Source: Acidimicrobiaceae bacterium (GTDB lineage Bacteria; Actinomycetota; Acidimicrobiia; Acidimicrobiales; Aldehydirespiratoraceae). Taken from it: DNA of 64,000 nt. The notes under the pieces are model-generated. The model was given only the letters and a program-made list of their open reading frames with translations. It searched no databases and was not told where the DNA came from. Below, piece by piece: positions 1 through 64,000 of the stretch (position 1 is the stretch's first letter; the number at the start of each line of letters is the position of its first letter). The stretch spans positions 8,565-72,564 of the forward strand of contig JAERSO010000076.1 of NCBI GenBank assembly GCA_016845585.1, given 5' to 3'. The position numbers and the translations under genes were made by a program.

Positions 1-2
1 GC

Positions 3-194
3 ACCGACCTCACCCAGGCGATGACCGACGCACTCGCGGAAGACGTCGGCGACGAGGCTGCAGCATGCGTCACCGATGCGCTCGGTGAGACGGTGATCAA
101 CGAGATCATCCGCGCCCAGTGGGCCAACGACACCGCCGCGCTCGAGCGCACGCAGGAGGCCTTCGGCATCGCCGCCGGCGTCTGCGGGCTCTGA
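3..194 (+). CDS. 3' end of a gene cut by the window edge (hypothetical protein)
   Basis: Frame is open from the window edge to TGA at 192-194, with GC-rich third positions. Translates ...TDALGETVINEIIRAQWANDTAALERTQEAFGIAAGVCGL*. No family recognised. Confidence 0.35.
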   Translation, partial: TDLTQAMTDALAEDVGDEAAACVTDALGETVINEIIRAQWANDTAALERTQEAFGIAAGVCGL

Positions 195-287
195 TCGCTC
201 GGCACCCTCGGCTCGACACATCGTCGTCGCCTGCGGGAGCTGTGACGGGCTGGGGTCGATCGATCCCTGCCCGCTACGGTCTCCCGC

Positions 288-1085
288 ATGGCTGACGACT
301 GGTTCGAGAAACACGAAGGGCTGCGCTTCGAGCGGCGTGACCACGGCATCCTCTGGATGACGATCGACCGGCCGGAGGCGATGAACGCCACCACGGCCGG
401 CATGCACCTTTCGCTGAGCCGGGTCTGGGACGACATCAACGACGACCCCGACACGAAGGTCGTCGTCGTCACCGGCGAGGGCAAGGCCTTCTCCGCCGGC
501 GGCGACCTGGAGTGGATCAGCAGCTTCATCGGCGACCCGGTGGAACTCCGGCAGGTCATGCGCGAAGCCGGCGACGTCGTCTACCGGATGCTGCGCTGCG
601 AGAAGATCATCATCTCCGCCATCAACGGCGTCGCCGTGGGCGCCGGGCTCGCCGTGGCACTCATGGCCGACATCAGCCTGATCGATGAGGAGGCGCGGTT
701 CACCGACGGCCATCTCAGCATCGGTGTCGGCGCCGGCGATCACGCCGTCATCTGCTGGCCGCTGTTGTGCGGTATGGCGAAGGCCAAGTACTACCTGCTC
801 ACCGCCGACTTCATCGACGGGAAGACGGCCGACCAGATCGGGCTGGTCAGCAAGGCGCTGCCCGCCGACGAGCTGCTCGGCGAGGCTGAGCGAGTGGCCA
901 CCAAGCTCGCCACCGGTCCCCAGCAAGCACTGCAACTCACCAAGCGGGCGCTGAACCTCTGGATGAACCAGGCGGCACCGGCCTTCGACGCCAGTCTCGC
1001 CTTCGAGATGCTCGGCTTCCTCGGGCCCGAAGGGGCAGAGGGCGTGGCGTCGATGCAGGAGAAGCGCAGGCCCGACTTCACCTGA
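288..1085 (+). CDS. enoyl-CoA hydratase/isomerase (crotonase) family protein
   Basis: 265-aa ORF with crotonase-type segments VVVVTGEGKAFSAGGDL and INGVAVGAGLAVALMADI. Its stop overlaps the next start (TGATG). Confidence 0.85.
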   Translation: MADDWFEKHEGLRFERRDHGILWMTIDRPEAMNATTAGMHLSLSRVWDDINDDPDTKVVVVTGEGKAFSAGGDLEWISSFIGDPVELRQVMREAGDVVYRMLRCEKIIISAINGVAVGAGLAVALMADISLIDEEARFTDGHLSIGVGAGDHAVICWPLLCGMAKAKYYLLTADFIDGKTADQIGLVSKALPADELLGEAERVATKLATGPQQALQLTKRALNLWMNQAAPAFDASLAFEMLGFLGPEGAEGVASMQEKRRPDFT

Positions 1086-2527
1086 TGGCGGCACCGACCG
1101 ACTTCCTGGGTCTGCTCGACGGCTCCGACTCGGTCATCCATGTGGATGGGGCAACGCTGTCGGCTCGCGACCTGGTTCGGTGGGGTACCTCGGCCGCAGC
1201 CCACCTACGCGCGTCAGGGCTGGTGGCCGGGGATCGAGTGGCGGTGTGGATGGCGAACAGTGAGCGCTACCTCGTCGCCCTGGCCGCCTGCGCGGCGGGC
1301 GGATACGTGGCCGTGTCGATCAACACGCGGTACGGCGAGGCCGAAGCCGCCGATCTCATCACCCGATCCGGGGCGGAGCTCACCGTCGTCGATCACACGA
1401 CGCCGGCTGACCCCCCGGGCCCGACGGTGGCGGCGCAGGAGCTCCTCGACACCGTCCGGTCACCCGAGGCCCCGGTCGGCGCGTCCGGTGACCACTTCGT
1501 CGTCTTCACCACCTCGGGCACGACGAGCAAGCCGAAGATGGTGGTGCACGAGCAGCGATCGATCGCCGTTCACGCGCACGACATGGCGAAGGGTGCTGAG
1601 ATCCGAGCCGACGACGTGGTCCTCGTCGCCATGCCCCTCTGCGGGGTCTTCGGTCTCTGCACGTTCACCAGTGCGCTGGCCGCGGGAAGCACCATCGTCA
1701 TGCCGACCGGGTTCGATGTCGCCCGCACGGCCGACCTGATCACCGATCACCACGTCACGATCACCCATGGAAGCGATGACATGTTCCACCGGCTCCTCGG
1801 GCACGGGGCGGACCTGCGCTCACTGCGCTTCGCCGGGTACGGCCGGTTCAACACCAGCCTCGACGGGATCGTGGATCGGGCCGAGGCCGCGGGCGCGCGT
1901 CTCACCGGCCTCTACGGAATGAGCGAGGTGCAGGCGCTCTTCACGATTCGCGACCACCGCCTTCCCACCGAGGAGCGGGGCCTGGCCGGTGGCACCGTGA
2001 CGTCCCTTGACGCCGACGCCCGTATCGTCGACGGCGAACTCCAACTCCGCGGCCCCAGTCTGTTCGCCGGCTATCTGGCCGAGGGCGGAGCCGAGGTCGA
2101 CGATGCCTTGACCGCCGACAACTTCGACGACGGCTGGTTCCGTACCGGCGACCTCGCCGCGCAGGATGCTGCCACGCCACGCGAGTTCACCTATCTGACT
2201 CGTATGGGAGACGTGCTTCGCCTCGGCGGATTCCTGGTGGCTCCCGCCGAGATCGAGGCGGCGCTCATGGAGGTCGACGGAGTCGTGGAGGCCCAGGTCG
2301 TGGCCGTCGATCGCCCGAACGGTGCTCGACCCGTTGCCTTCGTGATCAGTGACCGGGGCGAGATCGACGAAGCAGCCGCCATCGCCCACTGCGGCGAGCA
2401 CCTCGCCCGCTACAAGGTTCCGATCGCCGTACTGACCATCGATCGCTTCCCGACGACGCCGAGCGCAAACGGCACGAAGATCCAGCGAGTCAAGCTGCGA
2501 GAGATCGCCGAGATCGCCCTGCGGTGA
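1085..2527 (+). CDS. AMP-dependent synthetase/ligase (acyl-CoA synthetase family)
   Basis: 480-aa ORF with AMP-binding motif FTTSGTTSKPKMVVH, WFRTGDLA, and a C-terminal NGTKIQR lysine motif. Confidence 0.85.
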   Translation: MAAPTDFLGLLDGSDSVIHVDGATLSARDLVRWGTSAAAHLRASGLVAGDRVAVWMANSERYLVALAACAAGGYVAVSINTRYGEAEAADLITRSGAELTVVDHTTPADPPGPTVAAQELLDTVRSPEAPVGASGDHFVVFTTSGTTSKPKMVVHEQRSIAVHAHDMAKGAEIRADDVVLVAMPLCGVFGLCTFTSALAAGSTIVMPTGFDVARTADLITDHHVTITHGSDDMFHRLLGHGADLRSLRFAGYGRFNTSLDGIVDRAEAAGARLTGLYGMSEVQALFTIRDHRLPTEERGLAGGTVTSLDADARIVDGELQLRGPSLFAGYLAEGGAEVDDALTADNFDDGWFRTGDLAAQDAATPREFTYLTRMGDVLRLGGFLVAPAEIEAALMEVDGVVEAQVVAVDRPNGARPVAFVISDRGEIDEAAAIAHCGEHLARYKVPIAVLTIDRFPTTPSANGTKIQRVKLREIAEIALR

Positions 2528-2577
2528 GTTCTGCAGCCGTGGACGCGAGGCGACCACGATCGCTCTAGGTTCTGCTC

Positions 2578-2793
2578 ATGCACGCGCGTCGATTCCTTGC
2601 ACCGCTGGCTCTCGCTTCCCTTCTCGCCGGGGCCTGCGGGAGCGACGGCGAGAGCTCGTCGACCAGCAGCACGACGACGAGCACCACGGCAACGACCACC
2701 TCCTCGGTTGCCCCGGCCACGACGACCACCGCACCGGCGACGACCATCACGACGACAACCACGAAGGCGGCCCCGGCACCATCACGACGATGA
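2578..2793 (+). CDS. lipoprotein signal peptide plus Thr/Ser-rich linker; possibly the detached N-terminus of 2790..3491
   Basis: MHARRFLAPLALASLLAGAC has a basic n-region, a hydrophobic core and lipobox LAGAC. About 45 residues of S/T/A/P linker follow, then a TGA that overlaps the next ATG (ATGA at 2790-2793). Confidence 0.4.
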   Translation: MHARRFLAPLALASLLAGACGSDGESSSTSSTTTSTTATTTSSVAPATTTTAPATTITTTTTKAAPAPSRR

Positions 2794-3491
2794 TCACGTT
2801 CGACCCGGTCATGACCGAGTCCGGCTGGCGCAGCGTGGCCCAGGTCACGAGCGATCCCAGCAACGGCGCCGGCGGACCGCAGTCGGTCAACTTCGCCTAC
2901 CAGACCGAGGCGCCGACGTACCCGCTCGGCGAGATCCAGGCCACGCCTGGCGTCATCCGGATCTGGGGCGACATGGACGTCACGTTCGAGGACTCCCCGC
3001 TCGGCGATGAGAGCGGCTTCCGGCTCGACGCGGCGATGAGCGCCCCACCGAACGTCGTCCCGATCCCGTTGCTCGACGTCTTGGTCAGCGAACTCCCGGT
3101 CACCCCCGGCGCGCGCCTGACCGACGTGAGCTTCCGCACTCGTTCCCGTGACGAGGACTCCTTCAGTGCCGAGGAGGGTCTTCGCTACTGGGTCGTCGAC
3201 TTCACGCACGAACTGGCGCCGAACTCCGCCGAATCCGCCCACGAGATGTACCGCGTCGGCCTCGGTGGCAGCATCTACCGGCCCGGGGAGGAGAGCTTCT
3301 TCGATGCCGGCTTCATTCGGGCCAGCGAGCCCTCGGTCAGCGGAGACACGTGGACTCAGCGGATCATCGTGCTCGACCGCTATCCGGGACGGATCTCGGT
3401 CACCACGGACCCTGAAACGGGCGGCGTCACGTCGACGGTTGAAATCACGCTCGAGCCCAACCGCGAAGTGCTCCAACAGTTGCCCGACTGA
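2790..3491 (+). CDS. hypothetical protein (probable mature domain of a lipoprotein)
   Basis: 233-aa ORF with good GC3 bias and no signal peptide of its own. The frame just upstream of the ATG reads G-T-I-T-T, continuing the Thr-rich linker of 2578..2793. Confidence 0.55.
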   Translation: MITFDPVMTESGWRSVAQVTSDPSNGAGGPQSVNFAYQTEAPTYPLGEIQATPGVIRIWGDMDVTFEDSPLGDESGFRLDAAMSAPPNVVPIPLLDVLVSELPVTPGARLTDVSFRTRSRDEDSFSAEEGLRYWVVDFTHELAPNSAESAHEMYRVGLGGSIYRPGEESFFDAGFIRASEPSVSGDTWTQRIIVLDRYPGRISVTTDPETGGVTSTVEITLEPNREVLQQLPD

Positions 3492-3518
3492 TGGCCTGCC
3501 CGGTCTCGGCCCGCCGAA

Positions 3519-4493
3519 CTAGGAGGTGGCGTCGAGGCGCTTCCCGTTCTCGGTGAGGTTGATGTCCCACAGAACTTTGTCGAGTGCGTCGCTCGCGGCG
3601 ATCGACGAGTAGCGCAGAGGCGATTCCGGGGTGACCGTCGACGCCATCGGCGTGAGGATCGTCCACGGCGTGGGATGGGCGAACTGGACGACCGAGTAAC
3701 GATCGCCCTGCTGACCCTCACCGGACACCACCCGGTGGATGCCCGACGGAATCACTCCGTTGCTCAAACGTTCGAGCATCAGACCTGTGTTGATGATGGC
3801 CCGGTTCTCGGGCGGCGCGGCGTCGAGCCATCCGTCCTCGGTCTTAACCTGCAGGCCGGCCGCGGTGGCTCGGGGCAAGGCGGTGATCAGGTTGATGTCG
3901 GCGTGCTCGCCCGCCCAGACGTGTTGCTCGCCCGGCGCCTGCTCCATCGCCGGATAATGGATCGCGCGAGTGAGGGTGGCGCCGTCGACGAGCATCTCGT
4001 CGAAGAAGCTCTCGTGAGCGCCGAGACCTTCGGCAATGATTCGCAGCACACGCGTCTGGAGATCGGCGACTCGCTCGTGGAAGTGCAGGAGCAGGTCGTG
4101 CACGCCGGGCAGATCGGCCTCGGGGAGCGCCGGCGGCCCGTATCGATGCGGATAGCGGTCACGCAACGGGTGGCCCTGCCCGAGCGGCATGCCCCAGTTG
4201 AGCATCTCCTTCCAGTCGGGCACATCGGCGATCGCTGCTGTCTCGACCAGCAGGCCGGTGTAGCCCGTCTGCCCGTGGGAACCCGCGACGATATAGGCGT
4301 CCTTGTTCTCCTGGGGAAGCGTGAAGAAGGCTTCGAGTTGACCGTAGACCTCATCGATCATGCCGACTTCCATGTCGTGCTCGACGTAGACGAAACCGGT
4401 CACCAGGCTGCGGCTCACACCGTCGACCACGGCCCGCCGTTCGGCGGTCGATCCGTTCTCGAAGGCGAGCAGGTCGACGTCAAGGATCTCCAT
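3519..4493 (-). CDS. 2-oxoglutarate/Fe(II)-dependent oxygenase (isopenicillin-N-synthase-like)
   Basis: 324-aa ORF with an HxD iron ligand pair (GEHADINLIT), a distal His (SGIHRVV) and an RxS (DRYSVVQF), arranged as in 2OG oxygenases. Confidence 0.8.
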   Translation of the reverse strand: MEILDVDLLAFENGSTAERRAVVDGVSRSLVTGFVYVEHDMEVGMIDEVYGQLEAFFTLPQENKDAYIVAGSHGQTGYTGLLVETAAIADVPDWKEMLNWGMPLGQGHPLRDRYPHRYGPPALPEADLPGVHDLLLHFHERVADLQTRVLRIIAEGLGAHESFFDEMLVDGATLTRAIHYPAMEQAPGEQHVWAGEHADINLITALPRATAAGLQVKTEDGWLDAAPPENRAIINTGLMLERLSNGVIPSGIHRVVSGEGQQGDRYSVVQFAHPTPWTILTPMASTVTPESPLRYSSIAASDALDKVLWDINLTENGKRLDATS

Positions 4494-4539
4494 GGCGAAA
4501 CGCTAGCGCTTCCTGTCCGGGGGATGACAGGCTCGGAAG

Positions 4540-4908
4540 GTGACCGATTCGGGCAGGTACCACGAACGCGGACCCATCCCCCAGCGGTATCTGACCGCCA
4601 AGGGGCGAGCCGGGCGACTCGAGTACAACGTCATCAACATCGGCTCGCTGGCGCTCATGATCGTGGGTGTCGGGGTCATCGACAACTCTGGACTTCCTGC
4701 ACCGTTCGCCTGGTTCACGGCGATGTTCGCCGCGGCCGGCTACGTCGGCATCTGCGCGACAGCGCGCCGATGCCACGACTTCAACCGGTCACTGGCACAT
4801 CTCACACCGGCCGGCGTCCCCGGCGAACGAAACCCGTGGAACTTCCGAATGCTGGCGTTCTCCGAAGGCGACCCCCGTCCCAACGACTACGGCCCACCTG
4901 CCACCTGA
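4540..4908 (+). CDS. DUF805-like small membrane protein
   Basis: 122 aa with GRAGRLEY near the N-terminus, two hydrophobic helices and an ARRCHDFNRS motif (DUF805-type RRLHD). Confidence 0.55.
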   Translation: MTDSGRYHERGPIPQRYLTAKGRAGRLEYNVINIGSLALMIVGVGVIDNSGLPAPFAWFTAMFAAAGYVGICATARRCHDFNRSLAHLTPAGVPGERNPWNFRMLAFSEGDPRPNDYGPPAT

Positions 4909-5059
4909 CTTGTCCACAGGGTGCTGTGCAAATTACAAGGTTGCGAGGAACGGGGTGATGACACGGTCTGTGACTGCGTCGCCACGGCCACGCAGAGCGC
5001 GAACTGGGGCATGCGCGCCCTGAAAACACAACGAAACCGAAGAACCCTGAAATCACCCC

Positions 5060-5089
5060 TTGACGCCGGTGTAATTACGCGGCTGTAAT
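5060..5089 (+). promoter_or_regulatory. candidate nrdAB promoter (TTGACG - 18 nt - TGTAAT)
   Basis: AT-rich hexamers at 5060-5065 and 5084-5089, about 110 nt upstream of the nrdA start. These are the only sigma70-like pair I see in the 290-nt intergenic region. Confidence 0.35.
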
Positions 5090-5094
5090 TGCAA

Positions 5095-5118
5095 GTCCCA
5101 TCCCTCGCGGGATGGGAC
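5095..5118 (+). promoter_or_regulatory. perfect 10-bp inverted repeat/hairpin at the predicted 5' end of the nrdA mRNA
   Basis: GTCCCATCCC-tcgc-GGGATGGGAC, starting about 6 nt after the putative -10. Confidence 0.4.
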
Positions 5119-5198
5119 GGGGCGATTGTGGAGTCGAGAGCGACGCCCCCGGAGTGCATTGCTCCACCTGGTGATCTCGACGCGGAAGAGGGCCCTTC

Positions 5199-7673
5199 AT
5201 GGCAATTATCGAGGACCGCCTGGCAGCGGTCGACAACAGTGCAACGGCGGTGGAAACCGCCACGAGCATGCGAGTGCGAAAGCGCAACGGCAGTCTCGAG
5301 CCGGTCGACGTCAACAAGATCGTGAACGCGGTCGCCCGGGCCAGCGAGGGCCTGCTCGGCGTCGATCCGATGGTCGTTTCGACCCGCACCATCGCCGCAC
5401 TGGCCGACGGCGCCACCACCCAGGAACTCGACGAGCTGTCGATCCGCACCGCAGCAGGCCTCATCGTCGAGGAGCCGGCGTATTCGAAACTCGCCGCCCG
5501 CATGTTGTCCACCTACATCGACAAGGAAGTTCGCAACCAGAACGCCCCCTGGTTCTCGGAGTCCGTCTCGCTCGGCCACCAGCTTGGGATCATCGGTGAC
5601 GAAGTCCTGAACTTCGTCAACGCCAACGCACCCACGCTCAACGCCGCCATCAACTCCCAGCGCGACAAGAACTTCGAGTTCTTCGGTCTGCGCACCGTGT
5701 ACGACCGCTATCTGCTGCGCCACCCCGAAACTCGCCAGGTCATCGAGACGCCGCAGTACTTCTTCCTTCGCGTCGCCTGTGGCCTCTCCACCAACGCCGA
5801 CGAGGCCATCAAGTTCTACGACCTGATGTCGTCGCTGGCCTACCTCCCGTCCTCGCCGACGCTGTTCAACTCGGGCACCACCCATCCGCAGATGTCCAGC
5901 TGCTACCTGCTGGACTCCCCCGAGGACTCCCTCGAGGGCATCTACAAGCGCTACACCGACATCGCACGCCTGTCGAAGTTCGCCGGCGGCATCGGCGTCG
6001 CCTGGCACCGGATCCGCTCCAAGAACAGCCTGATCGTCGGCACCAACGGCTTGTCCAACGGCATCGTCCCGTGGCTCAAGACGCTCGACGCCTCCGTGGC
6101 CGCCGTCAACCAGGGTGGCCGCCGCAAGGGCGCCGCCTGCGTGTACCTCGAGTCGTGGCACGCCGACATCGAGCAGTTCCTCGAGCTGCGCGACAACACC
6201 GGCGACCACGCCCGCCGTACCCACAACATCAACCTCGCCAACTGGATCCCCGACCTGTTCATGGAACGCGTCGAGAAGGACTGGCAGTGGAGCCTCTTCG
6301 ACCCGAAGAAGGTCCCTGAGCTCATCGACACCTACGGCGACGAGTTCCGCGCCATCTACGAGCAGGCCGAGGCCGACGGCATCTACGAGAAGCAGGTCCC
6401 CGCCCGCCAGCTCTATCAGCGCATGATGAAGTCGCTGGCCGAGACCGGCAACGGCTGGATGACCTTCAAGGACAGCTCGAACCTGAAGTGCAACCAGACC
6501 GGCCCCGGCGAAGCCGGCGACAACAAGAACAACCGCGACCGAGTCGTGCACCTCTCCAACCTCTGCACCGAGATCCTCGAGGTCACCAGCCAGACCGAGA
6601 CCGCGGTGTGCAACCTCGGTTCGGTCAACCTCGGTGAGTTCGTCGAGACCTCCGAGGGCGTCACCGCCGTCGACTACGCCAAGCTCGGCAAGGTCGTGCG
6701 CCAGGTCGTGCCGTTCCTCGATCGGGTAATCGACATCAACTACTACCCCACCGACGAAGCCGCCGTCTCCAACGACCGCTGGCGCCCCGTTGGCCTTGGT
6801 CTGATGGGTCTGCAGGACGTCTTCTTCAAGCTGGGCGTGCCGTTCGACTCACCGGTAGCCCGCGAGGTCAGTCGTCGCATCTCCGAGGAGATCTACTTCA
6901 ACGCCCTGTGGGCCTCGACCGAGCTCGCCGAGGCCAACGGTCCGCACGCGGCGTTCAAGGAGACCCGGGCGGCGTCCGGTGACCTCCAGTTCGATCTGTG
7001 GGACGTGGAGCCGAGCGACGCCGAGCGTTGGGCCCCCCTGCGTGAGCGCATCGAGAAGCACGGTCTGCGCAACTCGCTCATGATCGCCATCGCCCCCACC
7101 GCCACGATCGCTTCGATCGCCGGCTGCTACGAGTGCATCGAGCCGCAGGTGTCCAACCTGTTCAAGCGCGAGACCCTCTCGGGCGAGTTCATGCAGATCA
7201 ACCGCTACCTGGTGAAGGAACTCCAGAGCAGGGGCTTGTGGGACGCCCAGATGATCGCCGACGTGAAGAAGTCCGAGGGTTCGATCCAGGACATCGATCG
7301 CATCCCCGACGATCTCAAGGCCGTCTACCGCACCGCCTGGGAGATTCCGATGAAGTCCCTGATCGAGATGGGTGCCGATCGTGGCGCCTTCATCGATCAG
7401 AGCCAGTCGCTCAACCTCTTCATGGAGTCGCCCACCATCGGCAAGCTCTCGTCGATGTACATGTACGCCTGGAAGGCCGGTCTCAAGACCACGTACTACC
7501 TGCGCAGTCGTCCGGCCACTCGCATCAACAAGACCACGTCCGGCCCCGCGCCAACCACGCCTGGTCCCGCCCCTGACGGTCCTGGCGGCGGTCAACCCAC
7601 CAAGACGTTCACCGACGAAGAGGCCCTGGCCTGCTCACTGGAGAACCCGGAGCACTGCGAGGCGTGCGACTGA
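5199..7673 (+). CDS. nrdA: ribonucleoside-diphosphate reductase alpha subunit, class Ia type with N-terminal ATP-cone
   Basis: 824-aa ORF. ATP-cone MRVRKRNGSLEPVDVNKIV, conserved NLCTEI and catalytic-Cys regions, and a C-terminal Cys pair ...EHCEACD. AAGAGGG Shine-Dalgarno lies 6 nt before ATG 5199; the alternative start ATG 5268 sits directly at the ATP-cone. Confidence 0.95.
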   Translation: MAIIEDRLAAVDNSATAVETATSMRVRKRNGSLEPVDVNKIVNAVARASEGLLGVDPMVVSTRTIAALADGATTQELDELSIRTAAGLIVEEPAYSKLAARMLSTYIDKEVRNQNAPWFSESVSLGHQLGIIGDEVLNFVNANAPTLNAAINSQRDKNFEFFGLRTVYDRYLLRHPETRQVIETPQYFFLRVACGLSTNADEAIKFYDLMSSLAYLPSSPTLFNSGTTHPQMSSCYLLDSPEDSLEGIYKRYTDIARLSKFAGGIGVAWHRIRSKNSLIVGTNGLSNGIVPWLKTLDASVAAVNQGGRRKGAACVYLESWHADIEQFLELRDNTGDHARRTHNINLANWIPDLFMERVEKDWQWSLFDPKKVPELIDTYGDEFRAIYEQAEADGIYEKQVPARQLYQRMMKSLAETGNGWMTFKDSSNLKCNQTGPGEAGDNKNNRDRVVHLSNLCTEILEVTSQTETAVCNLGSVNLGEFVETSEGVTAVDYAKLGKVVRQVVPFLDRVIDINYYPTDEAAVSNDRWRPVGLGLMGLQDVFFKLGVPFDSPVAREVSRRISEEIYFNALWASTELAEANGPHAAFKETRAASGDLQFDLWDVEPSDAERWAPLRERIEKHGLRNSLMIAIAPTATIASIAGCYECIEPQVSNLFKRETLSGEFMQINRYLVKELQSRGLWDAQMIADVKKSEGSIQDIDRIPDDLKAVYRTAWEIPMKSLIEMGADRGAFIDQSQSLNLFMESPTIGKLSSMYMYAWKAGLKTTYYLRSRPATRINKTTSGPAPTTPGPAPDGPGGGQPTKTFTDEEALACSLENPEHCEACD

Positions 7674-8755
7674 TGGCTCTCGCCGACGACCTCAATCTCG
7701 CACCGTCGTACGATCCCGACACGCTCGGGCACCGTGCCACCCCGGCCGCCGTTCGCACGAACATTCTCGATCCCGGCTTCGATCTCACCCTGCGGCCCAT
7801 GCGGTACCCGCAGTTCTTCGAGATGTACAAGGACGCGATCAAGAACACCTGGACCGTCGAGGAAATCGACTTCTCCGACGATCTGACCGACCTCGATCGC
7901 AAGCTCATGCCGGCCGAGAAGCACATGATCAGCCGGCTGGTGGCGTTCTTCGCCACCGGCGACTCGATCGTGGCCAACAACCTCGTCCTCAACCTCTACG
8001 AGCACATCAATGCTCCCGAGGCCCGGATGTACCTGTCACGCCAGCTCTACGAAGAGGCGTTGCACGTTCAGTTCTATTTGAACCTGCTCGACAACTACAT
8101 CCCCGACCATGATGAGCGGGCCGAGGCCTTCGCCGCCATCGAGAACATCCCGTCGATCCGCAAGAAGGCCGAGTTCTGCTTCACGTGGATGGGATCCGTC
8201 GGCAACGGTCCGCTGCAGACCAAGGAGGACCGCAAGCGGTTCCTCATGAACCTGATCTGTTTCGCCGCCTGCATCGAAGGCATGTTCTTCTACGGAGCGT
8301 TCGCCTACGTCTACTTCCTGCGTTCGAAGGGCCTGCTCAACGGCCTCGCCGCCGGCACCAACTGGGTGTTCCGCGATGAGTCGATGCACATGAACTTCGC
8401 CTTCGAGGTCATCGAGACCGTCCGCGCCGAAGAGCCCGATCTGTTCGACGAGGAGTTCGGCCAGCGGGTCACCGCCATGATCGAAGAGTCCGTCGACGCC
8501 GAGTTCCAGTTCGCCGAGGACCTCCTCGGTGAGGGCGTGCCCGGCATGTCGACCGGCGACACCCGGCTCTACCTGGAGTTCGTGGCCGATCAGCGTCTGC
8601 AGCAGCTCGGCCTGCCGAAGCGTTTCGGCTCCAGCAACCCGTTTGCGTTCATGGAGCTGCAGGACGTGCAGGAGCTCTCCAACTTCTTCGAGCGCACCGT
8701 GTCGGCCTACCAGGTCGGCGTGGAGGGCGACGTCGCCTTCGACGAGGACTTCTAG
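7673..8755 (+). CDS. nrdB: ribonucleoside-diphosphate reductase beta subunit
   Basis: Di-iron ligands FFATGDSIV and YEEALHVQFY. This gives an E-x-x-H-x-x-x-Y spacing, so the radical Tyr is present. ATG 7673 overlaps the nrdA stop (TGATG); the ORF track starts at GTG 7664. Confidence 0.9.
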   Translation: MALADDLNLAPSYDPDTLGHRATPAAVRTNILDPGFDLTLRPMRYPQFFEMYKDAIKNTWTVEEIDFSDDLTDLDRKLMPAEKHMISRLVAFFATGDSIVANNLVLNLYEHINAPEARMYLSRQLYEEALHVQFYLNLLDNYIPDHDERAEAFAAIENIPSIRKKAEFCFTWMGSVGNGPLQTKEDRKRFLMNLICFAACIEGMFFYGAFAYVYFLRSKGLLNGLAAGTNWVFRDESMHMNFAFEVIETVRAEEPDLFDEEFGQRVTAMIEESVDAEFQFAEDLLGEGVPGMSTGDTRLYLEFVADQRLQQLGLPKRFGSSNPFAFMELQDVQELSNFFERTVSAYQVGVEGDVAFDEDF

Positions 8756-8800
8756 CTCACACCGATCGAGCCGCTCGCCTCACCAGCGAGGGGACCTCAA

Positions 8801-8833
8801 AACGGCCGTCCTGTTCACCGCAGGGCGGCCGTT
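8801..8833. terminator. hairpin between convergent nrdB and the methyltransferase gene
   Basis: AACGGCCGTCCTG-ttcaccg-CAGGGCGGCCGTT, a 13-bp stem with one G.T pair. On the minus strand it is followed by TTTTGAGG, so it looks like an intrinsic terminator for the minus-strand operon. There is no T-tract on the plus side. Confidence 0.5.
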
Positions 8834-8844
8834 CCGCGTCCTAC

Positions 8845-8873
8845 CGCACACTGGGGACAGACCCCAGCGTGCG
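8845..8873. repeat. palindromic intergenic repeat, family A (diverged copy, inverted orientation)
   Basis: CGCACaCTGGGGacagaCCCCAGcGTGCG. The core CTGGGGACAGACCCCAGCG is the reverse complement of the core in the copies at 24857 and 25381. It abuts the stop codon of 8874..9395. Confidence 0.5.
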
Positions 8874-9395
8874 TTAGAGCCAGCGGCGGACCTTGGCGCA
8901 GTACTGCTCGTAGATCACACCGAGCTTCGACGCTAACATCCGCTCCTCGGGTCGGATCTGGACGCGAGTCATGATCGCCACGAAGAAGACCTCACCGACG
9001 ATGAGGCCCAGAATCGAGCCCAGACCCAACGAAAACGCCGCGATGAGGAGGGCCATCCCGAGATACATCGGGTTGCGGGTGAACCGGTATGGACCGGTGG
9101 AGACAAACGCCGATGCGGACTCGATGTCGTGGGGGTTGACCGTCGTGGACGCGGCACGAAAGGCGATGACGCCGGACACCATGACGCCGACACCTGCGAC
9201 TCCCGCGAGGGCGGCGACGAGATCGCCCCGACCATCACTGAGCCATGACACATCGAGATCGAGCGTGGCGATGAGCCAGGAGACCAGTCCGCCCGCGACC
9301 ATCCAGACGAGAGGGGGAACCGTTGTTTCGAGTCGCCGCATGTTGTCGGCGAGACTACGGACCAACCGGCGGGGACCCAACCAGCGCGCGGTCAC
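8874..9395 (-). CDS. isoprenylcysteine carboxyl / phospholipid methyltransferase (ICMT/PEMT) family membrane protein
   Basis: 173 aa and multi-pass hydrophobic. Has GPYRFTRNPMYLG (RxxRNPMYxG) and a C-terminal EERMLxxxxGxxYxxYxxxVRRW pattern. Confidence 0.75.
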   Translation of the reverse strand: MTARWLGPRRLVRSLADNMRRLETTVPPLVWMVAGGLVSWLIATLDLDVSWLSDGRGDLVAALAGVAGVGVMVSGVIAFRAASTTVNPHDIESASAFVSTGPYRFTRNPMYLGMALLIAAFSLGLGSILGLIVGEVFFVAIMTRVQIRPEERMLASKLGVIYEQYCAKVRRWL

Positions 9396-9440
9396 CGCTC
9401 AGCCGATCAATCAACCGGTCGAGGGTCAAATCCTGACTGG

Positions 9441-10439
9441 TCAGTAGCCGCGGACGCCGTGGTAGGGCAGGCCGGCAGCCTTCGCTTCGGTATAGAGCAC
9501 CATGAAGTTCTCGCCGAAGGGGTCCTTGCCCTGCAATGGCAGAATCGCCCGGCGGATCGTCCAGTCATGAGGCGCCAGTTCGCCCGCACGGTCATAGTTG
9601 CGGGACGCACCTGCCTCGTCGCCGCGGTGGCGAAGCTCGTTGGCGATCCGGAAATGGAGACGGGCGACCTCCTCCTCGGGGCTGAGGTCACCGACCGCGG
9701 CACGGATCTCATCACCGGAGAGCTCCGTCGTCCCCGACCGAACCCAGTCACGAATCCGATCGTGCTGACGGTTCGAGTCGATACCCGTGAACTCGCGATA
9801 CGCGTCGGTACCGGCCGCGCTCCAGTTCGGGTGCACGATGCGGTCGTTCTCGTCGATCATCACGACGGTGGGGACGTTGGAGATCGCATAGAGCTCGGTG
9901 ACGAGATGATCGGCGTCCATCAGAACCGGAAAGTCGATGCCTTCCGCGAACCCGCGGATCGCCTCGGTATTGTCGTCGATGGCAACGGCGATCACCTGGA
10001 AGTCGGTGTGACCTTCGGCGTGGAGTTCGTTCTGCAGTGCCTGCCACCCGGGCAGGTCATACGCGCAACCTCACCAACTGGAGAAGGCAACGAGAAGTCG
10101 TTTCTTGCTCCGGTGATCCGAGAGCGCCGCGGGTCCACCGTCGAGACTCGGCAGCGAGAAATCGGGCGCGACCAGGTCGACGAGCGCCGATCGGCGTCGG
10201 GCGCGCGGCGCACCGATGGCGGTGAGACCGCTCTCGTCGCTGACGACCGGGCGATCCAGCAGGCCGGCGCTGGCGACGAGATCGAGCGCCGACTCCTCAC
10301 CGAGGGCGCCGCTGTCGCGGACAGGGACGCAGACGTCGTCCTGGCACAACCCTTCCGGCTCCAGCGTCCATCCGAGCAGCTCCGGCAGCTGATCTGCCGA
10401 CGCGGTCGGGGACTCGAGCAGGATCAGATCGGTTTCCAT
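9441..10439 (-). CDS. TlpA/ResA-like thioredoxin-fold protein with one in-frame TGA at the redox position (candidate selenoprotein, otherwise a nonsense pseudogene)
   Basis: ORFs 10071..10439 and 9441..9995 are in the same frame. The full read is ...KKRLLVAFSSW-TGA-GCAYDLPGWQALQNELHAEGHTDFQ-VIAVAIDD...ISNVPTVVMIDENDRIV (cis-Pro region). TGA at 10071-10073 is the only stop in 333 codons. Confidence 0.55.
10032..10064 (-). promoter_or_regulatory. candidate bacterial SECIS hairpin downstream of the in-frame UGA
   Basis: mRNA reads UGA GGUUGCGCGUAUGA CCUGCC-CGGGU-GGCAGG CACUGCAG. It has a 6-bp GC stem and a 5-nt apical loop containing GGU, with 20 nt between the UGA and the loop. A bulged lower helix (GCG/UGC) is possible. 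Confidence 0.3.
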
Positions 10440-10451
10440 CCGGGTGGTCTA

Positions 10452-11951
10452 TCAGTCGTTGCGGGGAAAGCCCAGATCGACCGAGGAGCTGGCGGGATCG
10501 GGCCAACGACTCGTGATGGCTTGTGCCTTCGTGTAGAAGCGAATGCCTTCGGGACCATACATGTGGGTGTCGCCGAACAGCGAGTCCTTCCAACCACCGA
10601 ACGAGTGGTAGCCGACCGGCACCGGGATCGGGACGTTGACACCGACCATGCCGACCGGAGCGTCTTCGCAGAACTGGCGGGCCGCGCCACCATCTCGGGT
10701 GAAGATGGCGGTGCCGTTGCCGAACGGGTTGTTGTTCAGCAGATCCAGGGCCTCGCCATACGTGTCGACGCGTACGACGGCGAGCACCGGGCCGAACACC
10801 TCGTCCTTGTAGACGTCCATGTCGGGCGTGACGTTGTCGATCAACGAGCAACCCAGGAAGAAGCCGTCGTTGTCGAACTCCGTCTCGCGACCGTCGAGCA
10901 CGAGCGTGGCACCTGCGTCGGCGGCGCCACCGACGTAGCCCGCCACCCGGTCACGATGTTCGCGGGTGATGAGGGCCCCCATCTCGGCGTCCGGGTCATC
11001 ACCGGCGCCGATCTTGAGCTTGGTCGTGCGATCGGCGATCGCCTCGATCAGCGGATCGGCGACGTCACCCACGGCAACGGCGACCGAGATCGCCATGCAG
11101 CGCTCACCGGCCGAGCCGTAGGCGGCGGAGACCGCAGCGTCGGCGGCGAGGCCGATGTCAGCATCGGGAAGCACCAGCATGTGGTTCTTGGCGCCGCCGA
11201 GGGCCTGGACGCGCTTGCCATTGGTCGTGGCGGTCTGGTGGATGTAGCGGGCGATGGGTGTGGAACCGACGAAGCTGACGGCGGCGATGTCGCGGTGTTC
11301 GAGGATGGCATCAACCGCCACCTTGTCGCCGTTGATGACCTGGAACACACCCGGAGGGAAACCGGCCTCGCTCATGAGTTCGGCCATCATCAGTGCGACG
11401 GTGGGATCCTTCTCGCTGGGCTTCAGAATGAAGCAGTTGCCGGTGGCGATCGCGTTCGGGATCATCCACAGCGGCACCATGGCCGGGAAGTTGAACGGGG
11501 TGATGCCGGCCACGACGCCGAGCGGGCGGCGCACCGTGGTGACGTCGATCCCGGTGGCGACCTGGTTGGAGTGACCACCCCGGAGCAGTTCGCCGATGTT
11601 GCAGGCGTACTCGATGTTGTCGAGGCCGCGGGCGACCTCACCCAGTGCATCGGAGTGAACCTTGCCGTGCTCGGCGGAGACCGCAGCCGCGAGCGCATCG
11701 GCGTTCTCGTCGACCAGGTTGCGCAGCTTGAACATCAGCTTGGTGCGGGCGGCGATGGAGGACGTGCCCCAGGTTTGGAACGCCTCCTTGGCGATGGCGA
11801 CCGCCTGGTCGACCTCGGCCACCGACGCCAAGGCGACACTGCCGGTCTGCCGGCCGGTGGCCGGGTTGTGGACCACGCCGGTGTTGCCGGAGGTGCCGGC
11901 AACGGCCTGGCCGTTGATGAAGTGTCCGAGTTGGGTGATTTCGCTCATCAT
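10452..11951 (-). CDS. mmsA: CoA-acylating methylmalonate-semialdehyde dehydrogenase
   Basis: 499-aa ALDH-family ORF with FVGSTPIARYI, LGGKNHMLV and the catalytic Cys in GERCMAIS. The length and N-terminus (LGHFINGQ) are typical of MmsA. It lies next to an omega-aminotransferase. Confidence 0.85.
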   Translation of the reverse strand: MMSEITQLGHFINGQAVAGTSGNTGVVHNPATGRQTGSVALASVAEVDQAVAIAKEAFQTWGTSSIAARTKLMFKLRNLVDENADALAAAVSAEHGKVHSDALGEVARGLDNIEYACNIGELLRGGHSNQVATGIDVTTVRRPLGVVAGITPFNFPAMVPLWMIPNAIATGNCFILKPSEKDPTVALMMAELMSEAGFPPGVFQVINGDKVAVDAILEHRDIAAVSFVGSTPIARYIHQTATTNGKRVQALGGAKNHMLVLPDADIGLAADAAVSAAYGSAGERCMAISVAVAVGDVADPLIEAIADRTTKLKIGAGDDPDAEMGALITREHRDRVAGYVGGAADAGATLVLDGRETEFDNDGFFLGCSLIDNVTPDMDVYKDEVFGPVLAVVRVDTYGEALDLLNNNPFGNGTAIFTRDGGAARQFCEDAPVGMVGVNVPIPVPVGYHSFGGWKDSLFGDTHMYGPEGIRFYTKAQAITSRWPDPASSSVDLGFPRND

Positions 11952-11994
11952 TCGTCTCAGTTCTCAGTGTTGCAGGGGGTCAGTCTTCAGGATT

Positions 11995-13287
11995 TCAGTT
12001 GTTCAGATCGGTGATCGCAGCGAGCATCGCCGCGATGGCTTCGTCCATCTCTGCTTCCGACACATTGAGCATCGGCGCGATCCGGATCACATTGCCATAG
12101 AGGCCGCCCTTGCCGACGAGTAGCCCGTGGGCACGACAGGCTTCGAGGAAGTCGGCGGCGCGGCCGGCATCGGCTTCGCTGGAGCCGGGGTGCACGAACT
12201 CGAGGGCTTGCATCAGGCCTTTGCCTCGCAGCTCGGCGATCCACTCGGTGGCTTCGACCGCATCAGCGAGACCCTGCGAGAGCTGCTCGCCGCGAGCGAG
12301 TGCGTTACCCTGCATGTCCTCGTCGACGACGGCTTGGAGCGTCGCGTTGCCGGCCGCAGCCGAGAGCGGGTTGCCACCGAAGGTGGAGAACGACGTGACC
12401 TTGATCGTGTCCATGATCTCGGCTCGGGCGACGACGCCGGCAAGTGCCGTGCCGTTGCCGACGCCCTTGGCGAAGGTGAGCATGTCGGGCACGGTGTCGT
12501 GTGCTTGGTAGCCCCAGAAGTGTTCGCCGGTGCGTCCCCAGCCGGTCTGGACCTCATCGGAGATCAGCAGGATGCCTTTGGCATCGAGTTCCTTCTTGAA
12601 GGCACCGAAGAAGCCGTCGGGCGGGGTGGCGAAGCCGCCGACGCCCTGGATCGGCTCGGCGATCAGGCAGGCAACGTCGCCCGCCGACATCATGTCGAGC
12701 ATCTGGGCGAGGTCGTCGACGCAGGCCTGGGTGAAGGCGGCGTCGTCGAGATCGCGGAACGGACTGCGGAGCCGGTAGCCGCCCTGCACGAAGTTCACGT
12801 CGAGGCCCGAGATCGAGGTCGAGGACCACGAGCTGTGCGAGGTGATCGCCTGCGTGGTGAACGAGCGTCCGTGGTAGCTGTTGCGCATCGCCAGTACCTG
12901 ATTGGACTTGCGGTAGCTGGTGGCCAGGAGCAGGGCCGTGTCGTTCGCCTCCGAGCCGGAGGCGGTGAAGAACACGCGTGCGTCCGGGATTCCCGAAAGA
13001 CCGGTGATTCGCTCGGCCAGCTCGATCATCGGCTCATTGAGATACAGCGTCGACGTGTGCATGACCTTGGCGGCCTGTTGCTGCACCGCGGCGGTGACTT
13101 TCGGATGGTTGTGCCCGATCATCGTGGTGAGCACGCCACCGAAGAAGTCGAGGTAGCGATCGCCGTCGGCAGTGAACACGTAGCTGCCGTCGCCGTGATC
13201 GATCGAGATCGGCTCGCCGAACATCGGGCTGACGAACGACGGGAGCACCGCGCGATAGCGCGCCAGGAGTTCGGAGTCTGTTGTCAT
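11995..13287 (-). CDS. class-III (omega) aminotransferase; beta-alanine/GABA/3-aminoisobutyrate-type
   Basis: PLP-Lys context DMLTFAKGVGNG and ISDEVQTGWGRTG. ATG 13287 (MTTDSELLARYR...) is preferred over the track's GTG 13320. Confidence 0.85.
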   Translation of the reverse strand: MTTDSELLARYRAVLPSFVSPMFGEPISIDHGDGSYVFTADGDRYLDFFGGVLTTMIGHNHPKVTAAVQQQAAKVMHTSTLYLNEPMIELAERITGLSGIPDARVFFTASGSEANDTALLLATSYRKSNQVLAMRNSYHGRSFTTQAITSHSSWSSTSISGLDVNFVQGGYRLRSPFRDLDDAAFTQACVDDLAQMLDMMSAGDVACLIAEPIQGVGGFATPPDGFFGAFKKELDAKGILLISDEVQTGWGRTGEHFWGYQAHDTVPDMLTFAKGVGNGTALAGVVARAEIMDTIKVTSFSTFGGNPLSAAAGNATLQAVVDEDMQGNALARGEQLSQGLADAVEATEWIAELRGKGLMQALEFVHPGSSEADAGRAADFLEACRAHGLLVGKGGLYGNVIRIAPMLNVSEAEMDEAIAAMLAAITDLNN

Positions 13288-13348
13288 GGCCCAAGTATGT
13301 GTTGCCAACCGATTGCACACAATGCCGTCTTTGTACTACACAAAAGAA

Positions 13349-14716
13349 ATGACCGGCCTGGAGCTCCCTCGACACATCGCGTCACGAGTCGAGGAACGAA
13401 CGGGGCCAGCCGTCGCCGCGGCCATCGGGGGAATGGTGGCCGATGGGTCACTCGACGTGGGTGACCAGCTCCCCACCGTGCGTGCGCTCGCTGCCGAACT
13501 CGGTGTCAGCCCGAGCACCGTGTCAGAGGCCTGGCGGATTCTGCGAGACCACGGCGTCATCGAAACCGATCGACGCCGGGGCACCACGATCCGTCGAGCA
13601 GGGTCAACGGACAACAGCCGCTACTGGCATGTGCCGGTCGAACCCGGCACACTCGCCCTCGACTTGAGCACCGGGACACCCGACCCCCGGCTCCTCCCCG
13701 CCCTCGAAACGGCGCTCGGCAACGTTCACGTCGATGTCGGTGCCCGCAGCTACCTCGACGAGCCCGTCGTGCCCGAGCTCGCCGCGGTGCTGGGAGCCGA
13801 CTGGCCATTTCCGCCGGAGGCGCTGACCGTGGTCGACGGCGCCCAGGACGCACTCGACCGACTGATCGGCGCCATCGTCGGCTTCGGCGACCGCGTCGTC
13901 GTCGAAGATCCCACCTTCCCGCCATTGCTCGACCTGCTCGAGCTCGCCGGCGCATCGGTGATCGGTATCGACCTCGGCGACGAAGGACCGTGTCCCGCTG
14001 CACTCGCGGAGGCCTTGCGCAACGACCCGGTCGCCATCTTCCTGCAGCCCCGCGCTCACAACCCGACCGGGGTGAGCCTCACCGCCGAGCGCGCGGATGC
14101 CATCGCCGACCTCGTTCGTCCGACTGCGGCGCTCGTCATCGAAGACGACCATTCCGGCGCGGTCGCCGGCGCTGACCTTCACAGCATCGGCACCCGGCTC
14201 CCGACACAGACCATCCACATCCGGAGCTTCTCGAAGTCTCACGGCCCTGATCTTCGGCTGGCCGCCGTCGGCGGCGCGTCGGGTCCGATCGACTCGCTCG
14301 TCCGACGTCGCCAACTCGGTCCTTCCTGGACCAGTCGACTCCTGCAACGAGTCCTGCTCGAACTCCTGAGCGATGATCGGGTGCATCGTGACATCGTCGC
14401 CGCCGAGCTCGCCTATGCCGATCGTCGACGCCGCCTCATCACCGCACTTCGAGCGCGTGGCGTCGACATCCCCGCGGTCGGCTCAGGACTGAACCTCTGG
14501 GTGCCTGTCCGCGATGAACGAGACGCCGCGGTCGCGCTCGCCGCCCAGGGAATCGGCGTTGCCCCCGGGAGCCCGTTCGAAGTCGACGACGCCGAATGTC
14601 ACCATGTCCGCGTCACGATCTCGGCGCTCCCAAACAACATCGAGGAACTCGCCGGCGCCCTCGCCCGAACGAGCCTCACCCCACCCCACCGAACTGGCGG
14701 CACATATGGTCGGTAA
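13349..14716 (+). CDS. MocR/GabR-type regulator (GntR HTH fused to an aminotransferase-fold domain)
   Basis: N-terminal wHTH LPTVRALAAELGVSPSTVSEAWRILRDHGVIETDRRRGTTI, followed by a roughly 350-aa class-I aminotransferase-like domain with Lys in SFSKSHGPDLR. Divergent from the aminotransferase gene. The start could be ATG 13322 or 13349. The last ~12 codons lie inside palindromic repeat B. Confidence 0.8.
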   Translation: MTGLELPRHIASRVEERTGPAVAAAIGGMVADGSLDVGDQLPTVRALAAELGVSPSTVSEAWRILRDHGVIETDRRRGTTIRRAGSTDNSRYWHVPVEPGTLALDLSTGTPDPRLLPALETALGNVHVDVGARSYLDEPVVPELAAVLGADWPFPPEALTVVDGAQDALDRLIGAIVGFGDRVVVEDPTFPPLLDLLELAGASVIGIDLGDEGPCPAALAEALRNDPVAIFLQPRAHNPTGVSLTAERADAIADLVRPTAALVIEDDHSGAVAGADLHSIGTRLPTQTIHIRSFSKSHGPDLRLAAVGGASGPIDSLVRRRQLGPSWTSRLLQRVLLELLSDDRVHRDIVAAELAYADRRRRLITALRARGVDIPAVGSGLNLWVPVRDERDAAVALAAQGIGVAPGSPFEVDDAECHHVRVTISALPNNIEELAGALARTSLTPPHRTGGTYGR

Positions 14717-14748
14717 CCGACGATATGTGCCGCCAGTTCGGGGGTGGT
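14681..14748. repeat. long palindromic intergenic repeat, family B
   Basis: CCACCCCaccGAACTGGCGGCACATATgGTCGGtaaCCGACgATATGTGCCGCCAGTTCgGGGGTGG, with a 17-bp perfect core stem plus extensions. A second copy lies at 24019-24066. Confidence 0.6.
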
Positions 14749-14759
14749 GAGCGAACTAC

Positions 14760-16187
14760 CTACCAGTTCGCGGCGATGTACTGGGTTTCGCAGAACTCGA
14801 AGATGCCTTCGTGGGCACCCTCGCGGCCGAGGCCGCTCTGCTTCATGCCGCCGAACGGCGCGGCGGGATCCGACATGGCACCCCGGTTGATGCCGACCAT
14901 GCCGGCGTGAATGCGCTCACCCACCGACATGGCGCGAGCCACATCCCCGGAGAACACATAGCTGGCCAGACCCATCTCCGTGTCGTTGGCCCAATCGATC
15001 ACGGTGTCGGTGTCGGTGAACGGGATCACCGGGGCGACCGGGCCGAAGATCTCCTCCTTGGTGATCGGTGACTCCATCGTCACATCGCCGAGCACCGTCG
15101 GTGCGTAGAAGAAGCCAGGGCCGTCGATCGGCGCCCCGCCAACAGCGGCAGTCGCACCCGCGGCAAGCGCGCCCTGGACCAGACCGTCGATCGTTTCGAT
15201 GGCACCGGCATTGATCATCGGACCACACGTCACCCCCTCTTCGGTGCCGGGTCCAACCTTCATGGCGCCCATTGCAGCAGCCAGGCGGTCGGTGAACTCA
15301 TCCGCCACGCCCGCCTCGACGAACATCCGGTTGGCAGCGGTGCAGACCTCGGCGGAGTGCCGCATCTTGGCGACGATGGCACCCTCCACGGCCGCTTCGA
15401 TGTCAGCGTCGTTGAAGACGATGAACGGGGCGTTGCCGCCCAACTCCATGCCTGTCTTCAGCACTCGGTCGGCGCAGCGTTTGAGCAGGACGCGGCCCAC
15501 CTCGGTCGATCCGGTGAACGACACCATGCGTGTCGCCCGATGCTCGGTGGCGGCGTCGAACCATGAGCCCGACGACTGGGTCGGGACGACGTTGACGAGG
15601 CCCGCCGGTACACCGGCCTCCTCGAGCAGCTCGCCGATGCGAAGGGCGGTGAGCGGCGTTTCCTTCGGCGGTTTGATGACACAAGCATTGCCGGCCGCCA
15701 GGGCCGGTGCCACCTTGCGGGTGATCATCGCCGCGGGGAAGTTCCACGGCGTCACCATCACCACGACGCCGACCGGCGGGTGGTGCACGATGATCTTGTG
15801 CGCCCCACTCGGGGCGGTCTTGATGGTTCCGTCGATCCGAACTGCCTCCTCCGCGTTCCAGCGGAAGAACTCCGCCGCGTACGCGATCTCGCCCTTGGCG
15901 TCAGCAGTCGGCTTCCCGTGCTCGGCGGTGATAAGGCCCGCGAGCTCCTCGGTGTGATCGATCAGGGTCTGCCAGCAGTTGCGCAGCACTTCGCTTCGTA
16001 CCCGCGGCGCGGTGGCGGCCCAGCTGCGCTGAGCGGTGTCGGCCGCGTCGACTGCCGCGGTGGCGTCGGCAGGGGTGCCGGCGGCGACCTCGGCGATCAC
16101 ATCGCCATTGGCCGGATTCAGTACGGCGATCCGGTTCGGATCGCTTCCGTCGAGCCACTTGCCACCGATGAGCATTTGGGTCTGCAT
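14760..16187 (-). CDS. gabD: NAD(P)-dependent succinate-semialdehyde dehydrogenase (ALDH family)
   Basis: ALDH motifs FTGSTEVGRVL, ELGGNAPFIV and Cys in AEVCTAANR. ATG 16187 (MQTQMLIGGKW) is preceded by AGGGGGA. The context is a MocR regulator plus an aminotransferase. Confidence 0.75.
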   Translation of the reverse strand: MQTQMLIGGKWLDGSDPNRIAVLNPANGDVIAEVAAGTPADATAAVDAADTAQRSWAATAPRVRSEVLRNCWQTLIDHTEELAGLITAEHGKPTADAKGEIAYAAEFFRWNAEEAVRIDGTIKTAPSGAHKIIVHHPPVGVVVMVTPWNFPAAMITRKVAPALAAGNACVIKPPKETPLTALRIGELLEEAGVPAGLVNVVPTQSSGSWFDAATEHRATRMVSFTGSTEVGRVLLKRCADRVLKTGMELGGNAPFIVFNDADIEAAVEGAIVAKMRHSAEVCTAANRMFVEAGVADEFTDRLAAAMGAMKVGPGTEEGVTCGPMINAGAIETIDGLVQGALAAGATAAVGGAPIDGPGFFYAPTVLGDVTMESPITKEEIFGPVAPVIPFTDTDTVIDWANDTEMGLASYVFSGDVARAMSVGERIHAGMVGINRGAMSDPAAPFGGMKQSGLGREGAHEGIFEFCETQYIAANW

Positions 16188-16285
16188 TGATCCCCCTGGG
16201 AGTCCGTCGCGGTGGACGAATCCTCGCACTGACAATCAGAGCCGACAACCCGGCGATCGGATTCTTTCGGTTCCGAACGATCAGA

Positions 16286-17044
16286 TCAGAGGGCGGTGTC
16301 GACCAGTTCCCGGGAGAGCGCCGGGGTGGCGACGAGCCGCCCCTCACCCTGACCCTTGGCTGCCTGTAGCGCGGCATCCGCTTCGCGCAACAGCACGTCG
16401 ATGCCGAACCGGTCGGGCGCCGACATCGCGGCGCCGACACTCGCACCGACGACGACCGCCTCGCCTTCGATGATCGAGGATTCAGCGACACCGGAGACCA
16501 CCCGCTCCCCCACTGCCACGATGTCCCTGGGATCGTCGACGCTCGGGAGGAGGATGACGAACTCATCGCCTCCGATCCGAGCGACGACATCGCCGGCCCT
16601 GACCGCCGAGCGAAGACGGTCGGCGACGATCTTCAGCACGTCGTCGCCGGCATGGCGTCCGAATCGATCATTGATCCGCGCGAAGCCGTCGAGATCGACG
16701 AAGAGTAGGCCGACCTGACGATCCTTCTGGGGACGTCTCCTCCGAGCAACCCGAATCAGCTGAGCTCGGTTGCACAGGCCGGTCAGTGGGTCATGGCCGA
16801 CAGCCGGGGCCAGTCGCTTCATCGCCGCGAGTCCCTTGCGGCGTCCGCCGACGAACATCGCGATCCCCAGCGTCAGAGCGATCACCGTCAGCATGGCGAA
16901 GACCAGGAGTCCGAGCATCGACGATCCCGTCCGGTGTTCGCCCTCATCGAGCACCCGCATCACCATCACCGACAGGCCGACCACTGCGAGCGCCAGCACG
17001 AGGCCGATGGCGGCCCCGAGCGGGTTCGGCTGTGGGCGAGACAT
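16286..17044 (-). CDS. membrane-anchored diguanylate cyclase (GGDEF)
   Basis: Two N-terminal TM helices. Has DPLTGLCNR, FVDLDGFARINDRFGH, an intact GGDEF (ARIGGDEFVILL), and an RxxD I-site (RAGD) 5 residues upstream. Confidence 0.8.
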   Translation of the reverse strand: MSRPQPNPLGAAIGLVLALAVVGLSVMVMRVLDEGEHRTGSSMLGLLVFAMLTVIALTLGIAMFVGGRRKGLAAMKRLAPAVGHDPLTGLCNRAQLIRVARRRRPQKDRQVGLLFVDLDGFARINDRFGRHAGDDVLKIVADRLRSAVRAGDVVARIGGDEFVILLPSVDDPRDIVAVGERVVSGVAESSIIEGEAVVVGASVGAAMSAPDRFGIDVLLREADAALQAAKGQGEGRLVATPALSRELVDTAL

Positions 17045-17127
17045 GACGCACCATCGGCAGACCGAATCGCAACGTGAGCCACGGGCGACGGCGGGAACTC
17101 TTCGGAAACGGTCAGCGTTGTGCTCGT

Positions 17128-17757
17128 ATGGAACCTCGCCGAGTCGTCGCCACCCTGATCGTGGTTTGCGGCGCCGGACTCCTCGCCTGGAGCCTGATCA
17201 ACGCCGACGAAGGCTCGCCCCCATCGACCGCGACGGCAGCCGCGCCGGTGGTCGACGAGGTGGATGAGGTGGACGAGCCGACGCCACCGCCGATCCTCGG
17301 CGAGACCGACACGCTCACCGGGCTGGACGGCTGGCTCAACACCGAGGCTGAATCGTTCGAGGCGATCCGCGCCGACAATCGAGTCGTCGTCGTGCACTTC
17401 TGGACGCTCGGCTGCTTCAACTGCAAGAAGACGCTGCCGTATCTGCGCCGGCTGTACCAGGACTTCGGCGACCGTGGTCTCGAGATCGTGGGCGTACACG
17501 CACCGGAGTTCGCCTACGAGGCCGAGATCGACAACATCACTGCGGCGATCGCCGAACATCAGATCAGCTGGCCGGTCGCCCTCGACACCAACAAGCGCAA
17601 CTTCCATCGCTGGCAGGAGGGCCCGACCGCCTACTGGCCCCGTGCGTACCTCATCGATGCCGAGGGCCTGATCCGTCAGAACGAACGCGGCGACGGCCAA
17701 GCCGGCTACGACGAGCTCTACCGCAACGTCGAACTGCTCCTCGCCGAGGACACCTGA
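17128..17757 (+). CDS. TlpA-like thiol-disulfide oxidoreductase, membrane-anchored
   Basis: N-terminal TM helix (VVATLIVVCGAGLLAW), an acidic/Pro linker, and a thioredoxin fold with HFWTLGCFNCKKTLP (CxxC). ATG 17128 is preferred over the track's 17074. Confidence 0.75.
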   Translation: MEPRRVVATLIVVCGAGLLAWSLINADEGSPPSTATAAAPVVDEVDEVDEPTPPPILGETDTLTGLDGWLNTEAESFEAIRADNRVVVVHFWTLGCFNCKKTLPYLRRLYQDFGDRGLEIVGVHAPEFAYEAEIDNITAAIAEHQISWPVALDTNKRNFHRWQEGPTAYWPRAYLIDAEGLIRQNERGDGQAGYDELYRNVELLLAEDT

Positions 17758-17758
17758 C

Positions 17759-18349
17759 TTGGCGATCTTCCTCGAGGGCGTCTCCGTCGTCGTGCAGCCG
17801 TGCACGCTCGTCATCGCCTTTCCCACGTTCGCGCTCGCGCTGGTGGCTCGGCACCATGCGGCAGAGGTCGTGGCGGCGTCGGTCATCGCGACGGCGACCA
17901 TGATGTGGGCTCGCGCCGCGGGTCACTGGACATTCGCATCCACCGGATTCGCGGCGGTCGTGATCGCCACCCTGATCACCATCGGTTTCGCTCTCGTGCG
18001 CCGGCGGGGGTCTCGATCCTCGGCGATCGCCGGAGCCATCGTCAGCGGCAGCGTCGCCGGTTGGTTGTGGCAGCCCTGTGTCGGCGAAGAGCTGGGTGAG
18101 ATCCTCAACAGGGCTTCAGCCGACCGCCCGGGGACCCTCGTGATGATGGTGATCTACACGGGCGGCGCGCTCCTCCCCATGGTCGTGCTCGCTGCACTTC
18201 CCCACGCATGGCCCGCGGTACGACCACGCCTGTTCGGCCCATGGCCTGAGCGGGCCGGACTGGCGTTCGGGGCGATCTACGCGCTCGCTGTGTTGAGCGG
18301 GCAATACGGCGACCTCATCGGCGAGCTGTCCCGTTGGTCGTCGGCCTGA
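17759..18349 (+). CDS. CcdA/DsbD-like thiol-disulfide transporter membrane protein
   Basis: 196 aa and polytopic, with two xPC motifs in hydrophobic segments (VVQPCTLV, LWQPCVG). It starts (TTG) 2 nt after the redoxin stop. Confidence 0.6.
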   Translation: MAIFLEGVSVVVQPCTLVIAFPTFALALVARHHAAEVVAASVIATATMMWARAAGHWTFASTGFAAVVIATLITIGFALVRRRGSRSSAIAGAIVSGSVAGWLWQPCVGEELGEILNRASADRPGTLVMMVIYTGGALLPMVVLAALPHAWPAVRPRLFGPWPERAGLAFGAIYALAVLSGQYGDLIGELSRWSSA

Positions 18350-18947
18350 GGTCGAACCAGGGAAGCATGGTCTGTACGGCGGGGCCGATGGCGATCAGCC
18401 ACCACGCCGTCCCCCACCCGATCGTGCCACCGAGGAGGACACCGCCGACAAAGGCGAACGCCTCGATCGAGAACCGTGCCGTGCGGATGCTCAGTCCTCG
18501 GGCGGCGAGACCCGTCATCACACCGTCTCGTGGCCCAGGACCCACGTGCACGCCCAGGTACAGGGCAGAGCCGAGCCCGACGACGGCAGGGGCGGCCACG
18601 GTGAGAGCCACCCTGGTGACCGCCGATCCGGGTTCGTCGAGGAGCCACAGCGTCAGGTCGGTCGACGGACCGATGATGACCACGTTGAGCACGGTTCCGA
18701 GGCCGATGCGAACCCGCATGGCGATGACGACCACCAGCAGCACGACACCTGTCACCATCGTGGCGCCGCCGATGCTCAGCGGCGTGTGATCGGCGAAACC
18801 TTCATGAAAGACCGTCCATGGACCCTGCCCGTTCGCGCCGCGGACCACGAACCCCATGCCGCAGCCGAACAGGGCGAGTCCCGAAACCAACTGCAGAAAG
18901 CCACGCCGGTCGGTGCGAAACATTGAGCTTCGACTCGGCGGGTTCAC
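18315..18947 (-). CDS. YczE-like polytopic membrane protein
   Basis: 210 aa. LQLVSGLALFGCGMGFVVRGANGQGPWTVFHEGF resembles the YczE/YitT-type N-terminus, and there are 5-6 hydrophobic helices. Its 3' end overlaps the convergent 17759..18349 by 35 nt. Confidence 0.55.
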   Translation of the reverse strand: MNPPSRSSMFRTDRRGFLQLVSGLALFGCGMGFVVRGANGQGPWTVFHEGFADHTPLSIGGATMVTGVVLLVVVIAMRVRIGLGTVLNVVIIGPSTDLTLWLLDEPGSAVTRVALTVAAPAVVGLGSALYLGVHVGPGPRDGVMTGLAARGLSIRTARFSIEAFAFVGGVLLGGTIGWGTAWWLIAIGPAVQTMLPWFDLRPTTNGTARR

Positions 18948-18979
18948 GCCGCGAAGACAAGCGCATCCGGCCGCTCAGG

Positions 18980-20125
18980 TCAAACCGGTTCGGACACCAC
19001 CGGCTCGGGGCCCACGTATCGCGCACTCGGGCGGATGATCTTGCCGACGCCGACCTGCTCGATCACGTGGGCCGACCAGCCGATCGAGCGGCTGACGGAG
19101 AAGGTCGGGGTGAACATCGCCCGCGGGAGTCCCGCCAACTCGAGTACGACGCCGGCCCAGAATTCGACATTGGTGACGATTCGTTGATCGGGCTTCCACG
19201 CGGCGAGCGCGGCGAGGATCTCCGACTCGATGCCCGCCGCTCGGCGTACGAGATCTTCCCCCGCGTCACCGAGTGTGGCGGCCAACGTCTCGGCGGCTGC
19301 CCGGAGCACCACGCCTCGTGGGTCCTCGGCGCGGTAGACGGCGTGGCCGAACCCCATGATCTTGTCGCCGCGCTCCAGCGCGCCGGCGACCCATGCCGCA
19401 GCACGCTCGGGAGTCTCGATCTCATCGATCATCTCGATACATCGGCTCGGGGCACCACCGTGCAGCGGTCCGGTCAGCGCACCGACGGCCGCCACGAGCG
19501 ATCCGGCCATGTCCGCGCCGGTACTGGCCACCACGCGGCCGGTGAACGTGGATGCATTGAAGCCATGGTCGACGGTGGCGACGAGGTACTGCTCGACGGC
19601 TCGAGCCGCGGCACTACTCGGCATCGTGCCCGTGGCCATCCGGAGGAAGTCGGCGGCATGGCCGATTGATGGATCGGGGGCCACGGGGTCGTGCCCCAGC
19701 CGGCGGCGGTGATGCCGAGCCAGGATGGTGGGCACGACCGCGGCCAACCGGAGTGCATCGTCGTACAACTCCGCCTCGGATCGGTCGAGAGACTCGCCGC
19801 GACCCTCGCGGTCGGCAACCGCGAGGATGCCAACCCGAAGTGTGCTCATCGGGTTGACCATGCAGTCGGCGGCACTGTCGACGAGGTCGCCGACGCCATC
19901 GGGCAACGTCCGATGCACTCCGGGGTCGATCAATGCGGCGTGGGGAGGAAGAGCGCCGTTGAGCTGGAGCGTCCACACATCCTCGAGCGTTCGCTCGCGG
20001 GCGAGCTCGGCGGCATCGTGTTGGCGGTAGTGGAAGAAACCCTCCTGACCCCGCACATCCCCCAGGACGGTGTCGGCAACTGCGATCCCTTTGAGTCCGG
20101 GTGGTGCAATCAGTTCATCAGGCAT
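18980..20125 (-). CDS. citrate synthase family protein (Glu in place of the catalytic Asp)
   Basis: Has GPLHGGAPS and GFGHAVYRAEDPR (both catalytic His motifs), but TNVEFWAG where citrate synthases have PNVDFYSG. ATG 20125 (MPDELIAPPGLKGI) is preceded by GGTGGA. Confidence 0.8.
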   Translation of the reverse strand: MPDELIAPPGLKGIAVADTVLGDVRGQEGFFHYRQHDAAELARERTLEDVWTLQLNGALPPHAALIDPGVHRTLPDGVGDLVDSAADCMVNPMSTLRVGILAVADREGRGESLDRSEAELYDDALRLAAVVPTILARHHRRRLGHDPVAPDPSIGHAADFLRMATGTMPSSAAARAVEQYLVATVDHGFNASTFTGRVVASTGADMAGSLVAAVGALTGPLHGGAPSRCIEMIDEIETPERAAAWVAGALERGDKIMGFGHAVYRAEDPRGVVLRAAAETLAATLGDAGEDLVRRAAGIESEILAALAAWKPDQRIVTNVEFWAGVVLELAGLPRAMFTPTFSVSRSIGWSAHVIEQVGVGKIIRPSARYVGPEPVVSEPV

Positions 20126-20153
20126 GGTTCCACCGTGCACGACTTGCGGATAC

Positions 20154-20192
20154 ATTGACAACCTTGATCGAATCAACATTGATTGAGTCAAT
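20154..20192. promoter_or_regulatory. array of nested palindromes (TTGAT/ATCAA half-sites) in the divergent citrate-synthase promoter region
   Basis: ATTGACaaccTTGATcgaATCAAcaTTGATtgaGTCAAT. Outer inverted repeat is ATTGAC/GTCAAT; inner perfect palindromes are TTGATCGAATCAA (20164-20176) and AATCAAcaTTGATT (20171-20184). Includes TTGACA at 20155-20160. The array ends at ATG 20193. Confidence 0.45.
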
Positions 20193-21401
20193 ATGACCGT
20201 GGACGACGCTCCATCACGCATCAGTGCCGCCGAAGCCGCCAGTCGACTCGGCGTCAAACGAGAGACCATCTATGCCTATGTCAGCCGCGGCCTGCTGACA
20301 TCGGAACGCCACATCGACGGCAAGTCATCGACGTTCGACCCCGCGGAGATCGAACGCTTCCGCCGGGGCAAGAACGATCGTCGACCCGGTCGTCTCGAGG
20401 TCTCCGTCGCCTCCGCCATCACCGAGGTGACCGACGGCTCCGTGTCGTACCGCGGCCACGCGCTGGCCGACCTCGTTCGGGCCGGTCACCACTACGAGGA
20501 GATCGCCGAGTTGCTGTGGACCGGCTCGCTCGGCTTCGCCGGCGCATGGCCGACCGACGAACGGGTGCACGCTGCCGTGCAGCCCGCCGTCGACGCACTC
20601 GTCCCCACGGCCACAGCCATCGACCGGATGATGGCGGGTGTCGTGGCCGCTGCCGCGTCCGACCCCTTCCGCGACGATCGCTCCGTACACGGTGTCACCA
20701 GCAGCGGTCGCATCCTGACCAGCACGATCGTCGAGGCGCTGCCACTCGCCGCCCGGTCGGGCCGGGGCACTCAGTTGGCCGAGCGCCTGTGGCGCCGACT
20801 GGCCCGATCCGGCAGCGATCAATGGCCGCTTCTCAACCTCGCGATGGTGGTGCTGGCCGACCACGGCATGGCCACGTCCACGCTTGCCGCGCGACTGGCC
20901 GCCTCCACCCGATCCGGCCCTCACGCGATCCTGCTCGCCGGACTCGGCGCGGTGGCCGGTCCGCTTCACGGCGCCGCCAGTCGCGTGGTCCACGAGCTCT
21001 TCTCCGACGCCGAAATCCATGGCCCGGAGGCAGCGCTGGCCACGGTGATCCAGCGCGACGGCAAGGTACCCGGGATCGGTCACTTCATTCACCGCTCGAG
21101 CGATCCTCGCCACGACCTCCTGATGGACCAACTCGCCGATGCGGACCTCGATCCCCCACGGATGGACGTGGTGGCGTCCATCGTGTCGCTCACCTCGGAA
21201 CGAATCCCGGTGGCCCCCAACGTCGACCTCGCTCTGGGCGCGCTGACCTACATGGCCGACATGCCTCCCGATGCCGGCGAGGTGATCTTCGCCATCGCCC
21301 GCTCGGCCGGATGGCTGGCGCACGCGTTGGAAGAGTATGAGGAGACGCCCATCCGCTTTCGTCCCGTCGGCCGCTACGTGGCCGCACCGGAAGCACGGTA
21401 G
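20193..21401 (+). CDS. excisionase/MerR-type HTH fused to a citrate-synthase-like domain
   Basis: The N-terminus ISAAEAASRLGVKRETIYAYVSRGLL...FDPAEIERF is HTH_17-like. The citrate-synthase fold follows, with GPLHGAAS, GIGHFIHRSSDPR, APNVDLALG and ARSAGWLAHALEE. Confidence 0.8.
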   Translation: MTVDDAPSRISAAEAASRLGVKRETIYAYVSRGLLTSERHIDGKSSTFDPAEIERFRRGKNDRRPGRLEVSVASAITEVTDGSVSYRGHALADLVRAGHHYEEIAELLWTGSLGFAGAWPTDERVHAAVQPAVDALVPTATAIDRMMAGVVAAAASDPFRDDRSVHGVTSSGRILTSTIVEALPLAARSGRGTQLAERLWRRLARSGSDQWPLLNLAMVVLADHGMATSTLAARLAASTRSGPHAILLAGLGAVAGPLHGAASRVVHELFSDAEIHGPEAALATVIQRDGKVPGIGHFIHRSSDPRHDLLMDQLADADLDPPRMDVVASIVSLTSERIPVAPNVDLALGALTYMADMPPDAGEVIFAIARSAGWLAHALEEYEETPIRFRPVGRYVAAPEAR

Positions 21402-21549
21402 GGGACCTTGGCGGCCACCGCTCCGGAGCGGGTAGCCTTTTCGGACGCGGGCTGCGGGGCCCGCTCATAGCGAAGGCGGTTCCCCCTACGACCGCTTCCC
21501 CAGCGACCAGGCGCCCACTCCTGGCTGGTGCTCGCTCTGGCGTTCGCAC

Positions 21550-21828
21550 TTGCCGTCTCCGGGTGCGGCGGCGGCACCGCGTCGGACGAGGACGGCGCCG
21601 GCGCCGGCGAGCGACAGCGATGACAGCGGGAACGACGATGGTGGCGACGGTGATTCCGACGGCGCCGGGGATTCTACGCAGATGGTCGAAATCGTGGGCA
21701 CCGTCACGATTTGGGGTCGCCATGTCTCCGCCGACGCCGAACTGATCATCACCAAACTGAGCGCCCTGACCGACGACGAACTCGCCATGATCCGCACAGT
21801 TCTCAACAGCACGACGGAGGTTGGCTGA
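21550..21828 (+). CDS. hypothetical small protein; upstream part looks frame-disrupted
   Basis: Track ORF has a TTG start. Its acidic linker DSDDSGNDDGGDGDSDGAGDS is followed by a structured-looking tail QMVEIVGTVTIWGRHVSADAELIITKLSALTDDELAMIRTVL. A lipobox-bearing segment (LVLALAFALAVSGC) lies just upstream in another frame with no start codon. Confidence 0.3.
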   Translation: MPSPGAAAAPRRTRTAPAPASDSDDSGNDDGGDGDSDGAGDSTQMVEIVGTVTIWGRHVSADAELIITKLSALTDDELAMIRTVLNSTTEVG

Positions 21829-22280
21829 TGGGCGATCGTCTTGCACGACTCGCGCTCGTCCTCAGCGCCGTCGCACTCATCGCCACGGCGTGCAGCGGCG
21901 ATCCTGTCGACGAGTCCGGTGATGACGACACCATCGTCGACCTCGGCGATGACGACGACAGTGACGACGGCTCTGGCACCGGCGACCGGGGTGACTCCAG
22001 CGGGGACGACGAAAGGACCGGCGACAGTGGGTCTGGCACGGACTTCATGACCGTGTTCGGCATCCCGCCGTGGCCCTCCGTGGAGACCGACTGGTCCCCC
22101 TATGTTCGGAACGAAACCGAGTTCGGTGTCGACCAGAGCGTCGTGTTCGAGGTGCGCGACGCAACGGTCGACGAACTCGTGGCGTACTACCTGAGCGTCA
22201 TCGCTGACCTCGGGTACCTCGCCGACGACCCGCTCGAACTCGGTGGCACCATCGCCATCAACATCTCCGATCCCGAATGA
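21828..22280 (+). CDS. lipoprotein with acidic linker
   Basis: MGDRLARLALVLSAVALIATAC (lipobox IATAC), a D/S/G-rich linker, then a roughly 80-aa domain. GGAGG lies 7 nt upstream. ATG overlaps the upstream stop (TGATG). Confidence 0.6.
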   Translation: MGDRLARLALVLSAVALIATACSGDPVDESGDDDTIVDLGDDDDSDDGSGTGDRGDSSGDDERTGDSGSGTDFMTVFGIPPWPSVETDWSPYVRNETEFGVDQSVVFEVRDATVDELVAYYLSVIADLGYLADDPLELGGTIAINISDPE

Positions 22281-22648
22281 CCCTGATGCCGTCGACGCCG
22301 TTCTTCGCCCCCGCCGGCGGCGGCACCGACCCGTTCTTCCACATCCACACCAACCCCGCGTCCGATGGCTTCTTTCTGGCGTTCGAGATGTACACGGTGT
22401 GGGGCGGTGGCTGGACCGGCGAGATGGGCACGTTCCCGGTCACGCGCACCGACCCGGCGTCCAGTACGGGCATCTGCCCCTACTTCGACCCTGATGGTCC
22501 AGGTCCATTGCCTGTCCTCGGCGGCGACTTCGCCACCACGGGAGAGATCACCATCAACCAGCTGGACGGCGCCGGCTACGACATCATCGTGCACAGCCTG
22601 CTCTTCAGTGATGGCACGACATTCGGCGAATTCCAGATGACCGGCTGA
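22277..22648 (+). CDS. hypothetical protein
   Basis: 123-aa ORF with an ATGA overlap onto the preceding lipoprotein gene and good GC3 bias. No signal peptide and no recognisable family. Confidence 0.5.
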   Translation: MTLMPSTPFFAPAGGGTDPFFHIHTNPASDGFFLAFEMYTVWGGGWTGEMGTFPVTRTDPASSTGICPYFDPDGPGPLPVLGGDFATTGEITINQLDGAGYDIIVHSLLFSDGTTFGEFQMTG

Positions 22649-22685
22649 CCGACGCCGACCCGTCTCGGCCGTTCTTCCGGGGTCG

Positions 22686-23648
22686 CTAGAGAAGCTCGAT
22701 CAACCGATCGACGGCGACGGTGGGCGTCACCGTGCCGGCGGCAACGTCCGCGGCAAGGCCTTCACGAGCAGCGCGGAACTCCGGGTCGTCATCGAAATGC
22801 TCGACCAGTCGATCATGCAGCAGCGTCTGCATCCACAGCAGCGTCTGCGTACGGCGACGTTCGTCGAGTTCGCCCGACACGGCCATCGCCGCACGATGCG
22901 CCTCGATCGCCGACCAGACGTCGTCGAGCCCCGTGCCGGCCACCGCCGAGCAGGTCAGCACCGGCGGGATCCAGTTCGGTGATGCGGGCTCGACGAGGTG
23001 GAGCGCCCGTCGATAGTCGACGGCGGCCTGGTTGGCCGGCTCTGCGTTCGGACCGTCGGCCTTGTTGACAGCGAGCAGATCGGCGAGCTCGAGCACACCC
23101 TTCTTGATGCCCTGGAGTTCGTCGCCGGCGCCGGGGAGCATGAGGACGAGGAAGGTGTCGACCATGCCGTGCACGACGGTTTCGCTCTGTCCGACGCCGA
23201 CGGTCTCGACGAGCACGACGTCGTAGCCGGCCGCTTCGAGCACCACGATCGCCTCCCTGGTGGCACTGGTGACCCCGCCGAGAGTGCCCGCCGATGGCGA
23301 TGGGCGGATGAACGCGTTGTCGTCGACCGAGAGGTTCGCCATCCGCGTCTTGTCGCCGAGGATGGACCCACCCGTACGAGTGCTCGACGGGTCCACCGCG
23401 AGAACCGCGACCTTGTGCCCTGCCGTCGTCAACCGGAGCCCGAGCGCCTCGATGAACGTCGACTTGCCGACACCGGGAACCCCGGTGATTCCCACTCGAA
23501 TGGCCCCGCCCGCATGGGGCATGAGCCGATCGAGCAGCTCGGCGGCCCGCGTCCGGTGATCGGAACGGGTCGACTCGACCAGCGTGATCGCGCGCCCGAT
23601 CGCGGTGCGATCGCCGGCGAGAACCCCCGCTGTCAGTTCGTCGGTCAC
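22686..23648 (-). CDS. meaB: methylmalonyl-CoA mutase-associated GTPase (ArgK/MeaB)
   Basis: 320 aa with P-loop GVPGVGKSTF, VETVGVGQSE and NKADG. The N-terminus GDRTAIGRAITLVES is typical of MeaB. Confidence 0.9.
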   Translation of the reverse strand: MTDELTAGVLAGDRTAIGRAITLVESTRSDHRTRAAELLDRLMPHAGGAIRVGITGVPGVGKSTFIEALGLRLTTAGHKVAVLAVDPSSTRTGGSILGDKTRMANLSVDDNAFIRPSPSAGTLGGVTSATREAIVVLEAAGYDVVLVETVGVGQSETVVHGMVDTFLVLMLPGAGDELQGIKKGVLELADLLAVNKADGPNAEPANQAAVDYRRALHLVEPASPNWIPPVLTCSAVAGTGLDDVWSAIEAHRAAMAVSGELDERRRTQTLLWMQTLLHDRLVEHFDDDPEFRAAREGLAADVAAGTVTPTVAVDRLIELL

Positions 23649-23658
23649 GGTCCGAGCC

Positions 23659-23695
23659 TAGATGCAACACCTACCGGCACGGGGTCCTGCATCTA
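23659..23695. promoter_or_regulatory. 8-bp perfect inverted repeat in the meaB/Dabb divergent intergenic region
   Basis: TAGATGCA (23659-23666) ... 21 nt ... TGCATCTA (23688-23695). Confidence 0.3.
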
Positions 23696-23706
23696 CAGTG
23701 CGAGTC

Positions 23707-23997
23707 ATGATCCGCCATCACGTCATCATGGTCCTCAACGACGACGCCAAGGACATGGCGCAGCCCATCGTCGATGCCCTCCTCGAGTGGGCGCCGAGTT
23801 GCCCCGAGATCCGCGACTACACGGTCGGCATCGACCTGAACCTGGCCGACAACACCGGCGATGTCGCAGTTGTCGGGGAGTTCGATTCGGTCGAGGACTA
23901 CAAGGCGTACGCCACCAACGAAGGCCATGTGAAGATCATCACCGAGATGATCGCTCCCAACGCCGCCTCACTCATGCGGGTCCAGACCGAGTTCTGA
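23707..23997 (+). CDS. Dabb (stress-responsive alpha/beta-barrel) family protein
   Basis: 96 aa. MIRHHVIMVLNDD... and ...FDSVEDYKAYATNEGHVKII match the Dabb pattern. ATG 23707 is preferred over the track's 23662. Confidence 0.7.
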   Translation: MIRHHVIMVLNDDAKDMAQPIVDALLEWAPSCPEIRDYTVGIDLNLADNTGDVAVVGEFDSVEDYKAYATNEGHVKIITEMIAPNAASLMRVQTEF

Positions 23998-24018
23998 TCC
24001 GTCTCCACTCGCCCCGGC

Positions 24019-24066
24019 GAACTGGCGGCACATACGGTCGGAGTCCGACGGTATCTGCCGCCAGTT
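24019..24066. repeat. palindromic intergenic repeat, family B (second copy)
   Basis: GAACTGGCGGCACATACGGTCGGAgtCCGACGGTATCTGCCGCCAGTT. The left arm matches the 14691-14716 copy at about 22 of 23 positions. Confidence 0.55.
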
Positions 24067-24111
24067 GACCAGCTGAGGCATCGTGGACGGTCGTTCGGCT
24101 ACCGTCCGGCG

Positions 24112-24858
24112 ATGGATTTGGGGCTCGAAGGCAAGCGTGTACTCGTCACCGGCGCAAGCCGCGGGATCGGTATGGCGATCGCGTCGTCGTTCCTCGGCGA
24201 AGGGGCACGTGTCGCGATCTGCGCTCGTGGCGCCGACGGTTTGACCGCCACCGCCGCCGAGCTCTCTTCGCTCGGCGAGGTTCACCACCGTCCAGCCGAT
24301 ATCAGCGATCTCGTCGCAGTGGCCGACCTCGTCGACTGGGCGGAGGAGACACTCGGCGGCCTCGACATCGTCGTGTCGAATGTGAGTGCGATGGGGGGCG
24401 CCGACCTGGAGACGACGCTCGACGTCGACATCCTCGGTTCCCAGGCATTGATCCGAGCGGCGCTGGAGAAGATGGACGACCACACAGGGTCCAACGTCGT
24501 CTGCATCGGCTCGCGAGCAGCGTCGGTCGGCATCGCATGGATGCCCGCCTACGCAGCGGCAAAGGCGGCGACGGTGAGCCTGGTGAAGTCAACGGCGCTG
24601 CAAGTGGCTCGGCGAGGTATCCGGGTCAACTGTGTCTCACCCGGCGACATCCTCTTCGAAGGCGGCACCTGGGCGGACGTTCGGGACACGAACGAGAAGC
24701 TCTACAACAACATCCTTCGGGAGAACCCGTTCCGGCGGTTCGGTACGCCAGAGGAAATCGGCGACGTCGTCGCATTCGTCGCCAGCGAACGGGCCAGTTT
24801 CATGACCGGCGCGAATGTGCTCGTAGACGGCGGTGCCACCCCGAGCCTGCAGCTCTGA
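24112..24858 (+). CDS. SDR family oxidoreductase
   Basis: 248 aa with TGASRGIG, NVSAMGG and YAAAKAA (YxxxK). Confidence 0.85.
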   Translation: MDLGLEGKRVLVTGASRGIGMAIASSFLGEGARVAICARGADGLTATAAELSSLGEVHHRPADISDLVAVADLVDWAEETLGGLDIVVSNVSAMGGADLETTLDVDILGSQALIRAALEKMDDHTGSNVVCIGSRAASVGIAWMPAYAAAKAATVSLVKSTALQVARRGIRVNCVSPGDILFEGGTWADVRDTNEKLYNNILRENPFRRFGTPEEIGDVVAFVASERASFMTGANVLVDGGATPSLQL

Positions 24859-24894
24859 GAAAGCACGATGGGGTCTGTCCCCAGCGTGCTTTCT
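24857..24894. repeat. palindromic intergenic repeat, family A (terminator-like)
   Basis: GAGAAAGCACGatGGGGtctgtCCCCagCGTGCTTTCT. The outer stem is 10 bp with a nested GGGG/CCCC helix. It overlaps the SDR stop codon and ends 5 nt before the convergent gene's stop. It is 38/38 identical to 25381-25418. Confidence 0.65.
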
Positions 24895-24899
24895 GACTG

Positions 24900-25298
24900 C
24901 TACCAGTCCCAGCCGAAGATGTTGTCGTAACACCCGGCGTCGAAGTGCTCGCCGTAGCCGGGGCCGTCACCGGACTTGTTGTTGCCGGCCTTCACCCAGA
25001 CGTCGGTCGCGTCGATCGCGGAGAACACGTACTCATTGACGCCGTCACCGAATTCGATTTTCGTGTCGACACCGTCGACACGAATGACGATGTTCGAGAT
25101 GTCCTTGTCGGACACCACCGTCACCAACTCGCAGGCACCGTCCAGGGTCACTTCAATCTGTGCGCTCTTTCCCTTGGCGTGGGCCGGAGGCTTTGCCGAC
25201 ACCGCACCGGCCGTGAGGATCGCGGTGATCACGCCGAGGACGAGACCGACAGCGGCGATCGTGGCGGGCAGGGTTGAGAGGCTCTTCGAGTTCGTCAC
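24900..25298 (-). CDS. small secreted hypothetical protein
   Basis: 132 aa with a GTG start and signal peptide MTNSKSLSTLPATIAAVGLVLGVITAILTAGAVSA. Two Cys residues, and it ends ...NIFGWDW. It has more A/T-ending codons than its neighbours. Confidence 0.6.
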   Translation of the reverse strand: MTNSKSLSTLPATIAAVGLVLGVITAILTAGAVSAKPPAHAKGKSAQIEVTLDGACELVTVVSDKDISNIVIRVDGVDTKIEFGDGVNEYVFSAIDATDVWVKAGNNKSGDGPGYGEHFDAGCYDNIFGWDW

Positions 25299-25380
25299 GA
25301 CGAGAGCTTCGACCGCCCGCTCCTGGCTATGAGAGAGAAATCGTCACTTGTGCGGATGGTCCTCCCGCCCCATCGATGGC

Positions 25381-25416
25381 GAGAAAGCACGATGGGGTCT
25401 GTCCCCAGCGTGCTTT

Positions 25417-25418
<2 letters not shown>
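25381..25418. repeat. palindromic intergenic repeat, family A (identical direct copy)
   Basis: Identical 38-mer to 24857-24894 in the same orientation. Its last 2 nt overlap the mutB stop codon. Confidence 0.65.
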
Positions 25419-27552
<2,134 letters not shown>

Positions 27553-27558
27553 GAGGCC

Positions 27559-28305
27559 TCAGATCACCAGGGTCGTGCCGCCGTCGACCTTCAAGATCGT
27601 GCCGGACATGTACGTGTTCGTCACGCAGGCCATCACCGCCTGCGCGCAGTCTTCCGGGGTGGCTGAGCGACGCGCCGGTACGATGGCGCCGAGCTGGGCA
27701 TGAGTCTCATCCCAGTCAGCGGTCCAGGGCGTGGCCACCAGACCAGGAGCGACGGCGTTCACGCGGACAGGCCTCTGGAACTTGGCCATGTCCTCGGTGA
27801 GACTGTTGAGCGCGGCCTTGGCCATCCCGTACGCCAACGACGACCCCACGGGCCGGAGCCCGGCGATCGATGTGACGTTGACGATGCATCCCTCCGCCTC
27901 TTTGAGATGGGGCATGGCGGCCTTGCTCATCCACCAGGTGCCGTAGACATTGACCTCGATTGTCTTGAAGAGGACGTCGTTCGTCATCAGGTCGAGGTCG
28001 GCGTGATCCAGTCTGACGGTCCAGCCGGCGTTGTTCACCAACACGTCGAGCCGACCGAAACGCTCGATGGCCCCCGCAACGAGCGCCTCGCAGTCATCCT
28101 CGTTGGAGATGTCCCCCTGGATGTAGTGAGACTCGGTGGACAGCGCGTCGGCAACGGCCTGACCGGCCTCGACCGAACTCGAGGAGTTCACGAGCACCCT
28201 GGCGCCGGCATCCGCGAGCGCATGGGCGCTCGCCTCGCCGATTCCGCTCGACGACCCCGTGACGAGGGCGACCTTGCCGGCCAGTGCTCCATCTTGTGAT
28301 CCCAT
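27559..28305 (-). CDS. SDR family oxidoreductase located between mutA and mutB
   Basis: 248 aa with TGSSSGIGEA, NNAGWT and YGMAKAA (YxxxK). It lies 6 nt upstream of the mutB start and 35 nt downstream of the mutA stop. Confidence 0.85.
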   Translation of the reverse strand: MGSQDGALAGKVALVTGSSSGIGEASAHALADAGARVLVNSSSSVEAGQAVADALSTESHYIQGDISNEDDCEALVAGAIERFGRLDVLVNNAGWTVRLDHADLDLMTNDVLFKTIEVNVYGTWWMSKAAMPHLKEAEGCIVNVTSIAGLRPVGSSLAYGMAKAALNSLTEDMAKFQRPVRVNAVAPGLVATPWTADWDETHAQLGAIVPARRSATPEDCAQAVMACVTNTYMSGTILKVDGGTTLVI

Positions 28306-28340
28306 GGTGTGTCCCCTTGTACGTCGTTGTCGTGGTTCGG

Positions 28341-30131
28341 TCAGATCCCGAGCGTGGTGTGGAGGCGCTCGAGCATGTCGAGAACATCGATCCCGACGTG
28401 CCAGAACTCGTCGACGCCCGCTGCAGTGAGTTCATCACGTAAGTCGCCGGGATGACCCGCAAGCGCGACGAGCGCCGCTCCGGCTTCCTTGAGTGCCGTG
28501 GCGGTGGCGGCGGCGCGCTCGGCGTAGACCGCATCGGACGAACAGATCACGGCGACAGCGTGGCCCGACTCGACGAACCGGGCTTCGGCTTCCAGCGGCG
28601 AGCGTGCCCCGTCGGTGTCTCCGCCGACGGCGGCGACACCACCCACCGAAACCAGGTTGGTGACCCATGTGGAGCGCGCCGTGTGGTCGGCCAACGCCCC
28701 CAACCCCGCAAGGAAGACCGACGGCCGGTCATCGGCGCGGTCGGCCGCGTCACGAAGGGATTCGAACGGGGCGGCCAGTCGCCGAACCGGCCAGCCCGTT
28801 CCTGAGTCTGCGTCTGTGCCGGCACCGAGCCCATCATCGAGGTCGGGGAACTCCGACACACCGGTGACGGGTTCGGCACGGGTGGCGAGTAGAGCGAGAC
28901 GCTCACTCCACGACTCGTCGATCGCGGCTCGAATCGATCCATCGGCCAGGCCGGTGGCCATGCCGCCCGCGGACTCGACCCGCTGGAACTCGGACCACCC
29001 CGCCGCAGCCAACCGATGCGTCAGAGACTCGACGAACCACGAGCCACCGGCGGGGTCGGCGAGACGGGCGATCTGGGACTCCTCGAGCAACAGGAGTTGG
29101 ACGTTGCGAGCGGCACGGCGGGCGAGATCGTCGACGTCGCCCACCGCCGAGGAGTGCGGGAGGACGGTGACGGCGTCGGCACCGCCGACCACCGCCGCGA
29201 GCGTGGCCGAAGTGCTGCGCAACATGTTGACCCACGGGTCGCGTCGGCTGATCATGGACCGGGGAGTGACGGCTTGGATCCCCACCAGCGAGTCGGACGC
29301 CTCGGCGCCCGATGCCTCGAGTACGCGTGCCCAGGCGAGCCGGAACGCACGCAACGATGCGATCGTGGCGAACTGGTCGGCTGATGCGCTCAGGCGAAAG
29401 CCGATCGTCGATGCGGCTTGGGTCACCGTGAGTCCGGCGGCCTCGAGTACCCGGAGATACTCGACGCCGGTGGCCAGTGCCCAGCCGAGTTCCTGAGCCG
29501 GCGTGGCCCCCGACTCGGCATAGCGGACACCGTCGACGGTGAGGATCCGGGAGTTGGGGAATCGCGGCGCCAGATCGGCGGCCAGAGCCGCCGACGCGGC
29601 GGAGTCGCCGAGGGTGCCGGCACGGACCGACGCGCCCAACGGATCGAGTCCGAGCCAGCTACACGTTGCCTCGCTGTCGCCTCGCTCGACGATGAGTCCG
29701 GCGAGCGAGCGGGCGAGGTCGAGGTCACCGTGGGGAGCCAGCGCGACGGCCGCCATGTCGAGGAGGACTCCCGCGAGCGCGCCGAGGAGATCATTGGCTT
29801 CGGCGCCCTCGGCCACGACCTCGACGGACGTCGCGCCCCGCTCGAGATCGGTGATGATGGCGCGGTTGGTGACCGCGGGATCGGTGAGGACATGCTGCTG
29901 GCGCACGTCCCAGCCATGCTCGATTCGTTCGGGGTCGGGCACCACCCCAACGCCCGATCCTGCGGCATCGTCGGACGTGTAGAGCGGCTGGATGTCGAGT
30001 CCATCAGCCGTCGTCGAGACCAGCACCTGGTCAAACGACTTGCCTCGGAGCACCTTCGCGACCGCGGCCTCCCATGCTGCTCGTTCGGCCGGTTCGAACT
30101 CCCCAGCCAGCCCCATCAGGTCATCAGCCAT
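28341..30131 (-). CDS. mutA: methylmalonyl-CoA mutase small subunit
   Basis: 596 aa. The N-terminus W..AV.KVLRGKSFD..L.STT.DGL.IQPLY is typical of MutA, and the C-terminal domain lacks the DxHxxG His. Confidence 0.9.
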   Translation of the reverse strand: MADDLMGLAGEFEPAERAAWEAAVAKVLRGKSFDQVLVSTTADGLDIQPLYTSDDAAGSGVGVVPDPERIEHGWDVRQQHVLTDPAVTNRAIITDLERGATSVEVVAEGAEANDLLGALAGVLLDMAAVALAPHGDLDLARSLAGLIVERGDSEATCSWLGLDPLGASVRAGTLGDSAASAALAADLAPRFPNSRILTVDGVRYAESGATPAQELGWALATGVEYLRVLEAAGLTVTQAASTIGFRLSASADQFATIASLRAFRLAWARVLEASGAEASDSLVGIQAVTPRSMISRRDPWVNMLRSTSATLAAVVGGADAVTVLPHSSAVGDVDDLARRAARNVQLLLLEESQIARLADPAGGSWFVESLTHRLAAAGWSEFQRVESAGGMATGLADGSIRAAIDESWSERLALLATRAEPVTGVSEFPDLDDGLGAGTDADSGTGWPVRRLAAPFESLRDAADRADDRPSVFLAGLGALADHTARSTWVTNLVSVGGVAAVGGDTDGARSPLEAEARFVESGHAVAVICSSDAVYAERAAATATALKEAGAALVALAGHPGDLRDELTAAGVDEFWHVGIDVLDMLERLHTTLGI

Positions 30132-30194
30132 GCAGAGACCCTAGAGCGATTCGATTTTTGACCCACATCCGGGCCAAGGCGCACACAACCGTTC

Positions 30195-30238
30195 GGCGAA
30201 AAAGTGACACTCCCGGAGGTGAGCGCCTCCGGGAGTGT
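30195..30238 (-). terminator. intrinsic terminator downstream of the acyl-CoA synthetase gene
   Basis: On the minus strand: GACACTCCCGGAGG-cgctca-CCTCCGGGAGTGTC, a perfect 14-bp stem at 30205-30238, followed by ACTTTTTCG. Confidence 0.6.
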
Positions 30239-30363
30239 CGAGCACAGAACGCACCTCGCTGGACAGGAAAGGGTCGGAGCGTTCTCCTGTCCCTTCGGCG
30301 TGCCAACTGATGGATTTGAGCGATCGAGGACGAAATACCCGTGGCCCCGTGAGGCCCGTCGGG

Positions 30364-31914
30364 TCAGATGTTGCGGTTGGTACCGGCCCAATACTCGTCG
30401 TGAAGAAGCCGCTTGTAGAGCTTCCCGGTCGGGTGACGGGGCAATTCGGGCCGGAAGTCCACCGTTCGGGGGCATTTCACGTCGGCGAGGTGTTCGCGGC
30501 AATAGGCGATCAGTTCGCGCGACATCTGGGCTGCCGCATCATCGTCGGTGGGCATGGCCACCGGCTGCACGATCGCCTTCACCTCTTCGCCGAAGTCCTC
30601 ATTCGGAACGCCGATCACGGCGACATCCGTGACGGCTTCGTGCATCGTGAGGATGTCCTCGGTCTCCTGCGGGTAGATGTTCACCCCGCCGGAGATGATC
30701 ATGTACGCCTTGCGGTCGGTGAGGTAGAGGAATCCATCCTCGTCGACCTTGCCGACGTCGCCGAGGGTCGACCACCCCTTGCCATGGCGGGAGTCGGCGG
30801 TCTTCTCATCATCGCCGTGGTACTCGAATTCCCCGCCACCCTCGAAGTAGATCGTGCCCTCTTCGCCCACACTGAGCTCGGTGCCGTCGTCGTCGCAGAT
30901 GTGGAGGATTCCCGTCACCGGGAACCCGACGGTGCCCGGATGGGCCAGCCACTGCTCGCTGTTGCAGTAGACGAATCCGTTGCCCTCGGTGCCGGCGTAG
31001 TACTCGTGCAGTACAGGACCCCACCACTCGATCATGCGGCGCTTCACGTCGACCGGACACGGCGCCGCCGCGTGAATGACGGCACCCAGCGACGAGACGT
31101 CGTGGCGCATTCGCGCATCCTCAGGCAGTTTCAGCATGCGGACGAACATCGTGGGGACGACCTGGGAGATCGTGACCCCGTGTTTGTCGATGAGCGCGAG
31201 GTACTCCTCCGCGTCGAAACGTTCCATCACGACGGTAGTGCCGCCAAGGCCGAGGACGCCCATGTTGAAGCGCAGCGGAGCCGAGTGGTACAGCGGCGCG
31301 GGCGACAGGTACACGCTGTCCTCGTTGACACCGAAGAGACCCTGCAGCAGGGCACCGACCTGGGGCGATCCCTCACCCAATGGGGTCTGCTCACGAATTT
31401 GCAGCACGCCTTTCGGGCGCCCGGTCGTGCCGGAGCTGTAGAGCATGTCGTAGCCGGCCACGCGGTCCGGAAGCGGGTCCGCGGACGCGTTGGCGATGGC
31501 GTCCTCGTAGGAGTCGTAGCCATCGATGGTCGAATCGATCATCAGACGGAGCGCCACGTCCGGCATCTGCGTCAGGAGTTCCTCGGCCTGATCCGACTTG
31601 TGCGGCGAGGTGATGAACGCCTGCGAGCCGCTGTTGTTCAGGATGTACGCCATCTCTTCGGTGGTGAGTCGGCTGCTGATCGCGGTGTAGATCAGACCCG
31701 CGTAGTGCGCGCCCCAGAGCATGGCGAGATAGTGCGGGTGGTTCTCCAGGCACATGGCGACATGGTCACCCGGCCGCAGTCCGGCATCGTGGAAGACACG
31801 GCTCAGACGGTTGGCTTCATCGTCGAGTTCGGCGAACGTCATGATCTCGCCGGTCCCCGCCATGATCACGGCGGGGTGGTCCGGCTTCGTCGCTACATAC
31901 GCACCTGGGTACAC
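30364..31914 (-). CDS. acyl-CoA synthetase (AMP-binding, FadD-like)
   Basis: 516 aa with YSSGTTGRPKGV, YYAGTEG, GWSTLGDVG, and a C-terminal PTGKLYKR. Confidence 0.85.
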   Translation of the reverse strand: MYPGAYVATKPDHPAVIMAGTGEIMTFAELDDEANRLSRVFHDAGLRPGDHVAMCLENHPHYLAMLWGAHYAGLIYTAISSRLTTEEMAYILNNSGSQAFITSPHKSDQAEELLTQMPDVALRLMIDSTIDGYDSYEDAIANASADPLPDRVAGYDMLYSSGTTGRPKGVLQIREQTPLGEGSPQVGALLQGLFGVNEDSVYLSPAPLYHSAPLRFNMGVLGLGGTTVVMERFDAEEYLALIDKHGVTISQVVPTMFVRMLKLPEDARMRHDVSSLGAVIHAAAPCPVDVKRRMIEWWGPVLHEYYAGTEGNGFVYCNSEQWLAHPGTVGFPVTGILHICDDDGTELSVGEEGTIYFEGGGEFEYHGDDEKTADSRHGKGWSTLGDVGKVDEDGFLYLTDRKAYMIISGGVNIYPQETEDILTMHEAVTDVAVIGVPNEDFGEEVKAIVQPVAMPTDDDAAAQMSRELIAYCREHLADVKCPRTVDFRPELPRHPTGKLYKRLLHDEYWAGTNRNI

Positions 31915-31986
31915 GAGGTCTCCTCTGGAAAGTGCTCTGAATCTAGCCTCGGCTTCTTCGACGGTGAAGTTGGCGACGCGTAGCCT

Positions 31987-32901
31987 GTGACCATGAGGCT
32001 CGGGGTATCGCTCACGTCACGTATCGACATCGGGAACCCCGCGAGGGCGGCCCGTTGGGTGATCGAACGAGCGCGCGCCGCAAACGACTCGGTGCTCGAC
32101 TCACTCTCGCTCGGCGACCAGCATGCGGCCGGCTCGCCCTACTTCCAGAACACCCCCATGCTGGGGCGGCTGATGGCCGAGTGGGACATGAGCCGACCCA
32201 TCGGCTGCCTCTTCCTCCTCCCGTTGTGGCCCCCTGTGCTGGTTGCCGAACAGGTGGGGACACTCGCCTCCATCGCCGGCCGCCGGTTCATCGTCCAGAC
32301 CGGCATCGGCCGCGGCAAACGACAGTTCGCGGCGATGGGATCGGACCTGACCACCCGCGGAGACGACCTCGAAGAAGCGATCCGCGTCATCAAAGCGCTC
32401 CTTGGTGGCGAGACCGTGTCCAGTGAACGGTTCGGAATCATGGATGCCGTGGTGTCGCCCGCACCTCCGCACGGCGTCGAATGGTGGCTGGGATCGGGTG
32501 CACCCACAACCCTCGACCGCGCCGCCCGCGAAGGCGATGCGTGGTACGTCGGGCCCGGGCACTCCCCGGAGTCGCTCGTCCCCCGGCTGGAGATTTACCG
32601 CGAGGCCTGCCGGCGGCATGGGCGCGCCCCCCAGATCGCCATGCGCCAGGACGTCATCATCCTCCGCGATGGCGACCGGGCGCGTTCACGCGGCGACGAG
32701 CTCGTGGCCGCCGGCTACCGCGGGATGAGCCGGGACACCGTCGTGTGTGGCGGTGTCGACGAGGTCGCCGAGCGTCTCAGCGCCTACGCGGAGGTCGGTG
32801 TCGACGAGATCGTGATCCGATGCATGAACGTCGACCAGCGCGAGGCACTGGAGACCCTCGAGTGTGCGGGCGACGTGCGCGAAGCACTCCGATCGGCATA
32901 G
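31987..32901 (+). CDS. LLM-class (luciferase-like) flavin/F420-dependent oxidoreductase
   Basis: 304 aa with an overall luciferase-like TIM-barrel pattern (DSLSLGDQH..., GGETVSSERFGI, AYAEVGVDEIVI). GTG 31987 or ATG 31993. Confidence 0.7.
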   Translation: MTMRLGVSLTSRIDIGNPARAARWVIERARAANDSVLDSLSLGDQHAAGSPYFQNTPMLGRLMAEWDMSRPIGCLFLLPLWPPVLVAEQVGTLASIAGRRFIVQTGIGRGKRQFAAMGSDLTTRGDDLEEAIRVIKALLGGETVSSERFGIMDAVVSPAPPHGVEWWLGSGAPTTLDRAAREGDAWYVGPGHSPESLVPRLEIYREACRRHGRAPQIAMRQDVIILRDGDRARSRGDELVAAGYRGMSRDTVVCGGVDEVAERLSAYAEVGVDEIVIRCMNVDQREALETLECAGDVREALRSA

Positions 32902-32904
32902 GCG

Positions 32905-33450
32905 TCAGAGTTCGAGCCGGCGATACACGTTGATCCCCGACCCACCCAGCCCGAGCAGCTCACAGGGTGCTCGGTCGAACTCGACGTAGCCGGCCTTCTC
33001 AGCCACTCGTCCACTCGCGGTGTTGGCCGCGTCATGCATGATGGTCACCGCGTCGATGTCGTCGAGGTCGCGGCAGGTGGCCGTCAGGAGCCTGGCCACC
33101 TCCGTGGCCAAGCCTTCGCCGGCCCGGTCGGAGCGGATCCAGTAGCCGATCTCGATCGCACCGGGCCCGACCCGACGCATCAGACCGCAGCCACCGATCA
33201 CGTCACCGATCACGGGATCCCTCACCGTGTAGTTGTAGGTCGTTCCGTCGTCCCAACCGGCCAGGCTCTCCGCGACGAATTCGGCGAAGTCCTCCGGCTG
33301 CGTCGGATGGCTGACCGCCCACTCCATGAACTGCTCGAGCTCCGGCAGGCTGACGCTCACGGCAGCCGCGATGTCAGCGCGACAGCTCTCGGACACGGCC
33401 GACAGCCGAATCCGTTCTCCCGCCAGCTCGGCCGGTGGGTGTGCGCTCAC
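32905..33450 (-). CDS. GNAT family N-acetyltransferase (RimJ/RimL-like)
   Basis: 181 aa with IEIGYWIRSDRAGEGLATE and ANTASGRVAEKAGYVEF. The GTGA start/stop overlap couples it to the upstream molybdoenzyme gene. Confidence 0.75.
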   Translation of the reverse strand: MSAHPPAELAGERIRLSAVSESCRADIAAAVSVSLPELEQFMEWAVSHPTQPEDFAEFVAESLAGWDDGTTYNYTVRDPVIGDVIGGCGLMRRVGPGAIEIGYWIRSDRAGEGLATEVARLLTATCRDLDDIDAVTIMHDAANTASGRVAEKAGYVEFDRAPCELLGLGGSGINVYRRLEL

Positions 33451-35705
33451 GCGGGCACGATCTCGACCGGTATCGCGTTCAGCGCGGCTGTGCCGGAGAG
33501 CGGGTCGATGAGATTCGGGTCAGTGAGGATGTTGCTGTTCACCCCGGCATGGCGGCGAGCGACGCCCATTTTCGCCCCGGCCAGGTCGTGACCCCAGCCG
33601 TGCGGAAGACTCACCACACCCGCCATCACCGACTCGGTGACCTCCACCGGTGCGACGACCTGGCCGACCCGGGAACGGACGACGGCGTCGACGCCATCGG
33701 TGATGCCCAGTTCGGCCGCATCGGACGGGTTGACCTGCAGGGTGCAGCGAGCCTTGCCCTTCACGAGCACTTCCAGATTGTGCATCCATGAGTTGTTCGA
33801 CCGGAGGTGACGGCGGCCGACCAGGCGCAACCTGCCGTCCATCGCCCACTCCGTGGCGCGCGCGTCGAGCCGGGCGAGCTCCTCGATGAACGGTCCGGCG
33901 AAGAGGTCGATTCGATCCTCGACCGTGTTGAGGATGGCCGGGACTCGGGGCACGAGTGCTCCGAGATCGATGCCGTGGGGGTTCTCGCGCAGCTTCTCCA
34001 CCGAGAGGCCGTCGGGGTTGGCCCCGAACTGATCGCCGTAGGGCCCGGTGCGCAGCATGGCATCGACGACGCGGACCGATCCCGAGCCGTCGGCGAGTTG
34101 GTCGATCAGATCCTCGACGCGGCGATCAGCCGTGGGCGAGCCATCCACGGCGACCTCGGCGCCGAGCAACTCGCGCAACATCTGGTCATGCACGAGCGCC
34201 GGATCGGCATCGGCGCCCATCCCCAGCGCGATGATCGTGAGCTTGGCGTAGATGTCCTCCTCGGTCATCGCGTCCGAGGCGAACACCGGATCGGAGTAGT
34301 TCGAGATGTTGCGAATCGACAGGCCGTAGAAGGAGATGTCGTAGTGGCTCTTCTCGAGGGCGCTCGGTGGCGGCAGGATGACGTCGGCGTGACGGGTGGT
34401 CTCGTTGAGATAGATGTCGACAGACACCATCGCGTCGAGCGATGCGAACGCTTCATCCATGCGATCGCCATCAGGACAGCTCAGGACCGGGTTACCGGCA
34501 CAGGTGAACATCATCCTGAGTCGGCCCTCGCCGGGCTCGAGCATCTCGTCGGGCATGTCTGCGGCCGGGAGCTCACCCTGCACCTCAGGACGGCCCCTGA
34601 CGCGGCTGGCCCAACGGCCGACTCGGTACTGACGGCCGGGACGGGGTGGACGCACCCGCTCAGTCGCGGCCCGCGGGAACATCATCCCGCCGGGTTCGTC
34701 GAGGTTGCCGGTGAGAATGGCGACCACGTCGAGGAGCCATGTCGTCAGCGTGCCGAACTCGACGGTGGTGGTGCCGATACGTCCGTAGACGGCGGCCGAA
34801 TCCGCCGCTGCGATCTCGTCCGCGAGCGCACGGATCTGGTCGGCTTCGATTCCGGTGACCTCAGCCGCCCACTCCGGCGAGAAGTGCTCGACGGCGTCGG
34901 CCAAGGTCTCGCTGCCATCGACCTGAGCAGCCACCCGTCCCATGGAGACCTGGTCGGTGCCGATCAGGTGGTGAACCACGGCGGCGAGGAGCGCCGCGTC
35001 GGTGCCGGGCCGGATCGGGAGATACAGGTCGGCCGCGTCGGCCGTTCGAGTCCGCCTCGGGTCGATCACGATCACCCGGCCGCCACGCTCGCGGACGGCA
35101 TCGATGCGATCCGGGAACCCGGGAGCTGTGCAGATGCTGCCGTTCGAAGCGAACGGATTCGCCCCGAGCAGGACGAAGAGATCGGTGCGATCCATGTCGG
35201 GCACCGGCATCGACGCGCCCGAGCCGTAGAGGTAGCCGGACGCCACATGACGCGGCATCTGATCCACGGTGCTCGCCGAGAACCGACTTCGAGAACCGAG
35301 CGCCTTCAGGAATCCGCGGGTGTGGGTTGATGCGCCGAGAATGTGAACGTTCGGATTGCCGAGAAACACACCGACCGACTCGACCCCGTGCTGCTCGCGA
35401 ACGGCAGCGAGCTTCTCGTCGACGACCCGGAACGCTTCGTCCCAGTCCACCTCCTCGAAGACCGGGGCACCGTCATCGTCGAACCCACGCCGGACCAGGG
35501 GCTTCCGCAGTCGGTCCGGGTCCTCGTGCAGTTGCTTGAGTGTCGATCCCTTCGGGCAGATGAAGCCCGACGAGAACACATCGTCCCGATCGCCTCGGAT
35601 GCGCTTGACGGCGCCATCACGGATCTCGATCTGCAGCCCACACGTGGCCTCACACAGTGGGCACGTACGGAAAACGGTTCGATCGGTGGTGCTCGGCTCG
35701 GTCAT
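33447..35705 (-). CDS. molybdopterin-dependent oxidoreductase (formate-dehydrogenase-like, MopB superfamily)
   Basis: N-terminal 4Fe-4S motif CPLCEATCGL...FICPKG, a long MopB body, and a C-terminal molybdopterin dinucleotide-binding barrel (...VVSLPHGWGH). ATG 35705 is preferred over the track's 35753. Confidence 0.85.
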   Translation of the reverse strand: MTEPSTTDRTVFRTCPLCEATCGLQIEIRDGAVKRIRGDRDDVFSSGFICPKGSTLKQLHEDPDRLRKPLVRRGFDDDGAPVFEEVDWDEAFRVVDEKLAAVREQHGVESVGVFLGNPNVHILGASTHTRGFLKALGSRSRFSASTVDQMPRHVASGYLYGSGASMPVPDMDRTDLFVLLGANPFASNGSICTAPGFPDRIDAVRERGGRVIVIDPRRTRTADAADLYLPIRPGTDAALLAAVVHHLIGTDQVSMGRVAAQVDGSETLADAVEHFSPEWAAEVTGIEADQIRALADEIAAADSAAVYGRIGTTTVEFGTLTTWLLDVVAILTGNLDEPGGMMFPRAATERVRPPRPGRQYRVGRWASRVRGRPEVQGELPAADMPDEMLEPGEGRLRMMFTCAGNPVLSCPDGDRMDEAFASLDAMVSVDIYLNETTRHADVILPPPSALEKSHYDISFYGLSIRNISNYSDPVFASDAMTEEDIYAKLTIIALGMGADADPALVHDQMLRELLGAEVAVDGSPTADRRVEDLIDQLADGSGSVRVVDAMLRTGPYGDQFGANPDGLSVEKLRENPHGIDLGALVPRVPAILNTVEDRIDLFAGPFIEELARLDARATEWAMDGRLRLVGRRHLRSNNSWMHNLEVLVKGKARCTLQVNPSDAAELGITDGVDAVVRSRVGQVVAPVEVTESVMAGVVSLPHGWGHDLAGAKMGVARRHAGVNSNILTDPNLIDPLSGTAALNAIPVEIVPA

Positions 35706-35715
35706 CCCCCCCATC

Positions 35716-36021
35716 GTGTCAGGTCCTCGGGTTCGATACGAACGCACCTTCACCGGTCGACCGGTCAGCCGATGGAGATTCCTGACAAACGCAGCGCGGT
35801 CGATTCTGGGTCTGATTCTCGGTGCCGCCTGGCTCCTCGTCTCCTACACGGCGTTCATGTTCTCGGCCGTCTACTGGGCGTGCCCAGACGCACTCACGTT
35901 CGGAGTCAACACCGGAGGCCGCTGCAGCAACCTCAGAGTCCTCGTCATGATCGCCGACGGGCTGCCCGTGTTCCTCGCAGGATCGATTCGAATCGTCCGA
36001 TTCAGCCGATCGACCGACTGA
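35716..36021 (+). CDS. possible small two-helix membrane protein
   Basis: A GTG-initiated 101-codon frame inside track ORF 35356..36021. Hydrophobic segments SILGLILGAAWLLVSYTAFMFSAVYW and VLVMIADGLPVFLAG. No strong RBS. Confidence 0.3.
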   Translation: MSGPRVRYERTFTGRPVSRWRFLTNAARSILGLILGAAWLLVSYTAFMFSAVYWACPDALTFGVNTGGRCSNLRVLVMIADGLPVFLAGSIRIVRFSRSTD

Positions 36022-36030
36022 AGCCGACGC

Positions 36031-36486
36031 TCAGACGCCCCACTTGCCGACCATGGCGGCCACGGTGAGGACCATGAGAATGATGTCGAGCGTCCCTCCC
36101 ATGGCGATCTTCTTCTCCAGCTGCGCGGCCGAACTCGTGTCGCCGGCATCGTAGGCAGCGGCCGCCTTGCGAGCAGTGGGCGCGAAGAACGCCATTCCCA
36201 TGGAGGCACCCACGATGATCATGACGAAACCGATCGAGATGAACGTGTCGGAGAACGAGTAGGGGGTGTCGTTCACAACTGTCAGCAACAAGATGCCGGT
36301 GACGAGACTCACCATGCTGGCGGGCATGTACACGACCCGGGCCAGCTGGGCCACCGTGTTGTGCCAGAACGATGCAACGGCTGCATCCCGCTTGTGGATC
36401 CCGGGGTTGATCGCCACCTGCACCATGTTCGTGCCGAACCAGGTCGCCGCAGCGAGGATGTGGATAATCAGGAGAGTGTCACGCAT
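36031..36486 (-). CDS. DUF2269-like integral membrane protein
   Basis: 151 aa from ATG 36486 (MRDTLLIIHILAAATWFG...) with four hydrophobic helices. The track's N-terminal extension overlaps the thiolase promoter/start region. Confidence 0.55.
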   Translation of the reverse strand: MRDTLLIIHILAAATWFGTNMVQVAINPGIHKRDAAVASFWHNTVAQLARVVYMPASMVSLVTGILLLTVVNDTPYSFSDTFISIGFVMIIVGASMGMAFFAPTARKAAAAYDAGDTSSAAQLEKKIAMGGTLDIILMVLTVAAMVGKWGV

Positions 36487-36522
36487 GAGGTGGACCGTGG
36501 TCGCGTCACCTATCGTCGGTGC

Positions 36523-37704
36523 ATGAGCGAACGAGAAGTGGTGATCGTCGACGCCGTGCGTAGCCCCGTCGGGCGCCGCAACGGCGAACTGTCCACCGGT
36601 CATGCCATCAATGTCCTCGGCGACGTGCAAAAGGCGCTGTTCGACCGCACCGGAATGGACCCGGCCGAAGTCGGTCAGGTCGTCGGCGGTTGTGTCGACC
36701 AGGTCGGCATGCAGACCATGAACGTGGCTCGCAACGCATGGCTGGCCGCCGGCCTCCCGCTCGAGGTGGCAGCCACCACGGTCGATGCCCAGTGTGGCTC
36801 GTCACAACAAGCCACGAATCTCGCCTTCTCGCTCGTGAAGTCGGGCGTCGTCGATGCCGCCGTCGGGTGCGGCATCGAGCTGATGAGTCGGGTGCCGATG
36901 TTCGCCACCACCGCCAACAAAGACTTCGGTCGTCCAGTCAACAAGCGATACTGGGAGAACTACGAGTTCACGACCCAGTTCGAAGGTGCCGAGCGCATCG
37001 CCGAGCAATGGGACATCACCCGTGACGATGCCGATGCCTATGGGCTGCGCAGCCAGGAACTGGCCGCCAAGGCATGGTCCGAGGACGCCTTCGCCACCCA
37101 GATCGTGCCGATCACCGTTCCGGTCCTCGACGAGGACGGCAAGGAGACCGGCGAGACGATCACCGCCACCCGCGACGGCGGCCTCCGTGACACGACCGCC
37201 GAAGCCCTGGCCGGCCTCAAGCCGGTGGCTCGCGAGGACGGCGTCCACACCGCAGGCTCATCGAGTCAGATCTCCGATGGTGCCGGTGCCGTCCTCATGA
37301 TGACGGCCGACAAGGCCGCCGCACTCGGGCTGACGCCGTTGGCGAGGATCGTCGACGTGTGCCTCGTCGGCACCGACCCGGTGCTCATGCTCACCGGCCC
37401 GATGGATGCGACGAAGAAGCTACTCGCCGACAACGACCTGTCGATCGACGACATCGACGTCTTCGAGATCAATGAGGCCTTCGCCTCGGTCGTTCTCGCC
37501 TGGGAGAAGGAGGTCGGCGCTGATCGATCCAAGGTGAATCCCAACGGCGGGGCCATCGCACTCGGTCATCCTCTCGGGGGCACCGGTGCGATCCTCACCA
37601 CGAAGGCGGTACACGAACTGCACCGTGGCGACGGCGAATACGCCATCGTGTCGATGTGTTGTGGAGGCGGTCTCGGGACCGGAACGCTGATCCAGAAGCT
37701 CTGA
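36523..37704 (+). CDS. acetyl-CoA C-acyltransferase (thiolase)
   Basis: 393 aa from ATG 36523 (MSEREVVIVDAVRSPVGRR). Nucleophile Cys in VDAQCGSSQQA, plus NPNGGAIALGHPLG and CCGGGLG. Confidence 0.9.
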   Translation: MSEREVVIVDAVRSPVGRRNGELSTGHAINVLGDVQKALFDRTGMDPAEVGQVVGGCVDQVGMQTMNVARNAWLAAGLPLEVAATTVDAQCGSSQQATNLAFSLVKSGVVDAAVGCGIELMSRVPMFATTANKDFGRPVNKRYWENYEFTTQFEGAERIAEQWDITRDDADAYGLRSQELAAKAWSEDAFATQIVPITVPVLDEDGKETGETITATRDGGLRDTTAEALAGLKPVAREDGVHTAGSSSQISDGAGAVLMMTADKAAALGLTPLARIVDVCLVGTDPVLMLTGPMDATKKLLADNDLSIDDIDVFEINEAFASVVLAWEKEVGADRSKVNPNGGAIALGHPLGGTGAILTTKAVHELHRGDGEYAIVSMCCGGGLGTGTLIQKL

Positions 37705-37711
37705 ACCTGCG

Positions 37712-38974
37712 TCAGCCGGCCGTCAGGCCACCGATGGGGGCGAGTTCGATCCAGGTCTGACCCGGCGTGAGCGCCACCGGTACGCCATCCGCCGTGGTCC
37801 ATGTGGCGACACTGTGGATCGACGGCTTCGTCCAGGTGACCTCGATCATGTGGCCGCTGATGAACGCGTAGCCCTGACCGCTTCCGACGAACTGCTCCTC
37901 GTACACACGCGTGCCGGCCACGTCGACGCTGCCCGTCCAGACCTGCTCGACCTCGGCCACGAGCACGTTCGCCGCCAGCACGGGGTTGCCCGCGGCGTCG
38001 ACGTGTTCGGTGCCGCCCTGCGAACGTCGCCAGCCCCGGGCCGTACGGTCCCAGACCCATGAGCTCACGACCGACGGATACTCGACGTCAGCATGATCGA
38101 CCGGGATCGCCGAGTTCGGCAGGCCGACCTCGGCGTTCTGGAACTCGAAGTGCGCCGGTGGGGTGCCGCCGTCGCCGTTCGCATCCGCGATGCCCCAGAG
38201 CACCGCAGGATCGGCCATCAGGTCGTAGGTGCCGGGTCGATCGTCGGCCCGGTAGAACTCGGTTCGGGTGCCAGCACCCAGGTCGACGAAGTTCTGGCGA
38301 CGGATGATCGCTCCCTGAACCCGGTTGGCGCCCGACCAGACGAAGATCGGTTCGTTGAATGATCCGAGGATTCCGATGTCGCTCGACCGTCCGGACCGAA
38401 TCGGCCCGATCTCCGCGGGGGTGTTGGAGTGGAAGACCACGGCGAGACGGGTGAAGCCGCCCTCGATCTGCTCGACGAAAACCATGTCGGCGAGGGCCAG
38501 AGCCTCCTGGGGCCGACCCTTGTCGGTGTTGTCGATCTTGACGACCATCGCCGGCCGATCGGCGACGGCGGGATCGATGGGAAGGCCGGTGAGCGGGCTG
38601 ATCCCCGGCGCAGGAGAGTCGGGAGGCAGCGCCACCGGCGCGACGACCATGCGATCTGGGTCGATCTGGCCGAGGATGCCGCGGTACGCGGGCTCACCCG
38701 AGATCACGGTCGTCGAGCCGAGACCGGAGACCGGTTCGACCGCGACGGTCGGTGCGGGACCACGGGTGGTCGGCGGGCCGGCCGGCAGCTCCGGTGCGAC
38801 CGAGGTGGCCGTTTCGGTCCCACCATCGTCCGTTGACTCGGCTTCGGAATCGGCTTCGGAATCGGCTTCGTCGTCGGCGAAGTCGTCGATTTCAATCGCC
38901 TCGTCATCGCCGCCACCACAGGCGGTGGCGAACAACGAGAGCACGGCGAGGAGGACCACAAAACGGCGTGTCAT
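37712..38974 (-). CDS. DUF3048-type lipoprotein
   Basis: MTRRFVVLLAVLSLFATAC (lipobox), an acidic linker (DDFADDEADSEADSEAE), then RPAMVVKIDNTDKGRPQ...EGGFTRLAVVFHS, typical of DUF3048/YerB-like proteins. Confidence 0.75.
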   Translation of the reverse strand: MTRRFVVLLAVLSLFATACGGGDDEAIEIDDFADDEADSEADSEAESTDDGGTETATSVAPELPAGPPTTRGPAPTVAVEPVSGLGSTTVISGEPAYRGILGQIDPDRMVVAPVALPPDSPAPGISPLTGLPIDPAVADRPAMVVKIDNTDKGRPQEALALADMVFVEQIEGGFTRLAVVFHSNTPAEIGPIRSGRSSDIGILGSFNEPIFVWSGANRVQGAIIRRQNFVDLGAGTRTEFYRADDRPGTYDLMADPAVLWGIADANGDGGTPPAHFEFQNAEVGLPNSAIPVDHADVEYPSVVSSWVWDRTARGWRRSQGGTEHVDAAGNPVLAANVLVAEVEQVWTGSVDVAGTRVYEEQFVGSGQGYAFISGHMIEVTWTKPSIHSVATWTTADGVPVALTPGQTWIELAPIGGLTAG

Positions 38975-39122
38975 ACGGCTGGCAATGTTACGACCTGATT
39001 ACGAGAATCCGACCGCAGAGACCGAGAACCTGACCCAATCGACCACCCCGACTCGACGCGACGGACACGACGAAGACGACCCTGCGGGGTCAACAACGTC
39101 CCAAGGCACAACAGGAAACGGT

Positions 39123-39461
39123 TCAGCCCCTGGCGATTTCGGCGAGCAGTACGGCCGTCGTCGCCAGTGCGCGGTCGACCTCCGCCAATCCTGCCTCGGT
39201 CGGCTCGGGGTCGAAGACGAGCCCCCACGACACATGACAGGTGGGGCCGTCGTCACGGATCACGAAAGTGCCCTGGAAGAACCCGAGATCGGGGTGCGAG
39301 GCCGCATCCTCGGCACACAGCCGCCACGGGAGCTCGACCGCAAGCAGCGTCGCCCCCGACGCTTCCACCGCATCGAGGATCCGGGGCCACACGGCCGCGC
39401 GAGGCTGCGTGACGTGTTGTTCGACCGATCGCGATTGATGTTTCTTGCGTGGTGCGGGCAC
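39123..39461 (-). CDS. hypothetical protein
   Basis: 112-aa ORF filling the gap downstream of cysQ on the same strand, with a plausible GC3 bias. No family recognised. Confidence 0.4.
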   Translation of the reverse strand: MPAPRKKHQSRSVEQHVTQPRAAVWPRILDAVEASGATLLAVELPWRLCAEDAASHPDLGFFQGTFVIRDDGPTCHVSWGLVFDPEPTEAGLAEVDRALATTAVLLAEIARG

Positions 39462-39465
39462 GACG

Positions 39466-40209
39466 TCAGGACATCACGTTGACGATGTCGTCCACCAACT
39501 CGGGCCGCGCGATCACGAGACCCGGAGACCACGGGTCGGACTTGTTGAACTCCAGATCGGCGCCATCGGTTCGGCAACAGACCAGACCCGCGGCTCGGGC
39601 TACTGCCACCGGCGCACACGAGTCCCACTCGTAGAGCCCACCACCGTGCACATAGGCATCGACATCGCCGCGCACCACTGCCATGGCCTTCACCCCAGCT
39701 GACCCGACTGCCATGACCTCCGCGTTCAGCGCCTGCTGGAGCAGACGACCGTCGTAGTGACTCCGTGAGCGCGACACCACGATCCGAGGTCGGCTGCCGA
39801 TGCTCGACATGATGGGAGTCGGCTTCGGTTCAGTCGCCCAGGTCGTCTCCCAGCCCGGTACGGCAACCGCCCCGGCCGTCGGCACGCCATCGACCACGAG
39901 CGCGATGTGAACCGCCCAGTGCGGCGAGTACCCGAAATCGCTCGACCCATCGAGGGGATCGACGATCCAGACCCGGGACTCGTTCACCCGAGAGCGATCG
40001 TCACGGCCCTCTTCTGAAAGCACCGCGTCGTCGGGCCGAGCAGCGCGGAGACAGTCGACGATGTGGTGGTGGGCCATGGCGTCGCCCTCGTACTCGAGGC
40101 CACCCCAGCCTCGCTGGTGCGATGGCGTGTTGTGGAGGAGATCGACGAGCTTTTGACCGGTCGACTGCGCGATCTCGGCCGCCAGCTGGTGATCGTCGAG
40201 ATCAGTCAC
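39466..40209 (-). CDS. cysQ: inositol monophosphatase family; 3'(2'),5'-bisphosphate nucleotidase CysQ-like
   Basis: 247 aa with metal motifs LSEEG, WIVDPLDGSSDF and a C-terminal WDSCAPVAVA (WD..A). Confidence 0.75.
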   Translation of the reverse strand: MTDLDDHQLAAEIAQSTGQKLVDLLHNTPSHQRGWGGLEYEGDAMAHHHIVDCLRAARPDDAVLSEEGRDDRSRVNESRVWIVDPLDGSSDFGYSPHWAVHIALVVDGVPTAGAVAVPGWETTWATEPKPTPIMSSIGSRPRIVVSRSRSHYDGRLLQQALNAEVMAVGSAGVKAMAVVRGDVDAYVHGGGLYEWDSCAPVAVARAAGLVCCRTDGADLEFNKSDPWSPGLVIARPELVDDIVNVMS

Positions 40210-40335
40210 GTCGGAAGCGGTTGGACTCCACCATCTGGCACACCGCCTGCCAGCAAGGTCTCGGTGCGAAGACCCACGGTCTCATACCGGAGGCGCCTCC
40301 GGTGACGACCGCCGTGCGGCCGGTGAATTCCTGCA

Positions 40336-40932
40336 TCAACCGAGTGTGTCAGGTTGCCGCTCGTGCAGCGAGACGGCGTAGTCGCCGCGTGCATACGGCG
40401 CGCGGTCCCACGTCGACCATCGATCGGCGAGCGAGAGCCCAGACGCTGCGGCAAGCATGTCGTACTCGGCGAGCGACAGCGTCTCGTCACCGAGCTCGAA
40501 CCCGGAGACGAGGAGGCCGCCGGGCCGGAGATGACGAGCGAGATTGCTGAGTACCCGACCCTCGGTGCCGGGGGCGACGAAGATCATCACATTGCCGGGC
40601 AAGGCGATGAGATCGAACTCGACCCCGAGATCGACATCGACGAGATCGCCCAGGACCCAGCGCACCGCGGGGTCCTTCTCGCGAGCGGTGTCGAGCATGC
40701 CGGGGTCGAGGTCGGCACCCACGACCGCGAACCCGCGACGGTCCAGTTCGATCGCCACACGGCCCGTCCCGCAGCCGGCATCGAGCACTGAGGCACCAGG
40801 CTGGTCGACGAGCAGCGACGAGATGAGGTCTGCCTCGCCATGGATCGACTGGCCGGCTTGCGCCAGCGCGTTCCAACGGGCGTCGTAGTCGTCGCCGCGT
40901 TGGACGTCATTTCGTTCGTTCCAGCGGCTCAT
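40336..40932 (-). CDS. class I SAM-dependent methyltransferase
   Basis: Motif I VLDAGCGTGRVAIEL, an acidic loop VVGADLD, and LRPGGLLV. ATG 40932 overlaps the upstream stop (ATGA). Confidence 0.8.
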   Translation of the reverse strand: MSRWNERNDVQRGDDYDARWNALAQAGQSIHGEADLISSLLVDQPGASVLDAGCGTGRVAIELDRRGFAVVGADLDPGMLDTAREKDPAVRWVLGDLVDVDLGVEFDLIALPGNVMIFVAPGTEGRVLSNLARHLRPGGLLVSGFELGDETLSLAEYDMLAAASGLSLADRWSTWDRAPYARGDYAVSLHERQPDTLG

Positions 40933-41564
40933 TCGCCGATCTCCTTCAACCCATCGAGGTCGACGATGGTGACCCGACCTCGTCCGGTCAGCACACATCC
41001 CGATTCGCGCAGCGTACGCAGGGAACGGGCGGTGGCCTCCCGAGTGGCTCCGATCCAGCCGGCGAGGTCCTCCTGCGTCAGGTCGAGTTGGATCTGCGTC
41101 GCCGTCGGATGATGGTGCCGGTGCCGCTCGCTGAGTTCGACGAGTCGATGCACCAGCCGCGCCGTGGTGTCGTAGCTGTTTCGCAGGGTGGTCCGAACAA
41201 CGGCAGCACGAAGTTGGCGACTGAAGGCCTGGAGCATCGCGATGCTCAGGTTCGGATCAGTGGACACGATCTCGAGGAACGTGCCTGCGTCGACGCGAGC
41301 GAGTTCGACATCGGTGAGCGCAGTGGCCGTTCCCGATCGCGGCCCGCCGTCGATGGCTCCGAACTCGCCGAAGATCTCGCCGGCCTCCTTCACCGCGATG
41401 ACGAGTCGGCCCCCGGTCGGCGTGGAGACGTCGATCCGGATCCTGCCCGAGACAACGGCGTACACGCTCGTCGATTGCTCTCCTTCACTGAACAGCATCG
41501 ACCCCTCGGGGCGGATGAGGTGAGCGCCCACTTCCACGATGCGAACGTGGGCACTGTTGACCAT
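40929..41564 (-). CDS. Crp/Fnr family transcriptional regulator
   Basis: cNMP-binding barrel (LFSEGEQSTSVYAVVSGRIRI...GEIFGEFGAIDGGPRSGTATAL) plus a C-terminal HTH (TQEDLAGWIGATREATARSLRTLRESG). ATG 41564 overlaps the upstream stop (TGATG). Confidence 0.75.
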   Translation of the reverse strand: MVNSAHVRIVEVGAHLIRPEGSMLFSEGEQSTSVYAVVSGRIRIDVSTPTGGRLVIAVKEAGEIFGEFGAIDGGPRSGTATALTDVELARVDAGTFLEIVSTDPNLSIAMLQAFSRQLRAAVVRTTLRNSYDTTARLVHRLVELSERHRHHHPTATQIQLDLTQEDLAGWIGATREATARSLRTLRESGCVLTGRGRVTIVDLDGLKEIGE

Positions 41565-42202
41565 CAGCGCGTGCGGATGCGATACACGCACCGATCGTCG
41601 CCGGAGAGCAGGTGTTGGGTCCGTTCGACCTCGGCACCGGGCCCCACGACGGAGCGAAAGAGTTCGAGTTCGTTCGCGCACAGACCCTGGCAGGTCGTGG
41701 CGGCGGCACAAACCGGGCAATGGTGCTCGACGAGCAGGACCGCGTCGCCGTCGTCGACCACCTCGGCCATGTAGCCCTGCCGAGTTCGGGCCGCGGCGAG
41801 AACGTCGACACGGGTTGCCGTGTCGGCGCCGTCCGGTATCTCGGCCTCTACCGCGGCGAGCTGGGTTCGGTCGCGCTCCAGGAGGACTTGTTCGAGTGCG
41901 TCGTCACCGAGTGCCGCTTTCATCGCGTCGAGAAGTTCGACCGTGAGGTCGCGATGCCGATCCGGGAAGAGGTCGATGGCGATCGGCGTGAGCGCCCATC
42001 CCAACGGTGGGCGACCCCGAAGACCGGTGGAGACCGGTTCGGCGGCCACGAGACCCTTGGCCTCGAGTTCGGCCAGCGGCGGGCGTACGGCCTGGGTGGT
42101 GACGTCGAGCGCGTCGGCCAGGTCGCCTGTCGTGCATGCACCGACCCGCTTCAGGTGATCGACGATGCGACGTTGTGCGGGGCCGAGCGGCGAGTCCGTC
42201 AT
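41564..42202 (-). CDS. ArsR-type wHTH regulator with C-terminal Cys cluster (SufR/COG2345-like)
   Basis: N-terminal RRIVDHLKRVGACTTGDLADALDVTTQAVRPPLAELEAKGLV. The C-terminus HHCPVCAAATTCQGLCANE...DDRCVY carries 5 Cys. Confidence 0.7.
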   Translation of the reverse strand: MTDSPLGPAQRRIVDHLKRVGACTTGDLADALDVTTQAVRPPLAELEAKGLVAAEPVSTGLRGRPPLGWALTPIAIDLFPDRHRDLTVELLDAMKAALGDDALEQVLLERDRTQLAAVEAEIPDGADTATRVDVLAAARTRQGYMAEVVDDGDAVLLVEHHCPVCAAATTCQGLCANELELFRSVVGPGAEVERTQHLLSGDDRCVYRIRTR

Positions 42203-42307
42203 GAACCCAGAGTAGCAAGATTTCCCAAGAAAGTCCTTGCTCTATTTGGATGATCATGGCTAAATAACACAAGAGTCACATAGTGAAATAACGACAAGGA
42301 GTCCACC
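42203..42307. promoter_or_regulatory. AT-rich divergent promoter/operator region
   Basis: Markedly AT-rich. Inverted repeat AGCAAG-16 nt-CTTGCT at 42214-42241, duplicated AAATAAC, TTGCTC-17-CTAAAT, and AAGGAG 7 nt before ATG 42308. Confidence 0.4.
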
Positions 42308-42697
42308 ATGAACGTCGAGCACGTCAACGTCACCGTCGCCGACTGTCGAGCAACTGCCGAACTCCTGATGACCATCTTCGATTGGCACATCCGTTGGGAG
42401 GGCGACTCCCTACTCGGCGGCCGGACCGTCCATGTCGGCACCGACGACACCTACGTCGCGCTCTACACGCCGCCAGGCACGCCGGAGGCCGCAGCGAACA
42501 CCGACCGCCTGAACGGCCTCCAACACATCGGCGTGCTGGTCGAGGACCTCGATGCAGTCGAGGAACGGGTTCGCGCCGCCGGCATCGAGCCGTACAGCCA
42601 GATGACCTACGACCCGGGGAGTCGCTTCTACTTCAATGACCGCGACGGCGTGGAGTACGAGGTCGTCAGCTACACGTGGGACGGCGTCTACGTCTAG
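42308..42697 (+). CDS. VOC (glyoxalase/bleomycin-resistance/dioxygenase) family protein
   Basis: 129 aa with HVNVTV...LQHIGVLVEDLD...FYFNDRDGVEYEVVSY, a paired beta-alpha-beta-beta-beta pattern with His/Glu ligands. Confidence 0.8.
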   Translation: MNVEHVNVTVADCRATAELLMTIFDWHIRWEGDSLLGGRTVHVGTDDTYVALYTPPGTPEAAANTDRLNGLQHIGVLVEDLDAVEERVRAAGIEPYSQMTYDPGSRFYFNDRDGVEYEVVSYTWDGVYV

Positions 42698-42700
42698 GCA

Positions 42701-43708
42701 CTAGCCCTTCACGAGCTCGGCGATCTGACGGAGCTCTGGGATCGACCGGGGCCGCACGTTGAGCATCGTGACCGCGCTCTCCTCCCAAGCCTGCAGACGG
42801 TCCTTGATCCGATCGATCGAGCCGACCAGCGAAAGCTCATCGGCGAACTCGATCGGCACCGCGGCGACCGCTTCATCGCGCCGGCCGTCGAGAAACAGGT
42901 CCTGGATTCGGTTGGCCTCGGCCTCGAACCCCATCCTCGACATCAGCGCCGTGTGGTAGTTCTGGCCCTTCGCTCCCATCCCCCCGATGTAGAGCGCCAG
43001 ATTCGCCCGAACCTTCTCCAGCGCGGCCGGCACGTCGTCGGTGACCTGGATGCTCACGTTCACCGAGATCTCGAAACCGGGCGGCCGGTCCTTGATCTGA
43101 TCGTGATACACCTCGGCACGCCAGGGCGAGTAGTAGAGCGGAAACCAACCGTCGGCGATCTCGACCGTCTGGGCGACATTCTTCGGACCCTCCGCACCGA
43201 TCCAGATCGGAATCTCGCGCCTCGGGTGGGTCATGATCTTCAGCGGCTTCCCGAGCCCCTCGGCCCCGTCGCCCCGGAATGGCAACTGGTAGTGATCACC
43301 CTCGAACTCCAGCGGGCCCTCGCGACGAAACGCCCGGCGCAGGATCTCGACGTACTCGCGGGTCCTCGCCAGCGGTTTGCGCGACGGCATGCCGTACCAA
43401 CCTTCGACGACCTGGGGGCCGGAGACCCCGAGTCCGAGGATCAGGCGGCCATTCGAGATCTCATCGAGGGTCACCGCGTGCATCGCGGTCGCCGCCGGCG
43501 TTCGCGCCGAGAGCTGCACGACCCCCGTGCCGAGCTTGATGCGCTCGGTGTGTGCCGCGAGAAGCGCCAGAGGGGTGAACGCATCGCTGCCCCAGGACTC
43601 GGCGGAGAACACTGCGTCGAACCCCGCGTCCTCCGCTGCCTTCGTGATCTCCACGAAGTCCTTCGGCATCGACCGACCCCAATAGCCCCAGATCAACCCA
43701 AGCTGCAT
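42701..43708 (-). CDS. LLM-class F420-dependent oxidoreductase
   Basis: 335 aa from ATG 43708 (MQLGLIWGYWG...). Has ESWGSDAFTPLA, GRLILGLGVSGPQVVEGWYG and SLVGSIDRIKDRL. The track's 437-aa version carries an implausible antisense-derived extension. Confidence 0.8.
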   Translation of the reverse strand: MQLGLIWGYWGRSMPKDFVEITKAAEDAGFDAVFSAESWGSDAFTPLALLAAHTERIKLGTGVVQLSARTPAATAMHAVTLDEISNGRLILGLGVSGPQVVEGWYGMPSRKPLARTREYVEILRRAFRREGPLEFEGDHYQLPFRGDGAEGLGKPLKIMTHPRREIPIWIGAEGPKNVAQTVEIADGWFPLYYSPWRAEVYHDQIKDRPPGFEISVNVSIQVTDDVPAALEKVRANLALYIGGMGAKGQNYHTALMSRMGFEAEANRIQDLFLDGRRDEAVAAVPIEFADELSLVGSIDRIKDRLQAWEESAVTMLNVRPRSIPELRQIAELVKG

Positions 43709-43777
43709 GAGCGCGAAGGTAGCGGCATCCGCGCCTCGATTCTGCGGGGGCCGACCGGGCCATCTACGGTCGACTCC

Positions 43778-44560
43778 ATGACCGAGCGCCTCAGCCAGCT
43801 CAGCCGATCCGTCGCCGACCGTGTGGTGTTCATCACCGGCGCCGCCTCCGGGATGGGCCGCGCCGAAGCACGACTCTTCGCCGACGAGGGGGCCAAGGTC
43901 GCGGTGACCGACCTCGGTGCCGATCGGGTCGAGGCCGTCGTCGACGAGATCCGGGCGGCCGGCGGCACGGCGTCTGGCTGGGTGCTCGATGTCACCGACC
44001 ACGCCCGAATCCATGCCGTACTCGACGAGGTCCGCGCCGAACTCGGCCCGGTCGACATCATCGTCAACAACGCTGGTGCGTCGTTCGGGTCAGCACCCGA
44101 CGATCCCGACTTCGACGATGTCTGGCACGCGGCGTTCGACGTCTTGTTGACACCCCACCAGCGAATCGTCCGTGCGTGTCTCGGCGATCTCCGAGCAAGC
44201 GACTGCGCCCGCGTCATCAACGTCGCCTCCACCGAGGGGATCTCGGCGCAGCGCGGCGCCACGCCGTACACCGCGGCGAAGCACGGCGTCGTGGGCCTCA
44301 CCCGGTCGCTGGCCGTGATGCTCGGCGTGGACGGGATCACCGTCAACGCGATCTGCCCAGGCCCGATCCACACCGGCATCACCGAGCGGATCCCCGACGA
44401 CATGAAGAACACCTACGCCAAGCGCCGAACCGCGCTGCGCCGCTACGGCGACCCGGAGGAGGTCGCTCACATCGTGCTGAGCCTCGCACTCCCGGCGGCG
44501 AGCTACATCACCGGGGCGATCATCCCGGTCGATGGCGGGCTGACCTGCAAAAACGACTGA
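43778..44560 (+). CDS. SDR family oxidoreductase
   Basis: 260 aa from ATG 43778 with TGAASGMGRA, NNAGAS and YTAAKHGVVG. Confidence 0.85.
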   Translation: MTERLSQLSRSVADRVVFITGAASGMGRAEARLFADEGAKVAVTDLGADRVEAVVDEIRAAGGTASGWVLDVTDHARIHAVLDEVRAELGPVDIIVNNAGASFGSAPDDPDFDDVWHAAFDVLLTPHQRIVRACLGDLRASDCARVINVASTEGISAQRGATPYTAAKHGVVGLTRSLAVMLGVDGITVNAICPGPIHTGITERIPDDMKNTYAKRRTALRRYGDPEEVAHIVLSLALPAASYITGAIIPVDGGLTCKND

Positions 44561-44605
44561 CCGACGGGTACCCTCTCGCGTTGTTCTTTACGATTCTGTG
44601 ACGAC

Positions 44606-45802
44606 ATGCGCCGTTCCCTGTTGACCCGTCCCCGCCGCCGAGCGGTCGCCACCATCGCCTTGCTGGGCGCTCTGGCGTCGATCAGTGCGCTCGCCTCGGC
44701 CCAGACCCCGACAGAACTCCGCGAGGAGCGCAAGCAGGTTCAACAGGACGCCGCGGATGTGGCGGCCGAGGTCGACGCGATCACCGAGGATGCCGAGTCA
44801 CTCGCCGCAGCCATCGAGGCGCTCCAGGCGGGCGTCGACGCACAGCAGGCCGCCGTGGAGTCCGCCCAGCGAGCGGTGGCCGATGCCGAACGAATCCAGG
44901 CTGAGGCCGAGCAGGCCATCCTCGACCTCGAATCCGAACAGGTCGCGGCTCGCGAGCTCCTGCGCCAGGCGGCAGTCGATTCCTACGTCTCGTACCAGGG
45001 CACCGGCGACCTCGAGGCATTCGGCGAGAACCCGTGGGAAGCCACCCGCGAGGAAACGCTCGTGGAGTACGGCACCGGCACGGGCCTCGAAGAACTCGAC
45101 CGCCTCCGGGCGATCGATGCCGAGCTCGAGCAGCAGCGGATCATCGCCGCCGAAGCCTCCGTGGAGGCCGAGGCACGTCGCGCCGAAGTCGAGATCCGCT
45201 TCAACGAACTCGATGCCGCCCTCCAGCGCCAGGAGGAGATCCTCCTCGAGATCGAACTCCGGCTGGAGAGTCGCCTCGGCGAGGTCGCCGCGTTGGAGGC
45301 ACTCGACGCCCAGCTCGCCCAGGAGATCCGCGAGGGGGAACAGAAGATCGCGGACGCCATCGCCTCCCGACCCGGCTCGGGCGGTAGCGTCACGCTTCCC
45401 CCCGACTCCGACATCGAGGTCACAACCGTCCGCGGCATCGTGGTCAATGTGCTCGTCGCCGACCAGGTCGAGGGCCTCCTCGCGGCAATGGCAGCGGAGG
45501 GTTACACCCTCGGTGGCGGCGGCTACCGCAGCATCGAGAGTCAGATCCGATTGCGGCGGGCCAACTGCGGCACATCGGAGTACGCCATCTGGGAGATGCC
45601 CGCTAGCCAGTGCCGGCCGCCCACGGCTCGCCCCGGTCTGTCCCAGCACGAGTTGGGGTTGGCGATCGACTTCACCTACAACGGTCGTGTCCTGCGCACC
45701 CGCGACAGCGATGTCTTCCGGGCACTGGCCCGGATTGCCCCGACCTTCGGCTTCTACAACCTGCCGAGCGAACCCTGGCACTGGTCCACCACGGGAGGGT
45801 GA
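44606..45802 (+). CDS. secreted coiled-coil protein with C-terminal M15B/VanY-type D,D-peptidase domain
   Basis: Signal peptide ...ALASISALASAQ, about 230 aa of heptad-like E/A/Q/R-rich sequence, then SQHELGLAIDF (SxHxxGxAxD) and EPWHW. Confidence 0.75.
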   Translation: MRRSLLTRPRRRAVATIALLGALASISALASAQTPTELREERKQVQQDAADVAAEVDAITEDAESLAAAIEALQAGVDAQQAAVESAQRAVADAERIQAEAEQAILDLESEQVAARELLRQAAVDSYVSYQGTGDLEAFGENPWEATREETLVEYGTGTGLEELDRLRAIDAELEQQRIIAAEASVEAEARRAEVEIRFNELDAALQRQEEILLEIELRLESRLGEVAALEALDAQLAQEIREGEQKIADAIASRPGSGGSVTLPPDSDIEVTTVRGIVVNVLVADQVEGLLAAMAAEGYTLGGGGYRSIESQIRLRRANCGTSEYAIWEMPASQCRPPTARPGLSQHELGLAIDFTYNGRVLRTRDSDVFRALARIAPTFGFYNLPSEPWHWSTTGG

Positions 45803-45855
45803 CTTCGCTCCCCAAGAACTGAACTGCCGCCCGCACTGATCTGGAGACAGCGAAC

Positions 45856-47010
45856 ATGGCCCGCATCTACGACGAGACCCACGACCTGTTCCGGGAGAGT
45901 TTCCGATCATTCGTCGACGCCGAGATGGTTCCTCACTTCGACCAGTGGGAAAAAGACGGCATCATGGATCGCGAGATCTATGCCAAGGCCGCCACCCACG
46001 GCTTCGTCGGATTCAACCTTCCCGAGGAACACGGCGGTGGCGGAAGCGACGACTTCCGCTTCAACGCGGTCATCGACGAGGAACTCGCCTACGCCGGGAT
46101 GGGTGGCGCCGGCAACGGCATCAGCCTCGTGAACGACATCGTCGGCCCGTACTTCGCCGAGTACTGCAATGAGGAACAGGCTGCTCGCTGGCTGCCGGGC
46201 ATCGCGGCCGGCGAACTGATCGTGGCCGTCGCCATGACCGAGCCGGGCACGGGGTCCGATCTGGCCGGTGTCCAGACCACGGCCATCGCCGACGGTGACG
46301 AATACATCGTGAACGGCGCCAAGACCTTCATCACCAACGGCATCAACTCCGACCTGGTGGTCGCCGTCGTTCGGACCGACCCCGACGCCGGGCGAGCCGG
46401 GTTGTCACTGCTCGTCATCGAGCGAGGCATGCCCGGTTTCGAACGAGGTCGCAATCTCGACAAGATCGGCCAGAAGAGCGCCGACACCGCCGAGTTGTTC
46501 TTCAGCGATGTGCGCGTCCCCAAGGAGAACCTCCTCGGCGAGGAAGGGAAGGCCATGGAGTATCTGTCCTTCAACCTCGCCCAGGAACGACTCTCGATCG
46601 GTGTCACCGGCGTGGCTGTCGCACAGGCGGCGCTCGACTGGACCATCGACTATGTGAAGGACCGCACCGCGTTCGGCCAGCCGATCGCCTCATTCCAGAA
46701 CACCAAGTTCACGCTGGCCGAGATCGAGACGGAACTCGCGGTGAGTCGACCGTTCATCGACGACTGTGTGATCAAGCACAACGCCGGCGAACTCACCGCC
46801 GCAGGTGCCGCCAAGGCGAAGCTCTGGGGCTCGGAGCTGCAGAACACGGTGACTGACCGTTGTCTCCAACTCTTCGGAGGCTACGGCTACATGACCGAGT
46901 ACCCGATCGCCGTCGCCTACGCCGACGCCCGAGTCGCCACGATCTACGGCGGCACGTCGGAGATCATGAAGACGATCATCTCCAAAGAAGTGCTCGACGG
47001 GCACGCCTAG
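45856..47010 (+). CDS. acyl-CoA dehydrogenase
   Basis: 384 aa with AMTEPGTGSDLA, GAKTFITNG, QLFGGYGYM and YGGTSEI. Confidence 0.9.
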   Translation: MARIYDETHDLFRESFRSFVDAEMVPHFDQWEKDGIMDREIYAKAATHGFVGFNLPEEHGGGGSDDFRFNAVIDEELAYAGMGGAGNGISLVNDIVGPYFAEYCNEEQAARWLPGIAAGELIVAVAMTEPGTGSDLAGVQTTAIADGDEYIVNGAKTFITNGINSDLVVAVVRTDPDAGRAGLSLLVIERGMPGFERGRNLDKIGQKSADTAELFFSDVRVPKENLLGEEGKAMEYLSFNLAQERLSIGVTGVAVAQAALDWTIDYVKDRTAFGQPIASFQNTKFTLAEIETELAVSRPFIDDCVIKHNAGELTAAGAAKAKLWGSELQNTVTDRCLQLFGGYGYMTEYPIAVAYADARVATIYGGTSEIMKTIISKEVLDGHA

Positions 47011-48196
47011 CGGGGAACGATCAGCGCCGACGCCGCTTCGGTGATGTTCGATGCGGCACCGCGGGCATAGACCTCGTCCGCGGTCGCGCCCAGCTCGGCC
47101 CGAGCAACGTCTCGCGCTGTTTGCAGGCGGGCCTGCTCACCGGGCGACCGAAACGGGAGCTCGCGACGATCGGGGGTGGCGTCCGCGAGGCCGGCCAACC
47201 GGAGCGCGGCCCCGTGTTCACCGAGTTGATGGGAAACGAACGCAAGCTGGGATGCGACCCGATGGGTCTCGCCGTCGAATGTGCCGAGCAGGGCCTCGAC
47301 CGCACGCGCCGCCACGCTCCGGGCGAGCATCTCGTCACCATTGCCGGCGTGAACCCTGGCTGCGGTGGCGAGCGTCCAGGGGTCGTAGAAGGTGATCGTC
47401 CCACCGGTCGACACCGCCAGGGACCGCGCCGCCGCTTCCAACGCTCGCTCCGGGAGGTCGAGATCGGCGTAGATCTCGGCCAGGCCGGCACACACATGGA
47501 TCAGCGAGGCGCGGTTGTCGAGGTCACGACAGTTGCCCAGATGCATGTACAGGTGGGGAATCAGGATCTCGAGACCAGGCATCTGTTCGATCATCTGAAT
47601 GAGCTCGAGTTGGGTTGCCACACCGCTCTCGTGCTCGCCCGACGTGACCAACGCAAGGCCGCTCATCCGCATGACGTGTCCGAGGAGGACCACGTCGCCG
47701 AACGCCTCGGCGCTCACGCGGGCTCGGCCCATACAGTCGAGCGCCTCGTCGTGGCGACCCTCCCACCAGAAACGAACGCCCCGGTAGAACTCGGCATTGG
47801 TTTGCGCGACCTGATCGCCGACCTCGGTGGCCATCTCCATGGCGATGCAGTTGTGTTCCTTGTCGTACTGGTGAAACGGGCCGGGGCGGCCGCGAAGCAC
47901 GTGGACCATGGCCCGGGTGGCGGTTGCCGTTGGAGCACCGCGTTGAGCGAAAGGCCCTTCTCGGTGGCCGGAACCGGCACGGACAGCTGCTTGGAGCGAG
48001 CGAGACACTCGTCGGCCAAGCGATCGAGGATCTCGCCGCGAACGGCTGGGTCGAGCATCTCCAGGCCGACGTCGCGCAGCGGCTCGGGCACGGAGTAGGG
48101 CGCAGCGACTTCGGGGGCGAACTGCACCAACCCGAAATCGACGAGCCGTGAGATCTGAGCGCGGGCGTCGTCGACGCCGATGAGCGCCGCCATCAT
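47007..48196 (-). pseudogene. orphan winged-helix + TPR module of a STAND/AfsR-LuxR-type regulator, read in two frames (frameshifted or mis-assembled) and lacking an NTPase domain
   Basis: Frame A (from ATG 48196) reads MMAALIGVDDARAQISRLVDFGLVQF...PEPLRDVGLEMLD...RLADECLARS. Frame B (to the stop at 47007) reads ...YDKEHNCIAMEMATEVGD...FWWEGRHDEAL..., then TPR-like repeats to ...ARGAASNITEAASALI. The frame switches somewhere in about 47900-47990. Confidence 0.5.
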
Positions 48197-49032
48197 CGCC
48201 GATCGAGGCCGGTGATACTCACCGCGGTGTGGCCATCGGGCCACAACACCGCGGCCGTATCATCGTCGATCAGGATGAAGGCGCCGTTGTCCGTGCGAAC
48301 CGCAGATTCCGGGGCGAGCGGTTCGCCGTCGAGCGTGACGAGGTCCTCGGCAGTCAGGTCGATCACCAGTGTTCGCCCATCGACGGCCAGGGCAACGCCG
48401 GCGACCACCGAGACCCTCGTCGAGTCTCCGTACGGCGCAGTCCGCACCTGGACCTCCAGATCGCCGCTGCTGGATCTCATGGCGACGTACTCGCCGACGG
48501 CCTGGAAGTCGTACCGGTCGCCATCGACGGTGGCGACGTGAGGCTCACCGGCGAGATGGGGACACTGACTCCGCACGATGTTGCCGAGCGGAATGTAGGC
48601 GTCATTGAATCCATCGACCACGGTCAGCGGGGTGGTCAGCACCGAGAAGACGTCCCAGGTACCGAAGACCCCGACATCGATGAGATCGAGACCACCGGGC
48701 CCGCCGCCCTTCAGAGCCGGCGGCAACAGATCGGGATCGCCGAGCTTGGCGACGAACCGGGGAAGATCACCGAGGAATTCCTCGATGCCGCACCGCGAGC
48801 CGTGACCGGGAGGATCTCCGCCGTCGACACCGTCTGCGGAGCCTCCAGAGGCGCCATCGTCCTCACCATCAGCGCCGTCGTCCGCGGCGCCATCACCCGG
48901 GCCGGCGTCGCTCTCGCTGTCGTCGTTGGTGACGATCAGGACGAGTACTGCGAGAATGCCCGCGATGATCGCCGTGAAGAGGAAGATCCGCTTCCTGATG
49001 ATCCGCGTGATGACGTCGAGAGAAATGTCCAC
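48193..49032 (-). CDS. membrane-anchored protein with acidic linker and VWD-like domain
   Basis: TM helix IFLFTAIIAGILAVLVLIV, a D/G/A-rich linker, then GEPHVATVDGDRYDFQAVGEYV, which resembles the GDPH...TFDG..Y.F.G.G.Y signature of von Willebrand type-D domains. The stop overlaps the next start (ATGA). Confidence 0.6.
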   Translation of the reverse strand: MDISLDVITRIIRKRIFLFTAIIAGILAVLVLIVTNDDSESDAGPGDGAADDGADGEDDGASGGSADGVDGGDPPGHGSRCGIEEFLGDLPRFVAKLGDPDLLPPALKGGGPGGLDLIDVGVFGTWDVFSVLTTPLTVVDGFNDAYIPLGNIVRSQCPHLAGEPHVATVDGDRYDFQAVGEYVAMRSSSGDLEVQVRTAPYGDSTRVSVVAGVALAVDGRTLVIDLTAEDLVTLDGEPLAPESAVRTDNGAFILIDDDTAAVLWPDGHTAVSITGLDRR

Positions 49033-49091
49033 GACGGCAACGTAGGCAACGTGAACAAAGCCTCAGCAAAGGGGCCTGCGTGGTCGTCGAC

Positions 49092-49922
49092 CTATGACCC
49101 GACCTGAAATCCGTGGTCGACCGACCGATCGCGCAGGACGCTGATGGGGTCGCGCACATCGTCGATGTACCCCAGGGCGTACGCCCCCAGGCGATAGCCC
49201 ATCAGCCGTTGGAGATCCTCCGGGAAGGTGGCCGCAACCTCGCGCGGGACACTCAGGTACTGGTTCTCCTCCTGGCGGAGGAAGCTCACGTTGTAGGTGA
49301 TGTTGATGGCGCGGCGGTGCCGATCCGTCGTGTTCTCCCCACCGCCGTGATAGACGGAGCCGCTGTAGAACAGCACGGATCCCCGGCTCATCTCTGCCGG
49401 CACCGAGTCCTCGATCCCGAACCGCAGCTTGTCCTCACGCCGGTTGCTGCCGATCACCAGCCGGGTGGCGCCGTTCTCCTCGGTGAAGTCATCGCCCGCC
49501 CAGATCGTGTTGCACTGCACGTCGTAGCCCGTCGGGAACTCGAAGAAGTCGAAGGCCCACTGGTCTCGATGGATCTGCTGGGCCGGGCTGTGTGGGCCGA
49601 TGTCGATGATCTGGGTGAGGTGGAGCTGATAGCTCGTGACGTGCGACAAGAAGTCGTCGCACGTGGCGAGCACGGTCGGGTGCATCACGAGGTCCTGGGC
49701 CGTCTTCGACCGGGCGAGCAGCCCTCCGGTTCGCCTGGTCGAACGACCGGAGAAGTCGTCGCTGCCGCCCGGGGTGGCTTCAACATGCGGCTGCATTTCC
49801 GCAAAGAAGGCGTCGAGCGTCGCGTCGTCCGCGACATCGTCGACGATGACGGCACCGTCGCGTCGCATCACCTCGGCGATCTCAGCTCCGCTTGCGGTCG
49901 AGGGCAGATGGACGATGCTCAT
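49092..49922 (-). CDS. phytanoyl-CoA dioxygenase (PhyH) family protein
   Basis: 276 aa from ATG 49922. Fe ligands QIHRDQ (HxD), YHGGGEN and RRAINITY, arranged as in PhyH-type 2OG oxygenases. Confidence 0.8.
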   Translation of the reverse strand: MSIVHLPSTASGAEIAEVMRRDGAVIVDDVADDATLDAFFAEMQPHVEATPGGSDDFSGRSTRRTGGLLARSKTAQDLVMHPTVLATCDDFLSHVTSYQLHLTQIIDIGPHSPAQQIHRDQWAFDFFEFPTGYDVQCNTIWAGDDFTEENGATRLVIGSNRREDKLRFGIEDSVPAEMSRGSVLFYSGSVYHGGGENTTDRHRRAINITYNVSFLRQEENQYLSVPREVAATFPEDLQRLMGYRLGAYALGYIDDVRDPISVLRDRSVDHGFQVGS

Positions 49923-49967
49923 GCGATCAGTCTTGGCGAGACGGACCGACGCGAGCAAGCATGCGTC

Positions 49968-50591
49968 ATGCGAATCGTCTTCTTCCTGTACGAGGGACTC
50001 ACGACGCTCGACATCATCGGGCCTCACGACGTGCTCTCCCGGCTGCCCGATTGTGAGGCCATCTCGGTCTCCAAGGACGGCGGTCCCGCGATGGCCGACA
50101 CCGGTGTGCTCGGCCTCACCGCCACTCACGCGATGGGAGACGTTGATGCGTGCGACGTGCTCGTGGTTCCGGGCGGGGTGGCCGGCACCTTCGCTGCCGC
50201 CGCTGACGAGGAAATCCTCGACTGGATCCGAACGGTCACTGCTGACGCCACGTGGATCACGTCGGTCTGTACCGGATCACTCATCCTCGGTGCAGCCGGG
50301 CTCCTCGACGGGAGGAAGGCCACGACCCATTGGGCCGCCATGGAGATGCTCGCCGGCTACGGGGCCGAGGCGGTGACCGCACGCTCGGTTCGCGACGGCA
50401 ATGTGATCACTGCTGCGGGTGTCTCCGCCGGGATCGACATGGCGATCGAGTTGGCCGCCACGATCGCAGGCGACGAAACCGCCCAGGCCATTCAGCTGGG
50501 CATCGAGTACGACCCCGCTCCCCCATTCGACTGCGGTTCCCCGGCAAAGGCGGGCGCGGCGATCATCGAACGGGCCCAGTCGGTCTTCTAG
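49968..50591 (+). CDS. DJ-1/PfpI family protein
   Basis: 207 aa from ATG 49968. MRIVFFLYEGLTTLDIIGP, nucleophile elbow SVCTGSLILGAAGLL and ITAAGVSAGIDMAL-like. Confidence 0.85.
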   Translation: MRIVFFLYEGLTTLDIIGPHDVLSRLPDCEAISVSKDGGPAMADTGVLGLTATHAMGDVDACDVLVVPGGVAGTFAAAADEEILDWIRTVTADATWITSVCTGSLILGAAGLLDGRKATTHWAAMEMLAGYGAEAVTARSVRDGNVITAAGVSAGIDMAIELAATIAGDETAQAIQLGIEYDPAPPFDCGSPAKAGAAIIERAQSVF

Positions 50592-51472
50592 CGGGCCGGG
50601 TTCTCCACTCGCACCGCCGGCATCCAGTTCGGACCCGCCGTGGCATCGATGCGCGCGACAAAAGCGTCGTGCAACGGCTCGACAATGTCGAGCAGTTGAT
50701 GGGTGTGAACCTCACCGAGCGCCTGCCAGGCAGGGGCCGTCAACACATCGGTCCTCGTCTCGAGCGCCCACCGGAAGTCCTTCCCGACGTCGTTCAGCGC
50801 CCCGTTCGTCGCGAAACCACGTGACTCGAGCCGCTGCCATGAGGCCGCCACCTCGTCGTCGCCTGCCCCACGGCTCCGGGCGATCCATTCCGGCTCGTAC
50901 TCATCGGCGGACACCATTGCCGTGTGCAGGAGGCCGACGTCGACCGGTTCCAGACCTTCACTGGCGCAGAGCGCCCAGTGATTGTCACCGCGGAACTCTC
51001 GCAGGCAGTTCACGGCGAGCCAGGCCGAGAGCGCAGGATCGAGGTCGTCAGGACGGGGCCGTGCGCGGTGGGCGGCGAACATGGGGCGGGCCCCGGCGAA
51101 CAGCGAGTCGGCCGCGGCCCAGAGTGATCCGGCGAGCGGCGCCAACCGCTCGGGAAGGTCGGGATCCACGTCGCCCAGTCCCTGAAGCACAGCGTCGTCG
51201 CGGGCCCGCATGATCGACTCGCAGTCGGCGACGCCGCGGTACATCCCCATCACGACATCGATCACCGACGGATGGATCGAATAGCACGCGGCCGCAACCA
51301 CCGCTGGTTCCACGTCACCGAGTGCGGCCGCGCGGCAGGCCACGATGTAGCCGCGGCCCTCGTCGATCCCCAACCGGCCGTAGTTGTCCTGAGCCACCGG
51401 GTCGAACAGGACCCAGCCCACGAGGTCGTGGCAGGCCAGGCCTGCTCGCTGCGAGAGCTGGGTCCAGTCCAA
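50588..51472 (-). CDS. conserved hypothetical protein
   Basis: 294-aa ORF with strong GC3 bias, cytoplasmic-looking and helical. A 4-nt overlap with the convergent DJ-1 gene end. I do not recognise the family with confidence. Confidence 0.55.
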   Translation of the reverse strand: MDWTQLSQRAGLACHDLVGWVLFDPVAQDNYGRLGIDEGRGYIVACRAAALGDVEPAVVAAACYSIHPSVIDVVMGMYRGVADCESIMRARDDAVLQGLGDVDPDLPERLAPLAGSLWAAADSLFAGARPMFAAHRARPRPDDLDPALSAWLAVNCLREFRGDNHWALCASEGLEPVDVGLLHTAMVSADEYEPEWIARSRGAGDDEVAASWQRLESRGFATNGALNDVGKDFRWALETRTDVLTAPAWQALGEVHTHQLLDIVEPLHDAFVARIDATAGPNWMPAVRVENPAR

Positions 51473-51475
51473 GTG

Positions 51476-52282
51476 TCAGCCGCCGAGTGAGTCGAGCGCG
51501 ATCCCGCACTCGCTGAACACGCCCATGATGGTGGGGATGAGGTCGGGCGAGGGGGCTTCCCCTCCGATCAAGGCGAAGAACTCGATGAAGTCCGGGTGAT
51601 CGATGAGACACTCGGCCTGGTCTCGGGTGAAGTCGCCGTCCTCGATCATCCCGCTGATGATCAACTCGCGGCCACCCTCGCTCTCCAGCATTCCCAGGAA
51701 GATCTCCGGCGTGGCCAGCGCGTCCTCGAAGGAGTTCGAACCGGACGAGGCGTCCCCACCGTCGATGGACTCCGTCGGGCAGTTCTCCTCCTCAAAGGCA
51801 TCGAGCCGAGCGTTGGCTGCGGCCTGCTCAGGCGATTCCTGCAATGCCTCGATCTCGGGCAACGCAGCAAAGAAGTCGAAGTCGTGCGCCTCGAGGATGA
51901 CGATGAACTCCTCGAAGCCCGCGAGCAGGACAGCGATGTCGTCACGGATCCGTTGCGGCGACTGCGGCAGGACATCACGAATCGCGTCCCGGGTGCCGTA
52001 CACCCAGCCACGAACCGACTCGGGATCCGACGGATTGATGTTGTCCGTCGCGGCATTGCTCGCGGCCCTCGCCTCGCAGTAGATCGCCGCAGCGGCGGAG
52101 TCGTCCTCCATGTCCGGATCGTCAGCGGCGTCGTCGCCGCCGGAAGAATCATCCGACTGGGAGGTGTCGTCCGACGACGTTTCGGTCGGATCGCCGTCGG
52201 AACCACAGCCCACAGCCACGACGACCACAGCGACGAGTGCGACGAGCACGCGGAAAAGCAGGGAAATGGGAGATGTACGCAT
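51476..52282 (-). CDS. lipoprotein with acidic linker
   Basis: MRTSPISLLFRVLVALVAVVVVAVGC (lipobox), a long D/S-rich linker, then a roughly 190-aa helical domain. Confidence 0.65.
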   Translation of the reverse strand: MRTSPISLLFRVLVALVAVVVVAVGCGSDGDPTETSSDDTSQSDDSSGGDDAADDPDMEDDSAAAAIYCEARAASNAATDNINPSDPESVRGWVYGTRDAIRDVLPQSPQRIRDDIAVLLAGFEEFIVILEAHDFDFFAALPEIEALQESPEQAAANARLDAFEEENCPTESIDGGDASSGSNSFEDALATPEIFLGMLESEGGRELIISGMIEDGDFTRDQAECLIDHPDFIEFFALIGGEAPSPDLIPTIMGVFSECGIALDSLGG

Positions 52283-52345
52283 GACGCAACAGTACCGGCG
52301 GGCCGCCTCGGCTCACTGCCGCAACTGCGTTCTACACTCGCCATC

Positions 52346-53314
52346 GTGATCCCACTTGACGGCCCCTTCTACGACGATCTCTCCGTCGGCCAGACACTCC
52401 CCGTTCAGCCGGCACTCGTGGTCGACGAAGGCATGGCCGCGCTCTACCAGTCGATGTTCGGCGAACGGCTTCCCCTCGCGCTCGATCCGAGCGCCGCCGA
52501 GGCGGTCACCGGCTCGGCTCGACGGCTGGCCAGCCCCGGCCTGGTCGCCATGATCTCGACCGGCCAGAGCACCACGGTCAGTCGACGCGTGATCGCCAAT
52601 CTCTTCTACCGCGACTTCCGCTTCCTGCGCCCGGTGGAGATCGGTGAAGCACTGACCACGACGGTGACGGTGGCCGCAATGGCGGACGGGTCATCGAAGC
52701 CCGGTCGGCAGGAGCGCGGCAAGGTGCTCGTCGACATCGAGACCCGGTCCGGCGACGATCTCGTCCTCGCCTACCAACGCTGCCCGATGCTGCCCTCCCA
52801 TGCCGATGGCCCGCTGGGACATGACGACGACCTCGGCATCGTCCCCGCGCTGGATCTTCCGGCGTACCTCCCGCTCGTGCCCGACGGCTGGGACCTCGGT
52901 GCGCTCGGCGAACCGACGCCGTGGGCGATCGGCGAGACCATCGTCGACCCGATGCGTGACGCGATCGACAACGCCACCGGCCTGGTGCGCATGACGCACA
53001 ACCTGGCGATGATCCATCGCGACGCCACGATGTCTCCGTACCCGACTCGCCTCGTGTACGGCGGCCATCCGGTCGGACTGGCGCAGGCGTCGCTGTCTCG
53101 CGTCGTCAACGGACTCGCCACCGTGCTCGCATGGCACGAGTGCGACCATGTCGGCCCCGCCTTCGAAGGCGACCTGCTGTCCTTTCGCCACACCCTCGTC
53201 GACGAGACCCCGTCCGGCACCGGCCGGGTCGTGGCCGTGCAGGTCGAAGGCTTCGCCGAACGAGACGAGTCGGTCAGAATCCTCGACTGGCTCGTCGTGA
53301 TCGCCGCGCCATAG
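52346..53314 (+). CDS. MaoC-like double hot-dog (R)-hydratase family protein
   Basis: 322 aa from in-frame GTG 52346. Two hot-dog-like halves (…FYRDFRFLRPVEIGEALT… and …YGGHPVGLAQASLSRV…GDLLSF…). The track's upstream extension is antisense to the lipoprotein gene. Confidence 0.65.
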   Translation: MIPLDGPFYDDLSVGQTLPVQPALVVDEGMAALYQSMFGERLPLALDPSAAEAVTGSARRLASPGLVAMISTGQSTTVSRRVIANLFYRDFRFLRPVEIGEALTTTVTVAAMADGSSKPGRQERGKVLVDIETRSGDDLVLAYQRCPMLPSHADGPLGHDDDLGIVPALDLPAYLPLVPDGWDLGALGEPTPWAIGETIVDPMRDAIDNATGLVRMTHNLAMIHRDATMSPYPTRLVYGGHPVGLAQASLSRVVNGLATVLAWHECDHVGPAFEGDLLSFRHTLVDETPSGTGRVVAVQVEGFAERDESVRILDWLVVIAAP

Positions 53315-53338
53315 AGCTCACCGCTCCCGTCGCACCCT

Positions 53339-55228
<1,890 letters not shown>

Positions 55229-55282
55229 CTAACTCCATCGGCACGAAAGTCAACAACACGAGCTGTTCGAGGCCGAGATGGA

Positions 55283-55990
55283 TCAATCGAGCGCGTCCAA
55301 GAACTCCATGACTGCTGCGGTGAACACATCGTTTCGATCACCGGCGACCATGTGCGCGGCACCGGCCACGTCCACGAATGCGGCATTGGGGAGTTGGGCG
55401 ACGAACGCCGGATCCCAGTGCCAGTGCCACCGTCCGTCGCGCTAGCGAAGGTTCTTGCGCAGTCCTTCCGGAGCCGGCGGCTTCTGGCGGTGCGGGTTGT
55501 AGGCGGCAACCGCGGCCGCCGCTTCATCCAGGGAGGCGAACCCGTCGACGAGGTGGGCGCGAAGAAACTCGCCGATCCGCTCTGTACCGGCCTTCTCCAG
55601 TGTGGGGAGACTGTCGACCAGGACGAGCCCACGCGCCAGCCCGGGACGCAGGCGACCAAGGGCCACGATCGACGCCAAGCCACCAAGAGACGCCCCCCAC
55701 GAGGACCGGCGGTTCGCCGATCCGGTCGACGACCGAGACGACATCCTCGGCGAACATGTCGAGGCGGTAGTCGCCTTCGGGATCCCAGTCGGAGTCACCG
55801 TGGCCTCTGGCATCGACGTTGTAGGTCAGCCGGCCTTGCCGGGCCAGCTCCGATGAGGTCGTCCCCCAGGAGTGCCGCGTCTGTCCCCCGCCGTGGAGAA
55901 AGACGACCGGGGGGGGTGCTCGGGATGACCACGTCGGTCACCACGGACCATGATTCCCGACGACTCGAATTCGACTGCGGTGGTGTCCAT
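55283..55990 (-). pseudogene. alpha/beta-hydrolase pseudogene (two homopolymer frameshifts, one in-frame TAG, probable internal deletion)
   Basis: Pieces across three frames: MDTTAVEFESSGIMVRGDRRGHPEHPP | PVVFLHGGGQTRHSWG...DMFAEDVVSVVDRIGEPPVLVG | (G)ASLGGLASIVALG...GLRKNLR-TAG-RDGRWHWHWDPAF-VAQLPNAAFVDVAGAAHMVAGDRNDVF. The frame changes fall at G8 (55909-55916) and C6 (55693-55698). TAG is at 55442-55444. Confidence 0.7.
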
Positions 55991-56002
55991 GCGGCCGCGA
56001 AC

Positions 56003-57124
56003 CTATCGCTGGATGGTCGAGCGGTCTGCATCGACCGATGGCCCGTTGATCCACTCCACGAGCTGATCGGTGGGCATGGGTCGGGCGATACCGTACCCCT
56101 GGAGTCGGTCGACACGCACCCCACGCTCGACCATGTGATTCTTCACCGCGATGGTCTCGACCCCCTCGGCGACGGTGAGCAGATCGAGGGCACGTCCGAG
56201 CTCGCTCACCGCTGACACGATCGCGAGGTCATCCTCGCTCGGCGCCATTGCCATGATGAACGAACGGTCGATCTTGAGCGACGTGACCGGAAGTCGACGG
56301 AGTCGAGCGAGCGATGAGTGGCCGGTGCCGAAGTCGTCGATGGCGATTCCGACACCGAGCTCTCCGAGCGCACTCAGGACGGCTCGGGCCGTCGAGTGCT
56401 CGTCGACCATCTCGTCCTCGATCACCTCGACGGTGACCCGCTGAGGCGCAACGCCGTAGCGTCGCAGCGACGAGTCCAGGACCTGCGGAACCGAGGTGCG
56501 CATGAGCGAGCCGGCCGACACGTTCACCGAGACGCCGATTGACGGACTCAGGCGGGCGGCGAGATCAGCGGCCTGGTCGAACACGAGGCGATCCATCGAC
56601 GACCGGTGGCCGATCGCCGGCCCCGTGCCCGAGCACTCGGGTGAAATCCACTTGGTGTCGACGGTCGCCATGTCTGCCGTCAAGCGGCGGATGACAACGC
56701 CTTCGGCACCGAGGAATGTCCCGAGCACCTGACACACGTTCTGGGTCGCCTCGGCAGCCGAGGCCGGCGTGGCGGCGAGGCAGATCTCGGCCACCTCAGC
56801 GAGAAGGCTGTCCATCTGGCCCCGATCACGCAGGTCGTGTTCGGCTCTGACACGGCGACGGCTGTGACGAAGCAGTGATGCCATGCCTCGCATCGGAGCT
56901 TCGGGCGCACGTTTCCACCGGGAGCTCACGGTGATCGCGACCAGAGAGAACGAGTCACCGGCCTCGATCGTCGCAACGGACAATGAGCCTGCGTCAGCGT
57001 CGCTCGGGGCGGAGTCGAGGACCGCGGCGAGCTCGATGGCCGGGAGCCACAGCATCTCCAATTCTGCTCGCGCCTGATCAGCCGGTTCCACGGTAGACAA
57101 TCGGCGGGGATTCGCCTGAATCAA
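56003..57124 (-). CDS. EAL-domain protein with degenerate EAL motif and N-terminal sensory-like region
   Basis: 373 aa with a TTG start. The C-terminal EAL fold has VNVS, EVIEDE, DDFGTGHSSL, KIDRSF, EGVET and QGYGI, but VDT occupies the place of E-A-L (ATVDTKWISPE). Confidence 0.75.
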   Translation of the reverse strand: MIQANPRRLSTVEPADQARAELEMLWLPAIELAAVLDSAPSDADAGSLSVATIEAGDSFSLVAITVSSRWKRAPEAPMRGMASLLRHSRRRVRAEHDLRDRGQMDSLLAEVAEICLAATPASAAEATQNVCQVLGTFLGAEGVVIRRLTADMATVDTKWISPECSGTGPAIGHRSSMDRLVFDQAADLAARLSPSIGVSVNVSAGSLMRTSVPQVLDSSLRRYGVAPQRVTVEVIEDEMVDEHSTARAVLSALGELGVGIAIDDFGTGHSSLARLRRLPVTSLKIDRSFIMAMAPSEDDLAIVSAVSELGRALDLLTVAEGVETIAVKNHMVERGVRVDRLQGYGIARPMPTDQLVEWINGPSVDADRSTIQR

Positions 57125-57155
57125 GTGCGGGGCCCACCGCCCGATTCAGCCCCGC

Positions 57156-58031
57156 GTGCGGCATGCTTGGCCCGTGGACACCCTCGTTTGGCACGACCAG
57201 CCCCCACGACCGCTGCGATCACCGATTCTCGTCGCCGCGTTCGAAGGCTTGTTCGACGTCGGTGGCGCGGCGACGGGCGCCATCGAGGCACTACGCCTGC
57301 ACGATCCGATCGCCCTTGGATCGATCGACCCGGACCCCTATTTCGACTTCAGCGAACGCCGCCCCGAGGCTCGGGTGACCGAGACCGGGGAGCGCATCAT
57401 CGAGTGGCCCGAGAACCGGGTCGATTGCCTGCTCCTGCCCGACCGCGACCGGGACCTCGTCCTGATGCAGGGGGTGGAGCCACACTTGATGTGGCGCACG
57501 TTCGCCGATGCGATCGTCGCCGTCGCCCACCACCTCGACGTGGCCATGGTCGTCACGCTCGGCGCCATGATCGCCGAAGTTCCCCATACCCGGCCCCCGA
57601 CCATCACCGGCTCGACAACGGATGCCGAACTGGCGGAACTCCTCCGGCTCGATCAGCCGACCTACGAGGGCCCCACGGGTGTCATCGGCGTGATCCTCGA
57701 GCGGCTCGAGCGGGCGGGGATTCCCGCGGTTTCGCTTCGTGCCGGTGTACCGCACTATGTCAGCGGCTCACCGAACCCCAAGGCTTCGCGCGCCCTGCTC
57801 GAACGGTTCGAACGGGTCACCGGGCTGCCGACCCGTTGGTCCAGCCTCGATGACGAGGCGCGGGCATGGGAATCGCGCGTCAACGAGGCCATGGACGGCG
57901 ACGGCGACATCACCCGCTACGTCCAACGGCTGGAGGAACGCTTCGACGCCCGCACGGCGGAGTCACTTCCGAATGCGGATGACCTCGCGGCAGAATTCCA
58001 GCGATTCCTGCGCCAGCACGGCGACGACTGA
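57156..58031 (+). CDS. PAC2 (proteasome assembly chaperone 2-like) family protein
   Basis: 291 aa. PILVAAFEGLFDVGGAATGAIEAL and ...GPTGVIGVILERLERAGIPAVSLRAGVPHY are typical of actinobacterial PAC2 proteins. GTG start. Confidence 0.8.
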   Translation: MRHAWPVDTLVWHDQPPRPLRSPILVAAFEGLFDVGGAATGAIEALRLHDPIALGSIDPDPYFDFSERRPEARVTETGERIIEWPENRVDCLLLPDRDRDLVLMQGVEPHLMWRTFADAIVAVAHHLDVAMVVTLGAMIAEVPHTRPPTITGSTTDAELAELLRLDQPTYEGPTGVIGVILERLERAGIPAVSLRAGVPHYVSGSPNPKASRALLERFERVTGLPTRWSSLDDEARAWESRVNEAMDGDGDITRYVQRLEERFDARTAESLPNADDLAAEFQRFLRQHGDD

Positions 58032-58034
58032 GCG

Positions 58035-58826
58035 GTGCACGTCCTCGTCACCGTGCCCGGCGCCGCAGGCGACGAGCTGCTGACGACGGACGCCTGGATC
58101 GGGGGCGCGATCGGTGTCGAGGAACTCGGCGACGACCTACGTGTCGCGTTCGACGACCCCGGTGCGGCCGCGAGCTTCGCCGAGCTCACCGGCGGCGATT
58201 CTCAGCCCGTTGCCGATGACACCGGCCTCGATGCGTGGCGGGCCCACGCGGAGACGTACGAGGCAGGCCCCTTCGTCATCCGTCCGCCCTGGCTGCGTCG
58301 AACAGATTCACCGGAGTTGGTGATCGATCCGGGACGAACGTTCGGGAGTGGGTCCCACGCGTCGACTCGGCTTGCGCTCGAACTGCTCAGCGACCGGATC
58401 GAACGCCTGTCGCCAGCGCGGTCCGCCCCACAGATCGCCGACATCGGGTGTGGGAGCGGTGTCCTCGCCATCGCCGCGGCGGTTCTCGGCGCCCGATGCG
58501 TGGCCGTCGACATCAACGAGGCGGCAGTCGAGGCCACCACCCTGAACGCGGCCGCCAACGACGTCACAGATCGGGTGTCCGTCCGCTCCGGGTCCGCCCT
58601 CGAAGCGCGGGGCGAGTACGACCTCGCCGTGGTGAACGTCACGATCGACATCCACGAGACGATCGCTGCCGAGGTGCGAGAGCACGTTCACGTCGGTCGA
58701 TTGATCGTCGCCGGCATCCTTGCGGGGGACCAGGAACGCCGCGCCGCCGCCGCTTACGACGCTCGGGTCGTCGAGCGACGCCAACAAGGAGAATGGGCTG
58801 GTCTTCTCCTACATTTGAACGAATGA
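58035..58826 (+). CDS. prmA: ribosomal protein L11 methyltransferase-like (PrmA family)
   Basis: 263 aa. IDPGRTFGSGSHASTRLALELL, DIGCGSGVLAIAAAVLGA and VAVDINEAAVEAT. GTG start 3 nt after the PAC2 stop. Confidence 0.7.
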   Translation: MHVLVTVPGAAGDELLTTDAWIGGAIGVEELGDDLRVAFDDPGAAASFAELTGGDSQPVADDTGLDAWRAHAETYEAGPFVIRPPWLRRTDSPELVIDPGRTFGSGSHASTRLALELLSDRIERLSPARSAPQIADIGCGSGVLAIAAAVLGARCVAVDINEAAVEATTLNAAANDVTDRVSVRSGSALEARGEYDLAVVNVTIDIHETIAAEVREHVHVGRLIVAGILAGDQERRAAAAYDARVVERRQQGEWAGLLLHLNE

Positions 58827-58848
58827 ATTCGCGACCGAGTACCGCCGC

Positions 58849-59664
58849 ATGCCCTTGATGATCCCCTCGACCGACGGCGTCTCTGTCGCAGTCCACGAGT
58901 TCGGCGGAACGGGGCCACTTCTCGTGATCCTCCATGCCACCGGCATGCACGCTCACTGCTACCGAAAGATCGCCGAAGGGCTGAGCGACATCCGAACCGT
59001 GATCGGAGTCGACCTCCGCGGCCACGGAGACTCGATCGCGCCGGACCTCGACTTCGTGTGGACAGGCATGGTCGACGACACCTGCGCCGTCCTCGAACAC
59101 TTCGGCGCCGACGAGCCCGTCGACTTCGTCGGCCACTCCATGGGGGGCGGCACGGTCGCCGGCACCGAGCTCGCCCGCCCCGGTTCGATTCGAAGAGCCT
59201 GGCTCTTCGAGCCGATCATCTGGCCGGGCCCGGTCGTGCATCAGGACAACTTCATGGCAACGGCCGCACGCAGTCGACGAGCCACCTTCGACTCATTCGA
59301 CGCGGCAATCGAACGGTACGGCTCCCGCCCGCCGTTCGACGGTGTGGACCCGGAGATGCTGGACGACTACGTCCGTCATGGGTTCCGCGAAGTGGCTGAT
59401 GGTGTCACGCTCAAGTGCCTGCCCGAGCACGAGGCCCGGGTCTTCTCCAATGTTCGGCTCGACATCTTCCCGCAGCTCGAGAAGCTGACGATGCCGATCA
59501 CCGTTGTCGGATCAGGCGACGGCCGGCCGCCCGCCGTGGTGGCTCGCCAAATTGCCGCCGCGCTGCTGAACGGCACCCTCTCGGAGTGGAACGACCACAC
59601 CCATTTCGGCCCCTTCGAGGACCCTGGCCTCGCCGCGGACGAGATCCGGAGCGTGATCACATGA
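58849..59664 (+). CDS. alpha/beta hydrolase
   Basis: 271 aa with HATGMHAHCY, nucleophile elbow VGHSMGGG and a late His (DHTHFGPFE). Confidence 0.8.
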   Translation: MPLMIPSTDGVSVAVHEFGGTGPLLVILHATGMHAHCYRKIAEGLSDIRTVIGVDLRGHGDSIAPDLDFVWTGMVDDTCAVLEHFGADEPVDFVGHSMGGGTVAGTELARPGSIRRAWLFEPIIWPGPVVHQDNFMATAARSRRATFDSFDAAIERYGSRPPFDGVDPEMLDDYVRHGFREVADGVTLKCLPEHEARVFSNVRLDIFPQLEKLTMPITVVGSGDGRPPAVVARQIAAALLNGTLSEWNDHTHFGPFEDPGLAADEIRSVIT

Positions 59665-61121
59665 CAATCGATCCTCGCACGCCGGTCATCATCGGTGTCG
59701 GTCAGATCTCCTACGACGAACCACAACTGGACCGACCGATCGACGCGATCGACATCATGTCCGCCGCAGTGAGCGCAGCGATCGCCGACTCGGGCGGGAC
59801 AGGAGTGGCCCGTGCGGTCGACACACTCGCTGTCATCGCCGGGCTCTTCTCACTTCGAGACCCCGCGGCACTGATCGCGGCGGAGATCGGAGCCCATGAG
59901 GCCCGCACGATCCTGACGGTGATGGGTGGCAACACGCCGATCGCGTTCACCGGCGAAATCGGCGATCGGATCGCTCGAGGCGCTGTCGAGGTCGCGGTGA
60001 TCGTCAGCGGGGAGAACAACGCCACCCGCCGAGCCATGAAGAAGCTCGGTCGACGTGTGGAGCGTCGCACCGAACCCGCCAATGCTTCTCCGCAGGCCTG
60101 GGGAGCCACGCTCGACATGGGCACCGCAAGCGACACGGAACGCGGCGGAGAACACGCGCGGAACAATTACGCGATCATGGACAGCGCGATCAGGGCCCAC
60201 CGGGGCGAGACGCTCGACGAAGCCCGCGACCGCGCCGCCGCGCTCTGGGCCGACTATGCCGCGGTGGCCGTCTCCAACCCGCACGCCGCTGACCGTTCGG
60301 GGATGTCCGCCGCTGAGATCCGCGAACCGAGCGCAACCAACCGAATGGTCTCCTGGCCGTACACGAAGGCGTTGTGCGCCAACAACCACGTCGATCAGGG
60401 TGCCGCACTGATCATCACCAGTTCCGAGGCCGCTGACCGCCTCGGCGTTCCCCTCGACCGACGGGTCCACATCCACGACACGATCAGTGTCAACGACACC
60501 GACAGCATTCTTCCCCGCCGCGAACTCCACCATGTCCCGGCGTTCGAGCAGGCAGCCGAAACGATCGAGGACCGTTGGGGTCCGTTGAGCGATGTCGAAC
60601 ACCTCGACTTCTACGGTTGCTTTCCCTCCGTGGTGACGCAGACCTGCGAGGCATTCGGCGTCTCTCCCGAACGCCAACTGACCGTGACCGGCGGCCTGGG
60701 GTTCGCCGGCGCGCCGCTCAACTTCGCGGCAGGTCAGTCCCTCGTCGGGATGGTGCAGGTGCTGCGCGACGACGCCGGCGCCCGGGGTGTCGTTCAGGGC
60801 AATGGAGGCCACGCGTCAAAGCACTCGTTCGGCCTCTACTCGACGCACCCGCCGGACCACTATCACCCGACCACGACCGATCAGAGCCGCGCCGTCGCGA
60901 CTCGACCCGCGCCCCCCGATCGCGAGGGCTCGGTCTCCATCGACGGGGTCACGGTCGAACACGACCGAAGCGGGCCCACCCGAGCGGTGATGGTGTGCCG
61001 GTTCGACGACGGCGCACGAATCTGGGCCAACTCCGACGATCCGGCGGTCATGACTGCAATCGAGACGGAAGAGACCGTCGGTGCGACGGGAACGGTCAGT
61101 GCCGGGCGGTTCTCGTGGTAG
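59661..61121 (+). CDS. thiolase-superfamily (acetyl-CoA acetyltransferase-like) protein
   Basis: 486 aa from ATG 59661 (ATGA overlap with the hydrolase stop). The N-terminus PVIIGVGQ... and the C-terminal half FYGCFPSVV...VTGGLGFAGAPLN...GNGGHASKHS resemble SCP-x/Ltp-type non-canonical thiolases. Confidence 0.7.
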   Translation: MTIDPRTPVIIGVGQISYDEPQLDRPIDAIDIMSAAVSAAIADSGGTGVARAVDTLAVIAGLFSLRDPAALIAAEIGAHEARTILTVMGGNTPIAFTGEIGDRIARGAVEVAVIVSGENNATRRAMKKLGRRVERRTEPANASPQAWGATLDMGTASDTERGGEHARNNYAIMDSAIRAHRGETLDEARDRAAALWADYAAVAVSNPHAADRSGMSAAEIREPSATNRMVSWPYTKALCANNHVDQGAALIITSSEAADRLGVPLDRRVHIHDTISVNDTDSILPRRELHHVPAFEQAAETIEDRWGPLSDVEHLDFYGCFPSVVTQTCEAFGVSPERQLTVTGGLGFAGAPLNFAAGQSLVGMVQVLRDDAGARGVVQGNGGHASKHSFGLYSTHPPDHYHPTTTDQSRAVATRPAPPDREGSVSIDGVTVEHDRSGPTRAVMVCRFDDGARIWANSDDPAVMTAIETEETVGATGTVSAGRFSW

Positions 61122-63990
61122 CAGAGTCACCGAGGCGCTCATGAAGCTCTGACGCCGGGGCGGGTCGACCGAAGTAGTAGCCCTGCGCTCGGTGGCATCC
61201 GAGGCGAAGCAGCACATCGGCCTGCGCCTGCGTCTCGACACCCTCGGCGACCACGTCGAGTCCGAGGGCATCGGCCAGCGAGATGATCGAGCGCACGAAT
61301 GCCTGATCCTCGTCGTTGTCGGCGAGTTCCATGACAAATGCCCGGTCGATCTTCAGTGCATCGACCGGGAAACGTTTGAGGTACGCAAGCGATGAGAATC
61401 CCGTCCCGAAGTCATCGACCGCGATCTTGACGCCGATCTCCTTCAGGCGGTGGAGCACTTCCTCGCTCCGCGTGATGTCAGTCATCACCGCGGACTCGGT
61501 GATCTCAACGCACAGTCGGTGGGCGGGGAGACCGGTCTGTTCCATCGCGAGCCGCACGAGTCCCACGGTCTCATCACGCTGAAGCTGCGCGGCGGCGAAG
61601 TTGACCCGCAATGTGGGGCCGTTCTCACCGCCCGGCCAGCTGGCGGCCTCGTGGCAGGCGTTCAGCAGTACGTGAGTGCCGAGATCGACGATGAGGCCGG
61701 TTTCCTCCGCTATCGGGACGAAGTGTCCGGCCGCCAGTAGCCCATCGTCGGGGTGTTCCCAGCGAACGAGGGCCTCGGCTCCGAGCGTCGAATGATCATG
61801 GAGGGAGACCTCGGGCTGGAAGTGCACTCGAAGCTCCTGGTTGCGCAGCGCACGGCGGAGCCCGGACTCGGTGGCCATACGAGCGGTGACCTCCTCGCGG
61901 AGGTCTTCGTCGAACACCGCATGGCGACCGCGCCCATCCGCCTTGGCCCGATACATGGCGGTGTCGGCACGTCGGAGTAGATCGCGGGTCTCGGTGTTGG
62001 CCTCAGCCAGTGCGATACCCACACTCGCCGAGGGGAAGATCTGTTGTCGACCGAGGTAGACGGGCTCACCGAGCATCGTCAGGAGGCGCTCCGCCACTCG
62101 CCGGGCGAGGAACTCATCCACAGGTGCCGCCAGCAGGACGGCGAACTCATCGCCACCGAGTCGAGCGACGAGATCGCCCGGGCGAACGGTCAGTCGGAGG
62201 CGATCGGCGACCACGACGAGCAGCTCGTCGCCACGGTCATGGCCCAGCGAGTCATTGATCAGCTTGAAGCGGTCGAGGTCGAGCAACAGCACAGCCACGT
62301 CCTCGCCGCGTGACGAAGCGAGGTCGATCGACTCCAGCAGGGCGCGACGGTTCGCGAGTGCGGTGAGCTCGTCGTGCGTCGCCTGGAAGCGCAGGAGTTG
62401 CTCGGCGCGCCGGCGAGTCGTGATGTCCTCGGTGTGGACGAGGAACAGTGGTTCACCGGTGATGAATCCTTCGATCCGAGATACCCGGATGCGTCCCCAG
62501 ACTCGCCTGCCGTCGCGGGCGAGGAACGGAGCCTCCGCGTGGAGCACATCCCCTTCGGCTTCCCAGTCGATCTCCTCGAACTCGATGTCCAGGACCTCCT
62601 CGGTCGCGGCACCGACCAACTCCTCGACCGATTCGGCGTGGAGGAACTCGACGAAGGCATCGTTGCAGGTGACGAGCCGGAGTTGTTGATCACGCAGGGC
62701 AATGCCGGTCGGTGCCTGGCCGAACGCGCCGAGGCTGTAGCGCTCTGCCACGAGCCGGTCCTCGATCTGTTCGATGATCCGACTGAGTGCCCCGAGAACG
62801 AACGATCTCTCCACCTCGTCGCCTCCGGCCGCGAGCCCCCGGCCCACGAGAAAGGCGCGAACCGCTCCTCCCGAGCCGCGAGCGTGTACGAGGGTGATCG
62901 TGTCACTGCCGTCAGCAGTCCCGGCACGCTCGACGCCGGAGCCGGAGCCGACCACCCGAGCTTCGTCGAACAGGTCATCAGCGCCGAACTCGATCTCCGG
63001 TGCCTTCTCGCCGATGGTGACCAGCGTGCCGTCGAGCCATTGTCGGAGCCGGTAGACCTCACCGGTGATGTCGACACGCCAGTTCTCGATGCAGTCCAGG
63101 TCGAGGAAGGCCGCCGCCTCGGCCAGCACATCGGCCAGTTCGGTGGAGAACTCCCGCTCACCGACCTCGGCGAGACGCACCGTAGCTCGGCGGAGTAGAT
63201 CCTGGGCTTCGACCTGACGCTGCATCTCGTGTTCGAGTTGCACGCGTGTCTGCAGCTGACCGAGCAGGTCACTGAACGCGGCGATCAGCCGGAGGTACAG
63301 CTCGAGGTGTTCGGTCTCGTCCTCGAACCAGCTGAAGATCACCAGCCCGACTTGGGTGCCGCTGACGACCAGGGGACTCGTAACGGAGGTCCACACCCCG
63401 GAAGGGGACGCCGCGAGCATCGTCCGTGCGGAGCCGGACTCGGTTCCATCCTCTCGATGGATCCGCGCAACCGCGGGTTCGCCCCGCTCGATGGCTTCGC
63501 GCAGGCTCGGGTCAGGTTGCTTCAGGTGCGCGCCGATTTCGATGATCGGTTCCCCGTCTTTCGTCCACTCGGTCGTGAGGCGAGTCCCCGGGGCGGACGT
63601 GAGTTCGCTGATCTGCACCGCGGCCGCGCCGAGGTGGCGACCAACGGTGCCCAGCGCGTCCTCGATCAACTCGTCGACCTGGGAGGCATCGACACGAAGG
63701 AAGTCGGCGACGAGGCGGGCGACCATCTCATCGGTTTGAACCCAGAAGCGAGACGATGACTCCGCATCGAACCTGGCGCGGGTCTGGGCGATGCTCGACA
63801 CGATGGTGTTGACGGCGTCGGCCTCGTCGGGGAGCCATCCTGCCGAGTCTCGAAACACCGCGACGACAGCCTGCGCGGTGGTGCCGATCGCGGCAGGGAA
63901 CACCCCAACCGATCCCTGTTCTTCGGTCACCCCGAGAGTGTCGGCGACTTCCTCGCTGTGGAGGAGCACGAGGAGGTCGCGCTGTGTCAT
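61096..63990 (-). CDS. multidomain c-di-GMP protein: GAF/PAS-like sensors + GGDEF + EAL
   Basis: 964 aa. Intact GGDEF (ARLGGDEFAVLL) with an RxxD I-site (RPGD), and an intact EAL (GAEALVRWEHP, DDFGTGFSSL, KIDRAF, EGVET, QGYYF). PAS-like HTEDITTRRRAEQ. Its 3' end overlaps the convergent 59661..61121 by 26 nt. Confidence 0.9.
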   Translation of the reverse strand: MTQRDLLVLLHSEEVADTLGVTEEQGSVGVFPAAIGTTAQAVVAVFRDSAGWLPDEADAVNTIVSSIAQTRARFDAESSSRFWVQTDEMVARLVADFLRVDASQVDELIEDALGTVGRHLGAAAVQISELTSAPGTRLTTEWTKDGEPIIEIGAHLKQPDPSLREAIERGEPAVARIHREDGTESGSARTMLAASPSGVWTSVTSPLVVSGTQVGLVIFSWFEDETEHLELYLRLIAAFSDLLGQLQTRVQLEHEMQRQVEAQDLLRRATVRLAEVGEREFSTELADVLAEAAAFLDLDCIENWRVDITGEVYRLRQWLDGTLVTIGEKAPEIEFGADDLFDEARVVGSGSGVERAGTADGSDTITLVHARGSGGAVRAFLVGRGLAAGGDEVERSFVLGALSRIIEQIEDRLVAERYSLGAFGQAPTGIALRDQQLRLVTCNDAFVEFLHAESVEELVGAATEEVLDIEFEEIDWEAEGDVLHAEAPFLARDGRRVWGRIRVSRIEGFITGEPLFLVHTEDITTRRRAEQLLRFQATHDELTALANRRALLESIDLASSRGEDVAVLLLDLDRFKLINDSLGHDRGDELLVVVADRLRLTVRPGDLVARLGGDEFAVLLAAPVDEFLARRVAERLLTMLGEPVYLGRQQIFPSASVGIALAEANTETRDLLRRADTAMYRAKADGRGRHAVFDEDLREEVTARMATESGLRRALRNQELRVHFQPEVSLHDHSTLGAEALVRWEHPDDGLLAAGHFVPIAEETGLIVDLGTHVLLNACHEAASWPGGENGPTLRVNFAAAQLQRDETVGLVRLAMEQTGLPAHRLCVEITESAVMTDITRSEEVLHRLKEIGVKIAVDDFGTGFSSLAYLKRFPVDALKIDRAFVMELADNDEDQAFVRSIISLADALGLDVVAEGVETQAQADVLLRLGCHRAQGYYFGRPAPASELHERLGDSATTRTARH

Positions 63991-64000
63991 GACGATCGGT

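Follow-up and report, generated by a model that had tools for sequence, protein, structure and literature searches.

Does the in-frame TGA at positions 10073-10071 end a gene, or does it encode a residue inside a longer one? The window, by which we mean the whole 64,000-nt stretch of DNA that was analyzed, has a G+C content of 66%. Its translation contains, on the minus strand, a single frame of 332 codons plus a terminal stop (10439..9441) with one internal stop, and the sequence around that stop reads ...KKRLLVAFSSW-TGA-GCAYDLPGWQALQNELH... The ORF list breaks this frame into two pieces, 10071..10439 (122 aa) and 9441..9995 (184 aa, GTG start). A sequence-only reading of the same DNA had proposed that the pieces belong to one thioredoxin-fold protein divided into two same-frame ORFs, neither half being plausible alone, and that the TGA occupies the position of the N-terminal redox Cys of a TlpA/ResA-like redoxin, with the motif W-U-G-C. 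The evidence below bears this out. We put the probability at about 92% that the internal TGA encodes selenocysteine (Sec) and that 10439..9441 is one gene for a 332-residue, three-domain, soluble redox protein carrying Sec at residue 123. The features of the gene are as follows.

9441..10439, minus strand: complete predicted selenoprotein CDS (ATG at 10439-10437, Sec-TGA at 10073-10071, terminal TGA at 9443-9441), with both halves homologous to one family of ~350 aa
10071..10073, minus strand: in-frame TGA, residue 123, with which the U-G-C redox motif opens; aligned with an invariant Cys and present as TGA in 75/79 genomes
10065..10076, minus strand: W-U-G-C active-site motif (Trp122, Sec123, Gly124, Cys125), from the frame translation and the homologue alignment
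10440..10454, minus strand: stop of mmsA (TGA, 10454-10452), then 12 nt of spacer up to the redoxin ATG; this adjacency is lineage-specific

One gene or two

A mechanical scan of the window returned ~200 in-frame TGAs flanked on each side by 60 or more open codons. With that many chance junctions at 66% G+C, the TGA junction taken alone is not significant, and the scan was too noisy to single out other junctions. As judged by sequence comparison, what makes the redoxin TGA nonrandom is the combination of two-sided homology to one family, a match to a Cys that never varies, and retention from species to species. Both halves match the same family of ~350 aa with 93-99% query coverage. The stretch of 25 codons from the TGA to the start of the second ORF (GCAYDLPGWQALQNELH...) shows in-frame conservation of its protein sequence in homologues.

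Gene callers and RefSeq nevertheless annotate two separate genes, which here would be a 122-aa protein terminated by the TGA and, from the GTG at 9995 onward, a 184-aa "TlpA family" protein. In the cultured isolate Salinilacustrithrix flava EGI L10123, which has a complete genome, RefSeq lists two products, WP_432427129.1 (124 aa) and WP_432427709.1 (201 aa); in an Ilumatobacter sp., a split piece appears as WP_420452590.1 (191 aa). We regard two genes as highly improbable. Neither piece makes a complete thioredoxin fold, the Cys forms of the family are continuous single proteins, and the stretch that separates the TGA from the GTG shows the in-frame conservation just described. The downstream start positions are also unconserved, lying at +42 only in S. 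flava and at +23 in others, and two genes would leave unexplained the nucleotide constraint that is specific to TGA forms (see below). RefSeq and metagenome gene calls both split this gene throughout an order of Actinomycetota that is abundant in water and soil, and reading the locus as one gene corrects this systematic annotation error.

The redoxin ATG lies 12 nt past the mmsA stop, as the sequence-only reading had pointed out. The mmsA context it saw there is no property of the family: only a dozen or so of the nearest species have the redoxin behind mmsA, and we therefore rejected an operon link to mmsA and the aminotransferase as a family feature.

Structural work was done with a Cys homologue of 56% identity (P0001) and with the 122-aa N-terminal piece of the window. 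Three domains can be delimited.

10176..10439, minus strand: N-terminal domain, ~88 residues long, in which the alignment columns of a C-x4-C motif (Cys32 and Cys37, nt 10329-10346) are invariant; AlphaFold pLDDT 83.8
9831..10169, minus strand: thioredoxin-fold redoxin domain, residues 91-203, with the cis-Pro loop S-N-V-P-T (Pro190, nt 9870-9872), from Pfam and the homologue model
9444..9767, minus strand: C-terminal all-helical domain, residues ~225-332, from helices in the AlphaFold model and many invariant columns

The central domain scores 44.2 bits against Redoxin (PF08534) and 44.1 bits against AhpC-TSA (PF00578), and S-N-V-P of its cis-Pro loop is invariant in the alignment. The P0001 model has a ResA-like fold: Foldseek aligns it with ResA (2h1b) at E = 3e-10, a target TM of 0.72, and an rmsd of 2.0 A, with 29% identity, and other matches include 1su9 and 4nmu (E about 1e-10). 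A fold search with the N-terminal domain gave no PDB match (best E = 0.75), and the C-terminal domain has a weak TPR_2 match (E = 0.023). The highest 19-residue Kyte-Doolittle mean is 0.96, so the redoxin has no membrane segment; the first 30 residues average -0.05.

The TGA and its cysteine counterparts

At the TGA site, hundreds of full-length homologues carry W-C-G-C. This motif is invariant in the 58 full-length homologues that we aligned, and the TGA sits on its first Cys. Inspection of this column among orthologues, a check the sequence-only reading had called for, showed that TGA is kept in 75 of the 79 scorable species-level GTDB Acidimicrobiales genomes. The TGA form also occurs in several metagenome contigs, in sequences whose identity to the window protein is as low as 53-56%, and in complete genomes: S. 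flava EGI L10123 (NZ_CP133888.1), NZ_OZ244049.1, OZ220703.1, and OZ242339.1. The complete genomes OY969793.1 and OY970155.1 carry the Cys form.

Since TGA is one base away from TGC or TGT, the internal stop might be put down simply to a miscalled base in the assembly of the window or to a nonsense mutation in a pseudogene. Such an account is barely credible. Separate assemblies of 75 species genomes all have this TGA, and so do independent read-level assemblies; one of the latter (L006) shows no difference from the window in the 57 aligned nt after the TGA. In look-ups of the window's own contig, the C-terminal piece matched only a read assembly of 1.8 kb, and the N-terminal piece matched no record. 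Codon comparison among TGA forms showed synonymous changes on both flanks of the TGA, and purifying selection on both sides argues against a decaying or misread gene. The codons for Gly+1 and Cys+2 vary freely in TGA forms, so selection at W-U-G-C acts on the protein. Only two changes of state are needed on an NJ tree built from 78 Sec forms and 73 Cys forms, and the Sec forms are paraphyletic in it, which indicates that the TGA state is old. Nor has the genetic code been reassigned, because TGA is the ordinary stop of 5 of the 10 nearby Pfam-confirmed genes, the redoxin gene itself included.

A hairpin downstream of the TGA

If the TGA is translated as Sec, a bacterial selenocysteine insertion element (SECIS) would be expected in the mRNA. 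The sequence-only reading had placed a hairpin 14 nt past the UGA, and we located it as follows.

10040..10056, minus strand: candidate SECIS hairpin CCUGCC-CGGGU-GGCAGG, with a 6-bp stem and a 5-nt loop, from the RNAalifold consensus of 74 sequences

The hairpin runs from 10056 to 10040, its stem 14 nt and its loop 20 nt away from the UGA, and the RNAalifold consensus of 74 sequences corresponds exactly to it. Folded within 67 nt of context, it has no advantage in stability over shuffled sequences (z = +0.54). Fold-energy scores in context are not significant in sequence of 66% G+C, and we therefore relied on comparative evidence. An Rfam scan of 9300-10600 gave chance matches of miRNA and viral types only, and no family for the hairpin. 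To our knowledge, Rfam has no general bacterial SECIS model, so the absence of a match is expected.

The clade consensus is CUGCC-NGGKU-GGCAG, with 5-6 bp, and only two nucleotide versions exist across 76 distinct TGA forms. A motif of this type occurs once in the whole window. Five of the six stem pairs are invariant, and covariation support thus rests on one pair, the basal one (C-G in 44, U-G in 16, U-A in 7, and A-U in 1). The covariation that the sequence-only reading had wanted checked is, in other words, present at the base of the stem and nowhere else in it. The bulged lower helix that it had suggested as a possible extension did not survive: most of its pairs are broken across the 74 sequences, shuffled controls do equally well or better, and we rejected it.

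The published bSECIS consensus model specifies a loop of 3-9 nt, a stem of 4-16 bp, G in the first two loop positions, a spacing of 16-37 nt, and an MFE of -7.5 kcal/mol or lower (PMC13188914). The two versions of the redoxin hairpin agree with the model in every respect, having a 5-nt loop (CGGGU or AGGUU) with G at position 2 followed by another G, a stem of 5-6 bp, 20 nt between UGA and loop, and MFEs of -9.3 kcal/mol (the hairpin of the window folded in isolation) and -8.6 kcal/mol.

Codon usage separates TGA forms from Cys forms. In all 78 TGA forms, Leu+6 is CTG, against five to six codons at other Leu positions (1.4-1.7 bits). Pro+7 and Gly+8 are CCC-GGG (46) or CCA-GGT (32) and nothing else, and Gln+10 is CAG in 78 of 78, compared with a split at Gln+13 between CAA (32) and CAG (29). 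The same peptide, L-P-G-W-Q, is spelled 23 ways in 67 Cys forms; CTG appears in 44 of these, and the Sec-type core appears in 3. Judged from these codon choices, the nucleotide-level constraint on the hairpin is confined to TGA forms.

Some features of the hairpin weigh against it as a SECIS: it is short, the conserved peptide itself forces part of the stem (CUG/CAG for Leu/Gln and CCN/UGG for Pro/Trp), and five stem pairs are retained in 44 of the 67 Cys forms as well.

Decoding, chemistry, and known relatives

By analogy with bacterial selenoprotein genes, we infer SelB-dependent insertion of Sec at the redoxin UGA. In this scheme, the hairpin CUGCC / N-G-G-K-U / GGCAG, 14 nt past the UGA, would serve as the bacterial SECIS. 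SelB, bearing GTP and Sec-tRNA(Sec), would be recruited by it to a ribosome that has paused on the UGA codon, and Sec would be inserted instead of release taking place.

The machinery for this was sought in the window and in sequence around other redoxin genes. ARAGORN found no tRNA-Sec in the window and 86 fetched loci, all of them gene neighborhoods, and tblastn with E. coli queries found no SelA, SelB, or SelD in 1.34 Mb comprising the window and the neighborhoods of redoxin genes. Since this sequence covers only redoxin-gene neighborhoods, missing Sec machinery says little about the genomes. The result does give some room to a noncanonical recoding of UGA, in which Cys or another residue would be inserted by a tRNA-Sec-like tRNA, or the hairpin would promote near-cognate read-through; tRNAs that depend on SelB and carry Cys are known. 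Several points make this very unlikely. The redox Cys position of a thioredoxin fold is the site of a classic Sec/Cys pair, the hairpin fits a SelB-type SECIS model, and the same type of family has been catalogued as a selenoprotein. Insertion of Cys would moreover be pointless, as a TGC codon would serve at no cost. Finally, a sister order of the same class, Acidimicrobiia, has the full Sec machinery: selA, selB, selC, and selD were reported in all 84 complete Actinomarinales genomes (bioRxiv 10.64898/2026.04.03.716425). We give equally little credence to the idea that TGA-form Acidimicrobiales lack canonical selA, selB, selC, and selD altogether and that the mini-hairpin drives UGA recoding by another tRNA, factor, or residue.

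With Sec at residue 123, the U-G-C motif would stand at the start of helix 1, facing the cis-Pro loop, in place of the usual C-x-x-C. Sec123 would attack a substrate disulfide or a peroxide/sulfenate, and Cys125 would resolve the intermediate as a selenenylsulfide, which suggests an oxidoreductase or peroxidase role. Going by its fold, the redoxin is most likely a cytoplasmic thiol/selenol-disulfide oxidoreductase or peroxidase. It is conceivable that the N-terminal C-x4-C domain and the U-G-C center together make up a novel redox relay within the molecule. S. flava EGI L10123 is cultured and has a complete genome, so both the insertion of Sec and the unusual chemistry of a U-x-C site can be tested directly. 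The pattern CUGCC-NGGKU-GGCAG provides a clade-specific candidate SECIS for searching out further selenoprotein genes in Acidimicrobiia.

The comparisons made here point to a genuine selenoprotein of an already catalogued "UGC" type, encoded by a gene that had itself gone unannotated; the redoxin gene opens no new class of biology. Catalogues have listed Prx/TlpA-like selenoproteins of the UGC type since 2005-2008, as "Prx-like (UGC-containing)" in 2008 (PMC1088965, PMC2398784, PMC13188914). The redoxin shares with that group a thioredoxin fold with an AhpC-TSA (PF00578) match, a single Sec in U-G-C, and many Cys homologues. The likeness drawn here is to the published description of the type, of which MDE0950781.1 is an example, and the redoxin clade may be the published family or a sister of it. 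The cited accounts give no domain architecture, taxon, or SECIS, whereas the redoxin described here belongs to Acidimicrobiales and has three domains and a defined hairpin.

The hairpin itself can be set beside the SECIS of E. coli fdhF, the archetype of the bacterial model. Both are hairpins within the coding sequence just 3' of the UGA, with a small G-G/U apical loop and a spacing in the range of the model. The Acidimicrobiales hairpin is much shorter (5-6 bp) and has no conserved lower helix, and SelB binding is something we infer for it.

Among NCBIfam models, the best match is NF041054.1, "ResA-like WAxxUGC motif-containing protein" (WAxxUGC_long), at E = 1.8e-55. A "UGC" family of ResA-like proteins in RefSeq, to which the sequence-only reading alluded, is thus real, but the window protein scores below its cutoff. 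This model is an equivalog of 354 positions with a curated cutoff of 300 bits; the whole-protein score of the window protein is 188.6 bits, and a further seven members of the clade, Sec and Cys forms alike, reach about 189-218. The alignment spans profile positions 2-202 for the window protein, covering the N-terminal and redoxin domains, and 7-316 for S. flava. The position of U-G-C, a similar length, and an N-terminal extension before the redoxin domain are shared. The motif differs, being W-A-x-x-U-G-C in the model and F-S-S-W-U-G-C in the clade, with only U-G-C in common. RefSeq, which splits the clade gene, does not apply the NF041054.1 name to it, and the nearest curated selenoprotein model thus misses the Acidimicrobiales clade.

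With Bacillus subtilis ResA and the TlpA-family thiol-disulfide oxidoreductases, the redoxin shares the fold of the central domain and the cis-Pro loop. Those proteins have a C-x-x-C motif, whereas the redoxin has U-G-C (C-G-C in Cys forms), which is one residue shorter. They are membrane anchored and extracytoplasmic, while the redoxin is free of hydrophobic segments. Unlike them, it also carries two extra domains, of ~90 and ~110 residues.

A redoxin gene with one internal TGA

The gene under study lies in a single frame, which a mechanical ORF list breaks in two:

10439..9441, minus strand: redoxin gene, 332 codons and a terminal stop, one frame, with TGA 10073-10071 (residue 123) as the sole internal stop
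10071..10439, minus strand: upstream piece in the ORF list, 122 aa
9441..9995, minus strand: downstream piece in the ORF list, 184 aa, GTG start
10056..10040, minus strand: hairpin CCUGCC-CGGGU-GGCAGG, stem starting 14 nt after the UGA

Minus-strand translation around the internal stop gives ...KKRLLVAFSSW-TGA-GCAYDLPGWQALQNELH... The sequence-only reading had taken the two same-frame ORFs for one split thioredoxin-fold protein, with selenocysteine (Sec) at the TGA and a SECIS hairpin 14 nt past it; the frame agrees with this, and the hairpin is where it had been placed. When C is put in place of U, the fused protein matches Pfam Redoxin and AhpC-TSA at 44 bits each. The TGA junction alone is unremarkable: a script scan of the window (66% G+C) turned up some 200 in-frame TGAs flanked on either side by 60 or more open codons. 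An 851-codon open frame also runs antisense to the redoxin and mmsA genes (9459-12014, plus strand), as is usual for DNA of 66% G+C, so ORF length alone is no evidence in the window. In its 67-nt context, the hairpin folds no better than shuffled sequence (z = +0.54). Since such junctions are common by chance and the hairpin does not beat its shuffles, the case must rest on comparative evidence.

The redoxin ATG follows the stop of an mmsA-like aldehyde dehydrogenase gene after 12 nt, exactly the spacing that had been remarked on as an unusual context. The order aminotransferase-mmsA-redoxin-PEMT-RNR is confined to about 12 of the nearest species. In the closest genome relative (locus L007, redoxin 84% identical) a different aldehyde dehydrogenase lies upstream, and loci with TGC or TGT at the site (Cys forms) have unrelated neighbors. 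We therefore give the mmsA adjacency no functional meaning. A cassette of MocR-type regulator, class-III aminotransferase, and mmsA (window 10452-14716) lies upstream of the redoxin here and in several related species. L007 (4170-6000) lacks it: upstream of its redoxin stand a 108-aa ORF and the other aldehyde dehydrogenase, which shares 93% identity with window 14760-16235; judging from gene order, the cassette looks to have been inserted or deleted between the two.

Conservation of the TGA

A search with the fused protein returned about 900 homologues, and most of the best 120 are full length (345-370 aa, 51-57% identity, 93-99% query coverage). In alignments of 19 and 58 homologues, the TGA column is an invariant Cys, the first of W-C-G-C. 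The three closest database relatives (82-89% identity) are on record only as C-terminal pieces of 184-185 aa. Their contigs carry the same split (about 122 aa plus about 184 aa), and DNA alignment shows that they share the TGA, with synonymous differences on both flanks.

We then scanned one genome per GTDB species. The 80 loci returned come nearly all from Acidimicrobiales, Ilumatobacter or Microthrix MAGs, with one cultured isolate, Salinilacustrithrix flava EGI L10123. Of these, 75 have TGA as the codon and 4 have TGC or TGT; the remaining one, on a truncated contig, could not be scored. This answers the question whether orthologues carry TGA or TGC with 75 of 79 scorable species genomes, a proportion that describes the loci most similar to the window protein; elsewhere in the family, Cys forms predominate. 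Even where identity to the window protein drops to 53-56%, TGA is kept. In a neighbor-joining tree built from 151 sequences of the family, 78 of them Sec and 73 Cys forms, just two switches of state are required. The Sec forms make up a paraphyletic group with respect to the Cys forms, which fall into clades of 71 and 2 sequences under a sampling skewed towards relatives of one protein, P0004; midpoint rooting gives Sec as the state at the root. Neither a nonsense mutation nor a miscalled base can account for 75 species loci, persistence at 53-56% identity, and a two-change tree. A reassigned genetic code is likewise excluded, since TGA is a normal stop that closes 5 of the 10 genes near the locus confirmed by Pfam, the redoxin gene included.

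Four scan loci (L040, L047, L055, L078) come from MAGs labelled Azotimanducaceae, Gammaproteobacteria or Burkholderiales and carry typical Acidimicrobiia gene versions; in L055, the RNR genes beside the redoxin are 88% identical to the window's. These contigs are probably mis-binned.

A hairpin constrained in TGA forms

Given 74 distinct TGA-form sequences, each the TGA and the 63 nt after it, RNAalifold found a sole element, a 6-bp stem with a 5-nt loop (columns 18-34). The co-variation that had been looked for is confined to the basal pair (C-G 44, U-G 16, U-A 7, A-U 1, broken 6); the inner five pairs never vary. The suggested bulged lower helix is not conserved, and only G16-C35, spanning a one-base bulge, is mostly retained. 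The loop comes in two versions:

10046-10050 (columns 24-28 of the hairpin alignment): CGGGU (Pro CCC, Gly GGG) or AGGUU (Pro CCA, Gly GGT), with columns 24 and 27 changing jointly from C..G to A..U

AGGUU folds as a GGU triloop closed by A-U and fits the N1-G-G-N-N2 pattern of the bacterial SECIS model. The hairpin agrees with the published model (PMC13188914, section 5) on all four of its points: a 5-nt loop, a 5-6 bp stem, G at the second and third loop positions, and 20 nt from UGA to loop, with the two variants reaching an MFE of -9.3 and -8.6 kcal/mol. Its 15-nt core occurs once in the window and at no other kind of site in 1.3 Mb of related loci. Rfam has no family matching it.

The peptide L-P-G-W-Q dictates part of the stem, CUG pairing with CAG and CCN with UGG; we therefore compared codon usage between TGA and Cys forms.

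Codon usage downstream of the site. TGA forms, 78 distinct rows (76 in the TGA/Cys comparison); Cys forms, 67 distinct sequences (4 genome loci, 63 metagenome contigs).
Feature; TGA forms; Cys forms
Leu+6; CTG 78/78; CTG 44/67
Other nearby Leu; 5-6 codons, 1.4-1.7 bits; -
Gly+1; all four codons; all four codons
Pro+7/Gly+8; only CCC-GGG (46) or CCA-GGT (32), perfectly linked; three Pro, four Gly codons
L-P-G-W-Q spellings; 2; 23
Sec-type core; 76/76; 3/67

With 2 spellings against 23, and the Sec-type core in 76/76 against 3/67, the nucleotide-level constraint is specific to TGA-carrying genes.

Decoding, protein, and known relatives

In the window and all fetched loci, which are neighborhoods of the redoxin gene only, we found no tRNA-Sec and no SelA, SelB or SelD homologue. 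Indirect support for such machinery comes from Actinomarinales, an order of the same class: a 2026 preprint (bioRxiv 10.64898/2026.04.03.716425) reports that each of its 84 complete genomes has selA, selB, selC, and selD. A TGA and dedicated hairpin maintained in 75 species would also be hard to explain without a decoding system. Recoding of UGA without the canonical Sec machinery is very improbable. ARAGORN reports an unusually long, 90-nt tRNA-Asn (GTT, anticodon at position 31) in L047 (1818-1907, minus strand), which may be an artefact or a gene with an intron or extra arm.

The AlphaFold model of P0001, a Cys homologue (56% identity), is confident, with pLDDT 92.5 and pTM 0.90. Its central domain matches TlpA-type oxidoreductases, Bacillus subtilis ResA among them (29% identity, E about 1e-10, target TM 0.72). 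The N-terminal domain precedes it:

10176-10439, minus strand: N-terminal domain, about 90 residues, with an invariant C-x4-C
10329-10346, minus strand: the C-x4-C (G-L-C-x4-C-V-P; Cys32 and Cys37 of the window protein), invariant in the alignment

Although a confident model of this domain came from the 122-aa piece of the window itself (pLDDT 83.8), a PDB fold search gave no match (best E = 0.75); its C-x4-C could form a second redox or metal site. The C-terminal part (about 110 residues) consists of helices and has a weak TPR match. We found no hydrophobic segment, and the protein is predicted to be cytoplasmic, unlike ResA and TlpA. Its U-G-C active site is also one residue shorter than their C-x-x-C. 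By fold and motif, Sec123 would be the attacking nucleophile, and Cys125 would resolve the intermediate as a selenenylsulfide.

With the TGA on an invariant Cys, kept in 75/79 loci, and a hairpin constraint specific to TGA, the original proposal was essentially right: we put the probability that the gene encodes a selenocysteine-containing ResA/TlpA-like redoxin at about 0.92. The selenoprotein is widespread in Acidimicrobiales. Its value lies in an annotation correction, a clade-specific SECIS template, and an isolate open to testing; the result itself would not surprise a specialist. In that isolate, S. flava (L048, NZ_CP133888.1, 5935-6930), RefSeq/PGAP splits the gene into WP_432427129.1 (124 aa) and WP_432427709.1 (201 aa), and in an Ilumatobacter genome (L044, NZ_OZ244049.1, 5905-6999) the downstream piece is annotated as WP_420452590.1 (191 aa).

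The half-remembered RefSeq 'UGC' family does exist: the best NCBIfam match is NF041054.1, 'ResA-like WAxxUGC motif-containing protein', which has the same N-terminal extension and places U-G-C at the same point. The window protein reads F-S-S-W-U-G-C rather than W-A-x-x-U-G-C and scores 188.6 bits, and seven other Sec and Cys forms score 189-218, all below the 300-bit cut-off; by NCBI's own criterion, applied to these sequences, the clade is thus a relative of the family and not a member. The clade goes unrecognised in RefSeq, and this nearest curated selenoprotein model does not rescue it. The Sargasso Sea survey (PMC1088965) had already counted a Prx-like selenoprotein with U-x-C, and the GOS survey (PMC2398784) named a family 'Prx-like (UGC-containing)' that comprised 46 Sec and 855 Cys sequences. 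By its U-G-C the window gene fits the published description of these, and it is a previously unrecognised, mis-annotated selenoprotein of an already known type.
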